DNA from: Octopus bimaculoides
Taxonomy: Eukaryota
Length of the DNA stretch: 56,872 bases
NCBI RefSeq assembly: GCF_001194135.2
Contig: NC_068986.1
Location: forward strand, 23,928,813 to 23,985,684
Direction of reading: 5' to 3'
Part shown: positions 1-56,872 of the stretch, piece by piece
Position numbering within the stretch: the stretch's first letter is position 1
How the letters are laid out: each line of letters begins with the position of its first letter
Position numbers and translations under genes: made by a program
Notes under the pieces: generated by a model
The model's database searches: none
What the model was told of the DNA's origin: nothing
What the model saw: only the letters and a program-made list of their open reading frames with translations

Positions 1-813
1 ATATATATATATATATATATATAACTCTGTGAATATCCTAGATGTTAACTTTAACCTTAATACTTCCTCATATCAACTTTACCACAAGCCAAACAACAAT
101 ATCACATACATAAACACCTAAAGTAGCCATTCTTAGAACATTATGAAACATCTGACGAAAAACATAGAAAGAAGAATTAATTTATTATCATCTAATGAAG
201 AAATTTTTAACAAACATAAAAACTACTATAATCTAGGTCTTAAGAAGTTAGGATACAATTATGAAATCAAGTGCAATAAAAACAACACCACCAATACTAA
301 TAATACCAAATGTTATCTAGATATGAACAACACAGACAATATTGATGAACCTAATTCAACTAGTTATTTAGTACACCCCACAAACAAACAGAAATTCTCA
401 GTAATAGTCATCAACACAACATCAGCAATAGACATAAATCCCATAACACCAATAAACATACTTATAAACTTAATCAATACGAGCACCATATCCAATATCT
501 TTTAAAATAAAAAAAAATATCACTAATTTCGGCAATTCAGAAATCACTAACTACTCTATTAATAATGTAATAAAACCCAAGAATATTGGCAATAAATACC
601 TAAATCAATTAATTATAGATAGAAATAAGAACACTAAACCAATAAATATAAAAATAAAAATGAAAATGATCGCATTTCATCTAATCCTTTCAATAATACA
701 CTCAACCACAGAAACCATATTAACATAGATAAAAATAATATAGAAAAAAAAAATAAACCAATATCACGTGTAATAATAGATGACCCGCAAGACATAGCCC
801 ACTACGATAATAC

Positions 814-874
814 AGAAAACAACAATAACACTACTTGGATCATTGTGATCCAAGTAGTGTTATTGTTGTTTTCT
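814..874. repeat. Perfect 29-bp inverted repeat with 3-nt loop
   Basis: agaaaacaacaataacactacttggatca (814-842), ttg, tgatccaagtagtgttattgttgttttct (846-874) are exact reverse complements. Confidence 0.97.
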
Positions 875-1162
875 TTATAATATAATTTTATTAAGATCCA
901 TTAGAAATATAATTAATAAAAAACTTCAAAAACTGTAAATATGCAAAACTATTTAATAGCAAAAAAAATTAGATTTGGATTTTCAGTCTCTTCAAACCTC
1001 TTCCTTTAATAATAAGAAACTGGACCAATTCTATAAAAAAAAAACGTCATCTAATATACCTTCTAACTCTAATAATTCTATAACTAACAACTACTATTAT
1101 CATAATAGCCAAAACTCCATTACTCGTAATACGTATAGACATAACAACCTAATAATTTAAAT

Positions 1163-1575
1163 TGTAATTGTAGAGACCCAAATACTTGTGAAGTAGATGG
1201 AAATTCCAAAATGAAAGAAGTAATATACCAGGCAACCATTATTATCCATAATTCCTCTAAATATACAAACATCGGTTGTACGAGGAATTCTATAAAATTA
1301 AGAATAATCATAAATCTTCATTTAATGACCGAAGAAAAGAGAATAGCACAGGTCTATCTAAAAATATTTGGCAACTCAAAAGAAACAATATAGATGACTC
1401 AGTATGTTGGAAAATCCTACCTTCAGCCCCATGTTATAGGTATAATAAAATTTGCTGATTATTCCTGGAAGAAAGTTATAAAATAATGAGAAGGAATGGT
1501 CTCCTTCTTAATACTAGAGATGAAAAAGATTTTCCTGTAAACACATGTCAAAATTCCTCTTTATTAATCTTAAAC
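1163..1575 (+). pseudogene. GIY-YIG endonuclease domain of the Penelope-like element (disrupted)
   Basis: CNCR...C cysteine motif, VIY and NIG (degenerate GIY/YIG), HKSSF, NSTGLSK.IW.LK, and terminal LLN.R.E...CKH; spread over two supplied ORFs (1211-1393, 1276-1458). Confidence 0.85.
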
Positions 1576-2169
1576 AATATAATGATTCCGGGTTTAGCCA
1601 CAGAATATTGGAAGATGACAATACTGTAGAACTGCCACGAAATTTCATAGTTCTGAAGGGGATTGTGATACACGTTTGACCATTCTTTCTTGATAATGGC
1701 CATTATATAAAAGGCTTCGATTAAAAACTACTCCGCCATCTGTAAGTACAAATGACTTCCACCCTTTCATGATTTTGGTCCTTTGGTTTCATACAAAAGC
1801 ATCCTCAAATAGAAGCATTTCTACTGCCTGGAATGTACAGTATATATTCTTCCTTAAAAGCGATCCCATCTAAAATTATAATTTGTTATATTCTTGGTAA
1901 GATTGTTTGCGAATTTAATATGAGGGGGATTGATAAATCAGTGCTGCAACAAATAAATTGCCTTGAATACGTAAAAGATGAAAAATAATAATGTATGTGT
2001 AATACCCATTGGAGATACATCTCGAAAGATTTCAGTTATTACATGAAACTGATATGCATACATATGTATGGAAGACCCTTACAATGATGAATAGCAAAAT
2101 ACAAATGGTATTTGTTTCACAATGAGTTTATGATTATTTGAAGCTCACCATGAACTGAACTCGACACGT

Positions 2170-2318
2170 TTTTTTTTCATTTCCTCTCTTTTTATTTTCT
2201 CTTATTTCTCTTTGTCGAAGAGCGTAGGTTCGAAACAAACGACTTTTCATTTTTTCTGAGCGTCAAACTAATACACTTGCTTGTTGTTCCGACACCTGTC
2301 TTCGTCTTTATTTTCCTA
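2170..2318 (+). mobile_element. Short interspersed repeat fragment, possibly Penelope pseudo-LTR-derived
   Basis: gtcgaagagcgtaggttcgaaac...gagcgtcaaactaatacac...acctgtcttcgtcttt resembles an abundant octopus repeat I recall; contains a GAAGAG-N6-TTC-GAAAC hammerhead-like core. Family assignment unverified. Confidence 0.4.
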
Positions 2319-2724
2319 NNNNNNNNNNNNNNNNNNNNNNNNNNNNNNNNNNNNNNNNNNNNNNNNNNNNNNNNNNNNNNNNNNNNNNNNNNNNNNNNNN
2401 NNNNNNNNNNNNNNNNNNNNNNNNNNNNNNNNNNNNNNNNNNNNNNNNNNNNNNNNNNNNNNNNNNNNNNNNNNNNTATATATATATATATATATATGGT
2501 TGCATTAATGATAACTCTATTTAGCCACTAAATTGCATCCATTTTATAGAAAAGTTCTTATAAGCAAGAAAAAAAGTTTACCCATTTCTCTCACTAGACG
2601 ACTTTAAACAATAATATTAATAATATATAAATATATGCATATATCCATACATATATGTACATACCTACATCTATATGTATACATACATGCATATATGGGT
2701 ACAGGACATCAAAAAACGTTAAAC

Positions 2725-2870
2725 ACAATGAGAAACGAAAACGTGAAAGCGAAAACAGAAAATGAACATTTTTCCAACAACGAAAAAAACAAACTGAGAA
2801 ACGAGACATGCAACATAAAGAGTATACCCCTTCGTCAGTTGTCCCTGTTCCATCTACTCCGCATTTGCAT
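2725..2870 (-). mobile_element. Repeat fragment, possibly Penelope pseudo-LTR-derived
   Basis: Minus strand reads gcggagtagatggaacagggacaaCTGACGAaggggtatactctt, resembling an octopus Penelope-associated repeat I recall; not verified. Confidence 0.35.
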
Positions 2871-4302
2871 TGTTATTTCATTCAACTTATTTTATTGATT
2901 TATCTTCTCTGCTCCTGTTTTAGACGGTTAAAATTTATCTACAGGTAGTTTAAGTGTCCTAATTGTTTGGAAGGCTTCAATTGATCGACGTTTTTTTCTT
3001 TTTGACTCGCTATATGTTATATGCATGCAGCCCTACTTATATATACTTTTATATATATATGGGTGGTATATGTGTGTAAGTGTGTATGTATATGTTTTCA
3101 TTTGTGTTCATGCGTGCTACTGTATATTCTATAATCATGTCCATGTGTTAATACCTATTTCATGTCACTATTCTCTTGATGTATATGACGTTGCATAGCA
3201 TGCACATCCAATTGCTTACAATTCTTTTCTATGCATTTAACAGCTCTTGAAAATTTCCCTATTTAGAAAAGCCCATTTCTGAAGTCTATTGTCAGTTGCA
3301 TGAAGAAGACAAACCTGTGGTTTTGCAACAGTTGATGCCTCAAAGTAAAGCTGAAAACTATCTATATGTCAAAGAGAGTGAATTACAATTTTATGCTATC
3401 TATAAAACCTATAATGCCCCCAAACAATTTAGTAATTAATATTCAGAACAATACTTCTGGATAGCGAGAAGGAGATTCAGTAATTGAAACGCAAGTATAT
3501 AAACGTTGTTTCTTGTCGTTCGTCACTTCTTGCGTTCATTGGTGTCATTCAAACAGATAGTAAATGTCAGCAAAGGAAAGTCCGCCTTTTCAGTCATTGA
3601 ATATTCAAAGGTATATGACATAAAAGATGTGTCGTAAAAGATATACTGCTGATATTATCAATGATGACCCATTATCAATATGGCGGTGTATGCTATGGAC
3701 TCAATTGTCTAAAAGCTTTTAAATTTATTGCTCTTCAGAAGTGTGCGATATTGTTGACATGATAAAGTAGCTAGAATTACAAGTATTATATGTGTTGGCT
3801 TAATATCTGTCGAAGATTGAGTTGTGTATATGATGTGACAAACAATCGTAATATATCCAACTGATCCATTTGTTTGTAACCCTTTCCTTACAAAACGATG
3901 TGTGAGACTTTGTTAAAGGCATGCATATTATATTGAATTACAATATACAATATCAACACATTGTCAGTACAATAATATTACAGTCGGCGCTTTTGGTTAT
4001 AAAAAGTCCAGAAATGTAAAAAGAAACGTAAACAATGTGGCATTAATAATTGTTGTAAATACTAAAGCTGTTGAATTTGCTGCTGTGTGTTCTTCTTTAG
4101 CTATAGACTTCTTAAATATTCTAGGTATATCACCTCGTAAACAGTTGTTACGTATTTTATTATTCAATAGTTTGCAATGTCGAAACAGCATATTCGAGGC
4201 TCAATTTCTCTGAAATTTTGAACGTTCAAATATTGCATTTAATTTCTGAACGTGAAGCATCGGGTCTCATGAATATTTTTCAATGCTGTTTTGATATTAA
4301 AC

Positions 4303-4456
4303 ACGCACACACACACACACACACACACAACACAGACACTAGCACACACACACCACACACACACGCGCGCATACAAACATGTAGCTAGATGGATAAATAG
4401 ACAGATAGATGGGGAAAAAGATAGAAAGAGAGATAGATAGATAGATAGATAAATAA

Positions 4457-4496
<40 letters not shown>

Positions 4497-4510
4497 GTAG
4501 ATAGATAGGG
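4303..4510. repeat. (CA)n followed by (GATA)n microsatellites
   Basis: Directly visible. Confidence 0.95.
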
Positions 4511-4761
4511 AAATACTTCTTAGTTCTCTTCTACATTTTTGTTTGATTTCGTAGACTTAGTTGAGTTAATCTCCAGTTGCAATCGATAATTATGCACAAA
4601 AGCTATTATAAAATTTTATCTGTTTTCACAGCTAACTCAAAATATGTGTGGAGGCAACATGCACCATCATTAGCCGCATAGACAATTGTAATGACTGTTT
4701 TCAAATACTTAGTAAATTCATAGTAGCATACGCAGCATTTATATACAATCTGCAAGAAAGC

Positions 4762-4815
4762 GATGCTGCAGCATGGCCGCAATCAGCTGACTGTAACACG
4801 TAAAGAATAAAAGAA
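4762..4815 (+). mobile_element. SINE family A, 3' tail fragment
   Basis: gatgctgcagcatggccgcaatcagctgactgtaacacgtaaagaataaaagaata is similar to the tail at 16605-16665. Confidence 0.6.
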
Positions 4816-5211
4816 TATTTGTGTAAAGGGATTACTCGTTTAAACTTGAATCCTTTAAACATGCCCTATCATATGATACTTGCAAATATGAAACATACCG
4901 ACAAAATGAAAGGGGTTCGAAATACATTTGTCCGTAATTCTTCATCCCATATCGGGAGAAAGATTATCGACCAGTAATATGTTAGCTAGATAATGAAGAT
5001 ATGTGATGGAATTTCCAAGGATCAACCTGAAGATATTTATCACTGTTGGGATTTGAAACGATTGGGTGAATATTATTAGTTAATCTAAATAGTTTAATCA
5101 AATCTAGATATAACTTCAAATGAAGTTTCGCCGCTTAAAAGTCAACAAGGCGCCCTTGTCAATTAAGATGCTCCAGTGTGGTCGTAGGGTTCTCAATAAA
5201 ACTTGCACCGC

Positions 5212-5212
5212 T

Positions 5213-5249
<37 letters not shown>

Positions 5250-5347
5250 AGGACAAGAACAACAACAGCTTTCAGTATTACCCTTATTGTAATTATCAAC
5301 ATTAAATAAATAAATAAACATTAATATCGCTATCGTCAACGCTAAAA

Positions 5348-5442
<95 letters not shown>

Positions 5443-5530
5443 CTACTACTACTACTACTACCACTACTACTAAAATAATAATAATAATCTCAATTATCAT
5501 CATCAACATACTCATCATCATCCTCCTCAT
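5212..5530. repeat. Compound trinucleotide array: (ATC)n, then (TAC)13-(TGC)18-(TAC)n, (AAT)n, (CAT)n
   Basis: Directly visible; source of the poly-Ile and poly-Val/Ala ORFs. Confidence 0.95.
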
Positions 5531-5769
5531 CATTACCACTCTCACAGTCATTATTGTTATAAAACTAAAGAATTTTCCGAATTATCTTCGCTATCGTTAT
5601 CATCTTTACTGTTTTCATAAATATCATCATCACCGTTATTTTTATCAGCAAGATCCTTTCATCCGTCTCATCATCATCATCATCATCATCACTTGTCGTT
5701 ACATATTAGATTAAACTGTAGATGTCGCCTCGAGAGTACTTCATTGTGGCGTTCTGTTTCATCATTATA

Positions 5770-5882
5770 TACACACAGATGCACACACATACACACACAC
5801 ATATATATGTGCATGTATGTATACATATGCATCTATATATGTGTACCTTTGTATATATGTATGCATATAAATACACACTTAC

Positions 5883-5929
<47 letters not shown>

Positions 5930-6192
5930 CATATATATATACATATATATATATATACACATATATATACACATATATGTATAAATATATGTATACACAC
6001 ACACATATATATATATATATATACATATATATACATATATACATACATATATATACATATATATAATTATATACATATATATATATACATATATATATAT
6101 ACACATATATACATTTACGTTATGTACATATATATATATATATATGTTTTTCATTTTTCTTATATATATGTTTATAGATTTATATATATATG

Positions 6193-6273
<81 letters not shown>

Positions 6274-6290
6274 ATATATATATGTATATA
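5770..6290. repeat. Degenerate (TA)/(CA)/(TG) microsatellite block
   Basis: Directly visible. Confidence 0.95.
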
Positions 6291-7020
6291 TAAGAAATGT
6301 AAAAAACGTAATATCTATATTGATGTGATGGCACACTGTGAATTATTGGCAAGATGATCAAATCAAAACAATTCACTTATCCATTGTTGAGATAGACTGA
6401 TTGATTCTCTTATCTCATAAATACTGTCAATTAACCGACAGCTATAATCTTCGTGACAGAAGTTAACTTAGATGACAATGGCGTCAACATTCCTGCTTTT
6501 ATCGCTGGAAACCATAGTATTACATAGAAAGAAAGATAGCAATTAACCCTGTTTCTTCCATACTAAACTACATCCTCACGAAGACATCCAGGCACACATA
6601 CAGAAACATATGCACACACACACGTACACCACGTACACACATGCGTGCACGTGCATAGGAACGTACCTGTTCAGAGACTTAGACACGCATGGATTGATAT
6701 GCTGTTTAGGAAGTATATATTAAGCATAGTTGTCTGTACATGGATGGATATAGGTGTATACTATGCAAAAAGGTATAATTTAAAATGAAGCAAACACGTA
6801 CCAAGAGGTACATATATGCGTGTCTGTGTCTGTGCGTCTATACATACCGATATACAAATAGAGACATTGTATACATGTACCCATATATGTGCCAATATAT
6901 ATATGTGTATGTGTGTATATATATATATATATATGAAGAGAGAAAGAGAGGGGAGAGCGTTGTGTACAATATATCCATATGTTTATACATATGTGTATAA
7001 AATATTAAAAATATATATTA

Positions 7021-7076
<56 letters not shown>

Positions 7077-7744
7077 TGTTTATATATGTATGCACATATG
7101 TATACATATATACTACATATACACATACGTTATATACATATGCACACACAATCTCTATCTCTGTCTCCCTCTGTCTCTCTCTGCCTCTCTATCACGCACA
7201 TTAACAAATATCAGGTCTTGATGAGAAAGTGAATATATTTCCTCAACGTCTACCTTTCAGGTTGAAATCGAGTACTGACACACAAAACAAAATCGCCGTT
7301 AATTGTTACCTGTCAAATTAATGTTTAACGTGCTCTCGACTGTGCTTTAATTCCTGTTTGCGTTGGCTTAACGGATCCTTGTCGTAGACATCAAATAAAT
7401 AATTCATAGTTTGAGCAAAATATATGCAATTATGGGAAAGAGTTCCAGGTTGACTGCTGATTTTTCTTGATGTTGTCTGGAACATTTTGTTAAACTAGAG
7501 ATAATTTTCCATTGGAATCGTGTTTAAACATTAGTAAGTGTATTTAGAAATACGCCAACATGTCGAAAATATCTTGAAACTATTGATGAATTTTGGCAGT
7601 AATATAAGGTAGGAAGATCAAATGAGTTAATGCTTTATCTGAATGCGACCACCATAGCATGAGGGAACACAATCACCATAGCTGTAGGCTTTGTGTCTTC
7701 GTATATCCGTACTATAAATCTTTCTAATTTCCACACACGATCAG

Positions 7745-7918
7745 CCCTTCTAGCGGTGGAGGGTAAACCGAGTATAAAGATCTCAGACATTTACTGGTAC
7801 TTATTTAGTGGTCTCAAAAAGGATAAAAGGCAAAATTGCCTTGGGCAGAAATTGAAATCAGAACGTAAAGAGCCGGAAAAAATAAGCATTTTGCCCGACG
7901 TGTTGCTAACAGGTCGCC
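7745..7918 (-). mobile_element. SINE family B, degraded copy
   Basis: actggtacttattt...aaaaggataaaaggcaaa...gaaattgaaatcagaacgtaaa...agcattttgcccgacgtg aligns by eye to 10064-10257 and 24727-24950. Confidence 0.65.
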
Positions 7919-8209
7919 ACATAACAAAAGAAATACTGTAAAATATCAGGTTGTGTAAAATGTATGCAACGTTTTGAACCATGAATAAATTTTACCGGAT
8001 TTTTGCCGGGTTTTGAATTTTCTTTAAACATTTTTTGTTTAGCTATTCTCTGATAATACAGACGTAGACTTGCCCAAATGCATTAGCAGAGTAACATTGA
8101 TATTTTTTCACCATCATGACGATCGTTTGTAACCGAGTTGATCGTGAATTTTGTTTGTACGAAAGGTTAAAGTTGTATTTGTAATTAATTGTTTTGTTTT
8201 AAGACATTA

Positions 8210-9010
8210 ATTTTGCTGCCTCAAGGCAGTTTTGTTAACGCTGTTCCCCCATTGTATGAAAGGGGGAGCACTGTTAAAAGAGAGAGAATTAGCTACACCT
8301 GTCGTCGTCTGAGTAGGAGCTGATGTGGTGTCTGATGTGGTGTCTAGACGAAATAGATAGAACAGTCGAAATAGAAACGAGAAGTTTCTCAGAGGTGGTG
8401 AGACGGCAGTCTGGAGATGTGTGTTTGGAGGGAATTGAAAGGTTTCAAGAAATGATGAAAAGGGGGGAACAGAGCAAGTAGTGCTTCTGCGCACATAAAT
8501 TGGAAGAAAGACTTCCAAGGTGAGGGTAGAAGCAATTCCACCGGATATAGAAATGGCTTGGGAGGCGGCAGCTGTCCTTGTTGGAAGTGAGGAAAAGGTG
8601 GCTGTCCTCCAAGCTACAGAAACCGAAGAAGGAGGGTGGAAAGGAAAGATACTTGAACTCATTATTCAGACGGAAGAGGGTGAACTGGAGAATTGGCAGA
8701 GACGGTGACGTTGGGGGAAAATTGAGCTGAGAGTGTGGGTAGAGGACAGTGTACCACGTTGTTTTAAATGTGGTCAAATGGGCCACATTAGAGCATACTG
8801 CACTCTACAAAGGACAATGGCTGAGGAAATAGTTGTGGAGACGGAAGAGAAGAGAGGGAGAAGAGATAGACGGAGGAAAAGGAGGAAGAATGGAAAGTTA
8901 CAGAGAGCAGAAGGAGAAAGAGAAAAAAAGTAAAAACCTTGAGTATAATATAGTACCCCAGTCCAACTCCATCCCCCCAAGACCACTCAGACCCACCCTC
9001 CCCATACAGA
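8210..9010 (+). mobile_element. Non-LTR retrotransposon ORF1 (gag-like, CCHC zinc knuckle), disrupted; 3' part lost in gap
   Basis: One frame reads KTSKVRVEAIPPDIEMAWEAAAVLV...KILELIIQTEEGELENWQRR*RWGKIELRVWVEDSVPRCFKCGQMGHIRAYC. C-X2-C-X4-H-X4-C knuckle followed by a basic/acidic low-complexity tail; purine-rich; internal stops. Clade not determinable. Confidence 0.75.
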
Positions 9011-9419
9011 CNNNNNNNNNNNNNNNNNNNNNNNNNNNNNNNNNNNNNNNNNNNNNNNNNNNNNNNNNNNNNNNNNNNNNNNNNNNNNNNNNNNNNNNNN
9101 NNNNNNNNNNNNNNNNNNNNNNNNNNNNNNNNNNNNNNNNNNNNNNNNNNNNNNNNNNNNNNNNNNNNNNNNNNNNNNNNNNNNNNNNNNNNNNNNNNNN
9201 NNNNNNNNNNNNNNNNNNNNNNNNNNNNNNNNNNNNNNNNNNNNNNNNNNNNNNNNNNNNNNNNNNNNNNNNNNNNNNNNNNNNNNNNNNNNNNNNNNNN
9301 NNNNNNNNNNNNNNNNNNNNNNNNNNNNNNNNNNNNNNNNNNNNNNNNNNNNNNNNNNNGACTAGATACGAAAGAGCTTGACACACACACACACACACAC
9401 ACACATCTATATATATATT

Positions 9420-9580
9420 CGACGAGCTTCTTTCCGTTTCCGTCTATCAAATCCATTCACAAGGCCTTGGTCGGCCCAAGGCTGTAGCAGAAGACATTTG
9501 CCCAACTTGCCACACAGTGGGACTGAACTCGGAACCTTGTGATTGGGAAGCAAGCTTCTTACCATGGAGCGACGACTGCC
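9420..9580 (-). mobile_element. SINE family A, 5' half (tRNA-like head)
   Basis: Reverse complement of ggtaagaagcttgcttcccaatcacaaggttccgagttcagtcccactgtgtggcaagttgggcaaatgtcttctgct... matches 16066-16200. Confidence 0.85.
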
Positions 9581-10063
9581 GATATATATATGCACTCCAG
9601 AACAGTTCAACAAATTGAATGCAACTTCGACCCTGACGGGTTTTGAACACATTACAAAGGACACCAGAGTAAATAATGGAAGATATTTCGTTCGTTATTT
9701 AAATGATGCACATTATTAGCATAAACACATCTAACACAAAATAAGTATTAGTTTACCAAGTATGTGCACGTTTAAAGGAATGATATTTGCCTCCCAGCAG
9801 TAGTGTCTTTGAATTAGATACAGTACAGTGCAAATATTAGTAACAACGTGTAAACAACCGCTTGATACAAACACACAGAATATATCAGTACAAAATTACT
9901 TAAATAACTTTACAGGGCTGTTGTATACACCTCTGATAATGCTCACACTTGCGAAAAATTTATTGATCTCGCTGCCATCAACTAATGAAGTGTAAACTTC
10001 TAAACGAAGGAATTTAAAAGCCTGAGTTGGAGTGACGAAACGAAATGAAATGCAAAAGCGATA

Positions 10064-10257
10064 TTCTTTTCTACTCTAGGCACAAGGCCCGAAATTTTGG
10101 AGGAGGGGGCCAGGCGATTAGATTGACCCCAGTACGCAACTGGTACTTAATTTATCGACCCGAAAGGATGAAAGGTAAAGTCGACCTCGGCGGAATTTGA
10201 ACTCAGAACGTAAAGACAGACGAAATACCGCTAAGCATTTCGCCAGCTCGCCGCCTT
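10064..10257 (-). mobile_element. SINE family B
   Basis: aggcggcgagctggcgaaatgcttagcggtatttcgtc...gttctgagttcaaattccgccgaggtcgactttacc on minus; matches the other B copies. Confidence 0.9.
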
Positions 10258-11179
10258 GAATACAAAAACGATATTGAGTGCAGTGCTGTAGCCCGTCTGA
10301 AATCACAATGGTTAGATATCAGATGACTTGCATAAACAGACAATCACACCACACAAGATCACAACTCCCATACACAATCATAGCTCTCAATATCTCTCTT
10401 TCTTATGTATGTGTATGTATGTGTGTGTGTGTGTATGCGTGTGTGTATGTGTATGTGTGTGTCTCTCTCTCTCTCTCTGTGTACGTGTGTGTGTATTTGT
10501 TTCGTAAATCTTACTCTAGGGATGGATTTCGTCCCAGCCAGCTTTGGTTTTCCACTTTGCGAAGCGGCTAAATAGCATAAAAGAGCGAAGTAGCATAAAA
10601 AGCACAGCGCTGCAGTTACTCTTCCTATCCTTCTGTACGCTTCGGGCTTTCTTTCTCACCCTTTCCGTCAGGTTGATATCGGCTCTGTTCATGTTTAGAG
10701 AAGAATAAAATGCACCAAGATTAAAACACACATCCTATGAGTTCATCGGGTGTTAAGAAACCAACATATATTTATATATACCCATAAACACATGCACAAA
10801 CAATGACACACAAATACACATATATAATACATTTCTCAGTTAAGCTGATTTTTAATACTTCGCACACACACACACACACACACCCACATATATACGTACG
10901 CATGCGCACAAACAATCACATTCACTAAGTAATAATTTCTATATCAGTTATTTTACTTCTATTTTTTCTCTTCTTCGTTAATGTACAAGGTAGGCTTCTT
11001 TTCGGAATGTTTAACTTTTGAAAAAAATCAAAAAATCAGAGAAAACGAAAAACAAAATAGCATTGAAACATTTATATCACTCTCAGGTAAATATTTGTAT
11101 GAAATATATTTGTACTACACTTCCTTTCGAGGATTCTTTGTTTTCTTTTGGCTTTAGATGAAGTCACAAAACATCTCCA

Positions 11180-11226
11180 CTCATTATATACATCCATCTA
11201 TCTATCTATCTATATATATATCTATC

Positions 11227-11280
<54 letters not shown>

Positions 11281-11355
11281 ATCTATCTATCTGTCTGTCT
11301 GTCTGTCTGTCTGTCTGCTTGTCTGTCTGTCTATCTATCTATCTATCTATCTACC
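11180..11355. repeat. (TCTA)n/(TCTG)n tetranucleotide array
   Basis: Directly visible. Confidence 0.95.
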
Positions 11356-11419
11356 CACCAAGCCGTTTGGCTGTGAACCTCAAGACAAGAAAGAATACAA
11401 CGATCGCCTATGTCCAATT

Positions 11420-11451
<32 letters not shown>

Positions 11452-11865
11452 GCGCACGCGTGACGGTGTGGTAAGAAGTTTGCTTCTCAGCCACATAGTT
11501 GCAGGTTATCTCCCACTCCGCTTCTGTTATAGCCTCGAGCCGAACAAAGACTTGTGAGTGAATTTGGTAGACGAGNNNNNNNNNNNNNNNNNNNNNNNNN
11601 NNNNNNNNNNNNNNNNNNNNNNNNNNNNNNNNNNNNNNNNNNNNNNNNNNNNNNNNNNNNNNNNNNNNNNNNNNNNNNNNNNNNNNNNNNNNNNNNNNNN
11701 NNNNNNNNNNNNNNNNNNNNNNNNNNNNNNNNNNNNNNNNNNNNNNNNNNNNNNNNNNNNNNNNNNNNNNNNNNNNNNNNNNNNNNNNNNNNNNNNNNNN
11801 NNNNNNNNNNNNNNNNNNNNNNNNNNNNNNNNNNNNNNNNNNNNNNNNNNNNNNNNNNNNNNNNN

Positions 11866-11901
<36 letters not shown>

Positions 11902-12030
11902 TATGAGTATATATTCGTACCCCTGTCATCACAACTGGTGCTTACAAAGAATAGTTCCTGAGGTCCAATACTTGGAATAGAAAGGCGGTGCTTCAGCATT
12001 GCTGCAGTCAAATGACTAAACAAGGAAAAG
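11452..12030 (+). mobile_element. SINE family A with internal microsatellite/gap
   Basis: Head gtgtggtaagaagtttgcttc...cttgtgagtgaatttggtagacg, then N-gap and (TA)n, then tail gcttacaaagaatagttcctgagg...aaaggcggtgcttcagcattgctgcagtcaaatgact. Confidence 0.85.
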
Positions 12031-13514
12031 AATATATATATATGTTGGTGTGAGTGAGTGTGTGTGTACAATTGGTTTTGCGTAGCTGGTCAGCAAATGA
12101 TTTATATGCATTATTTTCTTGATTTCTGTCACGAAGCTGTACTTGCGTTCTAAACAGTTTCGATAATGCTAAATAGCTTCCTTGAGTCTCGGTAGTATTC
12201 TATAGTTACACGCGTCAGTGTTTATCATTTATCGCCATCTATTTCAACTTTTCCCTCTCTATCTTTAACTCTTCCTTTTTCTCTTTCACTCTTTCAATCA
12301 CTCATTGTATCCCCCCCCCACCCACCNNNNNNNNNNNNNNNNNNNNNNNACTTTTCTTTCCCTACCCTTCATCTTCTCTCTAGCCTTGCAATTCTTCCTT
12401 TTATTCATGGTTACGTTATCGGTTATTAAACGTCGCAGCTGTCTATTGACTGCACCGCCAGATTTCGTTTCAGCCACATCTACTCAACCTCTACCTTCGC
12501 ACATGAAGCTCTCAATTTAATAAGAGTCTGTAATCGTTTTCTGTTTCAATGAAGTCCACTGTATACTGCTATCAGATTCTGGCATCGCTTTACGGTAAAT
12601 TGGGATTGAAATTACCCAGCCACAAGAGCTATCCACTTTCTAGATCTAAGGAATATAAATGCTTCCTTCAGATCGAGAGGGATCATCTTCTTGGCAAATC
12701 AAATACATTATTAAGATTAATATCTACATTCATTCTCTAAGGTAAATGAAAAGGTCCAATATTTTTACAATACAATACATCTTAAGATCAAACAGATTGA
12801 GAGAGTGAGCTAGCCAACCAGTTGGAATGATAAATCTGCATGCGCTATAACTCAAATAGATAAGACACAAAGGAAATTAGATCTAACAGATAACATATTA
12901 AATGCCAACAGTATTTAAACTGGGTTCAATTACACATAGAACTAAGAACATTCTACATCTCAAATATTTCAGGAAGTATAATGTAATTATGTCGCCCGAT
13001 TTATGCGATAAATTTAAAGTAACATAAATGCTATGAACATTCCACAGATATAGTTTAGAAAACTAATTAATTTAATGAGGAAAGCGTCCTAGAGAGATCT
13101 TTTATAACAATTCAACTCTTCGGCATTACTTAATGCAATATTTACATTTTGTGTATATCTGTCTGAGATTTAGATTTTCGAAGAGATTTGTATATGTTCT
13201 TTGGAGTCATATTCATTTGGAAAGTCGCTTGAAATGTGATCGTGTTTAAACTAAACAGTTTTATTATGGAGTTGCCATGGCAACCATTGAAATCACACAT
13301 ATATCGTTATGTTCGTTTTAATTTGTGACAGCATTATACAATCTATATCTATTATGCTATCTATAAAATCATCGCATATTTTCCATTTTCTTAATGCAAC
13401 TTTAAATATTAATGACTTTTAAAATATTCGTAGAGGTCAAGTAATTTTAATGTAGAAGTGTATATAGCGTAGGTTCGTATCTCAAGTAATGTAACAAGGT
13501 GTTGGAAACAAATA

Positions 13515-13800
13515 GGCTTTGATCAGGAACTGAACTTACTTCGCAGTCTCAGCAAGCTTACAAACTTACTTTATGTCCAACGATGGATGCTGCCTACATG
13601 CTCAAACCTTATGTCACAATTTCTCTACGTAAGTGTCTCTACGTAATCGTTTGGCCTGTTAGACATAGAAGGCAAATCTATCTCAAATCAAATTCTGTTG
13701 TCTTAACGGTCGAATGTTAATGGATATTGTAATCCAGGATATAAAACGCTTAAAATATGAATGATTGAAATGCGTTTGGTCAGGGTTGAGCAGGGTATAC
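13515..13800 (+). mobile_element. Degraded interspersed repeat (SINE-like)
   Basis: tttggcctgttagacatagaaggcaaatctatctcaaatcaaattctgttgtctt resembles an octopus repeat I recall; only one near-full copy here (possible tail fragments at about 33700 and 36120). Confidence 0.35.
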
Positions 13801-14219
13801 ATAAGGTTTAGCAACACGGCACAAATATCAAGCACATTATTTCTATATTATTCAGTGACTAAAATGCCAGCGGAGAAACCTCTTATCGTTCTTGGAGAAA
13901 AAAATCGGCACTGATACCCGACTAACGTAACTTCAATACATGAAAGATCTTGAACGCATTAGTGAAGGCTGTAACTATATTAAGGATACGAAATCACACT
14001 TCTACTTTTCATAAAAATGCAACATACACATGAACACACACAAAAGCATGCAGGTGTGTGTATGTGTGAGTCTTATGCATATACATATACAGGCAATGCA
14101 AAAGTCGTTATACAATAAGTATCACATCAATGTTATAATACTTAATTCGTTAAAATTGTTAGAACATTAAATTAGTTAGCCTCATATTTTATATTCTCAG
14201 TGACATTAATAACAATTAT

Positions 14220-14507
14220 GTGGAGGCACATGACTTAGTGGTTAGAGCAGCGGATTCGCAGGTTCGAATCACAGACCGGGTGATGCGTGTGTTTATGAGC
14301 GAAACACCTAAGCATCACGCGGTTCCGGCATAAGGTAATGGCGAACCTCTGCTGATTCTTTCACCACAATTTTCTCTCACTCTTTAGTCCTGCGTCTAGC
14401 AGCTCCCCTGTGACGGACCGGCGTCCCGTCCAGATACGGAAACTATGTTCCAGTAAAAAGGGGAAACCGGCCTTTATGAGCCAGACATGGCTCGAGAAGG
14501 AACAAAA
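14220..14507 (+). mobile_element. SINE, family C head with a different 3' body
   Basis: tRNA-like head ggaggcacatgacttagtggttagagc...ggttcgaatc; shared with 18327 copy up to about 14385, then cctgtgacggaccggcgtcccgtccag. Confidence 0.8.
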
Positions 14508-14941
14508 GACATAAACACGAAGCAAACACATGCACAAGACATATTTATATATTTATTTATGCACACACACACACATACACACACACACAAACACACACAT
14601 CTATCTATCTATCTATCTATCATATGTATGTATATTATATATGTATGTACGTATGTACGTGTGAATGTGGGTTCATACCTGTGTTTGTTTGCCTATCTGC
14701 TTGTATGTCTGTGTTTGACTATATATGATTATGTATGAATATATATATATATATATANNNNNNNNNNNNNNNNNNNNNNNNNNNNNNNNNNNNNNNNNNN
14801 NNNNNNNNNNNNNNNNNNNNNNNNNNNNNNNNNNNNNNNNNNNNNNNNNNNNNNNNNNNNNNNNNNNNNNNNNNNNNNNNNNNNNNNNNNNNNNNNNNNN
14901 NNNNNNNNNNTATATATACACACACACATACATACTTACGC

Positions 14942-14989
<48 letters not shown>

Positions 14990-16065
14990 GAGACATATTA
15001 AAAGGGATGGATCACAATAAATTCTCATTTATATCAGAAATTCTACTTCACTGGTTTTAGAGAAGCGTATTTATACTGATGTCTAGATTGTTTGTTCGTA
15101 TAACTTTAATGTGGGTTCATTGTCATCTGAACCGCTTACTAAATATCTAGTATGTTTCAACAAATAAGCAAGAGGATATGAAGAATAGATGTAGAGAGAA
15201 AAATGTTCTATTATAGTAGACACCATTAAGTTGCGTGCAGAATTTTCACTTCTCCGAATTATTAAGTACCTGTGACATCAATGTTATGGAGCGAGGCTTT
15301 GAAACGATTAAAATCTAATGGCCATCTGATCAAATGTATGGAGACAGCCGTATAACCGTAGGAAGCACAGTTTGTTTAGGTTTAAGGATAACTTTGACGC
15401 TAGCGATTACGTGATCGTTGCCAATGAGATTAACAGAGTGCATTATCTAAGAACTTCAAGAGAGATAGTAATGTCGATATATGTGTGTCATAGAATATTT
15501 GCCTCACAAAATTGATATGAGAAATGAATGGATTTTGATAATTTCCATAGAATGAGATACACTCTCGAATTCAACATTTAAATCATTTGAGAACACTGAT
15601 ACCATTACAAGAGAAACATTCTTTTTATTATTCATTTGAATTAGCTTCGTATATTGAAAATTCCAATGATAGGAAGTGAAAGCTTAATACAGAGAAAAGA
15701 ATGCATAAATATAGATAATGCATAGAACTTTGATAAGGCATAAAGAAGGCCACAGAACATATAGTTTGTTTGCTTCTTTTTGTTGATTTTTAATGGAAAG
15801 AGCAAAGCGCTTATGGATCATAAAATAAATATAATGATAGTATGTGTCCATTGATATTTTCATAGTTTTATTTGAGTTGTATAACGATGCTTTCCCGAAT
15901 TTTTACTGGAATTATCAATTGTTACTCAATCTATTACATCTCAATATTTATCATCCAGTAAACGAACAGACCATTTATGTAGTCATTCGATATGATAGAA
16001 ATAAAAAGAACTCACGCACAAATCGCCCTATAACGACTTAAAGAATGAAGACTTCACAAAACATT

Positions 16066-16668
16066 AACGTACCAGCCACATGGTTCTGGGTTCAGTCCCA
16101 CTGCGTGGCACCTTGGGCAAGTGTCTTCTACTATAGCCTCGGGCCGACCAAAGCCTTGTGAGTGGATTTCGTAGACGGAAACTGAAAGAAGCCCGTCGTA
16201 TATATGTATATATATATATATATACATGTATATATNNNNNNNNNNNNNNNNNNNNNNNNNNNNNNNNNNNNNNNNNNNNNNNNNNNNNNNNNNNNNNNNN
16301 NNNNNNNNNNNNNNNNNNNNNNNNNNNNNNNNNNNNNNNNNNNNNNNNNNNNNNNNNNNNNNNNNNNNNNNNNNNNNNNNNNNNNNNNNNNNNNNNNNNN
16401 NNNNNNNNNNNNNNNNNNNNNATATATATATATGTATGTATGTGTGTGTGTAAGTTTGTGTGTCTGTGTCCCCCCAACATCGCTTGACAACCGATGGTGG
16501 TGTGTTTAGGACACCGTAACTTAGCGGTTCGGCAAAAGAGAGCGATAGAATAAGTACTAGGCATCCAAAGAATAAGTCCTAGGGTCGATTTGCTCGACTA
16601 AAGGCGGTGCTCCAGCATGGCCGCAGTCAAATGACTGAAACAAGTAAAAGAGTAAAAGAGTAAAAAAA
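16066..16668 (+). mobile_element. SINE family A, near full length, internal (TA)/(TG) microsatellite and gap
   Basis: ccacatggttctgggttcagtcccactgcgtggcaccttgggcaagtgtcttctactatagcctcgggccgaccaaagccttgtgagtggatttcgtagacgg...aaggcggtgctccagcatggccgcagtcaaatgactgaaacaag(taaaagag)n. Confidence 0.92.
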
Positions 16669-17281
16669 GATACAAATATACTGGATGCTATTAGATACAA
16701 CGTCGGCGATTAATGTATACTCGACTTGAACGGATATGCAGAAATTTGCGGTATCACTTTCCGCTGCTACGGTTCTTTGTTTAAACCCTATCGAAGATAA
16801 CTTTGACCCAAAGGTGATGTAGAGCTAGCAGAACTGTACGGTATCTGTTCCCCCTGCTTATACCCTTCACAGTTAACTTTATAATTTGTCTTTCAGGAAT
16901 TGATAAAAAAAAAAACACCAGTAATAACCCGTAATCCGACTGATTTGATCGAATACAAATTAGGTGTTGGGCCCTTAAGTCAGTTCGACGTCATATTTCT
17001 CTTCGTTCTGGCAACTGATTGATGCCGAGCTCTGTGTGCAGCATCGTAGGACAACATCGTTTGTACCTGGAGGGAACAATCCGTTATTACTCGTTATTAT
17101 CAAAATCCGTTAGAAAATGTATCGCGTATATCCTCCATGTTTTCTCAGGATATGAGGTTGATAAAGAAAAAGTAACATATTTGACATCCAGGCACTAATA
17201 ATATATACATGTATGTATGTATGTATGTATGTATGTATGCATGTGTTTATGTATGTGTGTGTGTATGTATATATATATATA

Positions 17282-17326
<45 letters not shown>

Positions 17327-17348
17327 ATATGCATATATAAAGAACTCT

Positions 17349-17572
17349 AGCTGGCAGAAACGTAACCCCGCCGGGCGAAATGCTCAGCGGTATTTCGTCC
17401 GCCGTTACGTTCTGAGTTCAACTTCCGCCGAGGTCAACTTTGCCTTTCATCTTTTCAGAGTCGATAAAATAAGTACCAGTTACGTTATGGGATCGATATA
17501 ATCGACTTAATCCGTTTGTCTGTCCTTGTTTGTTCCCTCTGTGTTTAGCCATTTATGGTCAATAAAGAAATA
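17349..17572 (+). mobile_element. SINE family B
   Basis: agctggcagaaacgtaaccccgccgggcgaaatgctcagcggtatttcg...aataaagaaata. Confidence 0.9.
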
Positions 17573-17694
17573 GTATATATATATATATACAGACGTATAT
17601 ATACATACATACATACATACATACATACAAGCACACGCAGGCAAAGAGTGAGTGAGAAGGAGAGAGAGAGAAAGGGAGATAGGTGCATGCGTGT

Positions 17695-17808
17695 GTTGTA
17701 AGAGGTTTTTCCCAACAACAGGGTTTCGGGTTCAGTTCCACTGCGTGGCATCTGGGGAAGATGTCTTCTACTATAACCTTGAGCCAACCGATGCTTTGTA
17801 AGTGGATT
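17695..17808 (+). mobile_element. SINE family A, partial
   Basis: gggttcagttccactgcgtggcatctggggaagatgtcttctactataaccttgagcc. Confidence 0.8.
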
Positions 17809-17844
17809 TATTTATATGTATGTATGTTTCTTCTATTTTTTAAT

Positions 17845-19345
17845 TATTATAAATCTTCCACTGAAAGGGGAGCCGATTTCCAACAAAGATACAACGTTCC
17901 ATCTTTGAGATGTAGTTAACTCAGATAAATTTACATTTGGAACTTGAGAAAAGTCTTGCATATTTTTAATGTTCCACTCACAGATTGGACTTGTAATGTA
18001 TGAATCAGCCGGTCACTTTCTCATTCAGAAAATCCCAGTTTTTTCCAGATTCTCCTTTAAGCATTTACTAACAAAACCTAGTGATCTAATTGTTATTGGT
18101 ATGGATATGAATTCGTAGTCTGAATATAGAAGCTGGAGGTTTGGAGGCAGTTGTACATAGATATCATTATTTCTTTGATTTTCAAAGAGATATTTATATT
18201 TGTAGGGCAACTAACTTCAATGATGGTGCATGCATTTTCCCCCTGTCTCAAACTATAATATTCAGCCTGTTATGCTTACATTTGACAGGAGTTTTGCTAG
18301 GAATATTCCACCAGTATTCATTGAGTGAGGCGCAATGGCCCAGTGGTTAGGGCAGCCGACTCGCGGTCATAGGATCGCGGTTTCGATTCCCACACCGGGC
18401 GTTGTGAGTGTTTATTGAGCGAAAACACCTAAAGCTCCACGAGGCTTCGGCAGGGGATGGTGGCGAACCCTGCTGTAGTCTTTCACCACAACTTCCTCTA
18501 ACTCTTTCTTCCTGTTTCTGCTGTGCCTGTATTTCAAAGGGTTAGCCTTGTGACACTGTCAACCTGAATATCCCCGAGAACTACGTTAACAGCACACGTG
18601 TCTGTGGAGTGCTCAGCCACTTGCACGTTCATTTCACGAGGAGGCTGTTCCGTTGATCGGATCAACTGGAACCCTCGACGTCGTAAGCGACGGAGTGCCA
18701 AAAACAACAACTCTTTGAGTTGATGTTTATGAATGTATTCCATAACAGAGGGATTTTATTTCACGACACTCCTTTTTGCGGACGGCATTGTAAATTGTTT
18801 TAGCAACATGATTGTGCCGCATGGGGAGTTAGTGCCGTGATGACATTTTAGGACGGTTGCTAATCACGTGCGTAATGTCTTCCACTAAAACATGACATGG
18901 CCTACACATGCGGTTGCACTTTGGAATTACAAAAGCGTTACTGTTTCTCCAGTTCACCAGGTACTTTGTGACAACCTCCTGTTCCTGGATTGCAAAACGC
19001 ATAGCCTTCAAAGTGTGATGATGATGTAGTGGTCCTTATTGGTAGCGCTTTTATTCTTTTGTTTAGGTTTTTTTAGCTGTAACTCTTAAGCTGTTGTTTG
19101 ACTTTCCCACTGCCTGGTCTTTCTTTTCCAGTTCTCTTGTGATCTCTTCTACCTCCACTTCTGTCATCCACTTTTTTCTTCTAATAGCATTAGCTTCATC
19201 TACTAATCTCTGCTCAGTCACTTTAAACGTACCCTTCTCTACCCAGAGTGTTAACATCCGTTTTCTGTAGCTCCCTTCTTTTAGGTACACTTTCTAAGTA
19301 GCACTGCATCACTATCCTGTTTTCTTCGCTGGTACACTTCCTCCT
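17845..19345 (-). mobile_element. R4/Dong-like non-LTR retrotransposon derivative (N-terminal Myb-like region, CCHC finger, restriction-like endonuclease; RT absent)
   Basis: Minus strand: RRKCTSEENRIVMQCYLES.. /GSYRKRMLTLWVEKGTFKVTEQRLVDEANAIRRKKWMTEVEVEEI (19340-19130). Then TSHFEGYA/FAIQEQEVVTKYL...CRPCHVLVEDITHVISNRPKMSSRH*LPMRHNHVAKTIYNAVRKK. After the SINE: NEYWWNIPSKTPVKCKHNRLNIIV*DR...IIEVSCP.NINISLKIKE...NLQLLYSDYEFISIPITIRSLGFV (PD-(D/E)xK RLE pattern). Ends near ataataat. Confidence 0.85.
18327..18714 (+). mobile_element. SINE family C inserted in the R4/Dong element, 6-bp TSD
   Basis: tRNA-like head gaggcgcaatggcccagtggttaggg...ggtttcgattccc; (AAC)n tail; TTGAGT at 18321-18326 and 18715-18720. 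Confidence 0.92.
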
Positions 19346-19404
19346 CCTTACTCTATTATCTGCTTATGCTGTTGCATTATTATTATCGTAATTATTGTTA
19401 TCAT

Positions 19405-19452
<48 letters not shown>
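19405..19452. repeat. (TAC)n microsatellite flanking the R4/Dong 5' end
   Basis: Directly visible. Confidence 0.9.
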
Positions 19453-19454
<2 letters not shown>

Positions 19455-20018
19455 TTATTTTTCGTATTATCTCCATGGTATCTTCCGATAATATTCAAAT
19501 ATATAATTCCGGGGATATGATCTTGAATCTTATCGAAGGTAGGAATACAAACGTGCATCCATTTTTCTGTATAACGTATGAAGCTCTAGGCCTGATCACC
19601 ACTCTCGTCAAAGGATACATGGCATAATGAATAGATAAGCGTTCAGTATTTTTCAGCAGTAACCCCAGGCTGAAAAAAGGGCAAGTCGACCTAAGCGGAA
19701 CGATATCGAAAGATATACTTAGAAGAATAAGTGCGTCTGAGAATGCCATATCCGGCGCACGCATCGATTGCGGCAAAAGAAGCAGAAAGCATTATTAACA
19801 AAATGATTGTAACAATATACATACAACTAAGAATCCGCCTAGAGACATTCCCCGATCTTACACACATGCAAACACGCGCGCAGAAGTGTGTTTCGTTGAA
19901 TATATTCATAGAACGCTGACTATATACATAAACATAGATCCAAATACGTATACGCACACACACTCACATATACACACGCACGTATGTGTACACGCACGCA
20001 CACACACACACACACATG

Positions 20019-20073
<55 letters not shown>

Positions 20074-20715
20074 NNNNNNNNNNNNNNNNNNNNNNNNNNN
20101 NNNNNNNNNNNNNNNNNNNNNNNNNNNNNNNNNNNNNNNNNNNNNNNNNNNNNNNNNNNNNNNNNNNNNNNNNNNNNNNNNNNNNNNNNNNNNNNNNNNN
20201 NNNNNNNNNNNNNNNNNNNNNNNNNNNNNNNNNNNNNNNNNNNNNNNNNNNNNNNNNNNNNNNNNNNNNNNNNNNNNNNNNNNNNNNNNNNNNNNNNNNN
20301 NNNNNNNNNNNNNNNNNNNNNNNNNNNNNNNNNNNNNNNNNNNNNNNNNNNNNNNNNNNNNNNNNNNNNNNNNNNNNNNNNNNNNNNNNNNNNNNNNNNN
20401 NNNNNNNNNNNNNNNNNNNNNNNNNNNNNNNNNNNNNNNNNNNNNNNNNNNNNNNNNNNNNNNNNNGGGGGGGGGGGTGAGCGTGCGCGTGTGTGTGCGT
20501 GTGTGTGTGTCGATGTATACAGGAATAAGTGAATAGGAAATAAGTGTTTTTGCAACTAGTTTGAATAATTTGTCGTTTATTATAGCTTCGTATCGACAAA
20601 ACCTTTGCAACAAAAACCGTATTGAATCCTACCTGATGGACTCTACCTCTACCTTACAATGATTCATCTTCAAATCAACCTGAAATGAATTTATATATAT
20701 GTAGAATCACATACT

Positions 20716-20913
20716 GTGTGTAATCTTAGTATTGATAGGAGCAACGATGTCTCGTTTCACATGCATGACAACAATGTGTTGGCAGTGTGCAGGCAAATGG
20801 CCGGATCGATTCTGAGAACCTTCAGAAGAAGGGACCAGGAAACTATGCTGGTCCTAGAGAAGACATATGTTCTCAGCCGTCTGGATTACTACTATCATAC
20901 TATGGCGGTTTGA
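20716..20913 (+). mobile_element. CR1-like LINE fragment (post-RT region)
   Basis: SNDVSFHMHDNNVLAVCRQMAGSILRTFRRRDQETMLVLEKTYVLSRLDYY matches the pattern S.D.SF..H......RQ..G.ILRTF..RD...ML.L.K..VLSRLDY. Confidence 0.75.
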
Positions 20914-21182
20914 CCTCTTAGTATCTGTCTACCATTATACTATACTATAGCATTAGTAACCGTATATACCTCTTAGTGGAGAAAGGTTCGTTTACTAGTG
21001 ACTCTAATTAATGACATTACAGCTGGATTAAAAACGTGTTTGCAAACTGAGGAGCAATTTTCAGTTCAAGCATAAGAACACACAGCCAGAAACTTTCTAA
21101 AGTTATACTCTTTTCATTTACACATTTCCATATACACATAATATACAGTCTATGTATATGCTCAGTGCATATGCTAACACAG

Positions 21183-21216
<34 letters not shown>

Positions 21217-21290
21217 ACACACACATACACAAACACACAAACACATGTACACATATTCATACACACTAACACACGAGCATATACGCACAC

Positions 21291-21326
<36 letters not shown>

Positions 21327-22649
21327 NNNNNNNNNNNNNNNNNNNNNNNNNNNNNNNNNNNNNNNNNNNNNNNNNNNNNNNNNNNNNNNNNNNNNNNNNN
21401 NNNNNNNNNNNNNNNNNNNNNNNNNNNNNNNNNNNNNNNNNNNNNNNNNNNNNNNNNNNNNNNNNNNNNNNNNNNNNNNNNNNNNNNNNNNNNNNNNNNN
21501 NNNNNNNNNNNNNNNNNNNNNNNNNNNNNNNNNNNNNNNNNNNNNNNNNNNNNNNNNNNNNNNNNNNNNNNNNNNNNNNNNNNNNNNNNNNNNNNNNNNN
21601 NNNNNNNNNNNNNNNNNNNNNNNNNNNNNNNNNNNNNNNNNNNNNNNNNNNNNNNNNNNNNNNNNNNNNNNNNNNNNNNNNNNNNNNNNNNNNNNNNNNN
21701 NNNNNNNNNNNNNNNNNNNNNNNNNNNNNNNNNNNNNNNNNNNNNNNNNNNNNNNNNNNNNNNNNNNNNNNNNNNNNNNNNNNNNNNNNNNNNNNNNNNN
21801 NNNNNNNNNNNNNNNNNNNNNNNNNNNNNNNNNNNNNNNNNNNNNNNNNNNNNNNNNNNNNNNNNNNNNNNNNNNNNNNNNNNNNNNNNNNNNNNNNNNN
21901 NNNNNNNNNNNNNNNNNNNNNNNNNNNNNNNNTATATATAAGCATAGACAGATATATACATGTATATGCATAGCGATACAGACATACATATTCTTATATA
22001 TGTGTATATATGTATATATTGTGTACATCTGTAAGTAAATATAGTTATGCAACACAAACCTATATTGGTTCCAAATATACAGAGACTGACGACTTTAAAT
22101 ATAAATAACATTGCAGGTAGTGAGTTTAATTCAGTGCATTGAAGCTGTGAGCCACTGATTGGTAGGAGGTAACAACAGAGCTATTCACACACTGTGATGT
22201 GGAAATTTTCCTTTTGAACTCACAAATTATTTAAAAGAGAAAACAATCAGCATGAACACGCTTTGTAAAATTGGACGTCCAACAAGAACAAATGTAGAAA
22301 AAAAAAAAATTTTACGTCAAGCACACGAGTACACATGCATATAAACAGTGTCACGTACATCCACACACACACACACTCTCTCACACATACACGCGCACAT
22401 ATGTGCGTATATATATATATATNNNNNNNNNNCATACATATATTTGTATGGGGGTGTGTTTATTATTTCACAGCAATATTATGCGTCAGTGTTTGTCTAA
22501 ATATACTATAAATATTTCTAAATGTATTTGTTTGTAAATATAAATCAATAGAATCATATATATAGAGACACACAAACACATGAATACAGAGATACATCAA
22601 GAGATAGAAATGCCTACACATGCTCATTAAGATACACGCATATACTCCG

Positions 22650-22735
22650 CCGACTATATATATATACATATATATATGTATATATGCATACATATTTCTA
22701 TATACACATATATATATATACATACATATATATAA

Positions 22736-22822
<87 letters not shown>

Positions 22823-22880
22823 AATATATATACATATATGTGCATCAATGCATATATGCATACATGCGTAATATACATAA
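22650..22880. repeat. (TA)n-rich block
   Basis: Directly visible. Confidence 0.95.
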
Positions 22881-24018
22881 TTGAGCACGTACACTGTACA
22901 TACCGGCGTGTATCCTCATTGTAAACTCACACAAAATCACGAATCTCTGTTGCTACAATGATTTGCTACTATTATGTATAAAGCGTCACATGACAGAACT
23001 GATGTTGGTATGCACGCGATGGCATATGATGTAAGTATTTAAAGATGCATACTTTGCCTGAGTGCGTGTAAACACTGACGTGTTTATATATTTATTTACC
23101 TAGGATCCAGTGGAAAAAATATAAATACAATGCAACACTCCGCAAATTCATCAAAGCAATGCCCTAACTTTTTTAGTACATTTTCCCTTGCTCAAGCTTA
23201 TTACAGATTTTCTCAAACGACTCTTACTTGTATTGCGTTTTATTATATTTTTTAGGAGTTCTTGCTGTTGCCTGTGTTTGTTGAAAAGAAGTTATCAAAA
23301 TAACTTCTGTCCGCTCATTTCCTCAGTCTTTCTCTTTCTCTATATCTCTCGCTCTGAAAACACTTTCACAGATTATCTAACCTTGGTTCCCCTTTCTATT
23401 TCTATCGCCCACTTTCATTTTAACACAAGCTAACTAAGTACTCTCACACATTCCTTCTCCAACCTGTTCTATTTCTTTTTCTCTCCAGCTATGATTATCA
23501 TTTACAAATCCTCTAATCTTTCTTCCTCTCCCCTTCTCCCTTCCACCCCTTTCTACTTTTCTTTTTCTAGCGTTCCTTCGCATTCTTTAACATTCTCTTC
23601 TCGCTCGTTCCGGATCCCACAATTATATAAGCCCATAATGAATAAGTTGTTTGCTCCGCTAATATATCGCTTTGTTTCTATCTGATATTTTTATTTAATC
23701 TGGTGGACAAGACTGTATCCAGCTCATTGAACAGGCTTTCGAAGCTCGAGTCGCCTTGAACATTGACAAATCAGGTTGAGGCTTCAGTCAAAATTATGAT
23801 TGAAGTGCTCTCCCGAGAGTCAAGGCCCAAGGAGGGAACACCGGACATACGGTCAAAAGGAAACCAGAGAATAGATACAATACAGGTAGGGAAGTATTAA
23901 AAAGATATGAAAACGAAACCCAAAACCTTCACTGTGTATAAGCATATATAGGTATATATTTTCTTTTATTCTTTTATGCATTTCAGCCCAAAGGCTATGG
24001 CCATGATATGATAGATGA

Positions 24019-24065
<47 letters not shown>

Positions 24066-24069
24066 AACA

Positions 24070-24289
24070 TACGAGTGAGAGCTGTAAAGTTACTGGCTTT
24101 AAGGGTATAGCGTAAAGCCTGGTTAGAGTCCCAACCTTCTGAGTTCTTTTACTGGGCTCAGAAAACCTAATGGATCGCTAGAATAAATGAGTAAATCTGA
24201 GAAGTGAATATGGTGAATAAAATCATAATTAACTTATTCTCCTGTATTTATTTTTACACAAACTCAGGAACTTTTTAGTACCCCGCATA
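24070..24289 (+). mobile_element. Tc1/mariner-derived MITE
   Basis: Imperfect terminal inverted repeats tacgagtgagagctgtaaagttactgg / caggaactttttagtaccccgcata; interior resembles a mariner transposase 3' end (degenerate). Confidence 0.6.
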
Positions 24290-24371
24290 TATGTGTGCGT
24301 GTTTGCATAAATCTCAGTAAGAATCACACACTACATGCACACACTGACACACAGGCACACACAGACATAGG

Positions 24372-24660
24372 AGTTGCTGAACCTTGTTAGTGTGAAAACG
24401 TCGAGCGTTGGATGGTCGACAGTTCGATAGTGGATGCTGATTGGTTTCATCGGAATTGAAGAAATGCCCTGTGATCAGACTTAACCGAGGAGTATTAGAC
24501 TCAGTACTGATAGTAGAGAAAGCATAAACGGGAAATGGTTCCTACCAGGAACATAATTGGAAGGCTATTCGTAAGCGACATTATAGCAGTCAGTAGAGTG
24601 GCCATAGTTTGGATACGATCCAGAAGTTAAACTATGCATCCTCCGATGAGGACATTGTAT
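24372..24660 (-). mobile_element. CR1-like LINE 3' fragment, degraded
   Basis: Minus strand: LLDRIQTMATLLT..SLTNSLP...SRLCFLYYQY...TRFSNSY resembles the LDRIQ..A.RLI...L...L.LFYRYY C-terminus. Confidence 0.5.
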
Positions 24661-24726
24661 ACCATCGTTGGCGTCAGCCGTCTTTTGTAGATATTTTAGA
24701 GACGGTAGCTCTAAAATATTTTTTTT

Positions 24727-24950
24727 TTCTTTATTGCTAACAAGGGGCTAAACATAGAGGGGACAAGCAAGGGCAGACAAAGGAATTAAGTCGATTACAT
24801 CGACCCCAGTGCGTAACTGGTACTTAATTTATTGACCCCGAAAGGATGAGAGGCAAAGTTGACCTTGGCGGAACTTGAACTCAGAACGTAACGGCAGACG
24901 AAATATCGCTGTTTCGCCCGGCGTGCTAACGTTTCTGCGAGCTCGCTGCT
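24727..24950 (-). mobile_element. SINE family B
   Basis: Near-complete reverse complement of 17349-17572. Confidence 0.9.
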
Positions 24951-25029
24951 CTAAAATATTGTTTAATAAGTAGTGCAGTTTTCGTAATCTAATCATTACT
25001 CTGTTGAGTCTGTGCATTCGCCATGAGAG

Positions 25030-25262
25030 AAAGAGGGGAGTGAGAGGGGGTNNNNNNNNNNNNNNNNNNNNNNNNNNNNNNNNNNNNNNNNNNNNNNNNN
25101 NNNNNNNNNNNNNNNNNNNNNNNNNNNNNNNNNNNNNNNNNNNNNNNNNNNNNNNNNNNNNNNNNNNGATAGGGGTGAGGGGTGAGAGGGGGAGTGAAGG
25201 GGATGAGAGGGGTGAGGGGTGAGGGGTGAGAGGGGGAGTGAAGGGGTGAGAGGGGGAGGTGT
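25030..25262. repeat. G-rich (GGGGTGA/GAG) minisatellite spanning a gap
   Basis: Many G4-G5 runs visible on both sides of the N-run. Confidence 0.85.
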
Positions 25263-25363
25263 TTTGTGATGACAGGGACAAAGTTACGATCTCACAGCAT
25301 GCTACATTGAGCAAGTGTTTTCTACAATAATCTCAGACTGACCAATAACTCACTAGTGATATT

Positions 25364-25461
25364 TAATGCAGATATTACGCGACGAATAGTCATATACACG
25401 CATGAATACACATAATGCAGATATTACGCGACGAATAGTCATATACACGCATGAATACACA
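25364..25461. repeat. Perfect 49-bp tandem duplication
   Basis: taatgcagatattacgcgacgaatagtcatatacacgcatgaatacaca x2. Confidence 0.95.
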
Positions 25462-26629
25462 TACACACGAATACCCGCACGTGTGAGTATGCATATATGC
25501 GTATGTATTAATACATATGCATTTGTAATTGTGAGTTTGTCCGTTCCGTGTATGTGTGTATCTTTAACTGATGTTACATAGCCAAAGTCAACTCGAAAGA
25601 TCAAACGTCAACATTATTTGTTCTACATCGAGTTAGATACACTTTCTTGCTTGTCTTTCACACAGAAAGGCTCCGAAACAATGATTGACCCATTGGATAA
25701 TTTTATCACCTTTTCAATCTCTTTCTATGCGGCTATCATCCTCGCACAAATTTTCACCTCACCTACTTCTCTTCAAGATTCTTGCCAGCTAAGCAATTTT
25801 CAGAAATGATCTAATCTCATTTTTTTTCTGCTCTCTGCAACTGCCTCCTTCTCTAAGTTTTTCTTTTCATTCTTTGGTAACTGTCTCTTCACCCATCGCA
25901 CTATATTTCACCTAATTCACTATTTCTTCTGTAGGTGCTTCTATCTCTGAACTGCACTCTTTTCTGTGTAATGCAGCTAAAACATTTTCACATTTTTGTA
26001 ACATCTTGCTTGTCCCATCCAACTCTCCCTCCCTCGCTCTCTAGTTCTCCTCTCTCTATGCAATTCTTCTCTCTTTCCGTCGCCTTGTTTCAATCTTTTC
26101 TCTCTATTTACTCTCTATGTCTATTCTTTCTCCCTTTCTTTCTAGTTTGCTCTATCATACTTTCTATATCTTTCTTTTTTCCGTTATAACTCGCTCTTTT
26201 CTTTTTCTCCAAAACTTTTACATTTTCACAAATTCTCTAACACCTCTCGTTATATAACTCAACATCTGTATTTTCTACTTTCTCTTATTCGTTCAATTAA
26301 TTTCTATTTAAGATTATATACTTGATCACCTGTCTATTTATCGTTTATTTCACACTATTTATCTATTGTTACTGCTGGTTCGTGCAGTTGTCTTTATTCC
26401 CCCCCCCCCCTATGAGCAACAACTATTTCACTTATCATTCTCACAAAATTTCACTTACAGCCTCCGTCTGTCACTATCTCTGCCATTCTACTTCCCCACC
26501 TCGTACTTCCTGCGAATGATGGTATGAAAATATGTTTATATACACACACATTATATTCATACATTTACACATATAAATTCGAAAATACACATATGTATAT
26601 ACCTGCACACACACATATATAAATACATA

Positions 26630-26672
<43 letters not shown>

Positions 26673-27039
26673 CAAATTAAAAGGGTAAAGGATTATCAAT
26701 TTATTAATTAATAAATCAATTAACAATTAACAATTTTTACCAAGCCCATCGGTATGAAAGCACCATTATTGGTGGAGAACTTATTTAAAAGCTCACATGG
26801 TAATTTCTTGAGGGAAGGACAGTTAGACTGGCTGACCGAGGTGGATTCGGTTATGCTTTCAGACCTGTGTCGGTGTAGAATGTTACTAGTCCATGCTTAC
26901 ACAGTTTGCTAGCATAGTCAAATGTACTACTGGAATACAGTATTGACGAAGGAAATTGATTATTATCAATCATGATCCAGAAACGCGTCTACTGTTAAAC
27001 ATCGGAATTGGTTAGTTTTCATTGTTTTTNNNNNNNNNN

Positions 27040-27084
<45 letters not shown>

Positions 27085-27759
27085 AATATATTACGTATTT
27101 ATGTATATAATTATGCGATACGTATACAATATTTGTATTTATGTCTGTACATACGAATAGGCAACGAGCATTTCCACCGCGTTGCATTGTAATCACTGTA
27201 TCTCACTGTGACAAACACATCTACTATTGCAAAACACCAACCGACCGACCGACAAACTAATGAAGGAAGCAGACCAAACAGTTTTATAAAACGAAACAAC
27301 CGACCCAGCAAGAAAATAAACAACAGCATACAATGAATTAAGCTCACAATAAAATCAGTAGTATAAACAAACAAACAAGGTCTAAATCTAAACAATTATC
27401 AGCCAACAGACTAACCTGCCAACCGGGACTCCATTGAAGCACCCAAATTTCAAACAAATAAACAAAACGGGGATACAAACAGAATAACTGATAAAACAAA
27501 TCCTCATTGAATGGACTGAAATAAACTGCGCTTTTCAAATATGCAACGAAGTAACAACAAAAAAAAAGAACAACAAGAATAATAATAATAATAACAACAA
27601 CAACGAGAATAACACCAAGAAGAACAATAACAACGTTATAACACAATAATACAAACAGTAATCAATAGATGGTCTGGAATTAATTAAACTAAAGAACGAA
27701 ACAATGAAAACGAAAATAAATTATACAAGTAGCATTACGTGAGAATATATATTTTTCCT

Positions 27760-27833
<74 letters not shown>

Positions 27834-28011
27834 GCCTCGTAGTAAATCGAACGCAACTATTGCTTCGCTGATGATTAAATATGGCGAATGAACTTCAAGA
27901 ATATCATTTAGTCTATTTCTAGCAGATGTTTTTTCGTTCTCTTCATTTATTTTACCGTTATTTCTTGTTTGTACTCCGGTTTCATTTATTGCATTATTGT
28001 TGTTTTTGTTG

Positions 28012-28045
<34 letters not shown>

Positions 28046-28412
28046 CATCATCAGCATCACCATCATTATCATCATAATCATCCTCGTCGTCGACGTTATC
28101 ATCATCCTCATCATCGTTCTTGTTGCTATTGGTTATGTTCCTGTGTTCATATATTTATATTTGTGTGGGTGTTTCTCTGCGTGCCTGCATAAAGTTATAT
28201 TCATGCATACACACACACACACATACCATATACTTACATGTATAAACACGACATATATGTGTGTCTATAAGAATAAGTATATATAAATATACATACACAG
28301 CTTTATATACATTTATATACATACATACATACATACATATATCATATATATACATATACATATATATATACATACATACATATATACATGCATATATACA
28401 TACATATATGTA

Positions 28413-28455
<43 letters not shown>

Positions 28456-28468
28456 GTGCACATACACA

Positions 28469-28516
<48 letters not shown>

Positions 28517-28520
28517 ATTT
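27760..28520. repeat. (CT)n, (TTG)/(TTA)/(TCA)n and (TA)/(CA)n microsatellite cluster
   Basis: Directly visible. Confidence 0.9.
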
Positions 28521-29213
28521 GTCTAGATTCTGAAATACAAAGTAGTGATAATATGCTAACAACCTAAGAATATATGCGAGTTTATATAGATAAGTATCTT
28601 TGATTCTTCCATTATTTGGCACGGCATAGGAATCGATGCCAATCTTGCTGTTATTTTGGTCACACTGAATCTGATAATGATGTTCTTGATTCTGTTGTTA
28701 TTGTTGCTGTTCAGTCTGCAGATGCAGAATTTTTTAGTTGATTATGGAGCTATAGTCCAATTTTTCAAGGACGGTAGTAGTTATAATATAATTTATTATA
28801 CTTCATTATCATTTATAAGGTATGTAGTTTTGCTTTTAGCTACAGAGATCTAATTGCAGTGTCATGCTAACGTCATATGCCTTTTTCTGCTCTTAGCAAT
28901 ATCCCGTTCTTTCTACTGTTGGTTTCTATCCCATCATTTCAGATCTTAGCATTCTATCTTAGTTTTACTTCAAACATAGTATCCCTAGAACAATATTGTC
29001 AAGCATTTTATTTTATTATATTTTAAAACAGTTGTCTGTTCTACTGTTTCAGATGGGTTTAATGACTGTAAAATCACACCGTGATAGCACCGTATATTTA
29101 GGTATTTTGAAACAATAAATTATATCAGTTATCAACATTTCTTTACAAGAACTTTAACTGGTTGTATGTTGCTAATTCAAGGCTTGTCTTTATAGTAACA
29201 GTAACAGGAATCT

Positions 29214-29412
29214 AAGGCGGCAAGCTGGCGGAATCGTTAACACGCCGTGCAAGATACTTAGCAGTATTTCATCGGGCTTTACGTCGTGTTGAAATTCAGC
29301 AGGGTTTCACATTGCCTTTTCATACTTTGAGGGCCGATAATATAAGCACTAGTTGAGCAGTGGGGTCGATGAAATCGATTTTCCCCCTACCTCTAAATTT
29401 TCTGGCCTTTGA
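29214..29412 (+). mobile_element. SINE family B, diverged
   Basis: aaggcggcaagctggcggaatcgttaacacgccgtgcaag...tggggtcgatgaaatcgatt. Confidence 0.8.
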
Positions 29413-29778
29413 AAGTGATATTAATAGGAGTCATTTGGACGATATATTGGGTATAGAAAATCGTTGTATCATGGATGTTTCATAAGATACCACTCAAGAA
29501 AAATGTTTCGATTTCTATTTTTATTATCATATTTATTCCTATATTTATTTATCTATTTATGTATATATTTTTACCATACCGTCGTTAGTTGTACGAAGGG
29601 TATATTTTTCCTTCTGAATTCTTGTATTTTTGTTTAATGGATGTATTTTGAGGTGTGTTCTTCTATGCAATATTTTTTATAATGCTTCTCTAAGCAAGTA
29701 GTCCATTGAGCTTAATAGTAAAATACTTCATGAATACATAGTACCGTATGTCTCTTTATGTGCAAAAGTGTGTTTTGC

Positions 29779-29781
<3 letters not shown>

Positions 29782-29856
<75 letters not shown>

Positions 29857-29865
29857 GTGTGTGTA
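29782..29865. repeat. (GT)n microsatellite
   Basis: Directly visible. Confidence 0.95.
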
Positions 29866-30590
29866 CATATATATGTGTGAGAATGTATACTTACCTCTAT
29901 ATGAAATATTTTTTAGAGAATATCTGGTTTTTATAAAGAAATACGATACTTATGTTGAAGTAACTAGTAATATAGGATTTTGTCCAATTATGTAACAATC
30001 TTATCAATAAATGTAACTGAAAATAAATCTTATATAAAATATAAGAAAAAGAAAAGAGACTGTTAAATTTCGTATTATATTTTTATAGATAATTGATCTT
30101 CGATCTGGTTTACTCTTTAACTTTTAAATTCTAGGATATCAAAAATCGAGACCCACTAGTACTTTCTACATACGGACCTGAAGATGTTTGATAAGTTTCA
30201 TTACCATAGATTTATAGTTTGTGAATTCTCCCCATATTTGAATTTACAACTATACATTAAAATGAAAACTTATATTTTTTAATATATTATGGCAAAGAAA
30301 AACTTAGTTGTATATCCAGTATTCTTTTGTCCTTATATTAATAATCGTAGCCAATACAGAATACATACCAAAGATGATGCAAAGATGATGCAAGATAGTA
30401 CTTATATGTACTATCTTACAGACATTTGCCTCCAGAAAATTTTTTCGAGAACGTCTACAAGCAACTGAAGCTCGACTTCTTTGACAAATAGTTAGGACGT
30501 TAGGTTAAGCACTTAAATTGTAACTTAGTATTTAGTCTCCAACTTAAGTTTCATGATTGCTTTTGATTTAATGTAATAAAATCTAATTAC

Positions 30591-30896
30591 ATTCTGTTGT
30601 GTTTGGGGAGACTCATTCTCGTTTGGTGCTTTATAATTTAACATACTCATCGATAAAATTTCCACTCATTTCTTTTTTATTTTTCTAAAATTTTCGTTGC
30701 GTCTTGCATCCTTTTCAATAGATTTGACTCTGTCCGTTGCTCGTGAGTAACGGACAGAGTCAAATCTATTGAAAAGGATGCAAGACGCAACGAACATTTT
30801 AGAAAAATAAAAAAGAAATGAGTGGAAATTTTATCGATGAGTATGTTAAATTATAAAGCACCAAAAGACAATGACTTTCCACAGACACAACAGAAT
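30591..30896. mobile_element. Fold-back/palindromic MITE-like element
   Basis: About 152-bp arms around a 2-nt spacer at 30743-30744; inner about 120 bp differ at only about 2 positions, outer about 30 bp are more diverged. Confidence 0.85.
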
Positions 30897-31478
30897 ATGC
30901 TTCAACTCACAAACTCACATAAAGAATCTTGCAAACGAAATCCCAAAACGAAATCTAATTACAAGTTTTACATTGAACGTACTCTTCCTATATTTTTCAG
31001 CTGACAGATGAAGCATATCTTCATAAGTTTGTCTGCGCCGCAATGCATGATAGTGTGTGACGAGGCATGAATATCTTACCACGTTAACTGAGCAACGGTG
31101 CCTAGTATTACGATTATAACTATCAGTAACAGAGCTATTGGTAATGAATCTAAATGTCAGTAACGAAAAGTAGTAACTTGAATTTCGCCAATAATTATTA
31201 ACTTAAGAATTAGCAAATGTAGTAGTAAAATAATAGTCGTAGCAATGGCTGAAGCAACAATAATATATCGACCCACCAAAGGTCTACTAGTAATAAAAAC
31301 CAAATCTTCCCCTAATAACACTGTACTGTTTGAAATAAGGAATTGATGCAGAAGACAATGTAGTTGTGCTTGGAGAGGATATTCACGACTGGAATGCTTT
31401 TGGTTATAGCTAGATAAGAGCACTAGCAAAAACAACAACATCAACAATGAAAATATTAACAGTAATACAGCTCCGAAT

Positions 31479-31695
31479 ATTAGTTTCAAATGTTGGCACA
31501 AGGCCAACAAGTTCGGGGTAGGGGTAAAATCGATTACATCGATCCCAGCGCTTAAATGGTACTTATATTATTGTTTCTGAAATGATAGAATGCAAAGTCG
31601 ACCTCGGCGGAATTTGAACTCAGAACGTTAAGACAGACGAAATGCCGCCTAGCACTTTCTCCGGCGCAGTGATCGTTTTGCCAGCTCACCGCCTT
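31479..31695 (-). mobile_element. SINE family B with 14-bp TSD
   Basis: atacagctccgaat at 31465-31478 and 31696-31709 flanks a B-family copy. Confidence 0.92.
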
Positions 31696-32365
31696 ATACA
31701 GCTCCGAATGTTACTAACCGTTATGATTGCTAAGCCACAAGTCGGATCCGTCTGAATAGAACTACACTCAGCAGATTGTTCACCCAGGGATAAATTATTC
31801 GTCTTATCATTTTTAAAACGGTGGGCTATATTTTGAGGCAAATTCGGGTACTATTTCCAAGAAGCAGATTGACCACCTCAAAATCGCTTCCATTAGTTCT
31901 CTAAGCACTAGTAAGTAGTATCAAAGATGTCAGTAACTACAATGTTGCCGACTCTTATGAGATAACCATATTCAGCTCCAACTAACATTAAAATGTAGTG
32001 TATTGTAATAAATCAGTGACTGACCTTTAAAGACAATAACTTGATTTTCTTAATTTATAGTGCTGAGTTAGCTTTTCAGAAAAGGTTATCATACCTTCTC
32101 TACAGTTCATAAATGCGTAGTATCTTTAAACATATTATTATAGTATATATGCCTTCTGCATTTTTTCTCATTCTGAGACGATATTGCTTCAAAATTATAT
32201 AGCTCAGCGAGTTAGAGTAGTGCATGGTCATCAATAGATCGAATTAGTATGTAGATGTAGAGGTATTTACGTTCTTCACATATGATATAGCCTTAACTTG
32301 AAAGATGCCGTTAACACATTACAGGTACACACACACACACACACATACACACACACACACACACC

Positions 32366-32403
<38 letters not shown>

Positions 32404-33114
32404 NNNNNNNNNNNNNNNNNNNNNNNNNNNNNNNNNNNNNNNNNNNNNNNNNNNNNNNNNNNNNNNNNNNNNNNNNNNNNNNNNNNNNNNNNNNNNNNNN
32501 NNNNNNNNNNNNNNNNNNNNNNNNNNNNNNNNNNNNNNNNNNNNNNNNNNNNNNNNNNNNNNNNNNNNNNNNNNNNNNNNNNNNNNNNNNNNNNNNNNNN
32601 NNNNNNNNNNNNNNNNNNNNNNNNNNNNNNNNNNNNNNNNNNNNNNNNNNNNNNNNNNNNNNNNNNNNNNNNNNNNNNNNNNNNNNNNNNNNNNNNNNNN
32701 NNNNNNNNNNNNNNNNNNNNNNNNNNNNNNNNNNNNNNNNNNNNNNNNNNNNNNNNNNNNNNNNNNNNNNNNNNNNNNNNNNNNNATATATATATATATA
32801 TATACGTATGTGAGTGTATGTGTGTGAATGTATGCATGTATAAATTTATGTATACATATATATAAATTTATATAATTACATCCGCGCGTGTGCGTTCGCG
32901 CACGCGCACACACATATATATATGCATTTTTATATAGATTATCTATAAAGCCTGTACTTTATTTGTAATTGATATTTAATAATTGTTTCCTCTCGGCCAA
33001 AAATACACCTCTTGTACCATAACCTTGTTTCAACCATTCGTTCTCTGCACTTCATTCTCCCTTCTTAGTCTTCTTTTTCTCTATATTTCTCTTTTGTGTA
33101 TGCTTGTCTGTCTA

Positions 33115-33151
33115 TCTCCTTTCTCTCTCTTTCTCTCTCTTTCTCTCTCTT

Positions 33152-33200
<49 letters not shown>

Positions 33201-33278
33201 CATACAAAATTTATCTTCATACCTATACAACCATCAACCACTCTACGTGTACTCTTCTATCTCCGCTTCTATTTCCAC

Positions 33279-33341
<63 letters not shown>

Positions 33342-33355
33342 ATCTCTCTCTCACA
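33115..33355. repeat. (CT)n-rich block
   Basis: Directly visible. Confidence 0.9.
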
Positions 33356-34237
33356 CATTCTTTCTTTTTCATCTGTTATTCTTTCACCCTCTGTGATTCT
33401 CTTTGATTTTCCTTATTATCCATGCTTTATTTTTGACCAAGCCAACTAATCAGAGAAACAAACTTATATATTTCTGTAGACAATGCCAAGTGATTACTAG
33501 TTAGCCATTTAAATTGTTGTTCTTGTTGCTGTTATAGTTCATCAGTCTATGATAAAAATGCCGAAAATAAATGTAAAAAAAAGAGAACTTCCTGCTAAGT
33601 ATTTTTATCCTTTCTAATCAATAAGCACGGGAACAATCACATAAATATAAAACCAAAGAAGTGATACCTCCTATGTATACATTCTATATTTTACCCCTAG
33701 GTCACTCACGTTTGAGCAGGCCTATGATCAAAAGCTTTCCCGAAGTGACGTTCTTGTTTTAAGTTAATGTAGGATTATATTAACTAATATGTTCTTTCTC
33801 CTTATTTAAAAAAGGCATAATATGATGGAGATTTGGCTGGTGATTCTAAAAGGTTCTGAAACATTGTAGAGGCTCTCTTGTTGTTTGGGGCCTACGTTTA
33901 ATTCTGATTGAACTTTGCTATGATTAAAACGTTCCAGTCCTGATCTGCCAGTAGAAGATTTTTTTTGAGTTATAATGTCCTCTGGACTCACTGCTTTTTT
34001 AGGTGAGTCTGCTCTGTTTGCGATGTATAGTGTGCTAATGAAAGAAATTTTGCCGATATAAATAATAGCCCACAATCTCCTATTAGTCAAATGTATTCCT
34101 AAAAATATTACAAAAGGAAAGATCGCATCTGGTACATCCTTGGACATCGGTAAGCTAAAACACACACTGATGCTGAAAAGCTAAACAACACCGTTTAATG
34201 CAGGCAACAACGTCCAGAATAAGACTTACCGTAAGAA

Positions 34238-34626
34238 TGTTGGCACTCTGTCGTCGGTTACGACGACGAGTGTTCCGGTTGATCCGATCTACGGAACAGC
34301 CTACTCGTGAAATTAACGTGCAAGTGACTGAGCACTCCACTGACACGTGTACCCTTCACTTAGTTCTCGGGGAGATTCAGCGTGACACAGAGTGTGACAA
34401 TGCTGGCTTTTTGAAATACAGGTACAACAGAAACAGGACGAAGGAGTGAGAGAAATCTGTGGTCAAAGAGTACAGCAGGGGTCGCCACAACTCCACTGCC
34501 GGAGCCTCGTGGAGCTTTGGGTGTTTTCGCCCAATAAACACACACAACGCCCGGTATGGAAATCGAAACCGCGATCCTACGACCGTGAGTCTGCAGCCCT
34601 AACTACTGGGTCATTACGACTCCACA
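34238..34626 (-). mobile_element. SINE family C with 10-bp TSD
   Basis: Reverse complement of the 18327-18714 copy; accgtaagaa at 34228-34237 and 34627-34636. Confidence 0.92.
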
Positions 34627-37264
34627 ACCGTAAGAAATAATAGCAGTAAAAATAACAACAACAGCGTAATGTCAATTACTTTGTAACATCGAAACAACGT
34701 TTCATCGTGTTGTGTAGTCTGGCACTTTAACCATAGAATAAAAATATGAATCTATCCAAGAGTGATGACTTTATTCTATTGGATCCATTAGTGAAAAAGC
34801 AGGATTCCTATATTTTATTTTATCTCTTTTAAATGTAATCCCAAATTTTACATTAGTATTATGTGAACTGTTCGCCACACTATTTGTATAACTCGGGAAT
34901 AAGACCTCATAATCCTTCCTGAGATTTGTTACCCTAAGTACTGAAATAAGGGCCTGCTAACCGCTTCTCATTAGCTTCTCGTGATTCTTATTCCTACGTT
35001 TGGGGGAGCATGAAACGGCACAGTCAGGCATTTACATTTCTACTTTGTTGGTGTTCTCTCCCACATTTTGAATTAAGATCAAACTACAGTATTTCATAGT
35101 ATATAAAATGCACGTTTTTCAAAGACACGTCTCATAGAATATCCCCGGGACTTATACGAAAAGCTTTCCTTTCTCTATGTGCTGCTGAAATAGGGGCTCA
35201 TCTAATACGCCTGTGCGTCCTTTATGACAAAACAGTTCCATTTTTATTATTTGACTGAGATTTACTCTAACCTCTAACCTCTAAACCACATTAACTCAAT
35301 TACTGTAAACGGAAGTACTAAATATTATCATATTTATAGCAATCGGTCATTTCCTTCAGTAGCAATCAATACGTCTACATGAATGGAAAATGGCCAAATG
35401 CTTTAAAACGTAGTTTTCTAGATCTTCGCAAGCTGTTTTACTATGTCTCTGGAAAACAAATTTTTCTAGTTATCGCAATTTAATTAGCATTGGAGTAGTT
35501 AATGAATTTACTGGGAATATTTTCTTGTCTAGAAGAAACATACGGAATACATCACATATATTGTGCTCATAACATTAAAATTTGACTTAATTTTTAGTGT
35601 AATATACCTTTGATTATAAACTAATACTAACAACCATAAAAAGTTATCCAAGATTTATTAACGGAAGCAAATGTTCATCGAATTAATTCTGAGCAATTTT
35701 CGATAGGTCATTTAACTTAAGCATTTTTCGCACAGAAAATAGCCATACAAATTTACTAATGAGCATGAGGCACAGAGATTTCATTTTAATAGCTATTGAA
35801 TGTGATTTAATCGTCAATGTTCACTCCATGCTTCATAAGCAGGCAAGGCCTACTACAAAGCATTTTTTTTTAAAATAAGTAATCTTTGCATTGGTATTAC
35901 TAAAGGAGACTAAGCTGGCATGTTCTCATGTATGTTGAAGTGAGTTGTGATCATTTTTGCGTTCGTTATTTGTTATGCACGAAAATGTCAAAACAATATA
36001 TTTTATAAATAGAAACATTACTATTTCTAAATCTCTCAACGAGAGACATTCAGAAATAATACTTTAAAGTAAAGATTATTTGCCAACATAATCTGGCAGT
36101 CCCAGTTGGAACGGATGTTATTGTTGTTTAGCCCCAGGAAACACCATTTCCACCTGGCTATACGACACACTATTTGTGTCATTATATTCCCAAATAGGGG
36201 AGTTTACCACCCCCACCCAGCACAAAATAATATCTGTGGACCATGGTTTCTGGGTTATTTCCCTTCCTCGGCTGAGATGATGCCTATTGAAAAAATATCG
36301 TTGTGCAATCATATTCAGTAGGGCAAGTTATTTTTAACTTTTAGTTTAAAATGAGCTTTATCTTGAGACACAATACTTCCAAACAATTTTGTGAATGAAA
36401 GTAAATCATGCGCGAAACGATACAGAAATGTTTCACACTGTAGTGAAACCACATCGACAATCTTGTGGGCTTCGAGCCTAACTACACTCAACGCTATTTG
36501 ATATAAAATAGTTACACCCTTATATTACTTACTTTGTATATATATTTCTATCTGCTACAGTCCAGTCTCTCTGGAATTCGATATTGCTTTCGACCACAAG
36601 AAATTAAATGAATAACATATCATTTAGGATCCAGAGTTAGTCTTATTGATGATAGACTTATGGAATTAAAAACGGTGACTGCCAACACATTTGGCATTCC
36701 AGAAATTTGTATTGGAAACAAATTCATGTTCATATGTATAATTAACACATCAATATTGCATCTAACTACTTACACACATCATATGATGTTTTAGTTTTTA
36801 ATAGCTCTTCTGCTAATAAATGTAACAAAAATATTTTGTCCTGTCATTTCTTAATATTGAGAGCGATTCTCAACTATACTTACCATCATTTCTTCGTATA
36901 TTATAAAACTATGAAAACATTTGATTAGTATGCTAAGAATTAAGATCCAAAACTGTAGTCTCTTGAAGGGGGAATGTGAATAAACTACGGGAAAAGACAT
37001 GTAAGTAATGTTGATGCATTATAAGCTGGAAAATCTACTGATAAATATAAATTTAATTCGAAAGTATAACCCATTACGTTTTAGCGTAACGACCAACGGA
37101 AGTTAAATAATGAATTGGCTATTAATATCTGAACGGATAATTTTTGCCTGTAGTTATTAAAATGTCAGTAGTTAGTACAATGACGTTGCTCATAAGTTTC
37201 TGGTGCATAATGTCTTGTTTTTATTCTAAGGAATACGATCAGTTCTTAGTGTCGATGAAATTGT

Positions 37265-37415
37265 GTGTGGTATTGTTTCTGAGTCTTTACGTTTGAAATC
37301 AAATCCCAACAAAGTCACCATTATATTTCATACTTTAGAAATCGATCAAGTAAGATACCAGTCAAATACTGGGGTGGACTTAGTTATTTACTCCACATCT
37401 CGCGAAAATATCTGG
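37265..37415 (+). mobile_element. SINE family B, heavily degraded
   Basis: tttacgtttgaaatcaaatccc...gatcaagtaagataccagtcaaatactggggtggact. Confidence 0.55.
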
Positions 37416-39160
37416 TCTTTTACTTATAATTGAAATGATAATATTACAACTTAAATTTTACATGAGCTTTTGTGAATATGATTATATTCTTCATGCAAAT
37501 ATCAACTCGATCCATCTGTAAAATTAGGGTTCGCTACGTGTTCGAATGCATCTAAATAATCACTGCCAGCAACTGATGTTTGTTGAAAGCATTTAATTGA
37601 TTTTAATTGATATGATTGTCAGGGTAACTAGTGATTCATTTACTTTTATCTGTTTCTTGTAAACTGTGAACTTGGAAGAAGGGTAAACAAAATCAATAAA
37701 TTCCCAATATCAATGTATTGCATCTGTGATAGAGATTCATACAATATGTCTTACAGTATTTAGTTTCACGTCACTATATCAGATATAAGTTATTATGAAT
37801 TTTATTGTCCTGAATGTTTTATGAATGTTTGGCTGGCCTGAAGTTAATCAAAAATACTTCTCTAGAAGAAATAATATTCGCGTTATGCGTAACACATAAA
37901 ACAAAAATCAATGCTTTCATCCACAGTGACACTTCATATAATCTTGCCACGAAGTCATTTCAAAACTTTGAATTTGATCTTGATTTGTAATTCTCTGGCT
38001 ACAGTTAAAGACCTTTCAAGAAAATATAATCACTACACAGTTTCATATCTCTCCAGTATTGAATTAGTGTTTCTGCGCCAAGGCACGAATATAATATTCC
38101 CTTCAAAATCGCCTGCATAATAAGTGTTGCTTATGTCGATAGCATAATTATTGTGTGGTTACGAATCGGGAATGCAATTGTTGAAGAAAGAAAACGATAG
38201 TATCATCCCCACCAACAGGTTCATGTGTTCTTACAACTAATCACAACTGTATCAATATTTGTGGTGATATTGACTTTGTTTTGTCAGAGTTTTATCGATG
38301 CGCTTCAAATATTAATTGGTGTTAGAAAGAAAATATATACAAACAAGAAATGTGCGGTAGATAAAAGCACAATACCGGTTTAATCACACCATAGCTACAA
38401 CAGTAGCTTAGCTTGATAAAATATAATGTTAGCTCTTATTAATAACCGCAATATTGATGATAATTTAAATATTGGTTTACATTGCACAAAAATATGGTTA
38501 ATTAGAGATCAAAGATGGTGGAATATGACCAGGAAATATAACACAGAAGCAGCAGATTATTCATTGAATTCTCTCACGGGAAAAACAACTCTACATCGAT
38601 AATAGAGGTGTTATTTATATAGAAATCAACTTATTAAAGTGTATTGTTTAACACACCGCTTGTATATATTATCTTGCCTGAAGCCTTGTGGTTTGACTTG
38701 ATTTAAGCCGAAGGAACAAATAATTATTTAGCGAGGGGTTGGGTGTCAGAGAAATGGGTCTGCTATGTGGTCCAAACTTTTGTCGCATTCTCATCTCTTA
38801 TATTGTATTTCTGAGGGTTATGAATATTACAAGTTAACGTTTGTCGCTTCTTTTTCTAAATTTCATGCTTTTAGCTAGGCATGAAAACAAAATGTTGTTC
38901 CACATTCTAAAACATCTAAAACTAATAATAACTGCTAAGGCAGACGGGCTGTATTTTTTCAATAAGGGTCACACCACAGTAGTTCAGATAAAAACAAAAC
39001 AATCTCTAAGGCTTGGAGAAAAATCACTTCAAATTTATAGCGTTCGTCTTTCTTCCACAGACGCAATACACAAAAAGCATCATCCAAACATGCCTCCCCG
39101 AGTAAGACAGCTCACAATTTCACTCACCTCACAACCTTCCATTCGTTTTTTTTTCTTGTG

Positions 39161-39524
39161 CTTTACTCTTTTACTCTCTCTCTCTCTCTACTCTTTTACT
39201 TGTTTCAGTCATTTGACTGCGGCCATGCTGGAGCACCGCCTTTAGTCGAGCAAATCGACCCCAGGACGTATTCTTTGGAAGCCTAGTCTAGTACTTATTC
39301 TATCGGTCTCTTTTGCCGAACCGCTAGTTACGGAAACTTAAACACACNNNNNNNNNNTATACATATATACGACGGGCTTCTTTCAATTTACGTCTACCAA
39401 ATCCACTCACAAGGCTTTGGTTGGCCCGAGGCTATAGTAGAAGACACTTGCCCAAGGTGCCGCAGTGGGACTGAACCCGGAACCATGTGGTTGGTAAGCA
39501 AGCTACTTACCACACAGCCACTCC
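39161..39524 (-). mobile_element. SINE family A, full length
   Basis: Reverse complement of 16066-16668, including head ggagtggctgtgtggtaagtagc; short internal gap. Confidence 0.92.
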
Positions 39525-40756
39525 AAATTTTTTTCTACAAACATAGCAGAATATTTTTCAGTCACAGTTATCCGATTTGGAGAACGTTCATAAAGAAATC
39601 CTCCACACTTACAATCCATTGTTCAGTAAAATCCACATTGAACATAGACAATAAAATATCAAATACTCCGTTTCTAATAATGATTCTTCAATTAATGCAG
39701 AGCAATTTAACCTTTGAGAAACATATCAGATCCTCTTCCTCGCTATAGAGACATATTTAAAGTATGTATCTAATCTCAAATGATGATCGCATTCCAAGAT
39801 CGCTATATCACACTCCCTTGAAATATTTCAATGGGGATAGCCATTTATGATATCTTAAGTTTTGCCGCCTTCTTTAATGATCATCGCTACGGCTCTTTCA
39901 TAAAGCTAGAGTGTTTTTGATATTTCATTCACTAAGCTGCACACCAGTTGGTGCTGGCCCTCGAGAAATTTGAGGAAAACAGTGATGTTGCCCTTGACTT
40001 GAGAAAAAATATTTGACCATGCCTGGTTTGCAAATCCCCTGGCAAAACTACTGCTTATATGAACTTTATATCATATTTACATCGACGTAGAATATGGCTT
40101 TCCGTCTGATCACATTGCTAAAAGGTATACTGAGCCGCAATTTATCAGAGCTTTATTTGTTGTGAGCATTTGACTAGGGTAAATAAATTCGACTAATTTT
40201 GAATATCACATTTGTGGCTACGTGGGTAAATGTCTAATAAGGCCGAACCAAATACTTATGAATGAAATTTGATAAATGGAATTCGTTTAGAAACGCTTCT
40301 AATATGTCGGTCCGTGGGAGGTATATTTAGGTCGTAACTTTTTCATATAAACAATTGACCGTTGGGTGACTATATTTTGCTCCACAATGTACTAAGACAT
40401 CACGTCAGCTCTCGAGCCTTACGATAACTCATTAATTACTCAAATGATTCAGTAAAAAGCTGTGGTGTTTCCTGTTTATTTCTTAAACTGAGTAACCCAA
40501 TAATCAGCAATCTGGAAACAGCCTTTATCATAGACTTACCTTCACCGATACTTACTATTCGCTTCATACTCACAACGAAAATTTATTTAGGAGTTATTTA
40601 CAGAACAAAATAGCGGAACAGGAGCATTCCCATCATCAGTAAATAGATATAGAACTAACCTTCTGTTCGCTGTACCACATGATGCGGAAACTATACTGTT
40701 TAGATCTAATCAGCGTCGAAAACACACTCACACACACGCACACACACATATACGTA

Positions 40757-40804
<48 letters not shown>

Positions 40805-41530
40805 NNNNNNNNNNNNNNNNNNNNNNNNNNNNNNNNNNNNNNNNNNNNNNNNNNNNNNNNNNNNNNNNNNNNNNNNNNNNNNNNNNNNNNNNNNNNNNNN
40901 NNNNNNNNNNNNNNNNNNNNNNNNNNNNNNNNNNNNNNNNNNNNNNNNNNNNNNNNNNNNNNNNNNNNNNNNNNNNNNNNNNNNNNNNNNNNNNNNNNNN
41001 NNNNNNNNNNNNNNNNNNNNNNNNNNNNNNNNNNNNNNNNNNNNNNNNNNNNNNNNNNNNNNNNNNNNNNNNNNNNNNNNNNNNNNNNNNNNNNNNNNNN
41101 NNNNNNNNNNNNNNNNNNNNNNNNNNNNNNNNNNNNNNNNNNNNNNNNNNNNNNNNNNNNNNNNNNNNNNNNNNNNNNNNNNNNNNNNNNNNNNNNNNNN
41201 NNNNNNNNNNNNNNNNNNNNNNNNNNNNNNNNNNNNNNNNNNNNNNNNNNNNNNNNNNNNNNNNNNNNNNNNNNNNNNNNNNNNNNNNNNNNNNNNNNNN
41301 NNNNNNNNNNNNNNNNNNNNNNNNNNNNNNNNNNNNNNNNNNNNNNNNNNNNNNNNNNNNNNNNNNNNNNNNNNNNNNNNNNNNNNNNNNNNNNNNNNNN
41401 NNNNNNNNNNNNNNNNNNNNNNNNNNNNNNNNNNNNNNNNNNNNNNNNNNNNNNNNNNNNNNNNNNNNNNNNNNNNNNNNNNNNNNNNNNNNNNNNNNNN
41501 NNNNNNNNNNNNNNNNNNNNNNNNNNNNNN

Positions 41531-41561
<31 letters not shown>

Positions 41562-42097
41562 AAAATACATGCACGTATGTATTCAAACTTATATGAGTGT
41601 GTTTGTGTGTATGCGTGAGTATGTGTGTACATCTGTGTGCGTATGCGCCTATTTATAAATTACAACTGACCCACCTTTATTTACATTTGCAACATTGACC
41701 CATCAGCTAAATCATAAAACATCGACAATCAATAAAAGCAATTCAGGGAAACATTCAGTTCAACTCCTTCCATTTAACCACTTACTTAACCCGATATAAA
41801 CACGTCAACAGCACTAACGTACCAACAATATCGTTAGTTTACATTACAGTTTTACAGCGGTTAATACTAATTGCCTTTATCAATTTTGTGCATAAAACGA
41901 ACGACCACACAGTACTCGTAGATAAGAGTCGGTGCAATGTTAACACAATACGCACTCACTAACACACGCAGACAGACACACGTACGCAACGGCACGTGTA
42001 TATAGCTATGCGTACACAAAGCCAAATACAAATGCAGGCGTACACATTAAGCACATCTCTAACTTAATTCAACAATTAGACATAGAATTCTGTTTGA

Positions 42098-42157
42098 ATT
42101 ACTGTACAACTATTAACATTACTGTACTACTATTAACATTACTGTACAACTATTAAC
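42098..42157. repeat. 20-bp minisatellite x3
   Basis: attactgtac(a/t)actattaac x3. Confidence 0.95.
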
Positions 42158-43592
42158 ATACTAAAGAACTATTATTTGCTTCTTTTTCTCCCTACTATAG
42201 GCATTCAATGTATTTGCTATCTTCTGCTAAATTCGATTATGTACCACTCACGTCTCAATTCTGGAAATTTGCTCCTTGTTTTCCAACCAATCTATTCTGA
42301 GTGATTATTCGGTTTTGTTATCTCGCAGATGATCACAATCACAGCATTTCAAAGACTCGTGCCCATCCCAAGTAACTCTGCTGACTTCGACGTCTGTGGA
42401 GGCCGAGTAATATTTGATCCAATTAAACGTCTGTAGCGTTTTGGAAGCACCATCCTGAGATATTCGAGCACATGCACTAAAGATTGTGAGATTCGATTCA
42501 CAGATTCATGAACTTACACAAATCAGAGAGGAAGAGGAGGTAAGACATAAAATAAGACTTCGTTTCCTGGAACAGCGAATGATATGGCTAACTTGTGAGA
42601 AGGAATCGTCTAGCATTCCTGTGCCTACACTACGAACGTTACGGTAGTATTCCAGGCTTCTTTGTCCTTCTCTTGTTAGAGGTACATCGATACTATAAGA
42701 AGATTACGAGAAACACCAGCTTTACGGACAGTAAAATGGTGTCGTATTTGAGAAAGAGCGGATGTGTTGTGAAAGACGTCAGCCCAGCACATCTACTGGG
42801 CACTAAATTAACGATATCAACCAAGGATTTTGGATTTCCTGCATGCAAATAGTCTAATTAGCTGTGATAAAACAGAAGGTATACAAAATTGGATAGATCT
42901 AACCAGCACAATTTCTGCATAATATGATACATTTGCATAATATGATATATATATATATATAGCTAAGCGGCTATTTTATTTGATCAGTCTAACGTGCTTG
43001 TTATAGTCGAACATCGGTGCCTACTGTTATCGCAATTTGCTTTGTTATTCAGGTGCTACATCACGGTATGATATCCCGGTATCGGAACAATGGTGACTGT
43101 AAATCACTACTAACCAGAAATTTTAGTATTATTCACAGGCATTGTTTCGGCAAGTTTTGGATTTTGAGAAACCACTGGGTAAGTGAATGCTTCAGGTCAC
43201 ATGTTGCTGTACCAGGAACGTAGAAGAGTAGTCAGTGCTTATAAATTAATACGTCAACACCATGGTCAGCTCCATATTGAAGGATTATGTGTTGTTTTGA
43301 CAAATCATGTATTGACAACGGCAAGATAATCTATCAAACCAGCGCTTACAGAAGTAAGTCCAGCTATGCCAGAATTAATGTCAGCTTTTTCTCGAACAAT
43401 GGCCTAGGTAAGTTGCTTTGGATCTTTTCCCATCCATATCTCTATATCACCTGGCTATTGCATCTTGCTGTAGGCTTCATCTCACTCTGTTTGAACATCT
43501 TTAGCGTTCTGGGAACACAGTTACCGTGGGAAAAGGGATGGTAAAAGGTGTAAAAACATATCTGCTCAGGTTCCCTGTATCTGTGATGACCA

Positions 43593-43881
43593 TTTCTGGC
43601 TCTTTAGCCTCACTCAATGGGAAATAACGAGTAGAAAAAAATTCTGGGAAGGTTCAAGGCCTTGCAGTGAATTTGCATTTAGGAATTAAAAGCTGCGACA
43701 ATCATATTTTGACTAACGTAAACTTAGTTTATTCCTAATCACTGTTTGGCACGGATGCTGTTATATTTATTCCGACCAGGTGGTCCTCGAGCGCAACTAA
43801 GTCTCTGATGTTGATTGTTTCTTGTCCCCAGGGTTACCTCTCTCAGGAATTTCCCATTGAGCAAGGCTAAAGAGCCAGAAA
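43593..43881. repeat. 33-bp inverted repeat pair (31/33 identical), 223-bp spacer
   Basis: tttctggctctttagcctcactcaatgggaaat (43593-43625) vs atttcccattgagcaaggctaaagagccagaaa (43849-43881). Confidence 0.92.
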
Positions 43882-44035
43882 CATCTGTCACGAGAAACCT
43901 ATAGGGGGAAACAGTGGGCAGATATGGTGAATTGCCCCTTTTACCATAAGAGGACATTTTTTTCTCCTCAATAATTGCAGTAAGTTTGCCTCTACAAGTT
44001 AAAAAGTCGCAAATATATTTCGAATAACGTACAGT

Positions 44036-44062
44036 TCATGTGTGTGTGCGTATGAGTGTGTA

Positions 44063-44148
<86 letters not shown>

Positions 44149-44156
44149 CGCGCGTA
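44036..44156. repeat. (GT)n microsatellite
   Basis: Directly visible. Confidence 0.95.
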
Positions 44157-45344
44157 TATATCGTATTATATACGATATGAGTTTGCTTCGTACATAATTA
44201 CAAGCCCTCAGCTGGGGGCCACTTAATTACAACGGAGATATGCATACTCAAAGATGAGAAGATATTGATTGAGTTTTACAGTATGTTTTGTCTAGAGATT
44301 TCAAATCCGAAATGTTTCGCATCTAGACGAAACTATAACCTGATATGTAAACTGTATTATTTTATATAGAATACGGTGTAATATATATATTTATTCTCTT
44401 CGAAATACTCACAAATAAAATATTCTAGACGCCAAAATTATATCAATAACCACTTTTAAACAAGAATTGTTTCTTGGTTGTCCGAAATCCTGTCTATTAA
44501 GATAAAAAAAAAACAGAATAACGCATCTAATTTTGCTGTAAACCTGTACTATATAATTTATTGTGCACTTTGGAAATATTTATTACGTTGTTCATTAACA
44601 GCCTTACGCATTTTTACGTACTTTACTTTTCATATTTATTTGGCTTGTTAAATTATTTCTCATTATTTACTAGATTTAATTAGAAAATAACTAAGATGCA
44701 TTTAAGTGCTGGAGCCCAAGTCAATACGCTTTGTAGGAATCTGATGAAGTACTGGATTGTTTAGCTTCAGTGTTCTAGAAACTTCGAAAAAGAAAGCAAA
44801 TTTTGGCTTCTCTTGTGATCATTTAAATTAGTGTCGACTTTGTCTGGTAGACACATTATATTGTATTTTTCAACAAACATAGTAATTATCCTAATATATC
44901 AGCAAAAATAACAAGAAAAATGCTTAATAGCAGCAGCAATATGAGATAACAAGAACGGCAACAACAACAACAACAACAACAAACAACAACAAAAATATTA
45001 ACAACAGTGACAGCACCAAAATCAGCAGCAGCAAGCAAGCAAGCTAGTAACATGAACAAGAAAACAAGTAAGAGAAAATATAAATTTACTCAAATTACAT
45101 TTGCGAGAAAATTAACAACGTCAATAATGAGAAAATCTTGTCGAGATTCGAGGTCATTATGGTTGGTAACATATAATGAACTATATGTCTATTATTCATG
45201 TAGATATTGAGAATGCGATATACCAGCTATGTGAGGAGATATTATTTAATTAACGGAAGAACAAAACACCAAAAATAGTTTATTTAATGATAATGGCACA
45301 CTCATACACAGCCGTATCTATACACACGCACAGAGATGCAAGTA

Positions 45345-45560
45345 GTAGCATGCATATGCATACATACAAACATATATACATACATACTTACAAACATACA
45401 TACATTCATACATGCATACATATATACATACATACATACATACATTCATACATATATACATACATACTTACAAACATACATACATGCATACATATATACA
45501 TACATACATACATTCATACATACATACATACATACATGTATACATACATATATACATACA
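45345..45560. repeat. Degenerate (CATA)n array
   Basis: Directly visible. Confidence 0.9.
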
Positions 45561-45719
45561 CGCAAGTTGATATAAATGAAAAATAGTGAATTAATATTTA
45601 AAATTTGTACGTTTTACTTTCTTTAGACGTGTATATATTCCTAACCATTAACCAAGATATGCAGACATGAGGCACGTACTCACGTGTACAAATACACGTG
45701 CGAATATATATACATACAT

Positions 45720-45756
<37 letters not shown>

Positions 45757-46441
45757 AATATATATATANNNNNNNNNNNNNNNNNNNNNNNNNNNNNNNN
45801 NNNNNNNNNNNNNNNNNNNNNNNNNNNNNNNNNNNNNNNNNNNNNNNNNNNNNNNNNNNNNNNNNNNNNNNNNNNNNNNNNNNNNNNNNNNNNNNNNNNN
45901 NNNNNNNNNNNNNNNNNNNNNNNNNNNNNNNNNNNNNNNNNNNNNNNNNNNNNNNNNNNNNNNNNNNNNNNNNNNNNNNNNNNNNNNNNNNNNNNNNNNN
46001 NNNNNNNNNNNNNNNNNNNNNNNNNNNNNNNNNNNNNNNNNNNNNNNNNNNNNNNNNNNNNNNNNNNNNNNNNNNNNNNNNNNNNNNNNNNNNNNNNNNN
46101 NNNNNNNNNNNNNNNNNNNNNNNNNNNNNNNNNNNNNNNNNNNNNNNNNNNNNNNNNNNNNNNNNNNNNNNNNNNNNNNNNNNNNNNNNNNNNNNNNNNN
46201 NNNNNNNNNNNNNNNNNNNNNNNNNNNNNNNNNNNNNNNTATATATATATATATATATATATGCACCAGCGTAGTTAGGTTCGGTAGAGGCGGTCCGACC
46301 CAGACGGCACTTTTAAAAGGGCACCACCTTTGGATCTGCTAAAGACAATATGTGTTTTTTGTGGAGTGCGGCGGTGGCACACATTCTAGCTGTGCTAGTG
46401 TATATATGCATGTATCTATATATATATATGCATGCATGTAT

Positions 46442-46493
<52 letters not shown>

Positions 46494-46574
46494 TTATTTA
46501 TTTATATAAGGGCATTACTATACAAGAATGCCTCACGATATGAGGGACTCTAAGGTCAGACTACCATAATAATA

Positions 46575-46745
46575 TGAAATCACTATGTCGCGCACATATG
46601 GTTGAGATGCATGTACCTGGCATACCCGTATGATACGGGTTGTCATAATGAGTATACTAGGCTTCGTATATTTTACACCAGTGTCACTTTGATGGCATGC
46701 GCTGCCCTCCCACTCAATAATATTTTTTTAAATAATGATAATAAT
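46575..46745 (+). mobile_element. 3' tail of a SINE/LINE-like repeat ending in (AAT)
   Basis: cactatgtcgcgcacatatggttgagatgcatgtacctgg...gtgtcactttgatggcatgcgctgccctcccactcaataat resembles an octopus repeat tail I recall; single copy here. Confidence 0.45.
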
Positions 46746-49700
46746 CATTTCTACTATTGGCACAAGGCCTGAAATTTTGTGGAGGGGCCAACTGGTATTT
46801 TATGGATTTCATGGGATGAGAGCCCTAATACATACGGTATCATTAAAGGTACTTATTTTATATTCCTAACATTCACCATATCCCTAAAATTCAATTATAT
46901 ATGAACAGTAGCGTTTCCTTTCTGGAAAACTAGATCATTACCTTTCCATTGATGAAACCATGGGTTACCCCTCAGAATTTTCTGTATGAGACCTGAACCG
47001 ACAGTTTTCCATCAATATTAATTGTCTATATATTTGTCTATAGCTATGAAGTATCAAATCGGGCACTGACAGTATTTTCTAGTTTAAATATAACTAGTTC
47101 AATTGTCTCTTAGTCCCATCAGAGATTATACCTTATTTCCTTGGAAATTATGCGCGAAAGCGAAATCTTACCGTTAGCGTTTAGTTATTTAAAAATAATT
47201 AGGATTTCATATATTAAAACAAAAACTAGAACTGCTGATCAGCGGAAGACTGCATTTAATGGAAGTACACTGTTTTCTAAAAGAATGACAATAAAAGACA
47301 GTGGCTGGCATTTTAGTCATAGGTTTGCTCTCAGGTGAAGATTTTTGACATGCCTCCATGAAGAAGACAACTGGCGCTTAGACTCTTTCATCAATACCTT
47401 CTAAATTAGAAAAAAATATTTGTCTAAATAATTACACATGAAAGTATGTGTAACCTTTTCTAGAATGTCAAAACGTGTATCAGTTTGCGTTTATTTCGCA
47501 GGTGAAAATAAAACAACTAAAAGCGTTGTGCAGAAGGAGGTTGTGTTATAGTAAGGTGTCATATTTATATCTGTTGAATAAACTGAAAATAAAACTAATT
47601 AAGAACTCAGAATGTAATACTACCTGGAGAAACAATGCTTGCAGCAATAGGAATTGAAAACATCTAACATTTATAATAAATGTAGAATAAACGCTATCAA
47701 ATAAGATGAAGAAGCAATATAACCAATATAGCGGAAGTCGTAATATAACCAAAATACAGAGTATATAAATATAAAAAACAAAACACCAGAAGAATCAAAA
47801 TTTTCTTTCAGGAAACTAGGCTTTAGTTTAATTCTACTTGCATCATAATTAATTTCCATTGCTTATTCTATTTATATATTTTTGTTTTAATTGATATCTT
47901 ATAACACCTGCCGATGAGGAACAAATAGTTTTTTTGACTCAAAGGTTAAAAAATTACGTCTAAATATAAGCAACTGTGCAGAACAAACTATAAATCATAG
48001 CGCTAGCTCTATGAAAATCATCAAGAAAGCAGTAAGAAGTCTTAAAAACAATGACGAAAAACCAACGACCATAGATCAGGAACTAATATTATAAACAAAT
48101 ATTGAAAGAAATATTTCACTATAAATGAATAAATAAATATAAATGAATATATAACAGGATGACAAACTAGAGAATAAATGTAATTTCCATTTCTGTGTTT
48201 CTACCACCAATAACAATAGCTGTGGGTGATTTAACTAAAGTTAGGTTTTCAAAAAGTTAATTATGCTGTATTTATTTTAATTTCATTCTTAGTTTCATAA
48301 TTAATTTCCATTTACAAAGTTTAATTTGAAGCATAAATTTTCTAATTTTAATTTAACAATTATAAAGATGAATATAACGAGATGTTAGGAGCAAAGGAGA
48401 AAATCACAGTGAATGCGATCTCAATACACCAAATGATAAGGGACGAAATATAGAAATAAGATTTTAACCATAGCTGAGCTGAATTACCATGGTATCTTCA
48501 TTAAAACTCAATTATTCTTTATTTAATTTTTATCACCTATAAGCAGAATTAAAATAATTAACAACCAGCAATGCAATCCCAGTTGAAGAAGTAGTATTAA
48601 TTGGCGAGAGGAATGACGCATAAATGGCAAAAATGAACGAAACCGCCAATCCAAACATATCATAAAATAGAACTACATATGCAGAACAAAGAATAAAGTT
48701 ACTTTTAATGCCGGAACAAAGAATAAAGTCGCTTTTGTTCGTAACCCCACCATTGTTACTCAAAAGGCACAAAATTAAATTAAGTCGTCATGAAGGTAAA
48801 TATGGTTTGTTTTCATTGCATTATTAATTTTACAATACACCGCAATTTCAGAAGCTTTGCATCCACCTGCTGCCTACATAGTTTTTGATTTTTTAACAAT
48901 TATAAGCAAAATTAAACAAAATATGTACATCAAAGAATACAATCACATGTACCAAGAATACATACAGAGTTACTTTCAGTGTATTTACCATAAAAAATAT
49001 TGTTCACAAAAGCTGCATAATCAACAGTAGTGGTGCATGACAAAGAAAAAATTAAAATGTTAACAACATGAAAAGAATAATGAAACTGAATAATGAGTAC
49101 TTTTCAACAAAGATGAATTCACTAGGATAAACATACATAACCAACATACAACATTAATAAATTATGAAAAATAACAAATATCATTAAAAATACAAAACAT
49201 ATAAACAACCATTACTACACTTGAACAACTAACAATGATTTCTTAGTTTTTAAACTTGCACTCTATCGACCACAACAGTCCACATTATATCTCCCTAAGG
49301 GATACAGAAATGACGCCATGTATTTGTAGAAGTAAAGTATGTAGTTATTTTTTCCTTTCGTTTTATGTTTATTTTCATAATTAATTTCAATTTCTAAACT
49401 TTCACTTCCACCTGCTGATTATCTACTTTTTGTTTTCCTTTTAAAACATGTATAAGCAATATCAATGCAAAAATATATAAAACAAATACAAGTAAAGACA
49501 AGTATATAACAGTAGAACGTAGATGAATAATGATGAAGTCTAAAAAGAAACTAACAATATAACCAAGAAACGTGAATAAGCCATCATAGAGTAATGGAGA
49601 TTAATAACCAAGACTGAATATAAAGAGCCAGGAATACAACAAAGTATATAAATATATAAAATATACTACTAAAGATGAAAACCTAACGGGTACGAAGGTA

Positions 49701-50254
49701 AAATCATAGTGTTATATTTTTTTGTTTATTATTTGTTTCACACTTCATATCTATTTATAAAGTTTTGTTTTACTATTTCACCTTCCAATTTTCAATGACG
49801 TATCATTTACAGGTGTAGAACAAATGCATTACATGAAGGGAAAATAAGAATAAAGATAATTAAGAAAGAATACAGTCACATATATCAAGCAACAAAAAAG
49901 CCAAGAGTAAAATTATAGTTGCAGGACTATGAACACTAACAAATATGTACAACCTACTCAAAAATCGATGATATCAAACCAAAGGCAGTAGATCAAGAGC
50001 TAAAATTGTAAAAACTATTGCATGTTATTATTCATATCAATTTCCACAGTTTTTCGTATATGAAGAGTTGAGATTATGATCAAAGATTAGATAGCAAATA
50101 TGATAAATTAAGTATTAAAAATGAACTTAATCCAAAGCAAAGGGCATAACTAAAAATTGTAAACCAAAAATAATTGCCGTGTAAACTTTAGTTCATACAC
50201 TATAAAAATTATAATCCACTGAGAACAAAACTGTGGTCAATTAATCATGAAAGG

Positions 50255-50465
50255 GAGATGGTGAGCTTGCAGACTCGTTTCCTACGTCGTAAAAGATGCT
50301 TCGCTGAATTTCTTCCGTGTTCTTATGTTGTGAGTTCAAATTACACCGAAATCGACTTTACATTTCATCCTTTCACGGTTAATAAAGGAAGTACCAGTTT
50401 AGTACTGGGGTCCATGCAATCGACTTGCACCTCCCATCAATATTGTTGGTCTTTTGTGAAAATTA
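50255..50465 (+). mobile_element. SINE family B, diverged, inserted in the array
   Basis: gatggtgagcttgcagactcg...gtgagttcaaattacaccgaaatcgactttacatttcatcctttc...aagtaccagtttagtactggggtc. Confidence 0.75.
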
Positions 50466-50831
50466 GAAAGAATAATTTATGATAAATATATTTCATTTTA
50501 ATAACATTTTTACTTATCATTTTATTTCACTTTCAAAAAATTCACTTGAAATACACACATTGCCTTTTATTTATCTTTCAAAATCAATATAAGGAGAAAA
50601 CGAGTCAACCCCATCTCAAGAAATCAGAATACAACAAAAGAAAATGAGCAAGATATAAAACTGGAATCTATATTTGATATGAATTTCTAGGGCATGCTCA
50701 TTTTATTCCATGGCGTTTATTATCATTCATTTCATTTTCAAGCAAACTTATCTATTTTCGCTTGTCTTCCTCTTATAACCGAGATCAATATAGCACTCAA
50801 AGATAAGTTATCCACCGTAAAAACATGAGTG

Positions 50832-51201
50832 AACAAGAGCACTCAGGGGGCGCAGATCTTCGCCAAGGCAACACTAACGTCCTCTCAACGATTAGCCAGA
50901 GATGATTTTTAAAATGACAATTTCTGAAATACACTTGACTGTGCTGACTAACGAGAATACTAAAAATGAACCCGACCGTTCTCAAGAATGAAGTACAAAA
51001 CAGGAAAAATAATCCAGAATCATTATACGGGGCCGGATCGATCCCACAATCTAATCAGGTCGTGTCAGTCACGAGGTCAGACATCCCTGAAAGTTTCATC
51101 CGAATCCATCCAGTTGTTCTTAGGATATGTTTTCCACGGACAAAGAAGCAAACAAACACGAGTGAAAACAATACCTTCGCCTTCGGTAAGGCGGAGCTAA
51201 T
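50832..51201 (+). mobile_element. Non-autonomous Helentron-like (HINE/DINE-1-type) element
   Basis: Starts aacaagagcactcaggggcgcagatcttcgccaaggc; (AAAC) tract near the end; terminates in hairpin cttcgcc-ttcggtaa-ggcggag followed by ctaa. Confidence 0.55.
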
Positions 51202-51330
51202 AAATGAGAATATTATCAAATATGATATGAATGATCAAAAACAAAGTTTAATATTGGAGAGTTACTGAAATATAAATAACCAAGGATACAGAAGAAAGAC
51301 TAACAATACAAGCAAAATATCAAGCAATCA

Positions 51331-51520
51331 TTCTTTCTACCAAATCACAAGGCTTGAAATTTTGGGGAAGGGAAATTCTAATAAGTAGACTCCATTACTC
51401 GACTGGTATTTAATTTAGCGAATCCGCGACAGAATTTGAATTCGAAATGAATGTAAGACTGAAGAAATGCTGCCAAACATTTTGTCCAGCGTGCGTACAA
51501 CTCTGCTAGTTCGCCGCCTT
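51331..51520 (-). mobile_element. SINE family B, diverged
   Basis: cacaaggcttgaaattttgggg...actggtatttaatt...cagaatttgaattcgaaatg...ctctgctagttcgccgcctt. Confidence 0.8.
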
Positions 51521-52239
51521 CAAACATTATTAGGTAAAGGATGAAAAAAATTGATAGAATGACAAAGTAACATATAGGAAAACCTAACTCTATAATTAAA
51601 TATTTATAACACAGAATGTAATTAAACATACAGTATCAAAACCATATAATATTAATTTCATTGCATCTGCCAAATATATTTCTAGCTATAACGGACAGAA
51701 TTTAACTCTTATTAAATGCAAATATATATTATTTATTATAATTATATTATTCATTTCATACATAAATTCAGTACCGAAACATTAACTTTCTGTTTCCGAT
51801 TTCCTAGTTTTAAGTATCGTATGTAGTTCTATATCAAACATGTGCAAGCATAAACATCACTGAAGCTGAAGAAGTGAGATTACCGCAAAAAATATTCAAC
51901 CGAATGTGACAACAAAGCAACATTGTAATGAAAAGTATAACCAAACTTGATATTAATATCCAAGAATAACGAGTAATAACTAAGCATATAGTGAAATATA
52001 AACAAAATTATAATCACTGCAGAACTATTAAGAAAATGATTTATGAAGTAAGAAATACTGGAAATGAATCAATGGGCAATGATGAATGCTAACTGGGATA
52101 CATTTTATACGATGGAATTTCTTTCATTTTTAGTTTCATACTTCATTTGCTTGCTATTGAAATATCCATTTTATATCCTGGTTTTGTATTTTCAGGTTTT
52201 AACACTAAATGATGTAACATCACACTAGAATACACAAGA

Positions 52240-52585
<346 letters not shown>

Positions 52586-54648
52586 CTTAAATAAAGGACC
52601 AGCAGCAAAACTACACGCATGGAGAAAACTACATGAAGAATGATGAACACAGCTAAATATGACTAAGCATGAAAACGATCAAAGATAACCAATGACCTCA
52701 AGCAACAGGAAATACAAAAGAAGTTAAGATTAACACTACAGCAATACTGGCGGATGGATAATAACAATGTCATAATTAGAAAAAAATGTACTTAAAATTA
52801 ATCATGAATTGAGTCTCAACTCATGACAGACAACAAATATGAACGTAACAACTTAGATTACAACTACAGTTCAATAAATCATAAAACAATAGAAAGGACG
52901 AAGTATAAAGTGAAGGATAAAATGTATAAGAAAGGGAAATAAAAGAACTTGGTAAAAAATACGAGATCGAATTAAAGCACTCATTGAAAGAATAGAACAC
53001 AAATCTTGAAAGTATTGGGATAAAAAGATGAACAAAAACAAATACAAGCAAAGGGGATCGATTAAAAGAATCAAAAGCAATCGTGAATGAAATCGACAGA
53101 TGATATGACCAGAACGAAAATACTCCAGCGTTGATGGAAGATGTGAACCCGAAATATTAGAATGATTCACTTAAATCACATAAGTTGTGAAGAAGAAATA
53201 ATATAATTAAAAGATTGATCCTACGACATAGAACCAAAGATATTACCATCAATACAGAATAAGGATGCATTCGAAAACACAGCACGTATGACAGACACCA
53301 AACACCAGAGTCATAGAGTACAACTCTGGAAAATATCTATACAATACCAGCAAGGAAGAATATAACAAAAATAACCACAACAACCAGGACAATGGGGAAA
53401 AAACCGACACACGGACACACAAATGGACAGAAAAGAAAACTATATAAAAAAACAAGAACTCAGAATCATTGCAAAGGAAATAAGTAAATATAAATCCAAA
53501 AAATAATCAGAAATAGCCAATGACAAAAGCAAAAAAGAAAGTATTCTTTTCGGACGTAAGATAACTAAGGATAAAGAACATTATTTTTCAACAAGGAAAA
53601 TAAAAAGCCATATAAAAATTGTATAAGATTAAGCAAGAAGGATGACATAAAACAGAGTGAATGAAAGGTAAAAAAAATATATACATAGGGTTGAGAATCG
53701 AAAACAAATAACTAGTATTATATAACCTAACAGACAGAAATAGATAAGATATTAAACAGGCTGAAATACATAATGAACGATTCAGCGTACATAATATAGC
53801 TAAATAGGAAGACACAAAAATTCAACAAAAATATAAGGGTAACAGATTATATCTCATGAAAATAAGCCTGTATTAATATCAAAGTAAAACTGAAAGATCG
53901 CCAACCCCGACAAGTACATTGAGAATGAAACAAGACAAACAATAATCTGAAAGATAATCATGAAGTTAGATTGACATACATAAACGTTACTTTAGATAAT
54001 GACAACCGCAACAATGTCTCAAAAGGTGTATACGACTACCATTTGTACAATATTCTTTAATGAATACTATCAAAAGGAAAATTAGAAGAAATTTCTCCTA
54101 AGATAACGTAAGGAAGGATGGGTAGCTACATTTATATCAAAGGAAAACAAACACATTACAAGATCATAGTAGATTACACAAGAAGGAAAACAGTAACACG
54201 GAGTCAAAGAATAGAACAGAAACAAAATTACAAGTACAGAATTAGAGGGGAAAAAAACAATCAAAAGGAATGATGACAAGAACTGCAGACGATATAAAAA
54301 ATAATATGACTAATAATACAACAATATTCAGTGATGAACAATGGAATTAGAATTTATTTCGAATAACAATAAACTATGAAAATCAACTAATATGTATAAC
54401 AAATACTAACACCTAAAATGAAGAAAAAATATTGCCTAAATTGCAGAACTAAGAATATATTCAAAACATCTATACAAACATTCATAGCGTTATTTTATAA
54501 AAACATAAACAAATATTCAAACAAAATACGAAAGATGCAGACTATAACTTAAGAATAACTTAGGAATATCAGCATACAATAACATCAAAGTTGAATTTAA
54601 TAGCATGAAAAAAATGACTGAAAGCAATGAAAAGAACGTACAAGGAAG

Positions 54649-54753
54649 AACCATGACATAAAATGGACATGATAGTATCTGTAGAAGATGAAGAGAAGAA
54701 AACCATGACATAAAATGGACACGATAGTATCTGTAGAAGAAGAAGAGAAGAAA
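54649..54753. repeat. 52-bp tandem duplication (2 mismatches)
   Basis: aaccatgacataaaatggaca(t/c)gatagtatctgtagaaga(t/a)gaagagaagaa x2. Confidence 0.93.
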
Positions 54754-56159
54754 AGAAATTGAAAATGGACAAAAACTAAAAACTGTATAAGACGAAGACA
54801 ACCGTAGAAGATAAAAAAGTGGTAATGTAACTTTCAAAAATGAATAGCGGCAAAAGCAACATTACAAGAATTATCTTCTGTGATGGATAAACCATGCAGA
54901 ACAACAAATACAAGTAAACGTTAACAAAACAATTCTACAGTATATAAATAAGAAAACGAGAAATTAAGTCAGCTATATAGGACTTCACTTCTAATAATAT
55001 ATTATATGTTAATATCTGTCTTCACAACGACATTCAGAGAAGCTCAGTATACGTGTCACCATCCATTCGATGAAACCATCCATTCCTTTCACACATCAAT
55101 GACCCAGGTTTTGTGAAAATGGTGCCTATATGCTCTCCTGTTTAAGGTACATTGTCCCACAGGGAAGATGTTAACTTCTACGTGATATCCCCAACGAGTA
55201 GCCTATAACAGTTTCGTAAATGAAAGCTCTCTTCAGATATTTTTGTCAGAAAGTTTCTCTTTTATTTTCGTTGAAATCTCGCAGGAGGTACTTGCCATTA
55301 CTACATCAGGTAGAATGGAATTTTGGACTTCATTGAGCTTCCGTTGAAAGTTTTCTATTTATGTAATGAGTTTTCGAAGAAAGCACAACTGGTAGCTTCA
55401 TTGTAAATATTCACGAAGAGTAATTGGCAGAAGGTTACCGTCAATTTTATAACACTTTCGCTTTTCAATATTTCCTCTAAGCATGTCATTTCAGTGTCTG
55501 ATAACAAATAGATTTTTTCCCTCAAAGGTAAAATTTCCCATTTGCTGAATAGTAAATATTCCATATTCGTTAATGAGTCTACTAAGAGATTATCGCAGAC
55601 TAAAACTGTTGCAAAATGGATTTCTGTTTTATGCACCCACTTAATATTTATTTATTCCTAACCGTATTAACTTTGTGGCGCTAAATTCCTTTTGCATTTT
55701 ACTCTGTACTGACGGTCGAATTTTAAAAGGAGCAACTTGTCCAATATTCAGTCTACGGGGGAGATTTTCACTCATGCATAAGAGGTGCTGTTCGGGGATA
55801 CATGCATATATACAAAACTAAAAATATATAAATACCTATATATACATACATAAATATGCATACATATATAAATATACAAAAACATAACACAGCCATATGA
55901 TTAAAAAAAAAATTTCAAAACAGGAATCATCCCAATAGTCAAGGATTTGTCATGTCATCCCAATAGTCAAGGCTAGTCGTGTCATCCTTGAAATCTAAGA
56001 TAGATACTCGAGTAAAATTACTAATAGAGAAACGAAAATAAACTTTAGAAACAGCAACGCCACCATAGGTTACGTGGAAATGATGAACGTGTTTTCAAGG
56101 GAGATAATCAAAGTGCGTAACATTGTAATACTTCATGTAAAGTAAATATAACAAAGGAA

Positions 56160-56355
56160 AAATCCTTCAAGAATCTAGAAAAAATCCCGGATCACTACCA
56201 AAATTTCATCATCTGTTCCTTGTGTCATTAGCAACTCTTCCGGCAAGGTTCATCAAATACCATTCACAACGTCTTGAGTTATTTCGCACACAGACAGACA
56301 ACGGACATACTAACAATGATGAAAACATAATCTCCTTCCTTGGCGGGGGGAAAGT
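56160..56355 (+). mobile_element. Helentron-like (HINE-type) 3' end
   Basis: ggatcactaccaaaatttcatcatctgttccttg...ttgagttatttcgcacacagacagac...gaaaacataatctccttccttggcggggg resembles the metazoan ...aacataacctccttggcggaggtaa terminus I recall. Confidence 0.55.
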
Positions 56356-56429
56356 ATTAAAAGTGAAACTACTGAACTTGAAACCATATAAAAGTGAAAC
56401 TAGTATATCACATTACAATGGAGATGTTG

Positions 56430-56633
56430 TTTAACATTTGACACGTAATACCGAAACAGTCTATGAGATTACTCCGGGCTCGCATTAGGCAAGAAGTTGA
56501 ACATTTTTTGTGGCCCATGACAATCCATGGACAATAAGTAATGCATGTCTAAAACTTGAATGAAATCGGTTGGATAGTTCTCGAGTTTAGTGGTGCACAC
56601 ATACAGAATCATAGACAGACACAAATTCTCAGT

Positions 56634-56640
<7 letters not shown>
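56430..56640 (+). mobile_element. Helitron-like non-autonomous 3' fragment
   Basis: aacttgaatgaaatcggttggatagttctcgagtttag...acagacacaaattctcagttatatatat resembles Lep1-like Helitron ends; not verified. Confidence 0.4.
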
Positions 56641-56668
<28 letters not shown>

Positions 56669-56795
56669 ATATATAAGTACATATATGTGTGTACGTGTGA
56701 GTGCGCGCATGAGGGTGATAGACGTGACCCGACGCCGTCAAACTCAATTCTCAGTACACTGGTCCACGAGAGACTAGAGTGAAAGACACACACAC

Positions 56796-56796
<1 letters not shown>

Positions 56797-56828
<32 letters not shown>

Positions 56829-56872
56829 TGTATGTATGTGTGTATGTATGTATGAATGTATGTATATATATA
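56797..56872. repeat. (TATG)n microsatellite
   Basis: Directly visible. Confidence 0.95.

Follow-up and report, generated by a model that had tools for sequence, protein, structure and literature searches.

An array of T-rich and A-rich units in Octopus bimaculoides: a probable locally duplicated repeat, apparently in neutral decay, whose resemblance to a membrane protein is likely to be mostly compositional

The stretch of Octopus bimaculoides DNA analysed here (the window; 56,872 nucleotides, contig NC_068986.1, positions 23,928,813 to 23,985,684) carries on its minus strand an array of alternating T-rich and A-rich units. On balance, we read this array as a neutrally decaying local repeat, made of T-rich and A-rich blocks and enlarged by local duplication, with no protein-level selection behind most of the divergence that is now visible. 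Its membrane-protein appearance is likely to come mostly from base composition, and the locus likely has no present-day function. A seed module would have been multiplied by unequal crossing-over or short segmental duplication, larger duplications would have moved parts of it to sites at distances of 230 and 430 kb, and the copies would afterwards have been eroded by insertions, small indels and point changes. The seed may have been non-coding or a fragment of a membrane protein that was already dead.

A reading made from the sequence alone had placed 9-10 T-rich/A-rich units at 47500..52230. The array lies there, and both self-BLAST and shuffles show homology beyond composition; the count is corrected to about 11-12 units at 47.5-52.2 kb, and about four related units at 52.6-55.0 kb continue the array past a compound microsatellite (52232..52590) that separates the two halves. 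Units align with one another at 57-61% identity across 270-740 nt in self-BLAST. Against shuffles that preserve composition within 12-nt blocks, 7 of the 55 unit pairs at 47.5-52.2 kb reach z>=4 (top 9.5) and 12 reach z>=3. Gap-free matches scoring at least 18 number 19, compared with 0 and 0 in two shuffles, and 10 of them fall within 47.5-52.2 kb. The homology is nested, with pairs and triplets of units recurring. The units, which range from 0.2 to 0.9 kb and are only about 60% alike, are separated by gaps of <50 nt, and Tandem Repeats Finder detected no array period. G+C content is about 28%, with 42-51% T on the minus strand. A degenerate local tandem repeat consists of head-to-tail units that are homologous beyond composition and evolve neutrally, and this is what is found here.

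Read along the minus strand, the originally noted array opens with the unit at 51790..52200 (head 52152), followed by that at 51525..51790 (head 51772), which is cut by an insertion and a remnant of which may continue at 51210-51315. The segment 50560..50830 comprises a short unit (head 50736, tail near 50587) and the tail end of the unit before it (motif 50782). At 49800..50560, where a mobile insertion divides the sequence, lie one or two units (head near 50532); the part at 49800-50060 matches 47910-48340 with z 6.4. The unit at 49410..49800 (head 49754, tail motif 49459) includes, in one frame, 105 codons holding one stop. It is followed by a long unit at 48870..49410 (head 49391, tail motif 48909), a unit at 48530..48870 (head 48846, tail motif 48546) and a short unit at 48340..48530 that is homologous to 50560-50760 (z 9.5; DNA z 11.0 in the DNA-versus-protein comparison). 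The best head motif, at 48311, belongs to the unit at 47910..48340, which scores z 5.0-7.3 against four other units and has a low-complexity spot at 48086-48156. In the last unit (47500..47910), the head motif at 47859 opens a stop-free stretch of 62 codons (47674-47859). The extension, also on the minus strand (52595..55050; 49% T on that strand), consists of about four degenerate units of 500-700 nt; one match of 75 nt joins it to 47680-47754, and it contains a recent 52-nt duplication at 54649-54754.

Beyond the window, relatives of the array are few. A clear remnant lies about 430 kb away (C6:23548350-23549270) and is homologous to the extension with z 4.4-18.1; a weak one lies about 230 kb away (C6:23746800-23747400), where the match is to the unit at 47500..47910 (z 3.1-6.2). 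Both are on the same contig and strand, so that the family amounts to a single locus plus one or two remnants. No others were found in the 671,685 bases surrounding the window (41% masked), no dispersed copies of the units were found, and sequencing depth over the units in related organisms is flat and single-copy. The locus itself also occurs in related organisms, differing by about 4% and with neutral-looking changes: among the differences of organism B in the 62-codon stretch, as listed in 40 rows, 2 are synonymous and 7 are not, with a synonymous site share of 0.20. RNA depth over the units is 0-0.11 in all three raw runs sampled (one study, 6% of each run, tissue not given).

Three high-copy mobile insertions interrupt the units, as had been proposed. 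The short insertion at 50260..50490 has six other matches in the window and a depth in the thousands, and is spanned by a contig of organism C; a second short one (51320..51520) is spanned by contigs of organisms B and E. For the 372-nt insertion at 50832..51203, the nearest copies are 83-86% identical (40 scored of 3701 candidates), and since it stands 14-17% from them the array has probably been decaying for a long time. The earlier description of a locus that is dead, repeated and broken by three mobile elements is thus supported by the unit homology, the insertions, the neutral-looking changes and the near-zero RNA. Stretches of 2.7 kb and 2.4 kb are free of insertions, and the neighbourhood is dense in mobile elements.

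Does the array carry a codon-level signature, as the sequence-only reading proposed? The six unit-end peptides and three upstream peptides that it quoted all occur in the minus-strand translation, as do the four synonymous third positions that distinguish the tails at 48.9k and 49.45k and the TAA near 49601, although the peptide at 51650-51700 is not a unit end, its DNA aligning with the stretch that follows a unit head. The signature itself is seen in one place, a four-copy tail motif in which the synonymous share is 0.56 compared with 0.26 (P=0.001; the best of three frames in a motif chosen post hoc), but not in the eight-copy head motif, where the excess is not significant (P=0.13), nor in the five-copy core of 52.6-55 kb, where it is likewise not significant (P=0.88), nor in pooled blocks. 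Strict pooled blocks give 39 synonymous codon pairs against 40.2 +/- 3.8 under the null, and loose blocks give 98 against 98.5 and 107 against 112.9. In simulations, mostly selected divergence would give z of about 7 or 4 in the pooled tests, whereas a coding ancestor followed by at least 10% later neutral decay per copy would escape them. Given this power, the tests exclude mostly selected divergence, but a mixed history may still apply.

Mismatches are spread evenly over the three codon positions in long gap-free blocks (19/23/24, 12/11/11 and 15/16/13), and a 178-nt block has a stop column common to both copies in each of its three frames. The proposed comparison of the codon frame with other frames went against a coding reading: over 19 unit pairs, minus-strand protein alignments (z 2.11) are no better than plus-strand ones (1.68; P=0.33), there is no pooled synonymous excess, and DNA z equals or exceeds minus-strand protein z in 15 of the 19. 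Tracing the least costly route past stops and frameshifts gives no advantage over shuffles (41.0 vs 36.4 +/- 3.1; 23.5 vs 25.2 +/- 2.6), with a retroelement-like control at z=-5.1. Best-frame stops in aligned blocks at 47.5-52.2 kb number 41 against 57.9 under the null (z=-3.0; -1.9 in strict blocks). Period-3 composition at 47.5-50.25 kb stands at z=3.2, a value reached by 3 of 21 background windows (6 of 21 reach 2.5), and the positional score has z=2.8 on the minus strand and 3.4 on the plus strand. Codon position 1 is richest in G in most hand-picked frames, only one of them significantly, and at several heads no more than a few bases separate an ATG from a stop. Two motifs shared by the 52.6-55 kb units and the remnant are spaced 316 and 262 nt apart, with equal remainder modulo 3. 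In the 52.6-55 kb core, a second candidate frame has higher column identity (40% vs 34%), but several copies close it at the motif, and the choice of frame there is thus not fixed. Two shared TGA columns prompted a reading of TGA as tryptophan, under which the frames stayed closed (z -1.4 to 1.5).

The hydrophobic translations are largely a product of the T content of the strand, which is 42-51%. Hydrophobic windows at 47.5-52.2 kb exceed single-base shuffles by z=3.5, a value that drops to 1.9 against dinucleotide shuffles, and at 52.6-55 kb the latter give z=-1.0. An unrelated T-rich tract nearby yields 14 hydrophobic windows in 520 nt. The dinucleotide shuffles and this tract bear out the caution, voiced in the original reading, that T-rich strands give hydrophobic translations by composition. 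In translation, T-rich blocks of helix-bundle length are followed by lysine-rich tails.

Homolog searches found no intact relative of the kind that had been suggested as a check, whether in the own genome, among proteins or with profiles. Pfam, applied to 10 stop-free stretches and 19 read-through frames (pieces of two frames only at 49302-51523), found nothing on the units except one chance match at E=0.89. PHROGs gave no match for the 7 sequences scanned, and Rfam no family on the units, its only matches being weak, microsatellite-driven ones at 52.24-52.55 kb. Protein searches with 16, 12 and 8 candidates returned none at E<=1, two of them covering 5.8 billion proteins. A profile of five core segments from 52.6-55 kb, in one of three candidate frames, gave 0 matches at E<=0.001 among 1.84 billion representatives, and the ESM Atlas gave no usable match (best score 0.78). 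The own-genome search was insensitive, missing even the window's own 61% paralog; four weak protein matches from it (L010, L011, L012 and L017) are not homologous (top z 3.0 in 24 comparisons, with L097, L099 and L100 outside the comparison). Searches of viral contigs, phage records, plasmids and prokaryote genomes, most of which reach close relatives only, gave no match. Next to the units we found no gene of viral, bacterial or transposase type, and Rfam and Pfam (on read-through frames) found on them no hammerhead ribozyme and no reverse transcriptase or endonuclease frame, one or other of which would be expected of Penelope-like terminal repeats or retrozyme arrays. A mitochondrial-derived nuclear copy is likewise unsupported by any Pfam family match or by a gain from reading TGA as sense. 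A literature search, with supplements outside its scope, found no description of this locus.

What, then, becomes of the proposed membrane-protein ancestor? The tail motif, the weak period-3 signal and the stop deficit speak for it, while the pooled synonymous, frame, stop-load and homolog tests speak against it; it retains some plausibility because the negative tests become weak once each copy has decayed neutrally by at least 10%. Its more probable form is a cluster of dead host paralogs, or domains, of small multi-pass membrane proteins, whose divergence was partly selected and whose codon signal was mostly erased by later decay. The insertion age is of the order of the decay at which test power becomes low, and the helix-bundle-length blocks with their lysine-rich tails and the matching remainders of the motif spacings also fit such a cluster. 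Two of three motifs and all pooled tests are negative, however, no intact relative was found in the insensitive own-genome search, among 5.8 billion proteins or among 1.84 billion representatives, and spacing of <50 nt is unusual packing for animal genes, so that we consider a host cluster unlikely. A packed row of small membrane-protein paralogs brought in with foreign DNA, from a large DNA virus or an AT-rich bacterium, that reached the germ line before local duplication and decay, would account for the close packing, the stops beside ATGs at several heads, the lack of visible introns, the low G+C, the single locus and the one codon-like motif. It is nevertheless quite improbable: PHROGs, phage records, plasmids, viral contigs, prokaryote genomes and protein representatives (mostly at close-relative reach) gave no match, TGA as sense opens no frames, and a search beside the units turned up no viral, transposase or bacterial gene. 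The viral or horizontal origin suggested earlier thus found no supporting evidence in the viral, phage, plasmid, prokaryote and protein searches. In its boldest form, equally improbable, the locus would be a fossil operon-like row of at least 15 small multi-pass membrane-protein genes with no known family member, viral or AT-rich bacterial, acquired by the germ line before the sampled relatives split, multiplied on the spot and then put out of action by mobile elements. Summed over the host-cluster and foreign-array explanations, a real coding ancestor is a lesser though still serious prospect.

Two further explanations dispense with such an ancestor, and both seem to us scarcely credible. The array could consist of repeats from inside or at the ends of a dispersed mobile element, such as the terminal repeats of Penelope-like elements, or it could be a satellite family. 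The surroundings are rich in elements, and about 45 kb away, behind a Penelope-like fragment, a T-rich tract (C6:24028130-24028680) has a similar strand bias and a BLAST match to the units; that similarity is compositional, however, and does not survive comparison with local shuffles (z no higher than 2.9 in 10 units), and there are no dispersed copies, Rfam family on the units or array period. Satellite DNA proper, which has a regular period and abundant homogenised monomers, was rejected, as this family shows no array period and occupies a single locus. The other possibility, that the locus is still active in unsampled tissues or stages as a long non-coding RNA, a small-RNA source or regulatory DNA, could draw on the insertion-free stretches and on the listed organism B differences, 28 per 901 nt of array compared with 11 per 200 nt of flank. 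This contrast is not significant (P=0.13), RNA is near zero in the runs sampled, and a folding scan of both strands gave only 2 windows at z<-2.

The decaying local repeat that we favour belongs with degenerate (cryptic) euchromatic tandem repeats, or relic satellite arrays. It shares with them head-to-tail units on one strand, nested duplication, local confinement, neutral decay and mobile insertions, and differs in having long, variable units of low identity that are not high-copy and escape Tandem Repeats Finder. Large DNA viruses carry tandem rows of membrane-protein paralogs, such as the cytomegalovirus US12 family; these packed, intronless, same-strand hydrophobic genes would, once decayed, resemble this array, which, unlike them, has no viral protein or contig match and no other viral gene nearby. 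Cephalopod protocadherin clusters contain fragmentary reading frames (PMC9068888), and as pseudogenised tandem clusters they offer same-strand paralogous relics across hundreds of kilobases amid mobile elements, as here; in contrast, no living family member was found for our units, which abut and show codon selection in one motif only. Supplementary Table 4 of that paper, on unnamed gene arrays in a squid, may bear on this locus. In yeast, T-rich non-genic DNA has cryptic transmembrane-coding potential, according to 10.1101/621532 and PMC10063215. There too hydrophobic, stop-poor peptides arise by composition, an effect that we reproduced with the unrelated tract, whereas the octopus array belongs to an animal genome and forms a repeated family, with no transcription seen.

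The array therefore serves mainly as a caution, since a T-rich repeat can yield in-register hydrophobic peptides and a few persuasive synonymous swaps and yet fail pooled coding tests. If a coding ancestor were real, it would represent a lost membrane-protein family without a known member, and if it were foreign, a row of packed genes inserted and fixed in this lineage, which would be a rare event; it would take a living homolog for the array to make any long-standing question testable. Next to the far remnant, a frame with few stops (L006:1407-1781) and a weak match to MENTAL proved to be the terminal part of an unrelated element present in multiple copies.

On its minus strand, the array at 47.5-52.2 kb of the window alternates T-rich blocks (100-300 nt) with A-rich blocks, and a head motif that recurs at unit starts is found there eight times, at 52152, 51772, 50736, 49754, 49391, 48846, 48311 and 47859. 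Self-BLAST aligns the units at 57-61% identity across 270-740 nt. Against shuffles preserving composition in 12-nt blocks, 7 of the 55 unit pairs give z of at least 4 and 12 give at least 3; gap-free matches scoring at least 18 number 19, compared with none in either of two shuffles. The pattern is also nested, 50489-50750 resembling 48269-48551, 49639-50041 resembling 47756-48126, and 51521-52220 resembling 49145-49806. Since unit homology exceeds that in composition-keeping shuffles, the repeats are nested, and every peptide quoted in the sequence-only reading is found in the minus-strand translation, the tandem array proposed there is real.

The region past the microsatellite, 52.6-55.0 kb, is internally repeated too (49% T on the minus strand) and is connected to 47680-47754 by a single 75-nt match; a recent 52-nt tandem duplication, 96% identical, lies within this old array at 54649-54754. 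The same region matches C6:23548350-23549270, on the same strand 430 kb away, at 61% over 745 nt (z = 18.1), and a second, weaker remnant is located at C6:23746800-23747400 (z 3.1-6.2). Adjoining the far remnant, a 73-nt piece (C6:23545226-23545297) has 74% identity (z = 4.2) with the unit end at 49450-49518, a hint that both halves of the array were once present there. The array is otherwise confined: no further remnants turned up within 671,685 bases around the window, and DNA, pattern and protein searches found no other copies elsewhere in the genome, the protein searches being insensitive enough to miss the window's own paralog.

Three insertions break the array, at ~50260-50490, 50832-51203 and ~51320-51520. 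In related organisms, depth is in the thousands on the insertions and flat and single-copy on the units. For the insertion at 50832-51203 the genome offers 3701 candidates; identity to the 39 other full-length copies scored is 83-86%, from which about 7-8% decay in each copy after it landed would follow. A single contig of related organism B covers 47300-50295, 117 of its letters differing and 80 being gaps, and organisms C, D and E carry parts of the locus; two of the three insertions are crossed by contigs from B, C and E and so are older than the splits. Among the 40 of 394 difference rows listed, the array shows no significantly lower rate of change than the DNA beside it (P = 0.13); in a 62-codon stop-free stretch (47674-47859, minus strand) the changes are 2 synonymous to 7 non-synonymous, against a synonymous site share of 0.20. 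In three raw RNA runs from one study (tissue unspecified, about 6% of every run sampled), cover is confined to the insertions, with depth of 0 to 0.11 on the units. Nearby, high-copy repeats at 46520-46800 attract many partial RNA reads from elsewhere, to a depth of up to ~190 per strand.

Does the array descend from a repeated membrane-protein gene? The codon-level signature read from the sequence holds for the tail motif at unit ends, where one-base codon pairs from four units are 14 synonymous to 11 non-synonymous (P = 0.001 by column shuffles, best of three frames, for a motif chosen for its good looks and with non-independent pairs), but no synonymous excess is present in the eight head motifs, in the five-copy core of the 52.6-55 kb units or in the pooled aligned blocks. 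Period-3 composition has z = 3.2 in 47.5-50.25 kb, a level equalled in 3 of 21 background windows; stops in the best frame of the aligned blocks of 47.5-52.2 kb are below the null (z = -3.0), and G favours codon position 1 in hand-picked frames. Mismatches in long gap-free blocks are flat across the three codon positions, the cheapest path through stops and frameshifts costs the same as in shuffles (control element, z = -5.1), and protein-level similarity of units is not above DNA-level similarity, nor higher on the minus strand than on the plus. Hydrophobic windows are mostly compositional, as the sequence-only reading had cautioned. In the longest block a stop column is common to both copies in every frame: either the block was duplicated when already dead, or it contains a gene boundary, or it did not code. 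For simulated random membrane-like genes with the array's block lengths, mean z is 6.9 and 3.7 if selection shaped the bulk of the divergence, and at most 1.5 after 10% neutral decay in each copy; the cluster is thus unlikely to have diverged mainly as working genes, though an old coding ancestor is still allowed.

The array behaves like, and fits the description of, a degenerate euchromatic tandem repeat, and we favour, with modest confidence, local duplication followed by neutral decay. A seed module comprising a T-rich and an A-rich part would have been multiplied into nested tandem copies by unequal exchange, and larger duplications would have carried fragments to sites 230 and 430 kb distant. 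The sequence, presumably without function, would since have been worn down by mutation, small indels, the three mobile elements and the microsatellite. T-rich non-genic DNA in yeast is described as reading as transmembrane peptides (10.1101/621532 and PMC10063215). Dead host membrane-protein paralogs are a less likely source, perhaps one chance in a few: the tail motif speaks for them, the head motif and core against, and tests for a pseudogene cluster are mixed. Passages of PMC9068888 mention cephalopod gene clusters with fragmentary frames and unnamed gene arrays in squid; a literature search of main texts found no description of this locus.

A packed row of foreign genes is doubtful. Neither a family nor a homolog turned up in Pfam, PHROGs or Rfam, among 5.8 billion proteins, 1.84 billion representatives and the ESM Atlas, or in viral contigs, phages, plasmids and prokaryote genomes, blanks that weigh little because the queries are decayed, low in complexity and uncertain in frame; reading TGA as sense gave no gain, evidence against a mitochondrial or mollicute origin. 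The array failed tests for a satellite, a dispersed element and a mitochondrial copy, and we consider it most improbable that it belongs to a mobile element or a satellite. An active non-coding locus is just as hard to credit given the RNA depth in the three runs.

The genome is 2.34 Gb, and the window, on contig C6, has ~32% G+C and abundant microsatellites; its repeat landscape would fit an octopus-like cephalopod host. The ~670 kb around it hold 883 stop-free frames of at least 65 codons; a domain scan of the 150 longest gave only mobile-element domains and weak stray matches above the cut-off, and on these frames the surroundings therefore look gene-poor. A PIF1-like helicase frame (L018:1703-2272, E = 2e-26) and a 327-codon zinc-knuckle frame (L044:1265-2245) in this region are likely mobile-element genes. 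At 60-1450 of the window, the plus strand is A-rich and strongly period-3 with few stops and no Pfam match, presumably resembling the end of a Penelope-like retroelement. Another fragment, which we take to be Penelope-like (L029:2450-3500, near C6:24028130-24029180), is followed by a 520-nt tract with 58% T, used as a control, in which 14 windows look like transmembrane segments. The dispersed-element end at L006:1344-2233 (C6:23545343-23546232) has 74 matches at E<=5 over many contigs, with copies 70-82% identical to one another; its frame, without a Pfam match, is assumed to resemble a DNA-transposon protein. On contig C9, 85099427-85099543 is a chance match inside an open frame of 2331 codons.
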